Source: an uncultured cyanobacterium
GTDB taxonomy: Bacteria > Cyanobacteriota > Cyanobacteriia > Cyanobacteriales > CAWCAG01
Direction of reading: 5' to 3'
Length of the DNA stretch: 64,000 nt
Assembly (NCBI GenBank): GCA_963803805.1
Contig: CAWDOD010000010.1
Location: 64,001 to 128,000 of the forward strand
In this document: one piece after another, positions 1 through 64,000 of the stretch
How positions within the stretch are numbered: the stretch's first letter is position 1
How the letters are laid out: each line of letters begins with the position of its first letter
Position numbers and translations under genes: made by a program
Notes under the pieces: generated by a model
The model's input: the letters and a program-made list of their open reading frames with translations, nothing else
Databases searched by the model: none
What the model was told of the DNA's origin: nothing

Positions 1-282
1 TTAATAGTCGTAGATGGTATGGCTTATAACGGTACGGTGCGTTCCGAAGATGGCGATACGATAGACTACCTTAAGATTACTGACATTGGCAATAGTTTTT
101 TGATGACTGGTAAATCCACCCTGTCTTGGAATGGCGATTTGCCAAAGGGTTCTCGGCTAGCTTATCAAATTAAGGTAGGGTTAATGACCATGGCTGAACC
201 TGTACCTGAACCTACTTCTCTACTTTCTCTGGGTTTGCTGGGTAGTTTTGTCGCCTATACTCGTCGTAAGAAACAAGGCTAG
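1..282 (+). CDS. PEP-CTERM surface protein, C-terminal part (gene begins before the window)
   Basis: Frame is open from base 1. It ends VPEPTSLLSLGLLGSFVAYTRRKKQG (PEP motif, TM helix, basic tail). Confidence 0.85.
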   Translation, partial: LIVVDGMAYNGTVRSEDGDTIDYLKITDIGNSFLMTGKSTLSWNGDLPKGSRLAYQIKVGLMTMAEPVPEPTSLLSLGLLGSFVAYTRRKKQG

Positions 283-498
283 TACTAAAAAGATTATTAC
301 TGTGATAATGGGGCTAGGTTAGGTTGGTTATATTGATTGGCAAAATCTACAGGTATAAATTGCTCAGCAAGACAGAGATATTGAAGTTTTGAATCATCCT
401 CGGTTTGTTTTAGATTTAACTGAAGTTTAGAAATAACTTCTACTTTTGGCAGTTAACCAGATAAAATAAAAGTTACCTTCACCCACTTCCTGAAGCAA

Positions 499-2076
499 AT
501 GTCCTCTGCATCCTTTGGCCCCTATAAAAGCCGATTATTCAATTTCATTAATCGGCAATCTTTACGTTGGGGCGATCGCATTGGGCGTGGTTTACGTAAC
601 CTTCAGGTGGCAGCGACTTGGGGAGGACAGATTTTACTTTACCCTATTTACCTCTTGGTGCAAAGCACAAGGGCAGCAGGACACAAATTTAGCCAAGCTG
701 TTCAGGAAGCAGAATTACCTCAACCGGAAACTACCGCACAAAATATAACTCCTTCGACACCAATTCTCAACTTACTGCAAGAAATTAAGCCTCTTTTAAA
801 TTCGTCCGGTAAAATTGTTAGGCAATCTCCTCAAACTATAGAAAAAAAACAAACAACTCTTACTAAAACTAAAATAACCATTCAAGGGGTAGCAACTCTA
901 TTAGGCGATCGCAACCTAGTATTGGTTAGTAATAGTAATGAAATAATAGATATCCTCACCCCCCAGCAGCAACAAAAACTTCAGCAGCGCATCGCTTGGG
1001 AAATTGCTAACTATCGCCGCCATCTAAGGTTATTACAAAGTGCCAGCCAAAAAGGATATGCACCAATTCAACCGAGGGAAAAACCTCAAATTTTTGCCCC
1101 AATCAGGTTATTTTGGCATCTAATGCACTGGGTACAAATCAGCCCTGTAGCAACAGCAATTAACCTTTTTCAAGAAGCTGTTTTTGTGAAGCACGCCGTG
1201 CCTTCCTTAACTCCTGCCTCCTCCCTAGCTAATCTTTTTAGCCAAATTATACTACCTCCAGAAAGCTTAATTAATCTCGACCTTGTTGTCGCTAATATAG
1301 AAAGTAACGGGTTAGTTCCGGTGGCAAAAGTAGTTTCTGGGATAACAGAAAGTTGGGGAGGAAAATTACAGAATTTTAAAGCGGGCTTAACTAATTACTC
1401 TCCAAACTCTCAGAAAGAATTGGGGCAAATCAAAGCCTTAATTATGGCAGCGATACAATACTTCTTTAGGGGGAAAACTTCTGCTCAAAAACTGCCAGAG
1501 CCATCTATTTCCAGCAAGCAATTACCAAAAAAATCCTTCTTTTCCTTACCCACAAAACTTAAGAATCTTTGGCAGCGACAATTGAATTTTTGGCAACAAA
1601 GTGCCTTAGTTAAATTCTCTCCTTTCCAACCTACTACTCAAGAAAAAATACAGTTAGAACCAGATCCTTGGTTAAGCTGGAGTGATTTGTATGGTAACAC
1701 TTTAGATGCAGAAATCACTGAAGATGAACCTCTAGTTTCCCCACCTCGATTAACAGGTTGGGATCGCCAACCTCGAACTACAAAAAATTCTCTCTTAACT
1801 TCGGTAAAAAAACATCTTTCTTCTAAGGATGCAGACTTAGCTAAACCGAAACCAACAACCCAAACCATCACCACTTTCACCCCGGCGATCGCTACAGTAA
1901 CTGCAAATCAAGAACAGCTAGATCCAGCTTTTGATTGGATAGAAACCGAAGGAGTTCATCTTGGCTATGTCAAACATCCTTTAGAAGTGATCCTCTGTTT
2001 CCTTGATCAAGCTATAGCTTGGTTAGAGGAGATGGTAATCAAGATTTGGCAATGGCTTTTTCAGGGGAATTCCTGA
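499..2076 (+). CDS. Hypothetical protein
   Basis: 525-aa ORF with no recognisable motif. Confidence 0.7.
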   Translation: MSSASFGPYKSRLFNFINRQSLRWGDRIGRGLRNLQVAATWGGQILLYPIYLLVQSTRAAGHKFSQAVQEAELPQPETTAQNITPSTPILNLLQEIKPLLNSSGKIVRQSPQTIEKKQTTLTKTKITIQGVATLLGDRNLVLVSNSNEIIDILTPQQQQKLQQRIAWEIANYRRHLRLLQSASQKGYAPIQPREKPQIFAPIRLFWHLMHWVQISPVATAINLFQEAVFVKHAVPSLTPASSLANLFSQIILPPESLINLDLVVANIESNGLVPVAKVVSGITESWGGKLQNFKAGLTNYSPNSQKELGQIKALIMAAIQYFFRGKTSAQKLPEPSISSKQLPKKSFFSLPTKLKNLWQRQLNFWQQSALVKFSPFQPTTQEKIQLEPDPWLSWSDLYGNTLDAEITEDEPLVSPPRLTGWDRQPRTTKNSLLTSVKKHLSSKDADLAKPKPTTQTITTFTPAIATVTANQEQLDPAFDWIETEGVHLGYVKHPLEVILCFLDQAIAWLEEMVIKIWQWLFQGNS

Positions 2077-2174
2077 AATTTTACTTAGGGGTCAAAAAAA
2101 ATCCTAGTTTGCATAGTTTTTCAAACTTAGAAACGAAACATCTATAGTCAACAACGCTAACAAGAAGTTTTTGT

Positions 2175-3014
2175 ATGAAAAATATCAGTAGTTTGTCCGG
2201 CATCGTCATTGCTTCTTTTCTAAGCACTTCCCCTAGTGCAGTTGCTGCGGATTTGAGTATTGGTACATTTTTAGAACCGATCGCGGATATTCAGTCTCAG
2301 ATGGTATCAGGTTTCAAAACTTCTGGAGACTTTGGTTGGAATTACCAATATGACTGGCAATTTATTGATCAAATGATGAAAATCAGTTTGGATATTGACC
2401 TTGTTGGCGATGATCCAGGGGATTTAGTTAGCGTCTGGGAAGCAGGTATTGAAAATATCTGGAGCAATAAATATGACATTATAGATGGTAACTTCACTTA
2501 CCCTCTCCTATTTGACGTAAATTTTGTTGATAGCAATGCTGATCAAGTTGTGACAATTCATGCTGGGGCTGGTCACACCAACATGACAAACTGGTTTCTC
2601 GATGAATCAGCAGGCTGGGGAAACGAATACCACGATGAGATTGCAGCCCATGAATTTGGGCATATGTTGGGATTATATGATGAGTACGAAGGTGGTGCTG
2701 TCAACCCAGATATTGACCAGAATATTTTTACAGACAGCCTCATGGCAGATCTAAAACCTACTCAACCGCGTCACTATGCGGATATCTTGCAACTTCTTAT
2801 CAATGAAACTAGTAGGGACTTGTCCCTTGCTGTGGCAAGTTTACCCGTACCTTCTATTATAGATGAGCCTATTCCAGTCACCGATTTTGGTCACACTGAA
2901 GCCCCTCTAGCAGAAACCGTACCTGAACCCAATATCACTCTAGCTTTAGGGTTACTCAGTTTGCTTATGTTTAGCCTTAGCCGCAAAAAAAAGAGTAAGG
3001 GTGTTAATTTTTAA
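2175..3014 (+). CDS. PEP-CTERM-anchored putative zinc metallopeptidase
   Basis: Signal peptide, HEFGHMLGLYDEY zincin motif, and C-terminal VPEP + TM + RKKK. Confidence 0.8.
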   Translation: MKNISSLSGIVIASFLSTSPSAVAADLSIGTFLEPIADIQSQMVSGFKTSGDFGWNYQYDWQFIDQMMKISLDIDLVGDDPGDLVSVWEAGIENIWSNKYDIIDGNFTYPLLFDVNFVDSNADQVVTIHAGAGHTNMTNWFLDESAGWGNEYHDEIAAHEFGHMLGLYDEYEGGAVNPDIDQNIFTDSLMADLKPTQPRHYADILQLLINETSRDLSLAVASLPVPSIIDEPIPVTDFGHTEAPLAETVPEPNITLALGLLSLLMFSLSRKKKSKGVNF

Positions 3015-3021
3015 TTTTTAA

Positions 3022-3951
3022 TTAACGCTGCTCCCTACCCTCACAAAAACCTCTGGTACTTGGTATAACCAACTCCTGCCAAGCCAACTTAGCTGCCCCT
3101 GCCATCCCTGCATCATTCCCTAACTCTGCCCTAACAAGTTGCAAATCCCCACGGGAACTAGCCATAACTCGCCGTTCAATCTCTTCTAAAGCCGCAGGAA
3201 AGAAAAACTCGGCACTAGCACTCACACCACCGCCAATTACTACAGCTTCTGGGGTTAAAATGTAAATGGAACTGGTTAAACCTGCTCCTAAAAGCTTGCC
3301 ATAGTTGCGCCAAAAAGCCAACGCTTCTGTATTTCCTGCTTTCGCCCTTGCCCCCAACACCGCAGGTTCTTGCCCCATTTGTCGTCGAATTGCAGCCACA
3401 GAAACATATTGTTCTAAAGAACCATTGTTACCACTATTGCAAGGTGGGCCATCAGGATTTAAAGTAATTAGACCTAACTCCCCTGCTGTACCTAATCGCC
3501 CCGTAAACAGCTTACCATCCAAAACCACCGCACCACCTACCCCCGTACCCAAGGTTAAGAGGATGAGGTTTTTAAATTTTTTACCCGCCCCTAACCAAGC
3601 TTCCCCTAACCCTGCACAGTTAGCATCATTAGCGAGAATTGCTGGTAAACCAGTTTTTTCTTTTAACCAATATCCTAAAGGAATATCCCGCCAACCTACC
3701 AAGTTAATAGCTATCTTAGCAACTTTCCCCCCTGCATCCGCAGGGCCAGGAGTACCAACACCAATGGCCACAGCTTGCTGATTAACATTAAGTTCCTGTA
3801 TTGCAGCCACCATAGCTTCTAACACGGCTTCCGGAGTAGAGGGTTGGGGAGTAGGAATATTTAAAGATTGCAAGCAAATCCCATCTTCTTGAAACCGCCC
3901 TAATTTAATAGCGGTTCCCCCTAAGTCAATACCAATAACTTCTTTTTGCAC
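3022..3951 (-). CDS. ROK family sugar kinase (glucokinase-like)
   Basis: GIDLGGT, NDANCAGLGE, LGTGVGG and GELG..CNSGNNGSLE motifs. Confidence 0.9.
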   Translation of the reverse strand: MQKEVIGIDLGGTAIKLGRFQEDGICLQSLNIPTPQPSTPEAVLEAMVAAIQELNVNQQAVAIGVGTPGPADAGGKVAKIAINLVGWRDIPLGYWLKEKTGLPAILANDANCAGLGEAWLGAGKKFKNLILLTLGTGVGGAVVLDGKLFTGRLGTAGELGLITLNPDGPPCNSGNNGSLEQYVSVAAIRRQMGQEPAVLGARAKAGNTEALAFWRNYGKLLGAGLTSSIYILTPEAVVIGGGVSASAEFFFPAALEEIERRVMASSRGDLQLVRAELGNDAGMAGAAKLAWQELVIPSTRGFCEGREQR

Positions 3952-4091
3952 AACGAATTCCTAAACTAGCTTAATATCTAGTAAAGCTTGCGATCGCAGG
4001 TTATGGCCAAAACCTCCAATAAATTAAACGCTAAAGTATAAAAAAACTGACAGTATAGAACTCAGGTAAGATGAAATCGAATTAATGATTA

Positions 4092-5720
4092 GTGAAGGGG
4101 ATGCACAAAAAATACTTTGCCTTAGCAGTGGCGATCGCCGCAACAATCATTTTAATGGAGGGGATAATTTCCCCTGTTCAGTCTCAGTTACCCAGGTTAG
4201 AGGAACTGAATCTGATTCCTCACCAAATATTTAAACCTGATATAGAAGATCCTATAATCCCTGCTTGCATTCGCCTTGATGGTAGCTGTTTATTTAAGGT
4301 TGCAGCCCCGAAATCAGAAATAGGAGAACGGGTTGCTGATATTGAACAGAGGTTGCGGGATGTTCGCCAAATCTATTTAAGTACCGAAGAAACTAACTTA
4401 GAAATTCGCCCTGTAGAAGCGGGAAAGTTAGAGGATATCTATGCTTTAGGGGAGGAAGATGAGGATATTCGCCTGCTGACAATTACTATTCCTGATGCAG
4501 AAATCCAGGGAGTTGATGTGGCAACTAGGTCAAAGCAGGTAGTTGAGGATCTTGAATTAGGTTTAAAAGAAGCCCAACGAGAAAGGGAAAGAAGCTATTT
4601 AACTCGCCAAGGGAGCATTGCTGGGGGCATCTTTTTTGTCATGATTACCCTTAGCTGGTTGATCTCCCGTTGGCAAAGCTACTTAAAACGTTCTAAAGAC
4701 AAGCTTAAATCTTCTGCCCAAACCCAAGGGCAACCAATTTCAACTCAACTTACCAATAAACAGGAGTGGAACTTTAAAGAAATTCAAGTACGCCTTTTGG
4801 AGTTAGGGGAGTTTTTTTTGTTGGGGGGAGGGGCATTATACATTTTGGGTTTGTTCCCCTACACTCGAACAATCCAAGTTGCCCTCCTCGCAGCTTTGAA
4901 AATCCCTTTCCGCATTGGTTTAGTGATTTTAGGTACTTACTTAACCATTCGCCTTGTTTACGTCTTGATTGGTAAATTTGCTACGGCGATCGCCGAAAAT
5001 TCTTTATTAGTCCCGGAATCTACTTCTCGTTTACAACTGAGAATCTCCACCATTTCTCGTGTAACCAAAGGTATCGCCACCATTGCCTGTCTTGGTGCGG
5101 GGGTAATCGTCGCCTTAGCTTGGTTAGGGGTGGATATCGCACCATTATTAGCGGGGGCTGGCATTATTGGTGTTGCCCTTTCCTTCGCTTCCCAAAACCT
5201 GATTAAAGATGCCCTCAATGGCTTTTTTATTATCCTCGAAGATCAATTTGCTGTGGGAGATGTAATCACAGTCGGAGATGTGGGGGGATTAGTGGAAAAT
5301 ATGAACCTGCGTATCACTCAATTGCGGGATGCTGAAGGTAGATTAATTACTGTTCCCAATAGTGAAATTAAAATCGTTGCCAATCACTCTAATGGTTGGT
5401 CTAGGGCTGATGTTAGCCTGCCCATTTCCTATCGTACCGACGTTGATAAAGCCATTGCCATAGTTAACAAAGTAGCCCAAGACATGGATGCAGACGAAGT
5501 TTGGCAAGAACAGATTTTAGAACCCCCCCAAGTTTTAGGAATTGATGGTTTTGGCGATCGCGGGGTAATTCTTCGCATTTGGTTGAAAACTCAAACCCTA
5601 AAACAATGGGATGTTGCCAGAGAATATCGCCGTCGCTTAAAAATAGCCCTTGACAAAGCTGGTATTTCTATTCCTGTACCTCAACAAGAGATTCTTTTAA
5701 CTGGCTTGTCCGATGATTGA
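4092..5720 (+). CDS. MscS family mechanosensitive ion channel
   Basis: TM helices followed by LSFASQNLIKD..GFFI..EDQFAVGDVI..GLVE..LR.TQLR. Confidence 0.9.
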   Translation: MKGMHKKYFALAVAIAATIILMEGIISPVQSQLPRLEELNLIPHQIFKPDIEDPIIPACIRLDGSCLFKVAAPKSEIGERVADIEQRLRDVRQIYLSTEETNLEIRPVEAGKLEDIYALGEEDEDIRLLTITIPDAEIQGVDVATRSKQVVEDLELGLKEAQRERERSYLTRQGSIAGGIFFVMITLSWLISRWQSYLKRSKDKLKSSAQTQGQPISTQLTNKQEWNFKEIQVRLLELGEFFLLGGGALYILGLFPYTRTIQVALLAALKIPFRIGLVILGTYLTIRLVYVLIGKFATAIAENSLLVPESTSRLQLRISTISRVTKGIATIACLGAGVIVALAWLGVDIAPLLAGAGIIGVALSFASQNLIKDALNGFFIILEDQFAVGDVITVGDVGGLVENMNLRITQLRDAEGRLITVPNSEIKIVANHSNGWSRADVSLPISYRTDVDKAIAIVNKVAQDMDADEVWQEQILEPPQVLGIDGFGDRGVILRIWLKTQTLKQWDVAREYRRRLKIALDKAGISIPVPQQEILLTGLSDD

Positions 5721-5796
5721 GGATTTTATCCCCTCAATACCTGGCAACATCATTTCATTATTATCCAAACTCCAATGTAGTTGGATTGATAGGAAT

Positions 5797-5866
5797 CGGT
5801 GCGTTACGGCAGAATTGAAATTATGATTTAACCCCATTCTAATGATAACCGCCTAACGAACCCTAC
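5797..5866. repeat. REP-like palindromic intergenic element
   Basis: Inverted arms CGGTGCGTTACGGC ... GCCTAACGAACCCTAC between convergent genes; resembles the cyanobacterial GTAGGGTGCGTTA repeat family. Confidence 0.6.
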
Positions 5867-5974
5867 TAGACTGACCCACCTAAAATATTGCTTTAGAAAA
5901 ACAGCATAACTCTTCTTGTTCATGTTTCTAAACAACAATCTATTGTACTGCTTGGGTCAGTCTACTACTTAAGG

Positions 5975-7375
5975 TTAGGGCTTATTTCCTGGAGTACGTC
6001 CTCCTTCGTCATTACTACCTCCACGAGGACTGGAATTACCTGGATCACAGCCTTCTGAACCATTACCTATACCTTGGTTGCAGTTAGGTTTCTTGGATTT
6101 TTGATCGTCGTCGTCATCCATATCTATCTCATCATCATCATCCATGCCCATATCATCATCCATATCCATATCGCCACAGTTATTGCAGGGCTTCACAGTA
6201 CCCCCTTCATCAACAACAATGACATAAGGAGAGGAAATGAGACTATATTCTTCAGTTTTGGTACTAACCAATGCCTGGTAGAGTAAAGCACAAACTTCAG
6301 CCCTGGTAGCTACTTGGTTAAGGTTGAGAACATTAACATTAGGGTAGTTGACAATCAAGCCATTCACCGTTGCAGCAGCGATCGCACTACGATATTGCGT
6401 AGGAATGGTATTGGCATCGCTGTAGAAAGAGAGGATGGTTTCAGTAGCTTGGTTATAAGAATAACCCAAGCCTTGAGTTAAAGCCACCAAAATATCCAAG
6501 CGAGTCATTTGTTGGTTTGGGTTAAATTGATTGCCAGAAGCACTCATAAAGCCCATTTCATAAGCTTCTGTAATAGCGCTATAACCCCAAAAGCTCTGAG
6601 AAAGATCCCTGAAACTACTAAATTTCTTGACTTTGTTCTTTTTAAAGGCTTTATTAACCATAGCTGCAAACTGAGCGCGAGTGACAGCTTGCTGTGGCTT
6701 GAATTTCCCATCAGGGAAGCCTTTAACAATGCCTTTGCTAGCTAAGCGAGCAATAAACTGCTGTGACCAATAGCTAGAAGAAACATCAGTAAAACTAGTT
6801 TGAACTCCCTGACTAACTTGGGTTGTCTGGCTACTTCTAGTTGTCCTTGTTTCGATGACTGTTTCTGTCGTGTTACGTCGAGTTCCGACATTCGTGACAT
6901 TGCTTTCGGCTACAGATTGAGTAGTTACTTGATCAAACCTAACCCCAGAACCTGTTTTATCGGTACGATAGATATAAACATTCTCCTCTTCATCAGCTAA
7001 TACCACCAACCAACCGGGGGTTATAGCTTGGAGGCAGCTTTCTGCTGGGCCTCCTAAACCAAGACAACTATCCGACCATTCTTGTTGCAGGGCTTGCACA
7101 ACCTTCAACTGAGAACTATCAACCCCTAATTTTTGTGCTGCAGCATCTACAACAGCTTTGTTAATTATATCTGGTAAATCTACCATCATTTCATGGCTAT
7201 GTTCACCTTCACCAGTTTTGTGGGCTAGTTCAGTGCTACTGTTACTTTCTTGCTGTTTCCCTTGTAAAGATAAATCCGTAGCATTAATGGGTAGAGAAGT
7301 TGCAGTCGTGCTAAAAGTTCCTACGACTACTGCCATTATTGCTTTGCCTAAAATAGCCTTATGTTTTTGTCCCAA
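5975..7375 (-). CDS. Secreted S-layer homology (SLH) domain protein
   Basis: Signal peptide, three SLH repeats (FTDV..YW..GFPDGKFKP..VTRAQFA), Asp/Met-rich tract and a Cys/Gly-rich tail. Confidence 0.85.
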   Translation of the reverse strand: MGQKHKAILGKAIMAVVVGTFSTTATSLPINATDLSLQGKQQESNSSTELAHKTGEGEHSHEMMVDLPDIINKAVVDAAAQKLGVDSSQLKVVQALQQEWSDSCLGLGGPAESCLQAITPGWLVVLADEEENVYIYRTDKTGSGVRFDQVTTQSVAESNVTNVGTRRNTTETVIETRTTRSSQTTQVSQGVQTSFTDVSSSYWSQQFIARLASKGIVKGFPDGKFKPQQAVTRAQFAAMVNKAFKKNKVKKFSSFRDLSQSFWGYSAITEAYEMGFMSASGNQFNPNQQMTRLDILVALTQGLGYSYNQATETILSFYSDANTIPTQYRSAIAAATVNGLIVNYPNVNVLNLNQVATRAEVCALLYQALVSTKTEEYSLISSPYVIVVDEGGTVKPCNNCGDMDMDDDMGMDDDDEIDMDDDDDQKSKKPNCNQGIGNGSEGCDPGNSSPRGGSNDEGGRTPGNKP

Positions 7376-7543
7376 TTGTCACACCTAAAAAAACCTTGAA
7401 CCCTAGCAAAGACGTTCCCAGTTTGATGGTGTTCCTGGAATCCTATTTGCTCAGATTAAGATAAGGAAAAATTACCCTGACTGGTTAAACGGGAGCCTTC
7501 TTTTTATATTAAAATAAATTTAATTAACAAAACTTTACTACAT

Positions 7544-8440
7544 TTGGCTGTGACAGCAGAGCAACTTCTTAAATACGACTACTTAGAACAACTAAATTGG
7601 CACTGGCAAGGTCATAAAATAACTTACACTGTCCAGGGGGCAGGAAAGCCCTTGCTGTTAATTCATGGCTTCGGTGCTTCATTGGGGCATTGGCGTAAAA
7701 ATATCCCTGTCCTAGCCGCCGCAGGCTATCAAGTATTTGCTCTTGATTTGCTAGGATTTGGTGGTTCTGCTAAACCAGCTTTAAACTACACTGTAGAGTT
7801 GTGGCAGCAGCAGATTAAAGACTTTTGGCAAGCCCATATTCAGGAACCGACGGTATTTGTTGGTAACTCTATTGGTGGCTTGCTAGCTTTGATGACTTTA
7901 GCAGAAACACCTGAAATTGCGGCTGGGGGCATTTTAATTAATTGTGCTGGTGGGTTAAACCACCGCCCCAGTGAACTCAATCCTGTTTTAGGCTTAGTTA
8001 TGGGAAGCTTTACTAAACTAGTTGCTTCTCCTCGGCTTGGGCCTTTCATTTTCAACCGTATTCGCCAGAAACAACGTATCCGCAATACTCTTTACAAAGT
8101 TTATCGAGATAGAAAAGCGGTTACTGATGAATTAGTTGATCTGCTTTACAATCCTTCTTGCGACGAAGGGGCGCAACAGGTGTTTGCTTCAGTATTAACA
8201 GCCCCTCCAGGACCAACACCTCAAGAGTTGCTACCGAAGGTTACAAGTCCTCTGCTGATTCTTTGGGGGGAAGCAGATCCCTGGACACCGATTGCTGGGG
8301 CAAGGATTTATCAACAATTAAGTGATAATAAAGATCAGGTAGAATTTCAGTCTATACCTAATGCGGGTCATTGTCCCCATGATGAAAACCCCAAGCAAGT
8401 TAATGAGTTGATTTTAAACTGGCTGTGCAATGATCAATAA
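7544..8440 (+). CDS. Alpha/beta fold hydrolase
   Basis: HGFG, GNSIGG nucleophile elbow and GHCPHDE motifs. Confidence 0.9.
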   Translation: MAVTAEQLLKYDYLEQLNWHWQGHKITYTVQGAGKPLLLIHGFGASLGHWRKNIPVLAAAGYQVFALDLLGFGGSAKPALNYTVELWQQQIKDFWQAHIQEPTVFVGNSIGGLLALMTLAETPEIAAGGILINCAGGLNHRPSELNPVLGLVMGSFTKLVASPRLGPFIFNRIRQKQRIRNTLYKVYRDRKAVTDELVDLLYNPSCDEGAQQVFASVLTAPPGPTPQELLPKVTSPLLILWGEADPWTPIAGARIYQQLSDNKDQVEFQSIPNAGHCPHDENPKQVNELILNWLCNDQ

Positions 8441-8490
8441 GGATAGACCCTACATTGTACGGCTTGTTGTTGCCGTTAGGCATCTAATTA

Positions 8491-8670
8491 TCAATTATCA
8501 ATTTCTCTCTCCCTCTCTCCCCAGATAAGAACCTGAAAGATGGAGACAATACCCCAAATAATTGCGCCAATTAACATAATAAACATTAAAGGAGCAAGAC
8601 CAGCAAAAGGGGCCAGAATTAATAATAACAAAAGTCCGATGATAATTAGTTTGGTTAGTAAGTTCTTCAT
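8491..8670 (-). CDS. Small membrane protein (59 aa, absent from the ORF track)
   Basis: Manual translation gives MKNLLTKLIIIGLLLLLILAPFAGLAPLMFIMLIGAIIWGIVSIFQVLIWGEREREIDN*, with two hydrophobic segments. Confidence 0.65.
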   Translation of the reverse strand: MKNLLTKLIIIGLLLLLILAPFAGLAPLMFIMLIGAIIWGIVSIFQVLIWGEREREIDN

Positions 8671-8709
8671 AGTATTAAGTAAATAAGTATCTTAAATTAA
8701 ATTAACTAA

Positions 8710-10305
8710 ATGGCGATCGCGATTGATTTTGGTACTAGTAATACGGTTATTGCCCGTTGGAATGAGGCAACTCAGGAAGCAGAAATTTTGAGCTTGCCGG
8801 AGATATCTCAGCAATTGGTCAATAATCCGCCTTTAATTCCTAGTTTAGTTTATGTAGAAAATGCTAGCCAGGAACAAGTGATTGTTGGACAACAGGTGCG
8901 GGATCGCGGTTTGGATTTGCTCAACAATTCCCGCTTTTTTCGTAGTTTTAAGCGGGGTATTGGTACGAAGGTGCAAGGTTTTCTGCCAGAGTTGGATGGG
9001 GAAGCGGTTACTTTTGAAGAGATTGGTAAGTTATTTCTTACTCAGTTAATCGTTAACCTTGACCAAGAGGACAAACCAGAATCATTAGTTTTAACTGTTC
9101 CGGTTGATAGTTTTGAAGCCTACCGTCATTGGTTAGGAAATATTTGTCAATCTTTGGGTGTTGAACAGGTGCAAATGTTGGATGAACCAACAGCCGCAGC
9201 TTTGGGGTACGGAACAGCAGAAGAGAATTTGTTGTTGGTGATAGATTTTGGTGGGGGAACCATAGATTTATCTTTGGTACAACTGGATTTAAAACCGGGG
9301 CAAAGTCCTGCTTCTAGGGGGTTTATCCTTAAATGGGGTGCAAATTTGTTTGGGGAGAGTTCGGGGCAAAGACCAAAAACAGCCCGTGTCTTGGCTAAGG
9401 CAGGTCAAAATCTGGGGGGTTGCGATCTCGACAACTGGTTGGTAGATTATTTTGTACAGGAACAGGGCTTAAGCAAGTCTCCTTTAACAACTCGTTTAGC
9501 AGAACGTTTGAAGATTAAACTTTCTTCTCAAACTGAGGCGAGTGAAGTTTATTTTAATGACGAAACCTTAGAAAGTTATGAGTTAGCTTTGGATCGGGAG
9601 CAATTTGAAACTATCCTCAAAGAAAGAGGCTTTTTCCAACAATTAGACGAACTCATGACTCAGGTTTTGCAACAGGGAAAGCGAGAAGGAATTACCTCTG
9701 CTGATTTTGATACTGTGCTTTTAGTGGGAGGAACAACCCAAATCCCGGCGGTACAAACCTGGTTACAAAAGTACTTTGAACCAGAAAAAATCAAAGGGGA
9801 TCACCCCTTCACTGCCATAGCTGCGGGGGCTTTGCAAGTAGTTGAGGGGATTGAAGTTAAGGATTTTCTTTATCACAGTTACGGCATTCGCTACTGGAAT
9901 CGTAAAGAAAATCGCCATAGCTGGCATACCTTAGTAAAATCAGGGCAGCCTTATCCCATGAACAAAGCCATAGAACTTGTTTTAAGTGCTTCTGTTGCTA
10001 ATCAACCTAGCATTGAATTAATTATCGGGGAATTGGGGGCAGACACGGGAGGAACGGAGGTTTATTTTGATGGCGATCGCTTAGTTACTCGTAGCATTGA
10101 GACAGGAGAAACTACCGTTCAACCTCTTAACGATCAAGAAGGGGCAAGGACGGTTGCTAAATTAGAACCTTTAGGAAATCCTGGCAGCGATCGCGTTAGG
10201 TTACAGTTCTATGTAGATAAAGAAAGGTTTTTGCGCCTCACCGTAGAAGATTTACTTACTAACGAAACTCTATTAATAGATCAGGCTGTTGTGCAGTTAA
10301 GTTAG
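8710..10305 (+). CDS. Hsp70 family protein (atypical DnaK-like)
   Basis: IDFGTSNT, EPTAAALGYG, DFGGGT and LVGGTTQIP motifs. Confidence 0.9.
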   Translation: MAIAIDFGTSNTVIARWNEATQEAEILSLPEISQQLVNNPPLIPSLVYVENASQEQVIVGQQVRDRGLDLLNNSRFFRSFKRGIGTKVQGFLPELDGEAVTFEEIGKLFLTQLIVNLDQEDKPESLVLTVPVDSFEAYRHWLGNICQSLGVEQVQMLDEPTAAALGYGTAEENLLLVIDFGGGTIDLSLVQLDLKPGQSPASRGFILKWGANLFGESSGQRPKTARVLAKAGQNLGGCDLDNWLVDYFVQEQGLSKSPLTTRLAERLKIKLSSQTEASEVYFNDETLESYELALDREQFETILKERGFFQQLDELMTQVLQQGKREGITSADFDTVLLVGGTTQIPAVQTWLQKYFEPEKIKGDHPFTAIAAGALQVVEGIEVKDFLYHSYGIRYWNRKENRHSWHTLVKSGQPYPMNKAIELVLSASVANQPSIELIIGELGADTGGTEVYFDGDRLVTRSIETGETTVQPLNDQEGARTVAKLEPLGNPGSDRVRLQFYVDKERFLRLTVEDLLTNETLLIDQAVVQLS

Positions 10306-10423
10306 CAGTTTTCAATGATTCAGTTTTAACAAACAAGCTAACACTTTAGAGGGATTTTTTCATGTTTCTTCGGAACTGTTTATGCTTCGGCTTTTGTAGA
10401 GGATAATCTGCGATCGCCAAGCT

Positions 10424-11998
10424 TTAAGTATTTTTCTGTTTACAAGGAATCTCTACAATAAACTCTGTCCCTTCTCCCACAGAGGAAACACATTTTAAAA
10501 AGCCGCTATGCCTTTCAGTAACTACCTGAAAACTAATAGACATAGCTAAACCTGTTCCTTTGCCTACAGGTTTGGTGGTAAAGAAAGGATCGAAAACTTT
10601 TTGCTGTACTTCCAGTGGCATTCCTGTCCCATTATCAACAATACGAATAACAACTCGATCTGGTTCACCATTCTGGTCAAGAATCCCTCTAGTATAAATC
10701 TGAATGGTCGGGACTTTTTCCTTCATTTCTCCTTGATCTATCGCTTTTTCTAAAGCATCAATAGCATTATTAAGAATATTCATAAAAACTTGGTTAAGCT
10801 GTCCGGCGTAGCACTCCACCAAAGGCAAATTATCATATTCTTTAATAACTTGAATCACAGGATACCCAGCTTGAACCTTAAAACGATTTTGCAAAATCAT
10901 TAAGGTACTATCAAGACCAGAATGAATATCTACTTGCTTGAGATTAGATTCGTCAAGACGAGAAAAGTTACGTAAAGAAAGAATAATATCTCGAATGCGA
11001 GTAGCTCCCATGTGCATAGATTGTAAGAGCTTAGATAGATCTTCTTCAATAAAACTCAAATCAATTTCTTCTATTTTTGAGTCAATTTTTTCATTATATT
11101 GAGGATATTCTTTTTGGTATAAATGAAGGAGTGCTAATATATCTTTAGTATACTCACTAGCATAAATAAGATTACCAAAAATAAAGTTAACTGGATTATT
11201 AATTTCGTGGGCAATCCCAGCAACTAACTGCCCTAAACTAGACATTTTCTCAGTTTGAATTAAATGAGATTGAGCATTACTTAGTTTACTAATTGTTTCC
11301 TGCAATTCATGGGCTTTACTATCAACCTGTTTATAAAGCTGACACTGTTTAATCGCAATAGAAGCTTGACTAACCAAATTTGCTAAACCGAGAATAAAAT
11401 CCCCTTCTGGCTCTACACGGGAATGGTATTGAGCATTATTAATAGTATTTCCTACTAACAATAATATTTTGGGTTGCCGTTGTTCTATACCTAAAGGAAA
11501 AAGAACGTATTCTTCCATACCGAAAGTAGAACAAAGTTTCTGTAAATTAGGACTATGATAATAGTCTGGAGCGCACATTAAATATTCAGCAAGGGAAAAT
11601 AAAGAGAAGATACCGGATTTTCCTAAATCAAACTGGGATTTTTCGATCTGTTGTGCTTCTTGCTCTTCATAATAACCATCCCAGATTATGGGAGTAAAAC
11701 AATCTTGCTTCTGAGCGTAACTAAGAATCAAACAGCGCTCAAAGTTAAGCTCATAAAGAACGAAATGAGGAATTAGACTAAGAATTTCTTCAATATCAAA
11801 GGTATTATTAAACTGTTTGCCAATTTCATAAAGTTCTCTATAGATACTAATCTGGCTATCTAATTTGTTTCGAGAAGCATGAAGTTCGCTTTCAGTTTTA
11901 ACTAATTGCTTAACTTGGGCAGATAAACGCTGATTTTGTTCGCTTAACTGCTGCAAGTTATTTTCTAGCTGGATTGACTGTCTACTTGAATCTTGCAT
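10424..11998 (-). CDS. Sensor histidine kinase (GAF-like input domain)
   Basis: [21 protein letters not shown]-box, N-box NAIDA, DNGTG and [13 protein letters not shown]. Confidence 0.92.
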
Positions 11999-12103
11999 AG
12001 GTATGGGAGCAATAGACTATTTAACTTTTCAAGCTTCGTAAATTCCCGACCAAAAACTATCTTAGTAGACTAATACCAAACTTAAAGTATAACCAAAGTT
12101 ATT

Positions 12104-13288
12104 TTAATAGATTACTCCCAACACCAAAGTGTAATTATGAAAGCAGTTATGATTTCCCACTGGAGCAATTTCGCCATTGGTATAAAATCCTAACCAAGGA
12201 ATATTCATTCCAATATTTTTTTGTAGCCGGTTTAAAAGTTGAGTTTTCTCTTCTCCACGAAAGATGCTCCCCCTACCAAAACAATCAAAATGAAAAACCA
12301 ATTTAGCTTGGCGATCGCCTAATTGATTCTTAATTTGTTCCGTCATTATATCAAGACCGCTGATAATTTTAGTCCGATCTCGCAAAGTCATCCAAATACT
12401 TGTCCCTTCTGCTATCTCTGTTTGTAAACTAACCGAACCCGCAGCATCATCTTTGCTAGGAAGAAAACGGATTAAATACTCGTCATAATCTTGCATATAT
12501 CCTGGCGCTTTAAGTCCTAAACAAAGATTACCTACGGCTTCGCTCCAATTTTCAATTTCTTCTTCATTAAGATATTCTTTCAATACTTCTAAAACTGGCT
12601 GATCATCGATTTCATAAATAACATTTCCTTCACAGCGAGTTACCTTGCGCTCACTACCAATAGGTTCACAACCATGGTTAACAGCCCAAGCTAGATTAAC
12701 TCCGCCAGAAATTAAAGTCGCTACCACTCCATCAGAAACTACCCGGTCGTTATAATATTGGTAAGTATTTTTCCTATTTAAGTTGTAACCAGAAGCACCG
12801 CCGAGAAGAGGTAAAAAGACATCCAAATTAAGCTTGGCTTCCAAACCCGCTACAAAACGGTCAAAATTAATGCTTATGCCATCAGCGAACAAAAATGCTC
12901 CTAAGCTATCTGAAGTGATTTGAGGTTTAATTGCTTGGGCGATCGCTTCCCCAACCTGATGAGGATTTTCTTTTAAGCCGACTTGTAAATAATTGCTGAA
13001 GCGAAGCTGATCAGAACTAATTACCATAACTGCCACAGCGAAGTTGGAATTATCGACCCAATCCCTACCAATTATGCCCCAAGCCGAACAACCACTAAGG
13101 GGAGCATAGCCTGTTTTTTCCCTAACTACATCTACTAGCTTTTGTTGGTTGTAACCTGTGGAGGCGAACATAAATACGAAATCAGGCTTTTCTATACCAG
13201 TTTCTTGAAGTGCTTGCTCAACAGCCTCTTGTCCAGCTACTGTGACATTACGATGGTAGCTAGTTCCCACGCCTGCTTTAATATTCAT
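12104..13288 (-). CDS. FIST N/C domain sensory protein
   Basis: GCSAWG, LGGASG, HGCEPIG, FDCFGRG and GFYTNGEIAP..FHNYT motifs; lies upstream of the kinase. Confidence 0.88.
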   Translation of the reverse strand: MNIKAGVGTSYHRNVTVAGQEAVEQALQETGIEKPDFVFMFASTGYNQQKLVDVVREKTGYAPLSGCSAWGIIGRDWVDNSNFAVAVMVISSDQLRFSNYLQVGLKENPHQVGEAIAQAIKPQITSDSLGAFLFADGISINFDRFVAGLEAKLNLDVFLPLLGGASGYNLNRKNTYQYYNDRVVSDGVVATLISGGVNLAWAVNHGCEPIGSERKVTRCEGNVIYEIDDQPVLEVLKEYLNEEEIENWSEAVGNLCLGLKAPGYMQDYDEYLIRFLPSKDDAAGSVSLQTEIAEGTSIWMTLRDRTKIISGLDIMTEQIKNQLGDRQAKLVFHFDCFGRGSIFRGEEKTQLLNRLQKNIGMNIPWLGFYTNGEIAPVGNHNCFHNYTLVLGVIY

Positions 13289-13572
13289 AAATCCCTTGGT
13301 TAAGATACTGATGTTCCCAGAGTTCCTTTTTAGAGTCCTAACTTCTTTAACTCTTTTTCTGGGTATAAATCCGGAAAATCATCTTAAATCCCAACTAGCC
13401 TAGGCAAAAGGTTAGGACAAGGGAGAAAAATTAATTTTATCTTCCGATAGCTGCGTTAATTGTTCTTGAGAAACTTTTATACTATCCAATTAATGACTCT
13501 CCAACTGATAAACTTAGATAGTGCTTCTTTGTTAATAGCTATTAGCTATTAGTATCTTTTAATTTTTGCTAA

Positions 13573-15114
13573 ATGAATCCTAATACTATTGCTTCTCGTT
13601 ATCAAAAATCTCCTGATTCCCAACAATTTGATGCTGTTATTATTGGCTCTGGTATTGGTGCATTGGTAACTGCCACTCAACTTGCTGCCAAAGGAGCCAA
13701 AGTTTTAGTTTTAGAAAGATATATAATCCCTGGAGGCAGTGCCGGGTATTTTGAGCGAGAAGGCTATCGCTTTGATGTGGGAGCATCAATGATTTTTGGT
13801 TTTGGGACAGAAGGAACAACTAACTTATTAACTCGCGCTTTAGAAGCTGTTAACGTTAGCTTAGAAACCATTCCTGATTCTGTACAAATTCATTACCATT
13901 TACCTGATAACCTAGAATTAAAAGTTCATAAAGATTATGAAAAATTTTTAACTGAACTAATTAGTAAATTTCCTCAAGAAGAAGTAGGTATTCGCCGTTT
14001 TTACGATGAATGTTGGCGAGTATTTAATTGTCTAAATACTATGGACTTACTCTCCTTAGAAGAACTAGGTTATTTAACCAGGGTATTCTTGCAACATCCT
14101 TTAGCTTGTTTAGGATTAGTTAAATACTTACCTCAAAATGCCGGAGATATTGCCCGTCGCTACATCAGCGATCCTCAATTGCTAAAATTCATTGATATGG
14201 AGTGTTACTGTTGGTCAGTGGTTCCAGCAGATAAAACCCCCATGATTAATGCCGGAATGGTCTTTTCCGACCGCCATTATGGAGGCATTAACTACCCGAA
14301 AGGAGGGGTGGGACAAATAGCCCAAAAATTAGTAGAAGGGTTAGAAAAAGCTGGAGGGAAAATCCTTTATAAAGCGAGAGTAAATGAGATTATTTTAGAA
14401 AATGGTCAAGCAGTAGGAGTAAAGTTAGCTACCGGGGAGGAATATCGCGCTCGAAGAATCATTTCTAATGCTACTCGTTGGGATACTTTTGATAAACTAT
14501 TACCTCCTCAAGTAATGCCAAAGAAAGAAAAAAGCTGGCAAAAACGTTACCAAAAATCCCCTAGTTTTTTAAGTTTACATTTAGGAGTTAAAGCAGAATT
14601 GCTTCCCCCTAGTACAGAATGTCATCACATTTTCTTAGAAGATTGGCAACAAATGGAAGCTTCTCAAGGAACTATTTTCGTCTCTATTCCTACCTTACTA
14701 GACCCAGATTTAGCTCCAAGGGGACATCATATCATCCATACTTTTACCCCTAGTTTTATAGAAGATTGGCAGGGATTAACCACTAAAGAATACCGTGATA
14801 AAAAAGAAACAGCAGCAGATAAATTAATCTCTCGATTAGAAAAAATCTTTCCTGGTATCATAGCCGCAATAGACTACCAAGAAGTCGGCACTCCCCGTAC
14901 CCACAGGCGTTTCCTGGGTCGAGAAGATGGGACTTATGGTCCTATTCCCAGAAGTAAATTACCAGGTTTACTGGGAATGCCCTTTAATCGTACTTCCATA
15001 CCGGGTTTGTATTGCGTTGGGGATAGTACTTTTCCAGGGCAGGGTTTAAATGCTGTAGCCTTTTCTGGCTTTGCTTGCGCCCATCGGGTAGCGGTTGATT
15101 TGGGGTTAAGCTAG
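13573..15114 (+). CDS. crtH: Carotenoid isomerase CrtH
   Basis: FAD-binding [31 protein letters not shown] and [17 protein letters not shown]. Confidence 0.92.
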
Positions 15115-15179
15115 TTGCTAGTCGCTAATTGCTTTGGTGAGGATATTTTACTCATGGGAATACTTCAAATACATAGACG

Positions 15180-15218
15180 AAAACACCGCTACACCAATCA
15201 TAAGTTGGTGTAACGGTG
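15180..15218 (-). terminator. Probable intrinsic terminator of the TROVE/vWA operon
   Basis: Minus strand reads CACCGTTACACCAA-7 nt-TTGGTGTAGCGGTG followed by TTTT (14-bp stem with one G-U pair). Confidence 0.6.
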
Positions 15219-15357
15219 GGCTTGCCAATTTACTTTTGAGAAGTAGTATGATAGCAAACTCTGCTGCGCTACTCCCTACTCCCTACAGTAGACACGACAA
15301 CCATAAGCGCGTATCCTACCCTAACAAATAATCTGGGCAACTAACCCGGTTTAGTAA

Positions 15358-16812
<1,455 letters not shown>

Positions 16813-16882
16813 TTATCAATTGATAATTGACAATTGTCAAAAAATTCGGGTTTAAGAGGCAGATGTCGCCGAGTTATTAAAA

Positions 16883-16953
16883 GCCGCGCAAGTTAAGAAA
16901 GCTTGTTTTCTGGGAAAGAGAAAGTATGTATGCTCTCTAGATTAGGGCGCAGC
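16883..16953 (-). ncRNA. Structured RNA unit 1: minimal unit with conserved stem only
   Basis: GCTGCGCCCTAATCTAGAGAGCATACATACT...AGCTTTCTTAACTTGCGCGGC; same arms as units 2-5. Confidence 0.7.
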
Positions 16954-17076
16954 AACAGCTACCGTTGTCAAGTCAATCATTCATTGGTGTTCCGCAAAGT
17001 AGGTTGCAGGGAAGCCTTTTTGTAACTCAAAAGGCAAAAGAATAATAACTACTCCCCACTCCCCACTTCCTCCTTC

Positions 17077-17463
17077 TTACTTCAAAACAACTGTTGCACC
17101 AACTGCTTCTAACTGAATTTTGGTTGCTTCAGCTATTTGAAGATCCACTGACTGATTAATAGTTGTAGGAATAGAATCAACCATCTGTTTTGATTCTCGC
17201 AAGCTTGTCCCTATTAGGCTTCGTAATGCTTTAATGATGGCAATCTTATTTTCAGTAGGGACTTGCTCTAAAACTACATCAAATTCCATTGGCTTTTCAG
17301 AATGCTCCCCGGTTAGGTTAATTGGATCAAGGCTATAGGCAAAGGTGACTTGAGAAAACATATCTACATTGAAAACTGCTTCAATTTGCTTCACCAATGC
17401 CTGTGTTTCTTGAGAAGTTAGAGTTTGCAGTTGTTCAAGTATTTGTGAAGTTACTGTAGACAT
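17077..17463 (-). CDS. Ribosomal protein bL12 (L7/L12) paralog
   Basis: N-domain QILEQLQTLT..LVKQIEAVFNV and C-domain EFDVVLEQVP..KIAIIKALR..LEAVGATVVLK. AGGAGG RBS. Not adjacent to rplJ. Confidence 0.85.
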   Translation of the reverse strand: MSTVTSQILEQLQTLTSQETQALVKQIEAVFNVDMFSQVTFAYSLDPINLTGEHSEKPMEFDVVLEQVPTENKIAIIKALRSLIGTSLRESKQMVDSIPTTINQSVDLQIAEATKIQLEAVGATVVLK

Positions 17464-17489
17464 AAATATTCCCTCCTATAGAGGTGATG

Positions 17490-17646
17490 ATTTCCATACA
17501 AGTTAAGAAAGCTGTGTGTCACAATTTCTATCGCGTTTAACCACTCCGCCACAACTCCAATTGGGGTTGGTGGGAGTCGAACCCACGTATCTTTACAGAT
17601 AACAGATTCCTTAGTGTGTAAGCTTTTTAGATTGGGGTACGGAAAT
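17490..17646 (-). ncRNA. Y-RNA (YrlA)-like unit 2 with a permuted class II tRNA-like domain
   Basis: Order inside the shared stem: variable arm TATCT-GTAA-AGATA, T-arm GTGGG-TTCGACT-CCCAC, closed acceptor CAACCCC-AATT-GGAGTTG, D-arm TGGCGGAGTGGTTAAACGC. Confidence 0.82.
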
Positions 17647-17665
17647 ATTTTGGCGTGAAAATTAA

Positions 17666-17810
17666 ACCGCGTAAGTCAGTAAAGCTAGTTCAGATACATT
17701 CCACTGCTCTACTAACTGAGCTACATCCCCTTGACAACGGAGATGGTAGGAGTTGCACCTACGACCGATGGATCAACATAGTATGTAAGCTTTGCAAGTT
17801 GGGACGCGGT
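17666..17810 (-). ncRNA. Y-RNA (YrlA)-like unit 3 with a permuted tRNA-like domain (Ala-like acceptor)
   Basis: T-arm GTAGG-TGCAACT-CCTAC, acceptor CATCTCC-8 nt-GGGGATG, D-arm TAGCTCAGTTAGTAGAGC, and TCCAT/GTGGA stem. Confidence 0.82.
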
Positions 17811-17833
17811 AGGAATTTAAGGAAAAAGTGACC

Positions 17834-17950
17834 TCGCGCAAGTTAAAAAAGCTGTTAAGTATACACAGGAATCGCACCTGCAACATCTTGATTATGAGTC
17901 AAGCGCTCTACTATTGAGCTAGTATGTAAGCTTCTTAAATTGGGGCGCGA
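17834..17950 (-). ncRNA. RNA unit 4: non-permuted tRNA body (anticodon CAU) fused into the shared stem
   Basis: D-arm TAGCTCAATAGTAGAGC, anticodon arm CTTGA-CTCATAA-TCAAG, T-arm GCAGG-TGCGATT-CCTGT. Only 4 acceptor base pairs form. Confidence 0.8.
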
Positions 17951-17987
17951 AGTGCTGAACTTTATAGGAGCAAGAATTTAAAGGTGA

Positions 17988-18194
17988 TCCCGCGTAAGTT
18001 AATCAAGCTGTTAATATACTGACGCTCTACCACTGAGCTATATCCCCCATATTTTACGGAGTTAGGTGGCTAGGGAGAAATTAATTTCTATCTCCCCATT
18101 TCCCTATTTCTAGGGGGGATAACAGGACTCGAACCTGTGACCTTCCGTTCCACAAACGAAAAAGTATGTAAGCTTAATAAGTTAGGACGCGGGA
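17988..18194 (-). ncRNA. Y-RNA (YrlA)-like unit 5 with a permuted tRNA-like domain and long acceptor loop
   Basis: T-arm ACAGG-TTCGAGT-CCTGT, acceptor TATCCCC ... GGGGATA closed by an approximately 65-nt insert, D-arm TAGCTCAGTGGTAGAGC. Confidence 0.82.
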
Positions 18195-18208
18195 ATTAAA
18201 ACTTTTAA

Positions 18209-18457
<249 letters not shown>

Positions 18458-18473
18458 TTATTTCGTTGTCTTT

Positions 18474-18503
18474 ATACTACACAAATGCTACAAGTCTTGT
18501 CAA
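18474..18503 (-). promoter_or_regulatory. Putative sigma70-type promoter for the ncRNA/TROVE operon
   Basis: Minus strand reads TTGACA-18 bp-TAGTAT, about 65 bp upstream of the first ORF. Confidence 0.55.
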
Positions 18504-18534
18504 GGGTTGAGGAAAAATTTATTTGGTTTAAAAT

Positions 18535-18550
18535 TAGTACATTTGTGCTA
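18535..18550. promoter_or_regulatory. Putative cyanobacterial LexA box
   Basis: TAGTACATTTGTGCTA, a near-palindrome resembling the RGTAC-N4-GTWC consensus, in the divergent intergenic region. Confidence 0.55.
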
Positions 18551-18583
18551 ATCTAACGATGTCAAGTTACGATCTTTGGTAAT

Positions 18584-19855
18584 TTGTCTGTTAATCTTTC
18601 CAGTATCCAGTTTCCCGGAGTTCACTGCTGCCGCCCCGTAGCAGTGGACTTATTTGCTGGTGCTGGAGGATTTTCTTTAGGCATTGAACAAGCAGGATTT
18701 GATGTAGTGATCGCAGTGGAAAAAGATCCTGTTCATGGGGCTGTACACCAGTTTAATTTTCCCTACAGTAAGGTATTATGTGCTGATCTAGGGACTCTTT
18801 CTGGCCAGGAGATTGAAAAGAACCTTAACCAAGAAATTGACCTGATCGTAGGCGGCCCGCCTTGTCAAGGGTTTTCAGTTATGGGTAAACGAAATCTTGA
18901 TGATGAGCGCAATAACTTAATTTTTCACTTTTGTCGCTTAGTTAAGGAACTACAACCCCGTTACTTCATTATGGAGAATGTTCCTGGTTTGACTCAAAAA
19001 AAGTATGCGGCAATTTTAATGAGGCTTAAAGAAGAGTTTAAATTAGCAGGTTATCAACTTACCGAACCCCTACAAATCCTCAACGCCGCAGCCTATGGAG
19101 TTCCTCAACAACGCCAGCGATTATTTTTATTAGGGACAAGAAAAGGGGAAAAGATTTTAACTTATCCCGATTTAGAACTAACTCCCTACCCAGTTACCGT
19201 AAGAGAGGCGATCGCAGATTTGCCAAACCTAGATGATTTTTGGGAATTGCAAAAGAGTGATGAAGTGGATTTATCACCAGAACGATTAGAACTTTGGGAA
19301 AATACAGCTAGCGATTATATCAAAACCTTACGAGGTTTAATTGATGATCCCCACAATTTTGCTTACCAACGTATCTGGAACCGAACCCAATTAACAAGTT
19401 CCAGGCAAACCCAACATACTACAACTTCTATCAATCGCTTTTGCCAAACGCTCCCAGGAAAAAGGGAAAGAATCAGTCATCTACAAAGATTAGTTTGGGA
19501 TAAACCCTGTCATACTTTACGGGCAGGAACAGGGGGAGAACGAGGTAGTTACACTTCTGCCCGTCCCCTCCATCCCCAATACCATCGGGTAATCTCGGTA
19601 CGAGAAGCCGCCCGGTTACATTCTTTTCCGGACTGGTTCCGTCTTCACACCACAAAATGGCATGGTTTCCGCCAAGTGGGAAATGCCGTTCCCCCTTTAC
19701 TAGGAAGAGTTTTGGGAAATCAAGTTACAGAGGCTTTGGGGATTAAAGCAGAAGTACCTCAACAAATTCTTGAATTAGGAGATGTGGCATTACTCCATTT
19801 AACTCATTCTCAAGCCGATCACTTTTTGAGGAGAGGGGAAGGGGGAAGGAAATAA
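18584..19855 (+). CDS. Orphan DNA (cytosine-5)-methyltransferase, possibly the HIP1/CGATCG-type cyanobacterial enzyme
   Basis: DLFAGAGG, GGPPCQGFS, ENVPG, PQQRQR and QVGNAVPP motifs. No adjacent restriction endonuclease. Specificity is inferred. Confidence 0.88.
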   Translation: MSVNLSSIQFPGVHCCRPVAVDLFAGAGGFSLGIEQAGFDVVIAVEKDPVHGAVHQFNFPYSKVLCADLGTLSGQEIEKNLNQEIDLIVGGPPCQGFSVMGKRNLDDERNNLIFHFCRLVKELQPRYFIMENVPGLTQKKYAAILMRLKEEFKLAGYQLTEPLQILNAAAYGVPQQRQRLFLLGTRKGEKILTYPDLELTPYPVTVREAIADLPNLDDFWELQKSDEVDLSPERLELWENTASDYIKTLRGLIDDPHNFAYQRIWNRTQLTSSRQTQHTTTSINRFCQTLPGKRERISHLQRLVWDKPCHTLRAGTGGERGSYTSARPLHPQYHRVISVREAARLHSFPDWFRLHTTKWHGFRQVGNAVPPLLGRVLGNQVTEALGIKAEVPQQILELGDVALLHLTHSQADHFLRRGEGGRK

Positions 19856-19923
19856 GTAATAAGTAATAAAGTTTTTAATAAGCTGTAGTTCTTACCTATT
19901 ACCTACTCCCTACTCCCTTATTC

Positions 19924-21012
19924 TCAAACAGTAACTGTCGCTTCTATTCCTAACTTATTCATCAAACGTCCAATATCAAAGTGTTCCTCCATCAAATTTT
20001 GGATACACTCAATTTTGATTGGTTCTTGAAAACGTACTTGACCAAAAGCTCAATCAGCTATTTCTACTGCGGTTAAGGTATCTTGATCCACTGACAAGAT
20101 TGGCACTTCCAAATCTTCAGCGCGAGAAAGAACAAAGTCTTGAGGCATAACGTTCCCCGTCAAAATCAAACAATTAGTAGAAGTTTCTAGGGCTGCTAAT
20201 TGGAGATCACTGCGATCGCCTCCAGTAATAACAACCATATTTCTTCGTTTGCGGAAATACTCTAGAGCTGAATTAACATTCATAGCACCAATAGTCAAAC
20301 TTTCCACCATCAAATCTAAACGATCTTCTCGACAAAGAACTTTCGCATCTAATTGTTGTTTCAATTCTCGGACGCTGACACTACGCAACAAGCTACTTCT
20401 AGGCAAAAGTCCTAAAACAGAAATACCTTGTTCTTCTAAAAATGGCTGAACTAAGGTTTGAGTCTTTTCTAACTCCTCTAGGGGAATGTCATTAATCAAA
20501 ACCCCTAACAAGGAGTTACCTAAGTGCCTTTTAGCTGCTATGAGACTATCTACCAAGTTCTGCTCTTGAAAACGAACTACTAATAAGATACAAGCATCTA
20601 CACTTTGGGCAATTTGCAGTAAGGATAAATTAAATAAGTTTCCTTCCTGTAAATTGCCCGGCCCTTCTAAAACAATTGCATCAGCATCTAATTCCTCAAC
20701 ATACTGTTTCAAAGAAGCTGTATAATCTGTTGAACCCTCACCGGCCAAGCGCTTTTCAATAGTATTGGCATCTTGACACAAAAGGGGCGAGCGTATTTGG
20801 GCCTCTGGCAAATTAAGGGCCTCAACCATAAACCGCACATCTTCTTCTACAAAATCTGTGTAGTCTTTACTTAAATAAGTCCCCAATGGTTTGCCGTAGG
20901 CTATGCCAACTCCTTTTGATTTAAGTTGCTTGGCCATACCGACAATTGTTGCTGACTTACCGCTGTAAGCTTCTATTGAACCGATCAATAAGCACTTGGC
21001 TGATTTTGCCAC
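19924..21012 (-). CDS. Phosphotransacetylase-family (BioD-like/DRTGG) protein, interrupted by an in-frame TGA at 20050-20052
   Basis: YSGKS, EGPG and ITGGDRSD motifs. The frame continues after TGA as AFGQVRFQEPIKI... to a stop at 19924. Confidence 0.85.
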
Positions 21013-21121
21013 GCTTTTAGCTCCTTTTTATCAGCAGTTTTTTATACATAAATTTATTCCCAGCCTATAGCTTAATCTGTTATTTCAGATTTAGACACCG
21101 TTGGGAAAAGGTTTGTATAAA

Positions 21122-21499
21122 TTACGATTCTTCAATACGTAGAAGTTTACGATAGAAAGCTCGAGAAAAGTCAACTGTCCGAGAACTTTTGAAAGTCATG
21201 ATCACTTCTAGTAAGTAATCTACTAGCTGGGAGTTAGCTATAGTTACTTCATAACTCAGTTCTGCATTACCATCAAATTGCAGGCGACAACGAGTCATTT
21301 CAGAAGGCAGCTTAGAAACAAACCAACTGGCTACAAAAGGTATACTTTCGCCACCTTCAATACGGCGTTCTCCTTCAAAGGAGCCTTGTTTATAAAGGCT
21401 GATAGCGAAAGGCAGGAGATTACGCTTGTTCCCTTGGTAATAAGGAGAATAAATACGAACGTCTGCTTTTTCAGCAGGTTTCAACTTTTCAATAGACAT
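21122..21499 (-). CDS. ebsA: Type IV pilus/secretion-associated protein EbsA
   Basis: IYSPYYQGNKR..LP.AISLY.QG..EGERRIEGG pattern recognised as cyanobacterial EbsA. Confidence 0.75.
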   Translation of the reverse strand: MSIEKLKPAEKADVRIYSPYYQGNKRNLLPFAISLYKQGSFEGERRIEGGESIPFVASWFVSKLPSEMTRCRLQFDGNAELSYEVTIANSQLVDYLLEVIMTFKSSRTVDFSRAFYRKLLRIEES

Positions 21500-21718
21500 A
21501 AGTGAAATTCTTCAATTTCCCTCAACATTGGCCCTGAAGTTTACACCCTAACATTCAATTTCCCTAATGGGCAATAACCATTTGTGATAACTTATATCAT
21601 TGATGATTAGATCATCAAACATTTATCACTGATTATTAGTCTCAGTCTTCCTTGGGTTTAAGCTAGATATAGCGAGGCTCACGAGCAGGTAAATCTTAAA
21701 TACCTGAAGTCTATCAGT

Positions 21719-24700
21719 ATGATACAAATTCCTCAATCAACCATACTCTATCAAGTAGGAGGAAGCCTGCCTGTTGATGCTCCTACTTATGTGAAAAGGA
21801 AAGCTGATACAGAACTTTATGATGCTTTGAAAGCAGGGGAATTTTGTTATGTTTTGAACTCTCGCCAGAAGGGTAAATCTAGCTTGCGTGTGCAAACAAT
21901 GCAACGCCTAGAAGCAGAAGGAGTTGCTTGTGCGGCTATTGATTTGACTCGTATTGGTAGCCAAAATATTACCCCAGAACAATGGTATTTAGGAATTGTT
22001 AAAAACCTAGCCACCGCTTTAAACCTTTCTTTGGCCAAGCGCCCTAAGTTGGGACATTGGTGGCGAGATCGCTCTGATTTTTCTCCTTTACAACGCTTTA
22101 GCAATTTCTTAGAAGAAGTTCTTTTAGTCGAAGTTAAGCAAAAGGTAGTGATTTTTATTGATGAAATTGATAGTACCATCAGCCTTAACTTTTCTGCCGA
22201 TGATTTCTTTGCTTTGATCCGTGCTTGTTATAACCAAAGGGTTGATAACCCGGAATATAAACGCTTAACTTTTACCCTTTTAGGAGTTGCTACCCCCGCA
22301 GATTTAATTACTGATAAAAGTCGCACTCCTTTTAATATTGGTCGGGCTATAGAATTAGATGGTTTTGCTATGCCAGAAGCTATGACTTTGGCAAGAGGCT
22401 TGACAGCATATACAACCAATCCCCAATTGGTAATGAAAGAAATTTTGGCTTGGACGGGGGGGCAGCCTTTTTTAAGTCAGAAACTTTGTCAGTTAGTTTT
22501 TGAATCCAATGAATTTATTCCTGAAAACCAGGAAGCAGAATGGATTGAGGCTTTGGTTAAAAATCGCGTTATTAACCATTGGGAGGCACAGGATGAACCG
22601 GAACACTTGCAAACCATTCGCGACCGAATCCTCAAGCAAGAAGGGGGGGCCGCGCGGATGTTGGGGCTGTATCAGCAGATCCTCCAAAAAGGAGAAATCC
22701 TTTCTGAGGATAGTTCCGAACAGATGAATTTACGCCTATCTGGTTTAGTAGTGGAAAAGGGGGGAAAGTTACAAGTCAATAACCCCATTTATAAATACGT
22801 TTTTAATCAAAGTTGGGTAGATAAAGAATTAGCTACCTTGCGTCCCTATAGTGAGACTTTGAATTCTTGGTTTACTTCTGGTTGTCAGGATGAGTCTAGG
22901 TTATTGCGGGGCAAGGCTTTACAGGATGCCCTCACTTGGGCAGGGGGCAAAAGTCTTAGTAACCAAGATTATGAATTTTTGGGGGCTAGCCAACAATTAG
23001 CTAAGCAGCAAGTTCAAACTGATTTAGAAGCACAAATTGCGGCTAATCGTATTTTAGCTGGGGCAGAGAAGAAGGCGAAACAGAGAATACGCAGGGGTTT
23101 GATGGTTTTGGGGATTATTTCTGTTGCCTCTGTTTCTATAGTGATTTGGGGCAAAACTGCAATTATAAAAGGACAAACAGCCCTGAAACTAGAACAAAAA
23201 GGGATCAATGCCCTCCAGGAATTTGAAAACGAAGAGTTAGAAGCTTTGCGATCAGCGATCAAAGCAGGGGAAGAATTAGAAGAATTAGTGGGAGAAGAAA
23301 CTCCCTTGGAAGAATATCCGGCGATCGCACCAGTGTGGGTATTACAAAGAATTTTGGCAGAAATTCATGAACGCAACCAATTGTTAGGTCATCAAAGTTT
23401 TGTTTACGATGTAGATTACAGTAGGGGCGAGGGGCCTCTCGCCCCTGACAACAGCAAAATTGCTACCATCTCTGCTGATGGTACAGTTAGAGTTTGGCAT
23501 TCATCAGGGCGGGGGTTAAGTCAGTTTTCGATTAAGGTAGATGAAGCAGAGAACATGACTATGAATCTCAGTTTTAGTCCTGATGGTAAGAAATTGGTTA
23601 CTGCTTCAGAAAATGGTACAGCAAGATTATGGGATTTGTTTGGACAAGAATTGGCTAAATTTGTGGGACATCAAGGGCAAGTTTGGAATGTTAGTTTTAG
23701 CCCTGATGGTAAGAAGGTTGCTACTGCTAGCAAGGATGGTACGGCGCGTTTATGGGATTTATCTGGGCGAGAAATCACTAAATTTGTTGGCCATACCAAT
23801 GATGTTTGGTGCGTTGAATTTAGCCCTGATGGTAATTATTTAGCCACCGCCGGGGAAGATGGTACAGCACGGTTATGGGATTTATCTGGGCGAGAAATCA
23901 CTAAATTTGTCGGTCATGAGGAACAAATTTTTAGTCTCAGTTTTAGTCCTGATGGTCAAACTATCGCCACTACAGGGCTGGATGGTACGGTGCGGTTGTG
24001 GAATTTGTCGGGGCAACAGCTAGCCCTATGGCAGGGTAGCAGAGACTGGCTTTTTGCTATTGAATTTAGCCCCGATGGTAAATATTTAGCGGCAGCAGGG
24101 GCTGATAGTAAAGTTCGTATTTGGGATACTTCTGGACAACTTTTAGGGGAATTATGGGGCCATACTAACTGGATTTATGGCTTAAGTTTTAGTCCTGATG
24201 GCAAAAACTTAGTTACAGCAGGGCAAGATGGTACAGCCCGAATTTGGGATCTTAACAACACTTTTTTCCCTTCTGCTTACCAAGAAAAAGCTGAGTGGCA
24301 AGGAGGAGAAAATGAGTTGTGGACAGTAAGTTTTAACCCGGTAGTGGCGAGGGGCAGATCGCCCTTACTGGCATCAGCAGGAGAAGGAAATACTGCCAAG
24401 ATTTGGAACCTTTCGGGGGAAATGCTAGCAGAGTTAAAAGGCCATCCTAGTTGGATTTATAGCTCAAGTTTCACCCCCAATGGTCAAGGGATCGCCACAG
24501 GGGGAAAAGATGGGACGGTACGCCTTTGGGACTTATCAGGAAAGCAATTAGCTAAGTTTAGGATCGGCCGCTATAAAATCTATAATGTTGGCTTTAGTCC
24601 TGATGGTAAGTATTTAGCGGCGGCAGGGGAAGCTAGTACCGTTTACCTCTGGAATCTTGCTACTAAGGCGCAGATTAAACTTGAAGCCCATGAAGGGATA

Positions 24701-25267
24701 GTTAATTGGGTCAGTTTTAGCCCCGATGGAAAAACTATAGCTACAGCAGGACAAGATGGTACGGTACACCTTTGGAGTTTGTCAGGAGAGGAGTTGCGGC
24801 GATTTGGGGATGGTAAGAATGAAATTTCTAGTGTTAGTTTTAGTCCCAATGGCAAACGCTTGGTTACAACAACAGTAGACAATAAGGTGAAGTTGTGGAA
24901 ATCTTCTGGACAAAAAATAAATGAATTTAATACCCACCAAGGTGGAGTTTTAAGTGCTAATTTTAGTCCGGATGGGCAATTAGTTGCGATCGCAGGGCAA
25001 GATGGTACGGTACAACTGAGATTGGTTTCTGGGATTATTGGACAACAAATTGCTGAATTTAAAGGCCATGTTGGCAGAGTTTACAGCACTAGTTTTAGTC
25101 CGGATGGTAAGTATTTAGCTACAGTGGGGAAAGATGGTATGGTTCGCTTGTGGCGTGTAGAAAATTTAGATGAAATGCTGAAGCGTGGTTGCCAGTGGTT
25201 GAAAGATTACCAAGCTAACCATTCTAATCAAGAAGAGATTTGCTTACCGCAAGGAAGTAATAAGTAA
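21719..25267 (+). CDS. AAA-like ATPase + TM + WD40-repeat protein
   Basis: [22 protein letters not shown] and IFIDEID motifs; about 14 WD40 repeats. Confidence 0.92.
23421..23449. repeat. REP/SDR-like palindrome inserted in frame in the WD40 gene
   Basis: GTAGGGGCGA-GGGGCCTC-TCGCCCCTGAC adds RGEGPLA inside the YS|PD motif. Confidence 0.7.
24341..24368. repeat. Second REP/SDR-like palindrome in the WD40 gene
   Basis: GTAGTGGCGA-GGGGCAGA-TCGCCCTTAC, translated as VVARGRSPL in place of the usual DGK. Confidence 0.65.
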
Positions 25268-25299
25268 TAAATTTAGAGAAATTATCCGGGGAAATACTT

Positions 25300-25530
25300 G
25301 ATTTTGCGGCGCAGGGTAGGTCACAAAACAGCTATTGGTTGGAAAATGCCTGAAAGTATCTCAGAGAGGGCTTTTCAGCTATTTTGGTTTTTGAGAGCAA
25401 AGCGCACCTTACACAGCAAGGGTTCCAGCGTTTTGGGGGTGTTTCCTGGAGGTGGTTATGATAGATTTATAGAGCTACAGCGCAAATGTACCTTGAAAGT
25501 CAAATATATCAATGGTTCCAAACTACCGCA
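25300..25530 (+). promoter_or_regulatory. Probable CRISPR leader
   Basis: Non-coding segment abutting the first repeat. It contains GCGCAAATGTACCTTGAAA, resembling cyanobacterial I-D-type leaders. Confidence 0.5.
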
Positions 25531-25627
25531 GTTGCAACTTCTAATAATCCCTATTAGGGATTGAAACGCCAAACTGCGATCGCATCCCTTTGAGGGACAG
25601 CAGGTTGCAACTTTTAATAATCTCTAA
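25531..25627 (+). CRISPR. Orphan CRISPR mini-array: one full repeat, one spacer, one truncated repeat
   Basis: 37-bp repeat GTTGCAACTTCTAATAATCCCTATTAGGGATTGAAAC (25531-25567), 36-bp spacer (25568-25603), then degenerate GTTGCAACTTTTAATAATCTCTA. Confidence 0.8.
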
Positions 25628-25666
25628 GCTGCTAAGCTGTTACGCATTTAAAAGACATATTGTTGA

Positions 25667-26678
25667 ACGTGAGTTCGACGGAGGAAAAAGAGAGAAAAGA
25701 AAAGCATCAGAGGTATGCTGAAAATGAATCTTAATCAGAATCTGATGCTATGTCCAATATTGTATCTCGTCTCGATATCACCCAAATATTCTGTCAGGTA
25801 GATGACTTTTATCAAAGGTTTGAGAGGCATTGGCAACAACAGCCAATGTTAACAGCAACTTGTGGAGAGCGTCTATGTCGCTCCCGCCTAAGCCTAAGCG
25901 AAGTGATGACCATTGTCATTGCCTTTCATGGTTCGGGATTTCGCACTTTTAAAGAATTTTACACTCTACAAGTCTTGCCTTACTGGAAGAAAGCTTTTCC
26001 CAACTTGGTCAGTTACACTCGATTCGTAGAGCTAATGCCGTGGAGCTTAATGCTTCTTTGCTGTTTTCTACATACTCTTCGAGGAGAAATTACCGGCATC
26101 AGCTTTATTGATTCTACCCCCATTGAGGTCTGCCACCCGAATCGCTCCAAAAGCCACCGTGTTTTTGAAGGTTTGGTAGGTTGGGGCAAAAATGCTATGG
26201 GATGGCATTATGGCTTCAAGCTACATCTAATTATTAATGACAAAGGTGAGCTGCTTGCTTTCAAACTTACAGAGGGTAATACTGATGACCGTAACCCTGT
26301 GCCAGATATGGCTGATGGCTTGATTGGTAAGTTATTTGGCGACCGAGGTTATATTTCTCAGGATTTGTTTGAGAAACTCTATGAACAAAGACTACAACTG
26401 ATTACACACCGCAAGAAAAATATGAAGCCGAAGTTAATGCGTCTTCAGGATAAGATTCTCCTACGTAAGCGTTCTCTGATTGAGACTGTTAATGACCAGC
26501 TCAAGAATATCTGTCAGATTCAGCATTCAAGACACCGTAGCGTTTGGAATTTTTTGGTTAATCTCTTAGCTGGTCTAATCGCTTATACTTTCTTGCCCAA
26601 AAAGCCTTCCCTTGACCTTGACCCCAAAGGCCTAGCTGAACTTCCTTCTGCTGTTTTTTAACTTCATCGAACTCACGT
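25667..26678 (+). mobile_element. IS982-family insertion sequence (1012 bp)
   Basis: Terminal inverted repeats ACGTGAGTTCGA/TCGAACTCACGT; 6-bp direct repeat TGTTGA at 25661-25666 and 26679-26684. Confidence 0.9.
25750..26661 (+). CDS. IS982-family DDE transposase
   Basis: FIDSTP, WHYGFKLHL, GDRGY and KRSLIETV motifs. Confidence 0.92.
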   Translation: MSNIVSRLDITQIFCQVDDFYQRFERHWQQQPMLTATCGERLCRSRLSLSEVMTIVIAFHGSGFRTFKEFYTLQVLPYWKKAFPNLVSYTRFVELMPWSLMLLCCFLHTLRGEITGISFIDSTPIEVCHPNRSKSHRVFEGLVGWGKNAMGWHYGFKLHLIINDKGELLAFKLTEGNTDDRNPVPDMADGLIGKLFGDRGYISQDLFEKLYEQRLQLITHRKKNMKPKLMRLQDKILLRKRSLIETVNDQLKNICQIQHSRHRSVWNFLVNLLAGLIAYTFLPKKPSLDLDPKGLAELPSAVF

Positions 26679-26726
26679 TGTTGAGTTAGCTAAAATAAGC
26701 TGGAGTTGCTACCTATTCCCTATTCC

Positions 26727-27647
26727 CTAAATTAACAAACAGCTTTCTATAGTCTTAACCACTGATTCAGCTAAAGTATGCAAATCATAACCTCCTTCTA
26801 AACCGAAGAGAATATTATTAGTAATTCCCAAGCAATAGTGAGTCAATAATTGATAATCTTGGGGTCGTAAAGAAATACTTGCTAACGGATCAGCGTGGTT
26901 AGCATCGTAACCAGCACTAATTATTAATAAATCTGGTCGAAAATCCCTTAAAAAAGGTATAACTTCATTCTCAAAAACAGGACTATACTCTTCTATGGTG
27001 CTTCCTGGCTTCATAGGTAAATTGAGTACATTATTATACTTTCCTTTTTCCACTCTTTTCCCTGTACCAGGGTAACAAGGAAATTGATGTAGAGAACAGT
27101 AAATAATTTGTGGATTACTTTCTACAATTGCTTGAGTACCATTGCCATGGTGTACATCCCAATCTAGAATAGCGACGCGATTACAATGCTTTTCTTCTAA
27201 GGCATAATAAGCGGCGATCGCAGCGTTAGAAAACAAACAAAATCCCATGCCTATATTCTTTTCTGCATGATGTCCAGGAGGGCGAGTAAGTGCAAAAGCA
27301 GGGCTATGATTATTGATAACTGAATCTACTCCATCTAACCAAGCACTAACAGCAAGTAAGGCAACCTCATAGCTACGAGGAGAGACAATTGTATCAGCAT
27401 CTAATCTTCCTCCCCCTTCTTTAGCAATTTCTTGAAGCAAGTTAATATATTGAGGATCATGTATCTTTTTGATTGTTGGTAAAATATCTCTATTAGTTAC
27501 AGAAGTAGGAATTTGCCAAGCAATTTTATCTGCCCAATCAACCTGTTTTAAAGCCTCAACAATAGCGTTTAAACGCTGAGGGCTTTCTGGGTGCAATCTA
27601 CCGGTTTTATGTTCAAGGAATTGGTCAGAATAAATAATCGGAAACAT
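26727..27647 (-). CDS. Histone deacetylase-family protein
   Basis: HPE, RPPGHHA, GFC, DWDVHHGNGTQ, SAGYD and LEGGY motifs. Confidence 0.93.
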   Translation of the reverse strand: MFPIIYSDQFLEHKTGRLHPESPQRLNAIVEALKQVDWADKIAWQIPTSVTNRDILPTIKKIHDPQYINLLQEIAKEGGGRLDADTIVSPRSYEVALLAVSAWLDGVDSVINNHSPAFALTRPPGHHAEKNIGMGFCLFSNAAIAAYYALEEKHCNRVAILDWDVHHGNGTQAIVESNPQIIYCSLHQFPCYPGTGKRVEKGKYNNVLNLPMKPGSTIEEYSPVFENEVIPFLRDFRPDLLIISAGYDANHADPLASISLRPQDYQLLTHYCLGITNNILFGLEGGYDLHTLAESVVKTIESCLLI

Positions 27648-27692
27648 TTGCTCTAAAATTATTATTTAGCTATACAAGTTGTTCAATGATAA

Positions 27693-28580
27693 ATGGAAAA
27701 TCAAATGCTGTTTTCAGAATTTGAACAAATTATCATCACCACTAGCCAAGCGAAAATAAACTTACGTAAAGGCGGAAAAGGCCCTCCTTTATTGTTACTC
27801 CACGGCTATCCTCAAACCCATTTTATGTGGCATAAAATAGCTCCTCTTTTAGCAGAAGATTTTACTGTTATAGCTACAGATTTACGTGGCTACGGCAATA
27901 GCTCAAAACCGAAAGGTTGCTCGGATCATCGTAATTATTCTAAACGAGCCTTAGCCCAAGACCAAATTGAGGTGATGACCCAATTGGGTTACGATCAATT
28001 CTACCTGGTAGCCCATGATCGCGGGGCAAGGGTAGCCCATCGTTTGACCTTAGATTATCCCCAGTCAGTGCAGAAATTAGCCCTTTGCGATATTGCCCCT
28101 ACCTACGAAATGTATACTACCACAGACCAAGAATTTGCTACAGCCTATTATCATTGGTTTTTCTTGATTCAACCCTATGACTTACCCGAAAGATTAATTG
28201 CAGCCAACCCAGAATATTATCTCAATGTTTGTTTGCAAAACTGGAGCAAAAATTTCGCTGCTTTCACTCCCCAAGCTTTAGGAGAATATCAACGCTGTTT
28301 TCAAGACTACGCCACCATTCATAGTAGTTGCGAAGACTACCGCGCCTCCGCTACCATCGATCTACATCACGATGAAGAGGATCTAGATAGTAAAATAACT
28401 TGTCCTCTGCTTGTTTTGTGGGGCGGACTGGGCTTTATTGGCAGTAAATATGATGTTTTAGGTATGTGGCAAAAAAGAGCCTTAAAAGTAGTAGGAAAAG
28501 CATTGAATTGTGGTCACTTCTTACCAGAAGAAGCCCCCCAAGAAACCTATTTTGCTTTGCAAGAATTTCTTTTGAATTAG
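27693..28580 (+). CDS. Alpha/beta hydrolase, haloacetate dehalogenase-like
   Basis: LHGYPQT, HDRGARV, YYHWFF, CEDYRA and GHFLPEE motifs. Confidence 0.88.
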   Translation: MENQMLFSEFEQIIITTSQAKINLRKGGKGPPLLLLHGYPQTHFMWHKIAPLLAEDFTVIATDLRGYGNSSKPKGCSDHRNYSKRALAQDQIEVMTQLGYDQFYLVAHDRGARVAHRLTLDYPQSVQKLALCDIAPTYEMYTTTDQEFATAYYHWFFLIQPYDLPERLIAANPEYYLNVCLQNWSKNFAAFTPQALGEYQRCFQDYATIHSSCEDYRASATIDLHHDEEDLDSKITCPLLVLWGGLGFIGSKYDVLGMWQKRALKVVGKALNCGHFLPEEAPQETYFALQEFLLN

Positions 28581-28726
28581 CCACTGAAAATAATGTTAAG
28601 TTTGTTCAAAGAACTTGCAATCTAGATTCATTGTTTTTTAGGATGATGATTATAGATATTACTTCTTAGCTCAACTATCTCTAAAATTTATTCTTAGTTA
28701 TTTATTCTCCATTACCATTATTTAAA

Positions 28727-29173
28727 ATGAGTAGGTTGCTCTACGAGAAATCCTTGCCATATCGAGGTCATCTTATCATACCCTTTGTTTTCGCTCGTGC
28801 AAATCGAGAGAATATCTATTCCTATGCTTTACTTTCTGAACAAGGATACAAAGGTGAATTTCATAAACTGGAGAATCCTGCTAAACTCTATTCTAGCAAC
28901 ATAGCCCAAATCATTGATATTGCTAAAAAACATTTACACGAAGCCATAGAACAAAGCAGCGACTTTGATTATTTTCAAAACCGCTATACTTACCAAAATA
29001 ATTTAATTATCATTCACCAACAAGCAGGTAAATGTTTTTATGACCATTATCCCCCCCAGGAGATTAGAAATGTTGCTGCCCCCAAAATTTTCTTTACTCC
29101 TCATGAATGCCTAACTTGGGTTAAACAAGGACTAGATAAGAAAAATAAAAAAGCAGGAAAAGTTAGTCATTAA
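28727..29173 (+). CDS. Hypothetical protein
   Basis: 148-aa ORF between identifiable genes. Confidence 0.7.
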   Translation: MSRLLYEKSLPYRGHLIIPFVFARANRENIYSYALLSEQGYKGEFHKLENPAKLYSSNIAQIIDIAKKHLHEAIEQSSDFDYFQNRYTYQNNLIIIHQQAGKCFYDHYPPQEIRNVAAPKIFFTPHECLTWVKQGLDKKNKKAGKVSH

Positions 29174-29201
29174 TCATTAACCTCCCCTACTGCCCCTTCT
29201 C

Positions 29202-32021
29202 CTAAACCATCGTCGCCGAAGCTTGCTGAGGCTGGGGTTGGAACTGGAAGAGAGAATAAACGACATTGCGACGAATATCTGTCATTGTTTCTAAGAACAT
29301 TTCATAGCCTTCCTGCTTATACTCGATTAGAGGATCTTTTTGTCCATAACCTCTTAAACCAATGGATTCCCGTAAAGCATCCATCGCTTGTAAGTGTTCT
29401 CGCCAGAGAGTATCAATTTGTTGCAAGATAAAGAAACGTTCGGCTTCCCGCATTAATCCAGGCTTGATTTTTTCTACCTGTGCCTCTTTAATATCGTAAG
29501 CTTTGCGAACTTCTTCTTGCAAAAATGTCTTAATTGCCCCCACAGGCATATCTTCAAGATCCTCTGGTTTCAAATCTTCTAAAAGGTAAATAAATTCCTG
29601 TGCCTTAGAAACAATCTTGTCAAGTTCCCATTCTTCTGAGGGTAATTCAGGATTAATAAAAACATCCACAATATCACTCATGGTTTGTTCAGCGTAGGAA
29701 ATCACTTGTTCTTTTAAATCTAATCCTTCCAAAACCCGACGACGTTCGGCATAAATAGCCCGGCGTTGATTATTCATTACCTCGTCGTACTCAAATACTT
29801 GCTTCCTGGTGTCGTAGTAGAAAGTTTCTACCTTCTTTTGCGCCCCTTCTAAAGAGCGGGTTAGCATTTTTGATTCAATAGGCATATCCTCTTCCACTCG
29901 GAAAGCATTCATCAAACCTGCCACGCGATCGCCTCCAAAAATGCGGAGGAGGTTATCTCCAAGGCTAAGGAAAAATTTAGTTGAACCGGGATCACCTTGC
30001 CTACCTGCCCTGCCCCTTAACTGGTTATCGATACGGCGAGATTCGTGACGTTCTGTACCAATAACATGAAGTCCACCCCGTTGGACAACTTCATTATGTT
30101 CTTGGGCAGTAAACCCTTCATATTCTTTGTTAATGGCCTTATATACTTGCCGCAGCTTAATTAAAACTGGATCTTCAAGGGGGGCATTTTCCGCTGCTAC
30201 CGCTATTTTTTCTTCTACTTCCAACTCCGGCAAACTTTGTAAACCATACTTTTCAACAGCGAAATCCACCGCTTCTTTAAGCATGGTTTCAATTTCAGCA
30301 GAAAGTTGAGTAGGGTAAATTTGTGGGGATACACGCCAACTCTTTGTCTTACTCGGTTGTCCAAAACCTTGGGAGCGACTGCGAGATTGTTTAGCTGCTG
30401 CTGGCATAGCTACCAGGGCATTATCATCTTCCGGTTGAACAATCTTGGGCATCAAATATTCCCGAATTTTCAACCTCGCCATATAATCGGCATTACCCCC
30501 CAGGATAATATCTGTACCTCGTCCTGCCATATTGGTGGCGATGGTTACGCCCCCTTTTCGTCCAGCTTGGGCAATAATTTCTGATTCTCGTTCTACGTTC
30601 TCTGGCCTAGCGTTAAGAAGGTTGTGAGGAATGTTTTTTTCTTGTAATAACTTTGAGAGTACCTCAGATTTTTCTACACTAGTAGTTCCCACCAAAACTG
30701 GCCGACCCAATTCGTGCATTTCCGCACATTCAGTCGCCACAGAATCCCATTTAGCAGGTTCAGTTTTATAAACCACATCGGCTAAATCTTGCCTTTGGGT
30801 AGGTAGGTTAGTAGGCATGATGGTGACTTGGAGGTTGTAAACCTTCTCAAATTCCGCTTCTTCTGTTTTGGCAGTTCCTGTCATCCCAGCTAATTTAGGA
30901 TAAAGCAGGAAGAAATTTTGATAGGTAATAGTTGCTAGAGTTTGGGTTTCATTTTGAATCTCCACCCCTTCTTTTGCTTCAATAGCTTGGTGTAAACCAT
31001 CACTCCAACGTCTGCCAGCTAAAACCCGACCAGTAAATTCATCAACAATAACTACCTCATCATTACGGACAATGTAGTTAACATCGGCGGTGAAAAGTTC
31101 TTTGGCTTTAATAGCATTAAAAATATAATGGGCCCAAGGATTTTCAGGATCGTAGAGGTCATTAACTCCTAAAAGCCTTTCTGCGGAGGCGAAACCTTCA
31201 TCAGTCATTAAAACGTTACGGGCTTTCTCATCAACTTCATAATCTCCCGGCCCATCTTCTTCTTCTTGCTTAACTAATTGGGCTGCTATTTGGGCAGCCC
31301 CTAAATATTTTTCTGTAGGGCGTTCTACTTGCCCAGAAATAATTAATGGTGTGCGTGCTTCATCAATTAGAATGGAATCCACTTCATCAATGATGCAATA
31401 GTTAAAAGGACACTGCACTACATCAACCATAGATGTAGCCATATTATCCCGTAGGTAATCAAAACCCAACTCACTGTTAGTAGCGTAGGTGACATCGCAA
31501 GCATAGTTCTTTTTACGTTCGCTAGGACTCATTCCTGATTGAATTAAGCCCACACTCAAACCTAAAAAGCGGTGAACTTGTCCCATCCACTCCGCATCCC
31601 GACGGGCCAAATAATCGTTAACCGTAACAATATGTACCCCTCTACCGGTTAAACCGTTTAAATAAGCAGGCAGAGTAGCTACTAGGGTTTTTCCTTCCCC
31701 AGTCCTCATCTCCGCAATTTGACCTTTATGGAGGAAAATACCCCCCAACAACTGCACGTCATAGTGACGCATTCCCAAAACACGAACCGCCGCTTCTCTA
31801 ACTACAGCAAAAGCTTCTGGCAAGATCTCATCAAGAATTTCTTCCCTTTCCTGATCGCTATTAGCTTCGCTGATTTTTTGTTGAAATTCCTTGGTTTTTC
31901 CCTTCAATTCTTCATCAGAAAGGGCTTTAATATCTTCTTCGAGGAGATTAATATCAGTTACTAAATACTGATATTTCTTTAATTTGCGTGCGTTAGGATC
32001 GCCTAGTAGTTTTTTAAACAT
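29202..32021 (-). CDS. secA: Preprotein translocase ATPase SecA
   Basis: [37 protein letters not shown] and [13 protein letters not shown] motifs. Confidence 0.98.
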
Positions 32022-32245
32022 AGTATTTATTTGTTCTTGGCCATTATATATAGTTGAGCATCAGTCATTTTTGACCAGAGAACAATGACCAACAACTCTT
32101 ACCTATGCTATCATTTATACGTTTTTCAGGGATACGGCGATTACGAATAAAATCCGTAAAAGAATAGGAAAATGGAGAGATCACCTTTCCCCTTTACCCC
32201 AACCAGACTATCTGCGACACAACCAAAGAAAATGGCATTATTTCC

Positions 32246-32818
32246 TTACCATTCCTCCGTTAAACTTTGATAATTAAACTTGGCAATGCCCGTATGACAA
32301 CTAGCACAGTTGTTGAGACGTATTGGCTTCGGTAAGTCTACTTTAGGATGGAGAGCTTGGAAATAGCGAGATTGAGATACCCTTTCTGGTTTATCCTCTC
32401 CTTCATTGAGAGGGCGGGAATAGTCCCGAATATAAGACCACATAATGCGGATATCTAAAGGATTCATTTTCGGCAGTTTCTGTCCATAATGATCATCAGG
32501 TTGTAGTAAAATTTGCCGCCAGCTTTCTGTTGGTAAAACGGCTGGAGGTAAAGCAATATGGCAGCTAGCACAGTTTTTTAAATAAAGTTCCTGACCCATT
32601 TGATAGCGACTCGGAAGGTTGTCAGGATCAAGACTTTTCTGCCCCTGTTTAAGGCTATTGCTCTCTGAATCTGCTGGAGAGGAGGAAGAGACAGGGAGAG
32701 GAGGAGAATCTAAGGCAACAGCCATACCCCAACCCAAAACTATTCCCCACAACAAAAATAAAAGCAAAAAAACCGTAACAACATTCCTGTTTTTTCTTCT
32801 TTTCCGAAGTCTTTTCAT
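32246..32818 (-). CDS. Diheme cytochrome c family protein
   Basis: TM anchor, two CASCH heme motifs and PP..LPTESW. Confidence 0.85.
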   Translation of the reverse strand: MKRLRKRRKNRNVVTVFLLLFLLWGIVLGWGMAVALDSPPLPVSSSSPADSESNSLKQGQKSLDPDNLPSRYQMGQELYLKNCASCHIALPPAVLPTESWRQILLQPDDHYGQKLPKMNPLDIRIMWSYIRDYSRPLNEGEDKPERVSQSRYFQALHPKVDLPKPIRLNNCASCHTGIAKFNYQSLTEEW

Positions 32819-32901
32819 AAAATCATTCCCTAGCCAAAGACACCATTAATAACTGTAAGACTTTGCTATTACCTTAGACATAACTATTCATTGTTCACTG
32901 A

Positions 32902-33831
32902 TCATTGATGATCCACTGGCATTGATCTCAACAACCGATCCACCACTGTTCGCCCTTGTCTCCCTCCGGCGGGAATGAGACGATGACAAAGTACGTGGGG
33001 AGCCATTAATTTAACATCGTCGGGGATGACATAATCTCGTTCTGAGAGAAAGGCTAAAGCCTGAGTCGCTTTTTGCAGGGCGACTGTTCCTCTGGGGGAT
33101 ACTCCTAAAGTGATTTCTTCATCTTCGCGGGAAGCTCTTACTAAATTGAGGATGTAGCGTTGTATGCTAGGTTTAACCTTCACTTGCTTAACTAACTGTT
33201 GCAAATCTTGGATTGCTTCTATAGATATACAAGGTTCTAGTTCATCAACAGTAATATTTCCCTGTTGTCTTTGCAGCATCTGTAATTCTTCTGCTTCTGT
33301 GGGATAACCAAGGCTAAAAGAAAGGGCGAAACGATCCATTTGTGCTTCCGGTAAAGGGAAAGTGCCTTGATATTCGATAGGATTTTGGGTGGCGACAACA
33401 AAGAATGGTTGGGGAACTTTGCGGGGATAGCCATCTACCGTTACCTGTTTTTCTTCCATCACTTCCAATAATGCTGATTGAGTTCTAGGGGTGGCGCGGT
33501 TAATTTCGTCAGCTAAAAGAATATTAGAAAAAACTGGGCCTGACATAAATTCAAATTCCCGGCTACTGGGGTTCCAAATATTGGTTCCAGTGATGTCGCT
33601 AGGCAGAAGATCCGGAGTGCATTGAACACGCTGAAACTTGCCGTTAATAGAACGGGCTAAGGATTTGGCTAAAAGAGTTTTACCAACCCCAGGTACATCT
33701 TCTAGTAAAGCGTGTCCTTCACCAAGCAAGGCGACTAAGACTAAGCGAATAGCCTTATCTTTCCCCACAATGGTACGTCCTAAGTTGTCGGTTAACTTTT
33801 TAATTGTCCCTTTGGTGGTTTCATCGATCAT
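32902..33831 (-). CDS. MoxR-family AAA+ ATPase
   Basis: DVPGVGKT, DEINRATPRTQSALLE and ATQNPIE..GTFPLPEAQMDRF motifs. Confidence 0.95.
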   Translation of the reverse strand: MIDETTKGTIKKLTDNLGRTIVGKDKAIRLVLVALLGEGHALLEDVPGVGKTLLAKSLARSINGKFQRVQCTPDLLPSDITGTNIWNPSSREFEFMSGPVFSNILLADEINRATPRTQSALLEVMEEKQVTVDGYPRKVPQPFFVVATQNPIEYQGTFPLPEAQMDRFALSFSLGYPTEAEELQMLQRQQGNITVDELEPCISIEAIQDLQQLVKQVKVKPSIQRYILNLVRASREDEEITLGVSPRGTVALQKATQALAFLSERDYVIPDDVKLMAPHVLCHRLIPAGGRQGRTVVDRLLRSMPVDHQ

Positions 33832-33913
33832 TAGTTGTTTTGCAGTGTCTTACCCAATTTCAAGTTCTATACTAGTACCATCTGGCATATCAAAAACCAA
33901 TAGAGACAGACAA

Positions 33914-35605
33914 CTAGCTTCCAAAAACTGAATTAAAAACTGATTTAATTGTCTCTTGAGCATCCCGCCAACGACTAGTAAAAGGTTGTTGTTGTTGTAA
34001 GAAAACCCTGGCACAATTCCTGCCTGGCATACCAGAAATTGCTCCGCCGGGATGGGTTCCAGCCCCAGTTAAAAACAAACCTTCAATAGGGGTTTTATAG
34101 TTAGCTATTTCTGGTAAAGGACGTAAAAAAACCATTTGGTCAATGGTCATATCCATATGATAATAATTACCTTTATAACTTCCTAATCTTTGGGCTAATT
34201 CCGCTGGACTTTCTACACGTCGGGCAATAACATTTTCTTTGACATTCGGAGCATATTCGGCCAGTTTATCCATAACCCGATCAGCAACCTTGTTCTTAAC
34301 TTCATCCGTCCAACCAGTACCATTTAAACCAGTCCCTTCTGCCCCATAAATTTGGTAGGGAGCAAAAAACTCGATCCACAGGGTATGTTTGCCTTCCGGA
34401 GCCATGGAGGGGTCAAGAACGGTAGGTACATCAAGGTACAGAGAAGGGTCACTATCAGGAATTTCCCCCATATTGGCCAAAGCATGGGCTTTTTCTACTT
34501 GGTTGACAGAATCAGCAATCAGAACTGTTCCGATTAAATATTCATCTTGATGATTATGGTTAATAAATCGGGGAGGTTCTGATAAAGCACAGTCGATTTT
34601 AAGAATTGTTTCATTATTGTTAGCAATTTTCCTCTCTAAGCGATCGCGCAACTGCGAATCCACTTCGGCAACATCCCCTGGCTCCATTAACTGTAAAAAG
34701 AGTCGTTGGGCATCAATATTGGAAATAACCCCCGCCTTAGCTAAATATTCCTTCCCTCCAGCTACCCTTACTCCCACCGCATGACCCTCATTAACCAAAA
34801 CCTTCTCCACCCCTTGGTCAGTAAGAATTGTGCCTCCTTCAGCCTTTACTAGCTTAACCAAAGCCTCTGTTAAAGCCCCTGTACCACCGCGAGGTCTAGC
34901 CATACCAGGATGGTGACGCATAGCCATCATCATCGCCCCGGCGGTAATACCTTTTTGGGAAGGAGGAGCGCCAATTTCTGCTGCTAACCTAGCCAGAGGC
35001 GCTCGAACAATTTCGCTATCAAACCATTCATTAATCAAATCTTCTGGGCTAGATAGCATAGTGCGTATGAAGTCTAGTGTTTTTTTTGTGGAGCCAACAC
35101 TCTTAAATAAATCTTTGATTTTTCCTTTGTCAAAATTACCAGCGATATCTAATAAAGACTTAGGAGGAGAATTAAAAAGTGGGGTGATCGCTCCCATCAA
35201 GCTTTGCCAATAATCAATAAATTCAGCGTACTTAAGAGCATCTCGCTGGCTATAACGGGCAATTTCTGCACAAGTTGCCTCAACAGATTTATGTGCTAAA
35301 AAATACTTACCATCAGGATGGGGACAAAAAACTATCGGATCACAAAAAAGATATTCCAAGCCGTATTTATGGAGTTGTAATTCCTCGATAACCGGACTCA
35401 GAAAAATAAATTCATGGTCAATGGCGCAAAGATTAAACTTGAACCCAGAGGCTTCGGTGGGCATTGCTTCTTCTGTAGTAGCTGCTCCTCCAGGTACAGG
35501 GCGCTTTTCCAATAGTAAAACTTTATAGCCAGCTTTGAGTAGATAAGCTCCGCAGACCAAACCATTATGACCTGCACCAATAATAATTACATCATAAGTT
35601 TCCAT
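33914..35605 (-). CDS. crtO: Beta-carotene ketolase CrtO-type FAD oxidoreductase
   Basis: GAGHNGL, FNLCAIDHEFI and GAGTHPGGAISGMPGRNCA motifs. Confidence 0.8.
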   Translation of the reverse strand: METYDVIIIGAGHNGLVCGAYLLKAGYKVLLLEKRPVPGGAATTEEAMPTEASGFKFNLCAIDHEFIFLSPVIEELQLHKYGLEYLFCDPIVFCPHPDGKYFLAHKSVEATCAEIARYSQRDALKYAEFIDYWQSLMGAITPLFNSPPKSLLDIAGNFDKGKIKDLFKSVGSTKKTLDFIRTMLSSPEDLINEWFDSEIVRAPLARLAAEIGAPPSQKGITAGAMMMAMRHHPGMARPRGGTGALTEALVKLVKAEGGTILTDQGVEKVLVNEGHAVGVRVAGGKEYLAKAGVISNIDAQRLFLQLMEPGDVAEVDSQLRDRLERKIANNNETILKIDCALSEPPRFINHNHQDEYLIGTVLIADSVNQVEKAHALANMGEIPDSDPSLYLDVPTVLDPSMAPEGKHTLWIEFFAPYQIYGAEGTGLNGTGWTDEVKNKVADRVMDKLAEYAPNVKENVIARRVESPAELAQRLGSYKGNYYHMDMTIDQMVFLRPLPEIANYKTPIEGLFLTGAGTHPGGAISGMPGRNCARVFLQQQQPFTSRWRDAQETIKSVFNSVFGS

Positions 35606-35759
35606 AAATTATGCTCCAAGGGCAAAATAGACCAGCAACAAAATAGAATAGAGTATATAGCCCTTCATAGTTCTCTATTCAGAGAGTATGGCTTAAAGCA
35701 AAGCTCCCAGTTATACTGGCAAAGTCCGCAGATTTTTACAGAGGAAATCGACAACATCT

Positions 35760-36086
35760 ATGAATTCTGCTGTTAAAGTAATTAAACCTTCCGGAATCTT
35801 GGACGGGACAAAAGCGAGTGAATTTCGTCAGGAAATTCAAAAATGCGTCGAAGATAAGGCCGAAATTATCGTCATTGATTTTCGTGATGTGACTTTTATG
35901 GATAGCTCTGGTTTAGGAGCATTGGTATTAGCCCTTAAAACTGTTCGTACTGTTGGTTCCAAGCTATTTTTGTGTTCCATAAATGAACAAATTAAAATGT
36001 TGTTTGAGCTAACCAGTATGGATTGAGTATTTGAAATCTTTGATAATTATGAAGATTTCCAAGAAAAAGTCTTAACCAAATCTTAA
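35760..36086 (+). CDS. STAS anti-sigma-factor antagonist, interrupted by an in-frame TGA at 36024-36026
   Basis: FMDSSGLGAL motif. The frame continues VFEIFDNYEDFQEKVLTKS after the TGA. Confidence 0.88.
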
Positions 36087-36184
36087 AGATACCTAATTTG
36101 TCAAGTTAGCTCAATTCAACCAAAAGCCCCACGTTGGTAATTTAAAATTTCGGCGTGGGATAGATGTTTTGTATCTATGCCTGT

Positions 36185-37324
36185 TTAAACAAAATCTATT
36201 TGCATCAGGGAAAGATCGTCATCTAGAACGTCCTGAGAGTTGAAAGATTGAACTTTTTCAATTAACAACTCCAAATCCCACTGAGGTTTTTTTTGGTACT
36301 CTTTAAGCTGTTCAATGAAATTGTCTAAACCCCAAAGAGTACCATCGGACTGGCTAAGTTCATAAATACCATCGCTGAAAATATAAAGACTAGCATCAGG
36401 GTCAATTTGGCAACGAGTGTCTATGTATTCAGCATCAGGAAACATCCCCACCGGAAAACCTGGTGTTTTCAGAAGCTGTACCTCTAAGCTGGATTTATCC
36501 CTAGGGCTGAGGAGGACTGCTGGGGGGTGTCCAGCACTAGCATAAACAAGCTGACGTTGTTTTGTGTCATAAACTCCGTACCAAATAGTAAAATATTTGT
36601 CATTGCGCTGAGTCATTTGGAAAGCATCATTTAAGCCTCTAAGAACTTCGCTAGGTTGATGATAATTAACTTTGGGCAAGCCCTTAGAACGTAGAAGATT
36701 CATTACCGATAAAGAAGGTAAAGCCGCCCTCAAACCATGACCTGAAACATCTAGTAGATACATGGCTATACGGTCTTCATCAAGCCAGTAGTAATCGAAA
36801 CTATCGCCCCCTAATTGGCTAGAAGGAATAAACTTAAGATTAATAGATATTCTTGATTCCTTCAAAGGCTCTGGCAAAATTGAGCAAACATATTCTGCGG
36901 CTTCGGCTAATTCGGCCTCTAAAAGCTGCTTTTGTTGTTGCAAGTCATTAGCTAGTTGATGTTGCCTTAAACCAGAACGAACACGGGCATCTAACTCAAA
37001 TATTTCAATGGGTTTACAAACAAAATCATCGGCCCCTGCATCTAAACCTTCGACGCGGTCATCTACAGAATCTCTAGAAGTTAGTAGTATAAAAAAAGTA
37101 GTCGAAAGCTTTGGGGTGGCTTTAATCTGACGACAAACTTCAATGCCATTCATGTGGGGCATCATCCAGTCGCAGATTACCATGCCAGGAACAATTTCCT
37201 TGGCTTTGGCTAAACCCTCCTTGCCGTCACTAGCAACGGTGACATCGTAACCACTTTTGGCTAAAGTTCTTTTCAGCAACATCTGAATTGCTGGGTCATC
37301 GTCAATAATAAGTATTTGCTCCAT
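36185..37324 (-). CDS. Response regulator receiver + PP2C/SpoIIE phosphatase
   Basis: IIDDD..CDWMMP receiver domain; GGD, DVSGHG, FSDG and DDLS phosphatase motifs. Confidence 0.92.
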   Translation of the reverse strand: MEQILIIDDDPAIQMLLKRTLAKSGYDVTVASDGKEGLAKAKEIVPGMVICDWMMPHMNGIEVCRQIKATPKLSTTFFILLTSRDSVDDRVEGLDAGADDFVCKPIEIFELDARVRSGLRQHQLANDLQQQKQLLEAELAEAAEYVCSILPEPLKESRISINLKFIPSSQLGGDSFDYYWLDEDRIAMYLLDVSGHGLRAALPSLSVMNLLRSKGLPKVNYHQPSEVLRGLNDAFQMTQRNDKYFTIWYGVYDTKQRQLVYASAGHPPAVLLSPRDKSSLEVQLLKTPGFPVGMFPDAEYIDTRCQIDPDASLYIFSDGIYELSQSDGTLWGLDNFIEQLKEYQKKPQWDLELLIEKVQSFNSQDVLDDDLSLMQIDFV

Positions 37325-37514
37325 GACAGGTCAGTGATTTAACTCGCGCTTAAATTGGCTCCCATTCTCAACTAGACTAGACTTAATTTGATAAATTTGG
37401 AAAACATAAGAATAAAATGTCGGTCGGTAGTCAAGTATCAAGTCCATAAATTCAGGCTAAACTAGATTTGCTATTAGTACTGTTATTTAATTTGGTAACA
37501 ATAGCTACTTTGTT

Positions 37515-37980
37515 GTGACGTTAAAGGGATTTGGGCTGTTGACAGTTCTCAAAAAAACTTTGACAACCTTTTCTACGGATCTGAAGTTATTAGATGACGT
37601 TTTGTCTTGGTTTGATCCTTTTAAACCTTCTTCAGTATCCCTAAAATATTGGCTGGAGTGCAAATTAGCTCTGGCCGAAGGATTTACTAATGCTGTTCGC
37701 CACGCCCATAGAGGGCTGCCTACAGATGAATTGATTGAAATTGAGGTCACTTTGTATACCGATCACTTAGAGATGCGTATTTGGGATTGCGGTCACTCCT
37801 TTTGATTTGAGCGCCCATCTCAACAACTTGTTAGAAAAAAAAGATAATCAGTGGGCAGGGGGCGGTCGTGGTTTGGAAATTTTGCAGAAAATCTCCGATT
37901 TTCTGAGTTACACTCGCATTGATGATAGTCGTAATTGCTTGTTAATAGGAAAAGATTACGATTCGGTACAACCGGATTGA
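37515..37980 (+). CDS. Anti-sigma-factor Ser/Thr kinase (RsbW-like), frameshifted near 37795
   Basis: LAEGFTNAVRHAH and IWDCG motifs. The +1 frame continues PFDL..GGRGLEIL..RNCLL to a stop at 37980. Confidence 0.82.
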
Positions 37981-37992
37981 GCTTATGAGTTT

Positions 37993-38817
37993 ATGAGTCA
38001 AGTTAAGCCACCCCTAGTTGATTGTGCTTGGTTAGCAGGGCAATTAAATAATCCCCAGGTGGTAATTTTAGATTGTCGTTTCGATTTGTCTGACCCTCAA
38101 TGGGGAGAGAGACAGTATCGTCACAGTCATATTCCAGGAGCCTATTATTTACATTTAGACCAAGATTTATCTGCACCTCTTAAACGCCATGGAGGCCGCC
38201 ATCCCCTACCTGTAACTCAGGAATTTGCTAGTAAAATGGCTAGTCTGGGAGTCGATTTTGGGAAAACCTTAGTAGTTGCCTATGATAGTTCCCGTTTGGC
38301 TTTTGCTGCCCGCCTGTGGTGGTTATTACGCTATTTTGGTCACGACCATGTAGCTGTTTTAGATGGGGGTTGGTTAGCTTGGCAAGAAGGGCAATATCCC
38401 GTTAGTAATACTTTGGACATACCTAGCCCAGGTAATTTTATTCCTCAAGTAAGAACTGATTGGATAGTAGATATCGAAACTGTTAAGAATTACCAGAATT
38501 GCCCGGAAATTATTTTAGTTGATTCTCGCGATCGTGATAGATATTTAGGAAAAATAGAGCCTCTAGACCCTGTGGCGGGACATATTCCGGGTGCAATTAA
38601 TTTACCTTGGAAAGAAGTTACAGAACCATCACAGAAAATTCGCTCTCCCTTAGAACAAAGCCAAAGATGGCAAAAATATCAGTTTGGTTCTCCTTTAGTT
38701 GTTTATTGTGGTTCAGGGGTAACAGCCTGTGTTAACCTTCTCTCTTTGGAAATAGCCCAAATTAACAATGCCAAACTATATCCTGGGGGGTGGAGTGACT
38801 GGTGTTCTTATGATTGA
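37993..38817 (+). CDS. Rhodanese/mercaptopyruvate sulfurtransferase
   Basis: HIPGA (twice), GGRHPLP, YCGSGVTA and YPGGWSDW motifs. Confidence 0.92.
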   Translation: MSQVKPPLVDCAWLAGQLNNPQVVILDCRFDLSDPQWGERQYRHSHIPGAYYLHLDQDLSAPLKRHGGRHPLPVTQEFASKMASLGVDFGKTLVVAYDSSRLAFAARLWWLLRYFGHDHVAVLDGGWLAWQEGQYPVSNTLDIPSPGNFIPQVRTDWIVDIETVKNYQNCPEIILVDSRDRDRYLGKIEPLDPVAGHIPGAINLPWKEVTEPSQKIRSPLEQSQRWQKYQFGSPLVVYCGSGVTACVNLLSLEIAQINNAKLYPGGWSDWCSYD

Positions 38818-39296
38818 TTAACGATTTATTTCAGTAAATATCAAACTGCGATAATCTTGTCATCTCAATAACATATAATCTCAATATAAGTGTAGAGTTG
38901 GGAGGTCAAAATAATAGTTTCGTTTTCTGAGGTGAATATTTTTTTAGTTTATTTAATAGGTAATAATCTCTATTGTCTCAAGAATGCCTAAATTAAAATA
39001 TAGTTTAGTGGTGGGGAATTCAGCCTGAAGTTGTTTGGTCAGAAAATCCCCACTTTCTTAGTGTTTGGTCAATAAATAAAGGGAAAAAATAATTTTAAAA
39101 CTAACTCAAAGATATTGAGGCTTGGAAGTTTATTTTTATCCTCTTAATTATAAAAATTGAAAGTATGGAAAGGGAAGCTCGTTATGAGTTTTGCTGCACT
39201 AGCAAGGTTTTTTTATTATTAAATAAATGAGTAAATCTTGTTAGTATAGTAAGTTGCGATCTTTTTATTTGTAAATTTTAGGTATATATTAAGTTT

Positions 39297-39815
39297 ATGC
39301 GTTTCACTGAGAACCGTCTTTCGATTTTCGTGGACGGGAACAATATGTTCTACGCGCAGCAAAAAAATGGTTGGTTCTTTGACCCCAGGCGTGTATTAGA
39401 ATATTTCAAAAGTCCTCCCGAACTTACCCTAGTTAATGCCTTTTGGTATACAGGTTTAAAAGACTCCCAAGACCAACGAGGATTTAGAGATGCGCTTATT
39501 AGTTTAGGTTATACAGTACGAACCAAAATACTTAAAGAATATTACGATGATAACTCCGGACGCTATTCTCAAAAAGCCAATCTTGATATAGAAATTGTTG
39601 TAGATATGTTTAATACCTGCGAACAATATAATCGTGTAGTTCTTTTTAGTGGCGATGGGGATTTTGAAAGAGCTATTGAGCTATTACGCTCTAAAAATAC
39701 TCATATTACAGTGGTATCTACAGAAGGGATGATCGCTAGGGAATTGAGGAACGTTACAGATTCTTATATAGATTTAAACGATATTCGTGATCGCATCGAA
39801 AAATATGATTTTTAA
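39297..39815 (+). CDS. NYN-domain (LabA/DUF88) protein
   Basis: FVDGNN, KANLDIE and FSGDGDF motifs. Confidence 0.9.
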   Translation: MRFTENRLSIFVDGNNMFYAQQKNGWFFDPRRVLEYFKSPPELTLVNAFWYTGLKDSQDQRGFRDALISLGYTVRTKILKEYYDDNSGRYSQKANLDIEIVVDMFNTCEQYNRVVLFSGDGDFERAIELLRSKNTHITVVSTEGMIARELRNVTDSYIDLNDIRDRIEKYDF

Positions 39816-39905
39816 AGAGTGCTAATTCCTAATAGAGAGATAAAATTGCTATAGTTTGTTCTATAGCTAGAGAAAAATATTTTATCTCCATCTTTGCAAT
39901 TTGCC

Positions 39906-41516
39906 ATGAATAATCAATCAGACCGCATCATCATTTTTGATACCACACTTCGAGACGGGGAGCAGTCTCCTGGTGCAACCCTCAACGGCGATGAAAAGCT
40001 ACTGATTGCCAGGCAGTTAGCACGTTTGGGGGTGGATATTATTGAAGCAGGTTTTGCCTACGCTAGTCCAGGAGATTTCCAGGCGATTAATCGCATTGCT
40101 CAAATTGTCGGAACAGAAGATGGGCCAACGATTTGTAGTTTGGCTAGGGCAACTAAACAAGATATCAAAGCTGCTGCTGAATCGATTGAACCTGCTTACA
40201 ATTCGCGGATTCATACCTTTATTGCCACTTCTGATATTCATTTGCAGTACAAATTAAAGAAGACAAGGCAAGAAGTTTTAGAAATTGCTCGTGAAATGGT
40301 GGCTTATGCTAAATCTTTTGTTGATGATGTGGAATTTTCTCCGGAAGATGCTGTCCGAAGTGATCCGGAGTTTCTTTACCAAGTGATTGAAGGGGCGATC
40401 GCAGCCGGGGCTACAACTGTTAATATTCCTGATACCGTTGGTTATACGACTCCCACAGAGTTTGGGGCTTTGATTGGTGGTATTAAAGAAAATGTACCAA
40501 ATATTGACCAAGCGATTATTTCTGTTCATGGCCACAACGACTTAGGTTTGGCCGTAGCGAACTTCCTGGAAGCTGTGAAGAATGGGGCGCGGCAATTAGA
40601 ATGTACCATTAACGGTATTGGTGAACGAGCTGGTAATGCCGCTTTGGAAGAGTTAGTTATGGCCCTCCATGTCCGTAGGCAGTATTTTAACCCTTTCTTT
40701 GGTAGAAAGCCGGAGTCAGAAGCACCGTTGACGCAAATTAATACCCAGGAAATTTATAAAACCTCCCGTTTAGTCTCTAATTTAACGGGGATGATGGTGC
40801 AGCCCAATAAAGCGATTGTGGGGACTAATGCTTTTGCCCATGAATCTGGTATTCACCAAGATGGAGTTCTCAAAAACAAACTAACCTACGAAATAATGGA
40901 TGCCCAATCCATTGGTTTGAATAATAACCAAATTATCTTGGGTAAGCATTCAGGGCGTAACGCTTTTCGGACTCGCCTCCAAGAGTTAGGTTTTGAACTT
41001 TCTGATATAGAACTTAACAAAGCCTTTTTACGCTTTAAAGATGTTGCAGATAAGAAAAAAGAAATCACTGACTGGGACTTAGAAGCAATTGTTAATGATG
41101 AAATTCAACAAGCCCCTGAACTATTCCGCCTAGAATTAGTACAAGTTTCCTGTGGCGATCGCGCGACTCCTACAGCCACAGTTACTCTCCGTACCCCCGA
41201 TGGTAAAGAGTTAAGCGATGCAGCTATTGGTACAGGACCTGTAGATGCAGTTTACCAAGCCATTAACCGTGTAGTTAATGTACCCAATGAATTAATTGAA
41301 TTTTCCGTTAAATCAGTAACTGCGGGTATTGATGCTATTGGTGAGGTGACTATACGCCTACGTCATGAAGGTAAAGTTTATTCTGGACATTCAGCCAATA
41401 CAGATATTATTACTGCTTCGGCTAGGGCTTATATAAGTGCTTTAAATCGTCTTTATGGCGCTTTACAACAAAGGGAAAAAGGTTCTTCAGAAGAAATTGT
41501 TAGTAATGCAATTTAA
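39906..41516 (+). CDS. leuA: 2-isopropylmalate synthase
   Basis: [28 protein letters not shown] and HESGIHQDG motifs. Start is the ATG at 39906 or the TTG at 39894. Confidence 0.96.
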
Positions 41517-41553
41517 GGTTAGCGCTGAATCTTAGTACTTACCTAGGGACACA

Positions 41554-41588
41554 ATTTTGTAAGGTGAGCATTACTCACCTTACAAAAT
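41554..41588. terminator. Perfect 15-bp hairpin after leuA (terminator or REP-like)
   Basis: ATTTTGTAAGGTGAG-CATTA-CTCACCTTACAAAAT. Confidence 0.7.
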
Positions 41589-41867
41589 ATAATGATGAAA
41601 ATTCTCATCACACTGTGGAGAAATTGTGTAGGGAACAAAGCCGTGTTAATTTACATTAGACTTGTCCAGAAATTAACTTGAAACCATTACGAAATCTGGA
41701 CTACATTTTAATTGTTGGACAGGTCATTTGAAGCTAAAGTAGATACTCTTAACTGACAGATTAGATGTAGAGATGCAACCTATGAAACAGCAATCTAGTT
41801 AATTGTGAACTAATTGTTGACCGTAGAGATGTTTGATTTTCGTCATCACAAAAATAGACTAAATTCC

Positions 41868-42077
41868 CTAGAAAAGATCGCACATCACATCAATAACAAC
41901 TTGCTGAAGTTGGCGACTAGGGGCTTTAATTTCTTCTTTGCTAACAGACTTGCTGTGATATTCCGCTAAACATAACTCTTGATTATCTGGTTGAGAGTGC
42001 AGTGCTTTGGGTGGAACATCAGAAGAATTGAGTGACGAGATTGGCAACTCGTTCATATTGGTTAAGGTTATGTCCAT
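41868..42077 (-). CDS. Small hypothetical protein
   Basis: 69-aa ORF preceded by AAGGAG. Confidence 0.45.
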   Translation of the reverse strand: MDITLTNMNELPISSLNSSDVPPKALHSQPDNQELCLAEYHSKSVSKEEIKAPSRQLQQVVIDVMCDLF

Positions 42078-42430
42078 AACTACATTTGCTCCTTAAGATT
42101 CAAACAATTTCCAGCTTTTCAGTAAGAAAAATACTTGCCAAGTATAGTTTTTGACTGCTCTATCAACCTCGGCCAAATGTCGTATACAAATAAGATTCTT
42201 GTGTATGAGGCTATATTGAGCAATTATTTCTTCCTTAAGATAGAAGCCTTAACTATAAACTATATCAATTCTTAAAGTTTTCAGTGCATTTCGCAAACAA
42301 ACTAAATTAATGAATAAAAAATTTACTCTATTTAGTTCATATCACGTAATTAACTAGGAAATTATTAAGCAAAAGCGAATCTTATAATTAACTAGACCAA
42401 CTCTAAAAAAATGCTCAATGATCAATGACA

Positions 42431-42928
42431 TTACCATCCCATTGTCCCTGGTTCTCCTTTAAAAGGACCGACAATATCATCAGTTATCCAGCCCCCATAA
42501 AAGTTTCCTGGCTGAGGTTTTACTAATTCGCCTTCAACATAGCAAGCAGTCATGAGATTAGGGTAAAAGCCGAAATAGCCTTGAATAGGGACGAAATTAG
42601 GGGTAGGTTCAAAATAACTCCACGCCGCAAATTGAACTTGCTTTGCTCCTACGGAAATATGGTAGTAGCAGCAGTAACCCTTCCACTCACACCAAGTCTT
42701 ACGGGGAGTTTCTTGGAGATATTCCCGCTTAACGTCTTCTGGGGGAACGTAGTATACAGGAGGATGACTTGTTTCTAAAACTCTTTTGCCTCGTCGGGTT
42801 TCGGCAATAACTAGATCATTAAAAACAACTTTAATCTGTTTGTGGGTATCTTCTAAAATTGCCGGGCGAGGATAATCCCACACGGATTCTTGTCCTGGTT
42901 GTGGTTTAATAGGTTCTGGTTTGAGCAT
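42431..42928 (-). CDS. DUF427 family protein
   Basis: ESVWDYPRP, LETSHPPVYY, CEWKG and FYGGWIT motifs. Confidence 0.85.
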   Translation of the reverse strand: MLKPEPIKPQPGQESVWDYPRPAILEDTHKQIKVVFNDLVIAETRRGKRVLETSHPPVYYVPPEDVKREYLQETPRKTWCEWKGYCCYYHISVGAKQVQFAAWSYFEPTPNFVPIQGYFGFYPNLMTACYVEGELVKPQPGNFYGGWITDDIVGPFKGEPGTMGW

Positions 42929-42960
42929 AATTCATAGTAGATATGTGTTTAATTGCTCAG

Positions 42961-43008
42961 GTTATCGGTTATCAATGATCAATGACCAATGATCATTGAT
43001 CATTGATG
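42961..43008. repeat. Short heptamer tandem repeats (STRR-like), in inverted arrangement
   Basis: (CAATGAT/CAATGAC)n followed by (CATTGAT)n. Similar heptamer runs occur near 8486, 15268, 17050 and 19851-19920. Confidence 0.6.
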
Positions 43009-43022
43009 AATATTTAGTTGGG

Positions 43023-43844
43023 CTATTTGCTGATAGTTATCACCTTTTCAATTAAAGAGATTACATCACTCCTACTTAGTTTCTCTTTACCAACAGCTAA
43101 GGCACTGAGAGTTCCATGGGCTAAGGTCAAGGGGATTTTACAGAAATCCAAAGCTGGACCATTAGGTAAGGCCTTAGTATAAGCATCTGCTAAGGCTAAA
43201 TTATGGCGAGCATATTGGTGCATTTGCTTAGTTTCCCATCCTTCTGGAAAGAAGTCTACGCCACGCTTTAGATCTTCGCTGTGGTTGCGTAAAATATTGA
43301 CAGCTTGCAAGCCTCTACCAAAACCTATACCTTGGAGACGATTGGTTTGAGTACCATCGTGCCAAGCCCAGAGATCACTAAGGAGCAATCCTACAGAACC
43401 AGCTACGCTAAAGGTATAGCGGTCTAGATCTGCTTTGGTATCGATTTGCCAATTACAATAAGCCCAATAGGCCATTCTATCTGCCATGGTTGCTGTGGCT
43501 TCCCAAATGCGAGGTGCGATGGTTTCTGGGGCTAAAAGAACCCATTCACCGATTCTTAAGGTAACTTCTTCTAATTGGTTTTGATAGTCAAGTAAGCCCA
43601 CAGAGAAGTCTGCTGTTTGAGAATCTTCTACTGCCCCCTGCAAGTTTAAGCTAATTGCACGCAACAGCTTGGCTTTAAGAGGGTTACTTAGTTCAGGATG
43701 ATCTTCAATCTCATCAATAGCCCGCATACAAAGGTATGCTGAAGCAACAGCTTTTTGCAGGGGTAACGGTAAGCGGCTAATGGGTATATAAAAAGTTCTA
43801 CTGGTTGCTTTTAATATTTCCAATGCTCCTTTATGCAAACTCAT
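43023..43844 (-). CDS. Squalene/phytoene synthase family protein
   Basis: TSRTF, YLCMRAIDEIED, VAGSVG and GLQAVNILR motifs. Confidence 0.9.
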   Translation of the reverse strand: MSLHKGALEILKATSRTFYIPISRLPLPLQKAVASAYLCMRAIDEIEDHPELSNPLKAKLLRAISLNLQGAVEDSQTADFSVGLLDYQNQLEEVTLRIGEWVLLAPETIAPRIWEATATMADRMAYWAYCNWQIDTKADLDRYTFSVAGSVGLLLSDLWAWHDGTQTNRLQGIGFGRGLQAVNILRNHSEDLKRGVDFFPEGWETKQMHQYARHNLALADAYTKALPNGPALDFCKIPLTLAHGTLSALAVGKEKLSRSDVISLIEKVITISK

Positions 43845-44255
43845 CCATCCGTCTCCTCACGAAAAATATGTGTTCTAGCATATAAGAAGAACTTACTTAT
43901 AGATATGTGATCTGCAATTACTGGCAAATTTTGTAGTTAGAGTTACAGGGTTTTTCAAAAAAAGCAAGAACATTTATCTAAGAATATATCTAAATACCAG
44001 GGCAAGACAATAATAATGTTTATGACTTGCCTGATCTATTTTTATAACTAAAACCTTAATTTCAGCTTAAACAAAGCAGCTTTTTCTCTAGTTTCCATGA
44101 TTAGCTAACTCACTAAGAATATAAATCACAATATTGATTCCTTGTTGCATCAGTAATTACTATTGCCCTCAAGGTTTCTTGCTGTTAATTATTGGTAATT
44201 ACACTTGCAATAAATTGTTTATTTAGCTTTGAAAATTACAATAATTTATTGCGAG

Positions 44256-44339
44256 TTGACATATTTCAAAAAAAGTTGTTAGAGTTGTCAACGACCAGAG
44301 GGAGTAAATTGATTATCCTTAGTTAGAATAATTATTCTA
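44256..44339 (+). promoter_or_regulatory. Putative promoter plus a perfect AT-rich palindrome (Fur-family-like operator)
   Basis: TTGACA (44256)-18 bp-TAGAGT with an extended TG; TAGAATAATTATTCTA at 44324-44339. Confidence 0.45.
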
Positions 44340-44559
44340 CCGTTATAACTCCTTCACTAGGCAAAAGCATCTTTTTCGGCAAGTGCTTTGGCTTTTTGGT
44401 GCAAATACCACTTAAAGTTAATAATGGTTTTTAACTTGTAACTCCATGTTTTGGGTGTGTCTATCTAGGTTTTTATTCTCCAGGTTTGCGTCTTACCAGA
44501 TCATTTAGTTCAAAAAGCAAGCATAGTATAATAATTGCTGCTCCTTATAGCTATTTTAA

Positions 44560-45327
44560 ATGGGATCGCAAAATATTTTAGATATATTAGTTTTTTTAGC
44601 CTGGGGCTGTTTAATTCTTAAATCTTGGCTAACGGGGCAAATGAAGGATTTGATTCATCCTGATTATGTTTTACCCCTGGTTGTTTCAGGTTGTTTTTTG
44701 GTAGGAATTGCCCTATTAAAAGTAATTATTTGGTTTGTGCAGAGTCGCTTCGGTAGAAGGAGAGAAGGGAATGGGCAAGTAAGGCAAGTTAGTTGGGTTC
44801 CAGGGAAGTTAAGCAGTGTTTTTTTGTTAGGGATGGCGATCGCCAGTTTATTTATTGTCCCTCAATCCTTGGGCAGTGCAGCAGCCTTGGATCAAGGAGT
44901 GGAAGACTATTTAACCTTGACTCCTTCTCAACCCCCTTCAGGATATGTAGCTAAAAAGCCTGTGGAACGTTCCATTATGGACTGGCAAGAAATATTAAAT
45001 CAAAATCCTGAACCAGATATTTATACAGGACAGGAAGTCAAAGTTAAAGGATTTGTGGTACATTCGGCTCAACTAGATGAGGAATATATTTTGCTTTCCC
45101 GTTTAGTAATGACTTCTGGGGTAGCTGATACTTATCCCGTTGCCTTACCTGTAAATTTGGGAACTAATCGTCGGCAAGATTATCCTCCTGATACTTGGGT
45201 AGAAGTTGAAGGGGAAATGATGACCGAAGAATTTAATCAAACTCGTCAGATTGCGATCGCGGCTGATAATATAAGAAAAATTCCTTTACCAGAAAGTCCT
45301 TATGAAACTTCTTGGTCTTTAAGATAG
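44560..45327 (+). CDS. TIGR03943/DUF1980-like membrane protein
   Basis: Three TM helices, LIHP.Y, NPEPD.YTGQ.VKV.GFV and D.WVEVEG motifs. Confidence 0.8.
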   Translation: MGSQNILDILVFLAWGCLILKSWLTGQMKDLIHPDYVLPLVVSGCFLVGIALLKVIIWFVQSRFGRRREGNGQVRQVSWVPGKLSSVFLLGMAIASLFIVPQSLGSAAALDQGVEDYLTLTPSQPPSGYVAKKPVERSIMDWQEILNQNPEPDIYTGQEVKVKGFVVHSAQLDEEYILLSRLVMTSGVADTYPVALPVNLGTNRRQDYPPDTWVEVEGEMMTEEFNQTRQIAIAADNIRKIPLPESPYETSWSLR

Positions 45328-45347
45328 AGTATTTTACTCTTCACGCA

Positions 45348-46205
45348 ATGACAATCACTGTTTCACAAATTTGGATTTATCCTCTCAAATCTTGCCGAGG
45401 TATTTCTCTTCAACAAGCAGAAGTTACTCCTAAAGGTTTTAAGTGGGATAGGGAATTTATGTTTGTTGATGAGAATGGTCAATTCTTAAGTCAAAGAAAG
45501 TATCCGCAGTTGGCTAGGATTAAAGTAGCAATTGCTAACAATTGTCTTTCTTTAAAAGCAGAAAATAGTAACTTAGAAACCATACAATTACAACCTACTC
45601 TAGAAGGTAAAGAAATTGCTGTCACTATTTGGCGTAGTCATATAACCGCTATTGATCAAGGGAATGAGGTGGCTAATTGGTTACAGAAATTCCTCAATCA
45701 GAGTAAGAATTTTCGCTTAGTTAGGCAATCACCTCAATATCCTAGAGGTGTTAATTCTCAATACGCTGTTGCCAAAGGCAATTCAGTTAGTTTTGCTGAT
45801 GGCTATCCTTTTTTGTTAACAGCAACTGCTTCCTTGGCAGAATTAAATAAGAGAATTAAAGAGTATTATCAAAACGAACAACCACAGGTACAAATGAATA
45901 GGTTTCGTCCTAATCTTGTCATAGAAACCGAAGAAGCATTTATAGAAGGAAACTATCAAACTATTCAAATTGGTGAAGTGACTTTTGCTGCTGTAAAACC
46001 TTGCGATCGCTGCATAATTACTACTACAGATCAAGTGACCGGAAAGCGAAATAAACAACAAGAACCATTGAGAACATTAGGGACTTTTCGTAACTTTTCT
46101 ACTAAAGGGATTCTCTTCGGCGAAAACCTTATTCCTCACAACACAGGTACTATTAAAGTAGGGGAAGATGTTGCTTTTAGCGGTTTGATAAGTGCTAGTT
46201 GCTAA
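45348..46205 (+). CDS. MOSC-domain protein
   Basis: IYPLKSCRG, DREFM, FADGYPFLL, RFRPNLV and KPCDRC motifs. Confidence 0.9.
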   Translation: MTITVSQIWIYPLKSCRGISLQQAEVTPKGFKWDREFMFVDENGQFLSQRKYPQLARIKVAIANNCLSLKAENSNLETIQLQPTLEGKEIAVTIWRSHITAIDQGNEVANWLQKFLNQSKNFRLVRQSPQYPRGVNSQYAVAKGNSVSFADGYPFLLTATASLAELNKRIKEYYQNEQPQVQMNRFRPNLVIETEEAFIEGNYQTIQIGEVTFAAVKPCDRCIITTTDQVTGKRNKQQEPLRTLGTFRNFSTKGILFGENLIPHNTGTIKVGEDVAFSGLISASC

Positions 46206-46880
46206 TTGCTAGTTGTAATGTTTATTTGGGTTGGCTTGGGCTGTAAGTAAACCGAAGAAATACTATTATTATTTCCTGAACTTAATTTAACACCAGAACA
46301 AATATTTCAGTCTTGATTTAACGCCTAGTTAACCTCTGTTTCTTGAAATTGTGAAACAAAAGTAGATTGAGATCAATTAAGGTGTCACTAAAACAATTAT
46401 CCCGTGACGGCGAACACTGATCAAAACTTCCTTTTCAAAAACAAACTCGCTATAATCAGCAAGATCATCAATTCCAATTACGTTTAAAACAATTTCAGCC
46501 ACCAACCATATTGTTATTTTAATCAATGCCCTTTGCCAATTGTATTTGCTCACTTTCTTACTCCCTCAAATGATAGCCGGGGGTTTTGCATAGGAAAAAA
46601 AGAATTTTGACTATCCCCCTATATTTCTATTTCTCTTGCTTACTGTGCTAAAACTTGGTTATTCAGAAATCTTTACAAAGTTGTTGACCTGGAAACAAAA
46701 TAATCTTGCTAAAAGCTTACACACAAACTTATTTGGTGAACTGTGACTTCTATGAAGTTTTAAACAAGATTCTATGAAGATTCGATAAAATTCAAAATAA
46801 TTCTCAAATAGATAGTATTGTCTGAAATTAATTGTTTACCATGAACTTTTTATCATCTTTATTGCTTATTCATAACTGAA

Positions 46881-47372
46881 ATGATAATCCGCGATGCTAC
46901 AGAAGCAGACTTACCAACCATTGTCGAGATTTATAATGCAACGATTCCCAGTTACACCGTCACAGCAGATACAGAAGCTGTTTCTGTTATTAGTCGTTTA
47001 AGTTGGTTTAAAGATCATGATGCTAACCACCGCCCTATTTGGGTTAAGGAAAATGAGGAAGGTGAGATAATTGGTTGGTTAAGTTTCCAATCTTTTTATG
47101 GTCGTCCTGCTTATAAAAAGACTGTAGAATTAAGTATATATGTTGCTTCTGAGTATCGTTGCCAAGGAGTAGGTAAACAGCTTTTACAACGTGCTATTTA
47201 CCAAAGTCAGAGATTAGAAATCAACACTTTGTTAGGGTTTATTTTTGCTCACAATGAACCAAGCTTACGGTTATTCGAGAAGTTTAGTTTTAGTGAGTGG
47301 GGTTATTTGCCTAGAGTAGCTGATTTAGATGGGATTGAAAGAGATTTAGTGATTTTAGGCAGGCGTATTTAA
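46881..47372 (+). CDS. GNAT N-acetyltransferase (phosphinothricin acetyltransferase-like)
   Basis: IVEIYN, RPAY..TVELSIYV, QGVGKQLL and HNEPSL motifs. Confidence 0.9.
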   Translation: MIIRDATEADLPTIVEIYNATIPSYTVTADTEAVSVISRLSWFKDHDANHRPIWVKENEEGEIIGWLSFQSFYGRPAYKKTVELSIYVASEYRCQGVGKQLLQRAIYQSQRLEINTLLGFIFAHNEPSLRLFEKFSFSEWGYLPRVADLDGIERDLVILGRRI

Positions 47373-47388
47373 GTGAAGTTAAGTGAAG

Positions 47389-50196
47389 TTAAAAGTCATG
47401 TTTTGCTACTATTTGCTGATAAAAATCTTCTAAGCCTTGGATACAATTTTTATCATCAAAAAGGCGATTTTTGTGCTGATTAACTCTTTCTTGAATAGCT
47501 GCTCTCAACGCAGAATTTAATCCTAACTTAACTGCTATTTCTATGTATTTCTCTTCCGTTTTCGCAATAGTTTCTGTTACTTTAATCATCTTTAAAAAAC
47601 TATCTGTATGACGACCTCGCATAAATTCTGTAGGCAAAGTTACAATAGGAAGATTGCAGGCGATTGCTTCTAAACTAGTGTTGCCTCCTGACCAAGTTAT
47701 GGTATCTAAATAAATATCAGATAATAGGTTAATATTCAAGTAATTACTACGTCCAAGAATCTTACGGAAAAGACAATAATCTCCGTAGTCTAAATCTACT
47801 TTAGCGAAAGTACGTTTTAGTCTTGGCTTAAGTAATTCTCCTCGCAAGAAAAGAAATCTTGCTTGAGGGACACTCTGGGCAATGGCTGGGAAAATATAAT
47901 CGTATTGTGGTAAATATTTAAAAGGTGCTTGACAACATAAATAAATAACTGCTTCTTCTTCTAAATCATAATCTGCCCTAGTTTTACTAACAGGAGGAAT
48001 ATAAGGTTGAGGATAAGCAACACCAATATTAGGCAAACGAATTAGGTTTTCTGAATAATGTTCTTGAGCATTTTTTGCTTCCATTAACTCGCTAGATAAA
48101 AAGTAATCAATAGTTGGTAAACCAGTAGTTACAGGATGTCCCCAGGCTACACATTGTTTCGGGGCAAGGCGTAAACCCGCCATCGCCATTGTTGGGGCAT
48201 CCATGCCTATTTCTGGGTAAATAAGAATGTGGAGTTTATCATCAACTATTTGTTGACAAGTAGCTTCTAAATTATGGGGAATGTGGTGAAAAATATCGCT
48301 ATATTCTTTAAATTGTTCTGTCACCGCATCAGAGCTATTTCCTGTGTAGTAACAGTGGATGGTAAATTGATTGCGATCGCAATAGCGTAACCAACCTGTT
48401 AACCAAAGAGTACCACTGTAAGAATGCAAATAAGCAGAAACATAACCAATACGAATCTTCTGATTTTCTTGAACAGGAGGCGAAGTTTTTTCTTCTACCC
48501 ATTGGGGATAATTAGCCCCCATAATACGATGAACTAAATTACCATACTGAGTTTGTAATTCAACATCATTTTGTGTCTGATAAGCAAGGTAAAAATTAGT
48601 TAGACGGCTTACTCCTGCTAAAGCTTCTTGTTTTTGCTGTGGAGTTTCTAACTTGGTTTGTTCAATTAATTCCTGTAAACCACTAATATAGCGTTGTCGA
48701 TAATAACTGATATCTGTGGCTTTGTCATAAATACTTGGTAATAATAAGTACTTTAAAAGTTTAAAGGTATAATCATCTGGTAATAATTCGACAGCAGCTT
48801 CTGCTTTACTAATTGCTTCTTCAATATACCCTTGGACTCGCAAAGTATTTATAATAGTAAAATGCAATTTCCCGTCTCTAGGGTAGAGATTAATTCCTAA
48901 AGATAGTGCTTTAATAGCTTCGTTAACTTGTCCGATCTTAGCTAAACATTCATTTAAACGCCAATACAGTTCTGCGTCACCTATTTGAAAATCGAGGAGT
49001 TTTTGATATTCTTGGACTGCTTCTTGCCACTGTCCTTGCTGGAATAACTTGTTGCCTAAGTTAAAGAAAAAATCTCCTGCTCTAAACTTATTTAACTCAT
49101 TTACTGGACAGGAAGTAAACCACTCTGGCTTGAGGTTAAGTGATAATAAGTTTTGTGCTTCCCTTTCTCTAGTTCCTAAAACTATTTGAGTATGAACATG
49201 GAAAAGAAGTATTTGCCATTGATATGGCTCTAAATCTCTAACTTCAAGAATTTCTAGACTTTCTGTAACATCTATATTTTCTTCCATAAGAAGATTGAAG
49301 ACAACACTAGATAAAAATAGGTTTCCTTCTTCTTCTGCAATACCATCAGTATTTATTAGTAAACTAATTTGATTTTTGTCATAATGATTCGTGAGTATGA
49401 CAAAACATTGTTTTAATTGTAAATATAAATCTTCTTCAGACTGCGACCAATCAGGAAATACAATTAAATTAATTGGCTTTAAGTTAAAAGGTAATCCAGA
49501 GATTTCAACTGTTACTGAACTATTAACTTGAGATTCATCTTCTTCTGTGAAGATAACAGGACGAGAGAAATATTTTTGATACAAAGGTTGCATACTAGCA
49601 AAATGCCTAAACCTAATCGGTTCTTGGCAAGGATTTGTTAAATACTTATCGTAAGGTGAATATTCCCCTTTAACAAGGGTAACATTTAAGCAATTTGGCA
49701 AAATTTCTAGATGTTGTTCCTTCTCTTGTTCAGATAATTTATCAAGCACCTTAAGCACTGCTAGATTGTCTTGCAATTTGTGATTATCACAATCTTTTCT
49801 GTCCCAAACTGCTTGAAAAAATTCTTGGCTAAATTCATTAACTCTAACTACTATTACTCCACTATTAACATTGCCAGAAGAACTCTTGGCAAAAGAGATA
49901 CTTTTTGAGGTAGCTAACTCTATATCGCCCCTTACTATCACTATATCTGCATCCAAATAAACAATTAAATCTCCTGATTTTAGTTCTTTAAGCAATTTAA
50001 GAATGTAATGGATTTTTATCCAGTGAGGTGTTCTACCCTGAAGGTTTTCATATTCGCTAATCGCACGGTATTCAAAACCATAATATTGAGCATATTCTTG
50101 AAACCGAGGACTAGTCAGATGTTTAAATCTTCCTTCCCATAGTTCTACACCCACTGAAAAAAGAACTTTTTTAAAATTATGCTGATTGCTCACCAC
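47389..50196 (-). CDS. Multidomain glycosyltransferase: GT-A (DxD) + linker domain + TPR + SPINDLY/GT41-like O-GlcNAc transferase
   Basis: YLDAD and NSGV motifs, TPRs, IRIGYVS, RLAP.Q..WGHPVTTGLPTIDY and WSGGNTSLEA. Confidence 0.85.
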   Translation of the reverse strand: MVSNQHNFKKVLFSVGVELWEGRFKHLTSPRFQEYAQYYGFEYRAISEYENLQGRTPHWIKIHYILKLLKELKSGDLIVYLDADIVIVRGDIELATSKSISFAKSSSGNVNSGVIVVRVNEFSQEFFQAVWDRKDCDNHKLQDNLAVLKVLDKLSEQEKEQHLEILPNCLNVTLVKGEYSPYDKYLTNPCQEPIRFRHFASMQPLYQKYFSRPVIFTEEDESQVNSSVTVEISGLPFNLKPINLIVFPDWSQSEEDLYLQLKQCFVILTNHYDKNQISLLINTDGIAEEEGNLFLSSVVFNLLMEENIDVTESLEILEVRDLEPYQWQILLFHVHTQIVLGTREREAQNLLSLNLKPEWFTSCPVNELNKFRAGDFFFNLGNKLFQQGQWQEAVQEYQKLLDFQIGDAELYWRLNECLAKIGQVNEAIKALSLGINLYPRDGKLHFTIINTLRVQGYIEEAISKAEAAVELLPDDYTFKLLKYLLLPSIYDKATDISYYRQRYISGLQELIEQTKLETPQQKQEALAGVSRLTNFYLAYQTQNDVELQTQYGNLVHRIMGANYPQWVEEKTSPPVQENQKIRIGYVSAYLHSYSGTLWLTGWLRYCDRNQFTIHCYYTGNSSDAVTEQFKEYSDIFHHIPHNLEATCQQIVDDKLHILIYPEIGMDAPTMAMAGLRLAPKQCVAWGHPVTTGLPTIDYFLSSELMEAKNAQEHYSENLIRLPNIGVAYPQPYIPPVSKTRADYDLEEEAVIYLCCQAPFKYLPQYDYIFPAIAQSVPQARFLFLRGELLKPRLKRTFAKVDLDYGDYCLFRKILGRSNYLNINLLSDIYLDTITWSGGNTSLEAIACNLPIVTLPTEFMRGRHTDSFLKMIKVTETIAKTEEKYIEIAVKLGLNSALRAAIQERVNQHKNRLFDDKNCIQGLEDFYQQIVAKHDF

Positions 50197-50212
50197 TAAA
50201 AGCTACCGTCAA

Positions 50213-52745
50213 TTATTTGTTTGTAATTAAATTAGTAATTTGCTTTATTTCCCAACTAGGAATTTGAGTTATTTCTTCTTGTATATTTACAACTTCACTT
50301 TCTTGTTTTAAGCTAATTCTAGCTTGAAGACGAGGTAAGAGAAATTGCCATTGTAAAGAACTTAGTTTACCTACAGGAACAATTTCTGCTCCTTCACTAA
50401 TATCTAATTCTTCTTCCATAAAGAGATTCATAGCAACTCCAGATAACAAAAGATTAGCATCTTCTTGATCACTATCTGCGGCATAGACTAATAAAGTAAT
50501 ATCTTTATTATCCGGATGAGTTGCGATCGCTTTTAATACTTCTGCTAATTCTAAGCCTAATTCTTCTTCTGGCTGCGACCAATCTGGGAATATAATTAAA
50601 TTAACATCGTTAAGATTTAAAGGTAAAAGTGTAGCTGCAATTAGAGCAGAACTTACTTTGTCCGCCATTGTTGACCAAGAAAAATTCTTAGCTTGGGTAA
50701 TACCTTGATTAGTCAAAGAATTTCTTACCGCAGGTTTCTGCACTTCACAAAGAGCATTTGCCATCTCTTCAATGTTATTTGCATCAACATAAATAGCCGC
50801 TTCACCAGCAACTTCAGGAATCGAAGCATTAGGACAAGTAATCACCGGACAACCACAAGCCATGGCTTCTACAATTGGTAAACCGAAACCTTCATATTTA
50901 GAAGGATAAACCAAAGCAACTGCAGCACTATAAGCTAACCTTAATTCTTCATCGGTAAGTTGCAACATATGAACAGTAGTTCCAGCAGTTAAATCTCTTA
51001 ACTCTGATGGTAGAAATCCTCCACTTCCTGTACAAACTATCTCAAAACCTTGCTTACTAATTAGTTGGTTAAAAGCTTGGAAAAATAGAGGTGCATTCTT
51101 ATAACTACTAGCTATACCTACTGCCATAAAATAAGGTTTGTTGATGCCGTATTTAGCTTTAAAACTATTAATTTCTGCTAAACTTGCTGGAGAAAAATTA
51201 CTATCAACTCCACAATGAGCTACAGTTATTAATTCTGAAGGTATATCGGGAAAACACTTTGCTAAATCAACTGCTGTATTTTCAGAAATAGTAATATAAC
51301 TTGAAGCGTGTTCGATTCCCTTATGTTTCTCTTTCCACATTGGTTCTTCAAAATTAGCCCCTAATACTTCAGGAATCATGTCATAAGCCATAAATACTGA
51401 AGGGGTAGAAACAGGAGTTGTATAGTAAGTTGAAATAAATAAATCTGCACCTTCTTCATCGCAGATTTGTTGCAATTTCTCTCTATCAACATCAGTTTTA
51501 TAATAATTATAGGGTGGAAACATACGATACTTCACACCAGGAATTTTAGGAGATGTTCCTAAGCAATCTATAACTACAATATGATGAATAAAGTTAGTAC
51601 TTTTCCACGCTTCTAGTAAAGATTTCCAAACTCTGGAAATTCCTGTGCTATAAAGCTGAAAAAAGACACCATCTATAATTATTGTTGGTTGAGGATGAGG
51701 TTTGAATAAGTTTTCAAGATAATTTTTAATCAAGTAAGCATCTTGCTGAGGCTTGTAAAGTAAATCAGATGTTAAGTCTGTAGTATAGTGGCAATCAATA
51801 AATTTTAAGCCCTGTGCAGAAAAAAGCAAATTCCAAGGACGCACATCTGCTACATTTTCTTGCTTATCAAGATAGTTAAATTGTTTTTCTATTTGGTTGA
51901 GTAAACTATCTTTATTTGGAAATAAAATTCTACCAATTTTAGCAATGTCATAAAGTAAACAGCCTGGTTCTAAATCTATACTTTTATTTAAGTGAGTTTT
52001 GTAAAGGGTAGCTTTCCCTTCATCACTCTTAAGCAAATAATGTCTTGGTTGTAAAGGATAGTCAATATAAGGAAAAAAAGCTTCTCTGTAATAATTTGGT
52101 GTATTTGCATAGTAAAAAGACCTAGTTAAATTAGTATCACAATGAGTACTTGCTTCATAATCTAATTTATTAAACTCAGGCTTAACTATACTCAGTTTAT
52201 CTATAGTTAGTTGTTCTCTAATGATATCTTTACCACATACATCTGATTCCTGTGGATGAGGCATTTCGATTAAAAGTGATCGCGAAATTTTGCTCACTTC
52301 TGTTAGAAAATTCCTAGCATCATCCATATGATGTAGAACTGACAAAAGTAAAGTCATATCAAAGTAATCGCAAGCTAGAGATGCTTTTTTTAACCAATCT
52401 ACTGTAACTGCCGAGTTGAATCAAAACAACATTTTCTAAACCTTCTTGAATCAATAACTCTTTTTGTAAGTAGGCGTAGTTAGGATTAGATTCAATACTT
52501 AAGAAAACATTTTGAGGAAAAAGCTTAGCTAATTGAATAGTAAAAAAACCCACGTTGGAACCAATATCTAATATTGTTTGCTTAGGTTTAATGTAATGCT
52601 TAATTACTTCGAGTCTTTCCCAATCATTTTTCCTAACTCCTTGTCTAATCAACTTATCTTTCAAATAAATGGATTGGTAGACTTCTGGTAACTTCTCAAT
52701 CAATCTGCTAAGTTTATCTAGATTTTTAGAAATGCTCATTATCAA
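50213..52745 (-). CDS. SAM-methyltransferase + GT4 glycosyltransferase fusion, split by a frameshift near 52420
   Basis: LDIGSNVGFF in the first ORF. The alternative frame reads SAVTVDWLKKASLACDYFD straight into MTLLLSVLHH. The GT4 motif YPSKYEGFGLPIVEAMACG follows. Confidence 0.82.
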
Positions 52746-52760
52746 TTTAAAGACTATATT

Positions 52761-53279
52761 TTAGCGATCGCTCCCTTCCTCACCTTGCCCTTGCACCTCC
52801 TTAAGCTGAGCCAAAAGCTGCTTTAACTTTTCTTGCTCCGGATTTAACTCAACTAACTTTTCCAACGGTTGTACAGCCTTCTGAGGTTCATTGGTTTGTA
52901 AATAAACTTCTACCAAACCTTGGAGGGCAAATTGATTTTCAGGATTTTTCTCCAACGCTCTTTTTAAAGGTGCGATCGCCCCTGGAGCATCTTTCATTGC
53001 CATTTTGGTTTCCACCAAACCTTTAAGGGCAAACTCATTCTCTGGTTCCCTTGCTAAAACATTCTCAAATCCTTCTGCTTGTTGGGCTAATGTCTCATCT
53101 ACATCTACTTCCTGATTAGCTGTTGATTCTGGTGCTTCGGAATCGTTAGTAAAAAGACTACCAAGGGTAAAAAAGGTCGTGCCAATAAAAGCGAAACCGG
53201 ATAAGATAATCAAAATTCTTGTGATTAGTTTCTTTTCAGACTTAGATTTAGACATGGTTAGCTTGAGGCAAGAAGACAA
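52761..53279 (-). CDS. Membrane-anchored TPR protein
   Basis: N-terminal TM helix and two PEN.FAL.GLVE repeats. Confidence 0.85.
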   Translation of the reverse strand: MSSCLKLTMSKSKSEKKLITRILIILSGFAFIGTTFFTLGSLFTNDSEAPESTANQEVDVDETLAQQAEGFENVLAREPENEFALKGLVETKMAMKDAPGAIAPLKRALEKNPENQFALQGLVEVYLQTNEPQKAVQPLEKLVELNPEQEKLKQLLAQLKEVQGQGEEGSDR

Positions 53280-53374
53280 AGAGAGCTATGTTTAAAGTTA
53301 CCCAGTTTAAGCTCAGCAACGATCTTTACTTCTGGGTAAACTTGATTACATCGCTACTTTAACAAAGTTGAACC

Positions 53375-54172
53375 ATGAGCGTGCAAGCACGTCCTAATTT
53401 TCTTCAATATCTCTGGCTCTGTTTACTTATTCTCTCCGGTATAGTCGCCATTAGCGTATTACAAATGCCGCGTTTGAATAACCTTAAGCAAGATGAAAAC
53501 CTCTCTCCAGAAACTGCTCAAAAAGAAGTAGAGTCAAGCAAAGCTAGCCTCAATCTGCTAAAAAAATTTCCTGCTTTTGGGTTTGAAAACTTAGTAGCTG
53601 ATTGGGTATTTATTGAATTTTTAGAGTATTTTGGCGATGATGAAGCTAGACAACTTACAGATTATCGCCTTAGCCCAGAGTATTTTGAAATTATTGTTGA
53701 TCGTGATCCTCGTTTCTTAGATATCTATCCCTTTCTTTCTGCTAGCACTTCCATTTATGCAGGGCAACCAGAACGTAGTATTAAATTAATAGAACAGGGC
53801 TTAAAATCTCTTAATCCTCATGTTCAAAGTCGCTCTTACTATGTTTGGCGTTATAAAGCAACAGATGAGTTACTATTCTTAGGAGATCCTCAAGCTGCCC
53901 GCCAATCTTTCCAAAAAGCTGCTGAATGGGCAAGCATTCACCCCGATGAAGAAAGTCAACAAGTAGCCCAAGTTTCTCGCCAAACTGCTCAATTTTTAGA
54001 GAATAATCCTGATAGTAAATCAGCCCAAGTTAGTGCTTGGGGGATGGTTTTGCAAAATGCTGTAGACAAAGAAACTCGCGAAGCTGCGGTGCGACGCATT
54101 GAAGAATTGGGAGGTAAAGTAACTGTTTCTGATGAAGGAATAGTTAATGTACAGTTGCCAGAGCAAGATTGA
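53375..54172 (+). CDS. Conserved hypothetical membrane-anchored helical protein
   Basis: 265 aa with an N-terminal TM helix and FGFENLVADW..FLEYFGD. Confidence 0.7.
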   Translation: MSVQARPNFLQYLWLCLLILSGIVAISVLQMPRLNNLKQDENLSPETAQKEVESSKASLNLLKKFPAFGFENLVADWVFIEFLEYFGDDEARQLTDYRLSPEYFEIIVDRDPRFLDIYPFLSASTSIYAGQPERSIKLIEQGLKSLNPHVQSRSYYVWRYKATDELLFLGDPQAARQSFQKAAEWASIHPDEESQQVAQVSRQTAQFLENNPDSKSAQVSAWGMVLQNAVDKETREAAVRRIEELGGKVTVSDEGIVNVQLPEQD

Positions 54173-55785
54173 AGTCGGAAAATGATGCTTTTTACTTCTT
54201 TTATCAGAATCTAATTCTTTTTCAGGGATGCCTTATGGACAAGTTGTTAGCTAAGTATAGAAAGTTATTCTTATATACTTTTTGCCTATTTATTATTATA
54301 TGCTTTGTCAGCTTGGTTGTTTTAAATACAACTAACAATGCCTTCGTAGACCATGTTGAAGGAAACGTAACAGCAGTTTCATGGTTACTACAAACTGGCA
54401 ACTATCCTCTCTACCATTCTGTAGACTCAACTGAGTATTATAACCTTTTCTTTGGCCCAGCATTTTATCTTATAGAAATACTATTTTTGAAAGTTTCTAA
54501 CCCAAGTATTTATGCAGCTAAATTTCCTATTTCTTTAGCTTTAATACTAAGTATATTTTTTCTATTTTTGTTAGTTTATAAACTAGTTAATTTTCAAATG
54601 GCTATAATTACAACTGCTTATATAACTCTTGTGATTATCTGTTTTGGAAATCTATACGGTAATGTTATCTTTAAAATCAGACCAGATTCTTTGATTTTAA
54701 TGTTAACTTGCTTATTGACATTAATAATAGTTACTAAGCCAGGAAAGTCAAGCATAGTAGCTGCCATTTTGACTATAGCTATTTGTGTAAACTTAAAATT
54801 CACTTCAATAATATACTTTCTCCCCTTGCTCTATGTTATTTATAGTCAGCAAGGCTTTTTTTCTTTATTAATATCTTTGTTTGGAGCAACATTTTTAACT
54901 TTACTGCCATTTGTCCATCCTAAAATTTCATTATTTAATTATTTAGCTTGGATAAAGATAATTAGTAATCATGGTCTAGACATAAACTTAATTAAAGAAA
55001 GCTTGATTTGGGCTTTATATCTAGTTTTTCCTTTGATTATTTTGATATTCCAGTTATACTTGCTTAACACTAATGAATTAAAAAAAATTTTTTTTAGTAA
55101 ATATCGATATCATCTGCTTTTACTATCAGTAAGTATCTTGATAATATCCTTAGCTACGGCTAAACCTGGCTCAGGTAAACATCATTTGATTCCTTTTATA
55201 CCGTCAATACTCTATATTTATATTCTTTTTTTGAGAAAAACTTTTTCTGTTTATTCAAGTTATAAAAAAAGAAAGTCTAATTTAATTAGATCAAACATTG
55301 CTTACTTGATTTCGGCACTTGTTTTTATCTTTACTTTCTATCATGGAGGGGTAAAAGGAGTAATATTATGGGAAAAAATTAGCATATCAGGTTCTAAAAT
55401 AGTTGCTGACATAGAAAAAATAATTGAGCGTTACCCAAACACAAATATAGAAATGGGATATGGAGAAAATACAGGCTATCCCTTAACCTACTATCGCCCC
55501 ATTTTAGTTTTTCATGGTAATCCTTATCTGATTGATGCTAATGCCTTAATGGATATGAGAAAAGCAGGGATAGATATCAATAATAAAACTATTGAAGTAC
55601 TAGACTCTTGCAGCACAAAAATTTGGCTAATTCCCAAAGATAATCAACCTTTTGCGCAACCTAGCTACTACGATAATAGTCCCCCTCTATTTAACAAAAA
55701 ATTTAAACAAGTTTTTTTCAACAAATATCGACTTCAGGAGCAAAGTGAGTTTTTTGATCTCTGGTTTTGTCAGCAGGATGTTTAG
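54169..55785 (+). CDS. AT-rich polytopic membrane protein (GT-C/ArnT-like)
   Basis: About 10 or more TM segments and an RPD motif. The real start may be the ATG at 54235. Confidence 0.6.
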   Translation: MKSENDAFYFFYQNLILFQGCLMDKLLAKYRKLFLYTFCLFIIICFVSLVVLNTTNNAFVDHVEGNVTAVSWLLQTGNYPLYHSVDSTEYYNLFFGPAFYLIEILFLKVSNPSIYAAKFPISLALILSIFFLFLLVYKLVNFQMAIITTAYITLVIICFGNLYGNVIFKIRPDSLILMLTCLLTLIIVTKPGKSSIVAAILTIAICVNLKFTSIIYFLPLLYVIYSQQGFFSLLISLFGATFLTLLPFVHPKISLFNYLAWIKIISNHGLDINLIKESLIWALYLVFPLIILIFQLYLLNTNELKKIFFSKYRYHLLLLSVSILIISLATAKPGSGKHHLIPFIPSILYIYILFLRKTFSVYSSYKKRKSNLIRSNIAYLISALVFIFTFYHGGVKGVILWEKISISGSKIVADIEKIIERYPNTNIEMGYGENTGYPLTYYRPILVFHGNPYLIDANALMDMRKAGIDINNKTIEVLDSCSTKIWLIPKDNQPFAQPSYYDNSPPLFNKKFKQVFFNKYRLQEQSEFFDLWFCQQDV

Positions 55786-55830
55786 CCTTGTGCATCAAAT
55801 TGTTTCATATTAAATAAATGAGCAACTAAC

Positions 55831-55957
55831 TACAGGAATCCAAAGGGAAGTTTAATTCAGGTTAAGAGTGAAGAGGCTGCTGATGCTAAACGAAGAGCAG
55901 CACTTTTAGAGGCACGGTTGAGGGATTCTAGGAGTAGATCCAGGGGAATTAAGCTAG
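55831..55957 (+). pseudogene. Remnant resembling a Uma2-family C-terminal tail
   Basis: YRNPKGSLIQVKSEEAADAKRRAALLEARLRD, then with a 1-nt shift LGVDPGELS*. An in-frame stop lies upstream and there is no start codon. Confidence 0.45.
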
Positions 55958-55970
55958 AGCATACTTGAAA

Positions 55971-56510
55971 TCAAAGAAAGCTAACGAAAAAGCTATAATT
56001 CAGCCAACCTAAGCCTATACCTACAAAACTAAATAGGGTAAGAATTGTAAATGCTTGCCATTCTCCGTAGCCTTCTTTTTGTAAATCCAACCGAGCCAAA
56101 GCTCCTGTGGTAAGGATAATTAGTAGACTTGTGAATACTTTGATCCAGCAGAACATGAGTACAGCAGCAAATGATAAGCTCATTATGGAAACAAAGGCGC
56201 TGGTATCCGATTTTAACCAACTACCAAAGCAGGTTCTAATCAGCTTAATGGGGGTAGTAAAGGCTCCAGCAAAGAGTAAAATGGAAACTACAACAATTAT
56301 CCATAAACCCCAGTAAGCAGTGGAGCTTGATGATAACCAGTTTAGAAAAGATGGTATTGATTTTAACCAAACTAGACGGGAAATATTTTCCTGCCACTCA
56401 TCTTCTCTGGCAATAACCGTACTTACTTTACCTATATGCCAACCAAAAACACTGTAAGCTAAAAGTAATAATCCTAAAGATAATTTGGGAACTCTAATTA
56501 AGAATGACAT
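55971..56510 (-). CDS. Hypothetical membrane protein
   Basis: 179 aa with multiple hydrophobic helices. Confidence 0.7.
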   Translation of the reverse strand: MSFLIRVPKLSLGLLLLAYSVFGWHIGKVSTVIAREDEWQENISRLVWLKSIPSFLNWLSSSSTAYWGLWIIVVVSILLFAGAFTTPIKLIRTCFGSWLKSDTSAFVSIMSLSFAAVLMFCWIKVFTSLLIILTTGALARLDLQKEGYGEWQAFTILTLFSFVGIGLGWLNYSFFVSFL

Positions 56511-56714
56511 AAGTTAAGCATTAAATGGCTTGAATAGGGTAGTTTATCGCTCTTTAAGCAAGAGAAGTGTGCTTGTCTACCCCCAGCAAGTTGTCCTTGG
56601 CTGTGATCGAATTCACAAAGCCTAATGATCTACATCGTTCTGCTTAGATAGAAAAATCGGCATACTTAGTATTGACTGAACTCTAGCCGAGTCATCAATA
56701 GGGAACACATTAGC

Positions 56715-56750
56715 AGCCGACAGATTCTGTATAGAAACTGTCGGTTTTTT
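56715..56750. terminator. Hairpin with T-tract between apcD and the membrane gene
   Basis: AGCCGACAG-14 nt-CTGTCGGTT followed by TTTT. Confidence 0.5.
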
Positions 56751-56873
56751 GTATAGGGATTTTTTGCTGAAGGCGAAGCATGGGATAGAAAAACATAAAA
56801 CTTAATGCTCAAACAATCTCAAACACTTCGCCCTAAGACAATTGTAATTTTACTTTGTCAATTTTTGTTTAGT

Positions 56874-57359
56874 TTAGGACATCGCTTGAATAATGTAGTC
56901 GAAGTAAGGGGCTGTTTCTTGAGCATCGTCTTCACTAAGTAAAGCTAAAGATGCCTCTTTTAAACAACGGATCGCTTCTACCATTCCAGGGACAGGTACA
57001 TCAAGGGCGTTGTACATCTCTCTGACACCGATCAAGCCGATATTCTCTATGGGGGCTTTGTCCCCAGCTAACACCCCATAGGTGATCAAGCGTAAATACC
57101 AGCCATAGTCCCGTAAACACTGTTTGCGTTCACGGTTTCCATTAGCATTGCCTCCAGGGGCAATAAAATCTGGACGCTTTTGCCAGAGATTTTTGCTGGC
57201 ACGATCAACTATCTTTTTTTCATTTTCTGCTAAGGTTTCAGCGATGCGTACTCGCTGCTCTCCGGTACACAAAAAATCTTTGATACCTTTGAGTTCTCCA
57301 CTGCTAGGATAGCGGAGTTCATCGTCTGCTTTGAGAATAACTTGACTAACTACACTCAT
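56874..57359 (-). CDS. apcD: Allophycocyanin B alpha subunit
   Basis: [23 protein letters not shown] and [15 protein letters not shown]; 161 aa from the ATG at 57359. Confidence 0.95.
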
Positions 57360-57401
57360 GATATTTCGAGAACTTTTAATATCTGTTAGTTTAGCTACTC
57401 T

Positions 57402-58826
57402 ATGGGACACAAAGAAAGGGAGAAGGGTAGGGTGGAAAGTAACAAATTAAACAATCTTAATATTATTGACCATTGGCAACAAGGGAAATTAGTGGAGGTG
57501 GAAATTACTGATATTAGCGATCGCGGCGATGGTACAGGACGTTTCGGGGATCGTGTTGTTTTTGTGCAGCAAACTGTAACAGGGGATCGCGCTTTAGTTC
57601 GGTTAGTGCGGGTGAAATCGAAATATGCCTTCGGTAAATTAGAAAAACTTCTTACTCCTTCTCCCCATCGCATCCGCCCTCAATGTATTGTTGCCGATAA
57701 GTGCGGTGGCTGTCAGTGGCAACATATTAGTTATGAATATCAGTTAACAGTGAAGCAAAATCAGGTGCTGCAAGCTTTAAAGAGAATTGGCAAGTTTGAA
57801 AATCCTCTTGTTGCTTCTACCTTAGCTGTGGCTTCTCCTTTGGATTATCGTAATAAAGCTACCTATCCCCTCAAAAGAGCTACTAGTGGGAATGTACAGG
57901 CAGGTTACTATCGTGCTGGTAGTCATCAATTAATTAATCTTAATCAATGTCCAGTGCAAGATCAGAGATTAAATCCTCTTTTAGCTGAAGTAAAAGGAGA
58001 TATTCAAAAGCAAGGTTGGTCAATTTATAACGAAGAGTTAAATAGAGGTAAACTGCGGCATCTCTCTTTACGTATTGGTAAGCGTACTGGAGAAATGTTG
58101 CTAACTTTAGTCAGTCGGGAGGGTAACTTATCGCAATTGGAAAGCCAAGGCCAAGAATGGTTAGAACGCTATCCCTCTTTGGTAGGAGTTTGCCTGAATT
58201 TAAACCCTAATTCTACTAACGTTATTTTTGGTTCCCAAACTCTGAGTATTGTTGGGCAGCCTTATTTAACTGAAGAGTTTGCTGGACTAAAGTTTCAACT
58301 GTTGCCTCAAACCTTCTTCCAAGTCAATACAGAGGCAGCAGAGAAGTTATTAGAGGTAATTCATCAAAAATTAGATTTACAGGGTCATGAAGTCCTTGTA
58401 GATGCCTACTGTGGAATTGGCACTTTTACTTTACCCTTGGCTAAAAAGGTGCGGTTGGCTTTTGGTATAGAAGTACAAGCTGATTCTGTAGCGCAAGGAA
58501 AGTTGAATGCTCAGACTAATAAGATTAATAACGTTTCTTTTCTGTGCGGAACAGTAAAAACCTGTTTGCCGCAACTGGAATTAGTTCCAGATATTTTACT
58601 TCTCGACCCTCCTCGTAAGGGTTGCGATACTGCGGTTATAGAAACTATTTTGCAAATTCAGCCGCAACATTTGGTTTATGTTAGTTGTAAGCCAGCTACC
58701 TTAGCTAGGGATCTCAAACTTCTTTGTCAAAATGGAATTTACCAGTTGAATTTTGTCCAACCCGTAGATTTATTTCCTCAAACAGCCCATGTTGAATGTG
58801 TTGCTTTCTTAGAGAAAAGCAAATAA
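57402..58826 (+). CDS. rlmD: 23S rRNA (uracil-5)-methyltransferase RlmD
   Basis: TRAM domain, [26 protein letters not shown] and [11 protein letters not shown] motifs. Confidence 0.93.
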
Positions 58827-58843
58827 GGCTAAACTTTTATTTG

Positions 58844-59530
58844 CTATCTCCATTGCAAATTATTTGGTAGTTCTGCTGAGGTAAATTCAATGTGAATAAC
58901 TCTGCGGTCACTAGGATTCTGAGCAGTTTGAGAACTGTGAACTAGTAAAGGTTTCATGACTAGAATATCTCCTGCTAAAGCTGAGCAATTGATAGCAGTG
59001 GATTTGATTTTTTGAGTTCTTTCAGAGTTTAAAAGTCCTTGTTTATGGGAGCCTGGAATAATACGCAAACAGCCATTACTTGAATTAGTATCATCTAAAT
59101 GGAAGCGTAGAGTAATTATCGATTCAAGAATATTAATGGGAGGTTGAACATGAGGAATACCTGCTTTAATAGACCAAGGATAAAAACCTGGTGTTTCCAT
59201 CTTTTTTCTCACTGCAATAGTTAAATCTTGATGCCAAGGAACACTCCAATTAACTTGAGTATTTTTATTGAAAAAGAGACTGCGTACAGGAATCATATTT
59301 TCACCAGTTATTGAAGAAACTAGGGAAATAATTGTTGTTGAGGTACAAATTTGCTGTACTTCTGGAACTAGTTCTAAAAGATTGCGTAAACCGTATTTTG
59401 GTAAACTTCTTTTATTGATTACTGAGTTCAGGGCAGTTTTCAGAATTTTAACTTGCTTTTCTGTTAAAAATTGAGGAATGATACAGAAACCTTCTTTGGC
59501 AATTAATTGAGAGTATCTTTTAGAACTCAT
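58844..59530 (-). CDS. Phytanoyl-CoA dioxygenase (Fe/2-oxoglutarate) family protein
   Basis: WHQD, HLDD..NGCL..IPGSH and HSS..RRVIH motifs. Confidence 0.88.
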   Translation of the reverse strand: MSSKRYSQLIAKEGFCIIPQFLTEKQVKILKTALNSVINKRSLPKYGLRNLLELVPEVQQICTSTTIISLVSSITGENMIPVRSLFFNKNTQVNWSVPWHQDLTIAVRKKMETPGFYPWSIKAGIPHVQPPINILESIITLRFHLDDTNSSNGCLRIIPGSHKQGLLNSERTQKIKSTAINCSALAGDILVMKPLLVHSSQTAQNPSDRRVIHIEFTSAELPNNLQWR

Positions 59531-59624
59531 AGATTAATTGATAAAAGTGTTATTGATTTTGCTCTCCTAGATTTTAATATAGAGAGTGAGGTAATGTTTC
59601 TATCAAAAATTAACAAATATAATT

Positions 59625-60686
59625 ATGTCTAAATTAGAAATACAAAACTTAAGAAAAGAATATGCAGCTAATGTAGTTCCGGTTAAAGATATTAGTATCA
59701 ACGTAGAAGACGGAGAATTTCTTACCCTTCTTGGCCCTTCAGGTTGTGGCAAATCTACTTTACTACGTTTAATTGCTGGCTTAGAGCCTCCTACGAAAGG
59801 AAATGTTGTTATTGGCAGTCGCAATGTTAACAAAATTGCACCGGGCGATCGCAACATAGCTATGGTATTTCAAAGTTATGCCCTGTATCCCCATATGAGT
59901 GTCGCGGAAAATATTGGTGCAGCTTTAAAGTTAAGAAAAATCTCCTCAGAGGAAATCAAAAATCGAGTCACAGAAGCAGCTTATAAACTGGGTTTAGAAA
60001 ACTTATTAGATAGAAAACCAGGACAACTTTCCGGGGGACAAAGACAAAGGGTTGCTTTAGCCCGTGCCTTAGTACGAAACCCTGATGTATTTTTGTTAGA
60101 TGAGCCGTTAAGTAACTTAGATGCTTTATTACGGGAACAGGTGCGGGCAGATTTAAAACAGTTATTCAAAGAGCAAAACAAGCCGGTTGTCTACGTTACT
60201 CATGATCAAACCGAAGCCATGACTTTATCGAGTAAAGTTGCTGTATTGCTTGACGGCTTAGTACAACAACTTGATCCTCCTAGTCGTATTTATAGCCATC
60301 CGGCTAATCAATTCGTAGCTGGTTTTGTAGGCAGTCCTCAAATGAATCTCTTAACTCTTTTGTGCGAAGGAGATTTGGCCATTTTAGGAGATTTTAAAAT
60401 TCCTTTACCAAAGTTAGCCACGAAACCGGCTCAAATAGTCTTAGGCATTCGTCCTGAAGATATTGGTATCATTCCTACAGAAGAATCCTTAACCATACAA
60501 GGAGAAGTATTTCTGGTAGAAGGATTAGGTAAAGAAAACTTAGTCAGTCTCAAAGTACAAGGATCTGATACTACGATCAGAGCTTTAGTTCCTGCTGATT
60601 ATCAGTGGGAAGGAGATTTTTTAAATCTATCTGTTTCTCAAAAGCAGCTTCACTGGTTTGAAATTAAAACCGGAGAACGTTTTTAA
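59625..60686 (+). CDS. Sugar ABC transporter ATP-binding subunit (MalK-like)
   Basis: GPSGCGKST, FQSYALYPHM, LSGGQRQR and DEPLSNLD motifs. Confidence 0.93.
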   Translation: MSKLEIQNLRKEYAANVVPVKDISINVEDGEFLTLLGPSGCGKSTLLRLIAGLEPPTKGNVVIGSRNVNKIAPGDRNIAMVFQSYALYPHMSVAENIGAALKLRKISSEEIKNRVTEAAYKLGLENLLDRKPGQLSGGQRQRVALARALVRNPDVFLLDEPLSNLDALLREQVRADLKQLFKEQNKPVVYVTHDQTEAMTLSSKVAVLLDGLVQQLDPPSRIYSHPANQFVAGFVGSPQMNLLTLLCEGDLAILGDFKIPLPKLATKPAQIVLGIRPEDIGIIPTEESLTIQGEVFLVEGLGKENLVSLKVQGSDTTIRALVPADYQWEGDFLNLSVSQKQLHWFEIKTGERF

Positions 60687-60816
60687 AAACCAGGCAGTAT
60701 TTTAAGAACTAGTGTGTCCTAATTACATTGAGGGATAATTTTTAGGATAAAAGGTTGTCCTCAAATAACCCCTTTCCCGTCAATTGAAGATTGATTGGCT
60801 ACAAGGCTACTAACCT

Positions 60817-61491
60817 TCAAATCAAATACTCTAACTCTAAATTAGCAGCTACCTGAGCCAGCTTATTCTTATCTTGGGGATCAGCTAAATGAGGCAACAA
60901 TCCCAACACAGGAAGATTAGTTAACGACTGGATCAAATCAATCGGTGTCCAATCGGCTAACTTTTCCTCCGTACCCGCTTCTCGACAATTAAGTACAATT
61001 CCTTTCAAAGAAACACCAAATTGCTTCGCTAAAGCCACATTTGCCACAGTTTGCGCGATCGCCCCCAACTTAATAGGAACTACTAAAATTGTGGGCAAAC
61101 GCCAATCCCTAGCCAGATCCGCAACTATTAACTCAGAAGTAACTGGTGAACCCAAACCTCCCAAAGCTTCCACAACCACCAAATCTCGCTGTTTTTGTAA
61201 ATGGTTTAAAGTTTGCCAAACCCTGCCTAGATTAACTTCTTTCCCTTCCCTTTCTGAGGCTATAGGAGGGGCAACAGGAGTATCAAAACACAAAGGAGCA
61301 ATTTCTTCAGAAGATTGGGGTAAAGAAAAAAGTTGCTGGTACAACTCGCGATCACCAATTCCCGTTTGTACCAGTTTCATCAACCCCAACTTATCCAAAG
61401 AACGATATTTTTCCCAGTAAGCAACCAAACAAGTTGTCAAAACCGTCTTGCCTACTTCTGTATCAGTTCCTGTTATTAGTAAGTTAGCCAT
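60817..61491 (-). CDS. bioD: Dethiobiotin synthase
   Basis: [11 protein letters not shown] and [10 protein letters not shown] motifs. Confidence 0.92.
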
Positions 61492-61545
61492 TGAGAATTA
61501 TTAGTTGCTTATTATTAGCTTTTTGGTTATGAGTCATGGACTAGC

Positions 61546-63296
61546 TTAACTCTGCGTGGGAGATGGGCTTGGGGGAGTTGGTGTAGGAGTTGGTGCAGGG
61601 GTTGGCGTTGGTGTAGGAGTTGGTGCAGGGGTTGGCGTTGGTGTAGGAGTTGGTGCAGGGGTTGGCGTTGGTGTAGGAGTTGGTGCAGGGGTTGGTGTAG
61701 GAGTTGGTGCAGGGGTTGGTGCAGGGGTTGGTGCAGGGGTTGGTACGGCTACTTGTTGTAAACGGATATTAAGTTGATAATCATACTGTTCATCCTCTAA
61801 GCCAGCCACCGGTTCTAAGCGAACAATATAGTTTCCAGAAGTAGTAAGCTGTCCTTGCCAACTTTTCACTCCTTGGGCCCAGGTGCTACTAAAGTACCAT
61901 TTGGCTCGTATACTGACATCAAAACCCCTGGACTACTCACTGTAACAATCAAAACTTGGTTAGCTTGTGCCGGGACAATGTAATCTAAGATTTGATTTGG
62001 TTCCAAGCGTCCTTGAGTAGAAAATACTCCACCAGCACTAATATTTAGGAGTTCCTTCTTCACATCAGGAGATTGAGTTGCTGTAGGAGAAATAGTAGGA
62101 CTAGGAGTAATCTCCTCATTATCAGAACCAAAAATTGATCTCACTATCAGCCAAGATATCAATCCTACTGCTACGGCAATCAGCAAAGTTGCCCCGGCTA
62201 TAGCCAAAGGATTTTCCCAAAAAGAACCATCACCTTCACTAGGAATAATTGCTGGAGGATCTTCATCTGTATCCCTACTACTAGAAGGTGCGGCAACTGA
62301 AGTTGGGGGTAAAGGTTGCCCTACAGCAACAGTTTCTGCTTGAGAAACTCCCTGTCTTAGCTCTGGATGCTCTTGAGCTACTTGAGGGGGAGGAGTAAGG
62401 ATAGTTGTGGTCGTGGGGCTAGAAATAGCTGCTAGGGCTTGGAAAACTTCGTCTGCTGATTGATACCGATCCCCTGGTTGATGGGCCAACATCCGGTTCA
62501 AAACATTAGCAAACTGTTCATCTGTTCCTGCCCAGGTTCGCCAATTCCAACTTAGTTGAACATCATCATATAACTCACTAGGAGGCTTACCCGTTAGCAT
62601 TACTATTGCCGTAACAGCTAAAGAATAAAGATCACTACTAGGATAAGCCTGTCCTCTTTGAATTTGTTCTGGAGGAGCATAACCCAACTTACCCACTGTT
62701 GTAGGTAGAGCATTCATATCTTCTGATTGAAATTGAGTTGCTAACTGTTTAACCACCCCAAAATCAATCAACACAGGTAAACTAATTTGCTGCCCTGCTT
62801 CATTAGTCGCAATGGGAGCATCTGGCAAAATAATATTGTCGGGAGCAATATCCCGGTGAATAATCCCTTTATTGTGAATATAAGAAAGAACTGGTAAAAG
62901 CTGCTGTAAAGTATCTAAAACTTCAGCTTCTGAGAAAGTTTGTCCGCGCGATCGCCTCTCTCCCAACAATTCCCGATAAGTTTTACCCTCCACATAATCT
63001 TGCACAAAAAACAAGCGTCCCTCTTCCTCAAAAGTAGAGCGAAATTGAGGAACTTGGGGATGTTGGATTTGATAGAGTGTCGTTGCTTCTCTTTGAAATA
63101 ATTCCCGTGATTTTTCTAGAACGTACTCTGAATCTTGGTTAGGAATCAATTCCTTAAGCACACAAGATTCATTAAAACGTCCTTCATCTTCAGCTAGGTA
63201 GGTACGAGCAAAACCTCCCTGACCAAGAACCCTAATTACACGATAACGATTATTCAGTAACGTATCTGGAGAAATAGGCGCTTGTATTTCTGACAT
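61546..63296 (-). CDS. Membrane Ser/Thr protein kinase with extracellular domain and Pro/Thr tail, split by a frameshift near 61878
   Basis: [17 protein letters not shown] and GYAPPE motifs plus a TM helix. Adding one G at GGGCCC gives [12 protein letters not shown] and joins the two ORFs. Confidence 0.88.
61577..61746 (-). repeat. Coding tandem repeat (PT/PA linker)
   Basis: Three exact copies of a 30-bp unit plus 12-bp units, encoding ([10 protein letters not shown])n. Confidence 0.9.
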
Positions 63297-63661
63297 AGGT
63301 TATATTTTTCGGCATCAGATATCCCTCATTTGAAGACAGGGACTAAGATGCACTCTCCTTAGTAAAGTTAGTAAATTATTGTTTTTTGGTGAGGATATTA
63401 ATAAAATCCTGTATCGCCATAATCATAGAAGGTAGAAGGGATTTTTTGAAGTTCAAGACCATTAAGAAAAAAATACAGCTTACTCTAGTATCGACTTAGT
63501 TATAAAGACTTTTACTACCGACGAGTTTGATTAATCTAAATTAACATTCTTCCTCAGTTAACTCCTATCAGAACCTAGTAGATCTTCAAAAGATTAATAT
63601 TTGCCAAACTTTATTGGTTAGGATGGTAAAACTGTAATGAATCGAGGTTCAAGAGTCTGTT

Positions 63662-64000
63662 GTGAGCCATTCTGCAACATTACCGCTTCACTCAACCCTG
63701 GCATCCCTTTCTGACAACAATCGCCTGCGATTATTTTCTGGTTCTTCTAATCTAGTCCTCTCGCGAGAAGTGGCTCGCTATTTGGGCATGGATCTGGGCC
63801 GATGATTCGCAAAAGATTTGCTGATGGAGAACTATATGTTCAAATTCAAGAATCTATTAGGGGATGCGATGTTTATTTAATACAACCCTGTTGTTACCCC
63901 GTTAACGACCACTTGATGGAATTACTAATTATGATTGATGCCTGCCGTCGGGCTTCAGCACGCCAAATTACGGCAGTAATTCCTTACTATGGTTATGCAA
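63662..64000 (+). CDS. prs: Ribose-phosphate pyrophosphokinase, 5' part (frameshift near 63800; runs off the window)
   Basis: [22 protein letters not shown], then in a shifted frame [41 protein letters not shown]. Confidence 0.92.

Follow-up and report, generated by a model that had tools for sequence, protein, structure and literature searches.

The window analysed here, a 64,000-nucleotide stretch of DNA from an uncultured cyanobacterium, probably carries a polycistronic array of Y-RNA-like noncoding RNAs, lying in an operon with the genes for a small conserved protein (p66), a bL12 paralogue and a Ro60-like protein, each RNA consisting of a handle and a swappable effector module. This reading is built on a shared RNA scaffold, co-variation, tRNA-like fold signals, conserved synteny and the match of the protein to the Ro60 fold, all computed here. 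The operon would be co-transcribed and then processed into separate RNAs. The Ro60-like ring protein would hold the handle, while the tRNA mimics, L-shaped and always with an elbow, would act on factors that bind tRNA or the ribosome by tethering or occupying them, much as Y RNAs connect Ro60 with effectors. An earlier note on this DNA had described three circularly permuted tRNA domains with different apparent identities. We confirm its observation, while its interpretation is partly supported.

Organization of the locus

The array is encoded on the minus strand, to which all features below belong, with four tandem units at 18194-17491 and a fifth at 16963-16858. We named the units A, B, C, D, and E (units 2, 3, 4, 5, and 1 of the earlier note), and the gene order is p66, units D, C, B, and A, the bL12 paralogue, unit E, and the Ro60-like protein. 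The gene for p66 (66 amino acids, 18209..18409) is the first of the operon, the bL12 paralogue (17077..17463) is encoded between units A and E, and the gene for the Ro60-like protein (480 amino acids, 15358..16800) is the next large gene downstream of the array. The gaps between open reading frames are taken up by the units, leaving no space for promoters or terminators. The best candidate for an operon promoter is found upstream of p66 (18474..18503, TTGACA-18-TAGTAT, 10 of 12 matches), although promoter-like sites in the region are no more numerous than in shuffled sequence, making this weak evidence.

One handle with different modules

All five units are built on one conserved three-helix scaffold. 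From the outside in, this handle consists of helix P1, an asymmetric internal loop whose two strands are both conserved in sequence, helix P2 (centered on AAGCU/AGCUU), an invariant UAC, and the 4-bp helix P3, with a conserved 5' strand that reads ..CGCG(C/U)CC(U/C)AA(C/U)... A genome-wide handle scan found the scaffold confined to this locus within the 5.3-Mb genome; an extra candidate on contig 11 was not unit-like and was dropped. Eight matches to the 5' handle motif on viral contigs represent one homologous locus and were judged to be chance, as no paired 3' motif was found beside them (loose matches to it lay more than 900 bases off) and none of the genes for the Ro60-like protein, p66, and the bL12 paralogue was present within 3 kb. 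Inspected by eye, the conserved internal loop fitted a K-turn poorly, and that reading was rejected.

Four of the five units carry a tRNA look-alike, circularly permuted with closed acceptor stems in A, B, and D and unpermuted in C. Module and handle are joined at three different places, namely the anticodon stem in A and B (as in YrlA), the junction separating the D and anticodon arms in D, and the acceptor end in C.

Unit A (17645-17491) holds a YrlA-like permuted tRNA domain of class II type. Its anticodon-stem equivalent (17606-17602/17531-17527) is followed by a long 5-bp variable arm (17601-17588), which the earlier note had already recognized, the T arm (17586-17570), the 3' acceptor strand (17569-17563), a 4-nt closing loop, the 5' acceptor strand (17558-17552), and a D arm (17549-17533) with a 3-bp stem and an 11-nt loop. 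The acceptor contains an A3xC70 mismatch.

Unit B (17810-17666) is likewise a YrlA-like permuted tRNA domain, whose anticodon-stem equivalent (17771-17768/17704-17701) joins the scaffold; the T arm lies at 17762-17746 and the D arm at 17721-17706. Its acceptor is formed by CAUCUCC (17745-17739) and GGGGAUG (17730-17724) around an 8-nt closing loop; the G3(17728)·U70(17741) pair reported within it earlier is indeed present on the minus strand.

Unit D (18194-17988) is permuted as well, and its scaffold (P1 18194-18188/17994-17988, P2 18175-18171/18009-18005, P3 18167-18164/18019-18016) encloses an anticodon-like hairpin (18160-18144), the T arm (18138-18122), the 3' acceptor strand (18121-18115), a 65-nt closing loop, the 5' acceptor strand (18047-18041), and the D arm (18038-18024). 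Since the unit retains its own anticodon-like hairpin (loop UUGUGGA), the shared stem branches off between that hairpin and the D arm. The proposal that the anticodon position opens into the shared stem thus holds for A and B, but fails for D. Closing loops of 4, 8, and about 65 nt had been described for the three domains, and we find 4, 8, and 65.

Unit C (17953-17831) presents an unpermuted cloverleaf with a D arm (17919-17905), an anticodon arm (17903-17887, CAU at 17896-17894), and a T arm (17881-17865). What stands for its acceptor is just the 4-bp P3 (17925-17922/17864-17861), which continues into P2 and P1. The unit scores 50.7 bits against the Rfam tRNA model (RF00005) over model positions 4-67 only and is called tRNA-Met by ARAGORN. 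With positions 1-3 and 70-72 unpaired and lacking a 7-bp free-ended acceptor, it falls short of a full tRNA gene.

Unit E (16963-16858) joins the common scaffold to an extra outer helix (16963-16952/16869-16858) and has no tRNA module, bearing only a short pyrimidine-rich loop (16920-16904) directly 5' of the Ro60-like gene.

The modules resemble tRNA and co-vary

Circular re-permutation at the acceptor loop, the in silico check that the earlier note had put forward, led ARAGORN (-i) to call a tRNA in all three permuted units, compared to none of the three in native order and none of 900 shuffled controls (0/300 per unit). Calls arose only when the cut fell within 8-12 contiguous positions, out of 138-148 per unit, where the acceptor opens. 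Together with the coordinates above, they establish for A, B, and D the order in which the T arm and 3' acceptor strand precede the 5' strand and D arm.

Alignments place each unit type in a family whose members across cyanobacteria show compensatory base changes. All the counts that follow were made on related, non-independent sequences, with units picked by motif patterns from the same family. The unit C family (alignment A2, 46 units) has 94.2% of cells paired and double changes at 22 of 35 pairs, a level reached by none of 500 shuffles, with slid controls pairing at 32-53%. The unit D family (A5, 17 units, among them the orthologue from the sister genome) shows compensatory changes at 23 of 39 pairs and the unit A family (A7, 9 units) at 17 of 32, including all three variable-arm and all seven acceptor pairs. 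For the unit B family (A6, 11 units) 91.1% of cells are paired; all seven acceptor pairs are kept, four of them with double changes, and the anticodon-stem equivalent is 90.9% paired with two double changes, while P3 is paired at only 34%, probably through misalignment. RNAalifold predicted neither the D stem in A2 nor the anticodon-stem equivalent in A6; both were tested by explicit pair counts.

Complete closure of the acceptor (7/7 pairs) within 20 nt was found in 68 of 76 permuted modules, which comprise 32 distinct acceptor strands, against 179 of 3800 shuffled 7-mers. We used this stricter test, as a laxer criterion (at least 6/7 pairs within 160 nt) was passed by 43% of shuffles. The elbow could also be followed, by comparing G18/A18 of the D loop with U55/G55 of the T loop in the 132 modules parsed out of 227 distinct ones. 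Here we counted 100 GG/UUC, 25 AG/UGC and 4 AG/UUC combinations, 3 in which UUC accompanies a different D-loop signature, and no GG/UGC. This co-variation argues that the D/T elbow forms.

These data bear on two explanations in which the units have no function as separate RNAs. A decaying tRNA gene cluster or functionless repeat family would account for tRNA-like sequences with noncanonical features, of which the genome has a second odd cluster at another site, but strong compensatory co-variation and synteny conserved across many cyanobacterial genera already speak against decay, which we consider barely credible. The units could instead act in cis on the processing or stability of the operon mRNA, resembling tRNA punctuation and having no function in trans, with cuts by RNase P/Z or another RNase separating the p66, bL12-paralogue, and Ro60-like cistrons. 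Their position in the promoterless gaps would suit this role, and tRNA-like structures are established RNase P/Z substrates. Such elements, however, need neither a conserved handle nor its sequence-conserved internal loop; up to eight units stand in tandem between two genes, the module families are conserved with co-variation in every arm, and closed acceptor stems would be poor substrates for RNase P/Z. Punctuation is therefore improbable in our judgment, and the array of handle-plus-module RNAs remains our preferred reading.

Amino-acid identity and charging

The earlier note had pointed to G3·U70 of unit B as the known alanine identity element and to different apparent identities of the modules; comparison with relatives did not support such identities as meaningful. 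Among 11 unit B relatives (A6 columns 86/101), the 3:70 pair is G-C in eight, A-U in two, and G·U in one, the window itself; the sister genome has A3-U70. In that same genome the CAU of unit C is replaced by CAA and the GUG of unit D by GCG, while the 65-nt acceptor loop of unit D measures 8 nt. No module is a near-copy of any of the 46 ordinary tRNAs of the genome, and an anticodon loop is absent from units A and B. The amino-acid identities are thus not conserved, and aminoacylation is unsupported because G3·U70 occurs in only one of the 11 relatives and the loop triplets vary even in the sister genome.

Circularly permuted tRNA genes exist in Cyanidioschyzon merolae, where the two halves yield a complete tRNA with an anticodon loop by way of a circular intermediate. 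They and two-piece tmRNA share with the array the placement of the 3' half (T arm and 3' acceptor strand) upstream of the 5' half. They differ from it in that the array acceptors are closed by loops, two units have no anticodon loop, and the handle is not of tRNA origin; against the Rfam tmRNA_permuted model we obtained 14.1 bits, with a cut-off of 47. It is very improbable that the units are true permuted or split tRNA genes of the C. merolae kind, chargeable as such or in a two-piece version. The ARAGORN calls on re-permuted units would fit such genes, as would G3·U70 in unit B and G-1, C73, and the GUG loop in unit D, and M. smegmatis YrlA, the sole precedent for such cutting and charging, is described in PMC4201824 as being cleaved by RNase P and receiving CCA. 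The missing anticodon loops of A and B, the single G·U among 11 relatives, the altered triplets and shortened loop in the sister genome, the normal set of 46 tRNAs, and the non-tRNA modules found on the same handle all weigh against this explanation.

The Ro60-like protein

The AF2 model of the 480-residue protein, of medium confidence (pLDDT 67, pTM 0.54), shows an N-terminal TROVE-type helical-repeat ring and a C-terminal vWA domain with a DxSxS motif. Solved Ro60 structures combine the same two parts, and Ro60 binds Y RNA at its outer surface and misfolded RNA in its central hole. In a Foldseek search with this model the best 11 matches were all Ro60, Rsr, or TROVE proteins, with E values of 8e-9 to 1e-6. 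VIA-align gave Z scores of 17.1-19.6 across 415-438 residues for the top 10 rows, the next tier being vWA-only matches with Z of 11.3 or less. Judging by the model, the protein looks like a very distant relative of Ro60/Rsr, either an orthologue or a distant paralogue, matching the fold over its full length and sharing the C-terminal vWA domain with DxSxS, but differing in a sequence identity of 14-17% and the lack of a Pfam TROVE match.

Sequence searches gave little sign of this relationship. The protein did not match Pfam TROVE (PF05731) at an E value of 0.01 or less, a scan of the whole genome gave no TROVE match, and none of 29 divergent relatives matched TROVE, seven of them giving sub-threshold matches to the Pfam Ro60 vWA family. 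A PDB sequence search with the single protein returned no matches, the only match of the family profile there was a TROVE-domain phage protein with an E value of 0.62, and NCBIfam and PADLOC hold no family for the protein. A complex prediction for the Ro60-like protein and p66 scored 0.00, which is evidence neither way.

With a Ro60 fold in the product of the next large gene, the modules on their shared stem are best read as Y-RNA-like adaptors or decoys, in agreement with the earlier suggestion that different tRNA elbows are displayed as decoys or adaptors.

Comparison with known Y RNAs

Known bacterial Y RNAs occur as one or two beside a recognizable Ro60 gene. In PMC4201824 and bioRxiv 10.1101/312249, YrlA is described as a tRNA mimic, several Y RNAs as adjoining rsr, and one Y RNA as a hairpin with a pyrimidine-rich loop. 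Units A and B resemble YrlA of Salmonella, Mycobacterium, and canonical cyanobacterial rsr loci in the order T arm, closed acceptor, D arm, and in an anticodon stem that continues into the putative protein-binding stem; class-II-type long variable arms, an adjacent Ro60-fold gene, and more than one Y RNA per locus are further likenesses. The array differs in having another handle, in its sub-threshold Rfam scores, in holding four to nine units per locus rather than one or two, and in the extra attachment topologies of C and D. Against the Rfam YrlA model (RF02553) unit B scores 32.1 bits (E 8e-5 in 1.1 kb) and unit A 15.3 bits, and unit D has no match; all miss the gathering threshold of 69 bits, so the units are not Rfam YrlA members. 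Of the YrlA topology noted previously for all three permuted domains, the part concerning A and B stands, whereas D departs from it through its anticodon-like hairpin. Unit E is a plain hairpin like YrlB, but differs from YrlB and D. radiodurans Yrn2 in that its handle is common to the tRNA-mimic units.

A GNCGAA-type motif near the YrlA 5' end has been proposed to bind Rsr (PMC4201824), and by reading we found GNCGAAN0-1G absent from the 5' strands of all five units. As given in supplement file 3 of that paper, canonical cyanobacterial Ro60 has 533-534 amino acids and one YrlA 103-512 nt away, whereas the array partner gene encodes 477-480 amino acids, about 50 residues fewer, and has no Pfam TROVE match. 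Rfam YrlA scores far under the threshold, a handle without the GNCGAA motif, a protein without a sequence-level TROVE match, and a model pLDDT of 67 count against the Y-RNA-like reading.

p66 and the bL12 paralogue

p66 has a predicted beta-grasp fold and an invariant C-terminal RPEAVYG, with 59-83% identity among loci. No family for it was found in Pfam, NCBIfam, or PADLOC, the ESM Atlas returned unnamed cyanobacterial clusters only, and Foldseek gave only weak ubiquitin-like rows (E of 0.23 or more). The bL12 paralogue, assigned by Pfam and TIGR00855, retains the N-terminal domain for dimerization and bL10 binding and the C-terminal factor-binding domain, with the Ala/Gly-rich hinge replaced (alignment A8); the canonical rplL is encoded elsewhere in the genome.

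The handle could have p66, the bL12 paralogue, or both as its partner, with the Ro60-like protein acting on other RNAs or on unit E alone. p66 lies upstream in 57 of 69 related loci, a linkage as tight as that of the Ro60-like gene, and is well conserved, both functional domains of the bL12 paralogue are intact, and the handle lacks the Ro60-binding motif published in PMC4201824. We nevertheless regard this arrangement as unlikely, given that the beta-grasp fold of p66 has no known RNA-binding signature, that the bL12 paralogue is present in 37 of 69 loci and missing in 32, and that most loci have a unit immediately before the Ro60-like gene. A short-loop unit ends less than 200 nt upstream of it in 44 of 77 related loci. 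Binding of the handle by the Ro60-like protein is the arrangement that we retain.

Distribution and implications

The Ro60-like protein is encoded in 517 of 554 candidate stretches of species genomes, and scaffold units were found in 76 of 80 examined loci, 333 units in total, with a median of four preceding the Ro60-like gene. Modules of non-tRNA type are also mounted on this handle, and related arrays hold modules like 23S rRNA that mimic the H69-H71 region and the sarcin-ricin loop with the GTPase-associated center. We found no description of the system in the literature searched, and it is absent from Rfam 15, Pfam, NCBIfam, and PADLOC.

These loci represent a second Ro60-like family, unrecognizable by sequence, that comes with arrays of handle-plus-module RNAs. 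The modules are interchangeable and mimic tRNAs or, as seen in related loci, functional centers of 23S rRNA. This modularity provides a natural experiment on the function of Y-RNA effector modules, with hundreds of co-varying sequences supplied for structural work, and it directs attention to translation factors or else to agents attacking tRNA and rRNA. It is conceivable, if rather doubtful, that the arrays form a library of translation-RNA mimics (tRNA in at least four orientations and 23S segments) serving as decoys or sentinels against such attackers, which may be anticodon nucleases, ribotoxins, and phage or competitor effectors. All mimics would be mounted on one handle for the Ro60-like ring protein, the bL12 paralogue, and the beta-grasp protein; the Ro60-like particle might detect damage to or capture of a mimic, or have it passed on to it, and the unconserved anticodon-loop triplets could reflect diversification of the bait. 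If this were true, it would constitute an RNA-level guard or decoy system widespread in filamentous cyanobacteria.

Canonical Rsr and the Ro60-like system occurred together in three of five genomes tested.

Architecture of the RNA array

The array lies on the minus strand, where four RNA units follow one another in tandem over 18194-17491 in the order D, C, B, A (5' to 3') and a fifth, unit E (16963-16858, minus strand), is separated from unit A by a gene for a paralogue of ribosomal protein bL12 (17077-17463). All five share an outer handle, composed of an outer helix with CGCG (P1), an asymmetric internal loop conserved in sequence on both strands, a helix around AAGCU/AGCUU (P2), a UAC that is invariant in all units, and a 4-bp helix, AUAC/GUAU (P3). 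The handle carries a swappable insert, the module. In units D, B, and A this runs from the T arm through the 3' acceptor strand, a loop, and the 5' acceptor strand to the D arm, with acceptor-closing loops of 65, 8, and 4 nt, respectively, exactly the permuted order with a loop-closed acceptor that an earlier note had described for these three units. Unit C carries CAU in the loop of an ordinary cloverleaf in which P3 and the handle take the place of the acceptor, and the insert of unit E is only a short pyrimidine-rich loop.

Related loci show further module forms. In several units (L032:3376, L042:2811, L046:2042, L050:3132, L087:2342, and others) the handle seemingly exits inside the D loop, with GG and the 3' D-stem strand at the start of the module and the 5' D-stem strand at its end, and some other modules are without any D arm. 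Some tRNA-like modules have a structured insertion of ∼25 to 45 nt in the T loop (L006, L009, L014, L030:2306, L032:3770, L044:1294, and L058:3268). A recurrent two-hairpin module (L033:4775, L038:4633, L054:1042, L060:4696, L068:4196, and L069:4616) is usually the last or penultimate unit upstream of the gene for the Ro60-like protein.

The modules resemble tRNA in shape

With Rfam gathering thresholds, unit C was identified as tRNA at 50.7 bits and a chimeric tRNA match of 38.9 bits combined B's 5' half with A's 3' half. Re-permutation in silico, which the earlier note had proposed, was performed by cutting the acceptor loop of each permuted unit and joining the outer ends, followed by ARAGORN with introns allowed. 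All three re-permuted units were called as tRNAs, compared to none of the three in native order, and a call was obtained only with 8 to 12 neighboring cut points of 138 to 148; none of 300 shuffles per unit was called. The anticodons that ARAGORN assigned derive from handle sequence and are meaningless. The topology had also been equated with that of YrlA RNAs, and this held in part: at relaxed thresholds the whole YrlA model aligns to unit B (32.1 bits, E value of 8e-5) and to unit A (15.3 bits), but the window units fail Rfam YrlA membership both on score and on the handle motif.

D-loop and T-loop signatures were compared in 132 parsed modules of 227 distinct ones. A GG in the D loop was paired with UUC in the T loop in 100 modules and AG with UGC in 25, while AG with UUC was seen in 4, another D loop with UUC in 3, and GG with UGC in none. 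Their counterparts in tRNA numbering, G18 and Psi55, are in contact at the elbow. Units C and B have the AG/UGC combination, which recurs across several different module types, and unit D has GG/UUC. This pairing of loop signatures indirectly suggests that the D/T elbow forms.

Co-variation was strong in every family alignment, in a sample of kin sequences whose units were chosen by motifs derived from the same family. Among 46 unpermuted units, including unit C, 94.2% of cells were paired and 22 of 35 pairs changed on both sides; none of 500 shuffles reached this level, and slid controls were 32 to 53% paired. Compensatory changes were found in 23 of 39 pairs among 17 D-type units (6 of 7 acceptor pairs co-varying) and in 17 of 32 pairs among 9 A-type units, the window's included (3 of 3 variable-arm and 7 of 7 acceptor pairs). 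The 11 B-type units, again including the window's, were 91.1% paired, and the equivalent of the anticodon stem, made by the two ends, was 90.9% paired with two double changes. Of the 76 permuted modules in which the T arm comes early, 68 closed a perfect 7-bp acceptor within 20 nt, versus 179 of 3,800 shuffled 7-mers, and the closed modules used 32 different acceptor sequences. That the units are decayed repeats is very unlikely, given these maintained pairs.

The earlier note had further assigned different apparent tRNA identities to the permuted units. The features are present, since unit A is class II-like, unit B has G3·U70, and unit D shares G-1, C73, and a GUG loop with the genome's real tRNA-His, to which it is otherwise dissimilar; they are, however, not conserved. 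At 3:70, the 11 B-family units have G-C in eight, A-U in two, and G·U in one. A sister genome, whose array aligns to the window's at a mean column identity of ∼89% (88% by BLAST), has A3-U70 in B, CAA in C, GCG and an 8-nt loop in place of 65 nt in D, and a shorter acceptor in A. The unpermuted units of the 46-unit alignment show 23 different triplets among 44 seven-nucleotide anticodon loops, and this loop (1.12 bits) and the variable region (1.23 bits) are similarly variable. True permuted tRNA genes would account for the ARAGORN calls and the identity elements, but because these elements are unconserved and the genome has a normal complement of 46 tRNAs, we favor mimicry of tRNA shape rather than of amino acid identity.

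A Ro60-like protein and its predicted operon

The 480-amino-acid open reading frame downstream (16800-15358, minus strand) has only a weak VWA_2 match in Pfam, fails Pfam TROVE membership, and has no match in NCBIfam or, by sequence, in the PDB. In its AlphaFold2 model (21 sequences; pLDDT of 67 and pTM of 0.54), the N-terminal region is built of helical repeats and a vWA domain follows at the C terminus. A Foldseek search of the PDB placed Ro60/Rsr/TROVE proteins in each of the first 11 ranks, among them Rsr of D. radiodurans, Ro60 of Xenopus and human, and a Thermus phage Ro60; the top 10 VIA-align rows have Z scores of 17.1 to 19.6 over 415 to 438 residues, and the next rows cover the vWA domain only (Z ≤ 11.3). 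A family profile matched solely a phage TROVE protein in the PDB (E value of 0.62), with an alignment that stays in register as far as the DxSxS motif. Among 29 divergent relatives, 7 had a subthreshold Pfam "Ro60 vWA" match and none matched TROVE. No canonical TROVE gene was found in the window's genome, and 3 of 5 other genomes with the system have one elsewhere. We place the protein in a separate family because the cyanobacterial Ro60 genes listed in supplement file 3 of Chen et al. (PMC4201824) encode 533 to 534 amino acids, each with one YrlA 103 to 512 nt away.

The protein is 70 to 93% identical across cyanobacteria, and a back-translated search gave relatives in 517 of 554 candidate stretches in species genomes, in genera including Nostoc, Calothrix, Oscillatoria, Microcoleus, Coleofasciculus, Spirulina, and Okeania. 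A DNA search that covered the window's own genome and 40 related ones detected unit C-like sequence with handle flanks, of at least 117 nt, in 13 of the 41, frequently as multiple tandem copies. A motif scan of 80 fetched loci gave 333 handle units, with at least one unit in 76 loci and a median of 4 (maximum of 8) upstream of the Ro60-like gene.

A gap of 14 nt separates the end of the gene for p66, a 66-amino-acid protein (18409-18209, minus strand), from unit D. The start codon of the bL12 paralogue follows unit A by ∼28 nt, with a Shine-Dalgarno sequence in between, and the Ro60-like start follows unit E by ∼57 nt. Of the promoter-like sites in the region, the best is upstream of p66, with site counts not above chance. 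Such spacing would also suit units that are pure mRNA punctuation, an alternative that is unlikely given the arrays of up to 8 units and the co-variation of the modules.

Where there was enough flank, p66 was upstream in 57 of 69 loci and the bL12 paralogue was present in 37 of 69. p66 has a beta-grasp (ubiquitin-like) fold, predicted with high confidence (pLDDT of 90), and an invariant C terminus, ...RPEAVYG, including the final Gly; no E1-like gene was seen near it. The bL12 paralogue keeps both bL12 domains but not the Ala/Gly hinge, and the regular rplL is elsewhere in the genome. Given this synteny, p66 or the bL12 paralogue might, though less probably, bind the units instead of the Ro60-like protein.

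The structure of the units, their conservation, the synteny, and the protein fold are shown computationally. From these, we infer that the operon is probably transcribed as a single RNA from which the units would be freed as stable RNAs, that the Ro60-like ring would bind the handle, and that the modules would act as Y-RNA effector modules engaging tRNA- or ribosome-binding factors. By analogy, the system may work much like YrlA/YrlB with Rsr. New are the common handle, the many-unit arrays, the accessory proteins, and at least three attachment modes of the tRNA mimic in the window, plus D-loop attachment in relatives. No description of such a system was found in the literature searched, including passages of PMC4201824, bioRxiv 10.1101/312249, and PMC7159879.

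Some arrays have protein-coding genes between units (L003, L011, and L012; other open reading frames in L005 and L010), including a conserved one of ∼250 amino acids starting MSEHRL. A C5 DNA methyltransferase (18584-19855, plus strand), also in the sister genome, is divergent from the operon, and an AAA-like ATPase with WD40 repeats (1,182 amino acids; 21719-25267, plus strand) is nearby; we found no link between the array and either gene.

23S rRNA-like modules and neighboring elements

On the same handle, related loci carry modules with 13- to 33-nt stretches 90 to 100% identical to the 23S rRNA of the window's genome. The first type comprises 22 of the 333 units (loci L023-L102) by motif, 21 of which match the genome's own rRNA operon (contig C10, offsets 3673-3705) in a segment that we take to be helices H69 to H71; examples are L028:2760 and L084:2395, and similar units at L003:1893-2100 and L005:1704-1900 were seen by eye. 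The second type, 1 to 5 kb downstream of the Ro60-like gene, starts with a sarcin-ricin loop motif in six units identified by eye (L046:7599, L047:8388, L070:10071, L078:9539, L082:7222, and L094:7973). After the motif comes a stretch that is presumably the H43/H44 GTPase-associated center (L11 region); BLAST against the genome's own 23S rRNA recovered the loop motif in two of the units and this second stretch in one. Taken with the bL12 paralogue, these modules look as if they mimic the factor-binding site of the ribosome. The 23S-like modules and the bL12 paralogue motivate a bolder reading, which we consider unlikely, in which the arrays would be decoys or sentinels for agents attacking tRNA and rRNA, linked to the Ro60-like particle.

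A CRISPR-DR5-type repeat occurs twice, 73 nt apart (25531-25567 and 25604-25626, plus strand); the pair looks like a remnant mini-array and adjoins a DDE transposase gene (25750-26661). Outside the window, contig C7 (50230-50490, minus strand) has two or three odd tRNA-like sequences clustered together, none with the handle; one is called tRNA-Met and has an acceptor stem entirely of A/U, one has an irregular anticodon loop, and ACACC follows the first two sequences.
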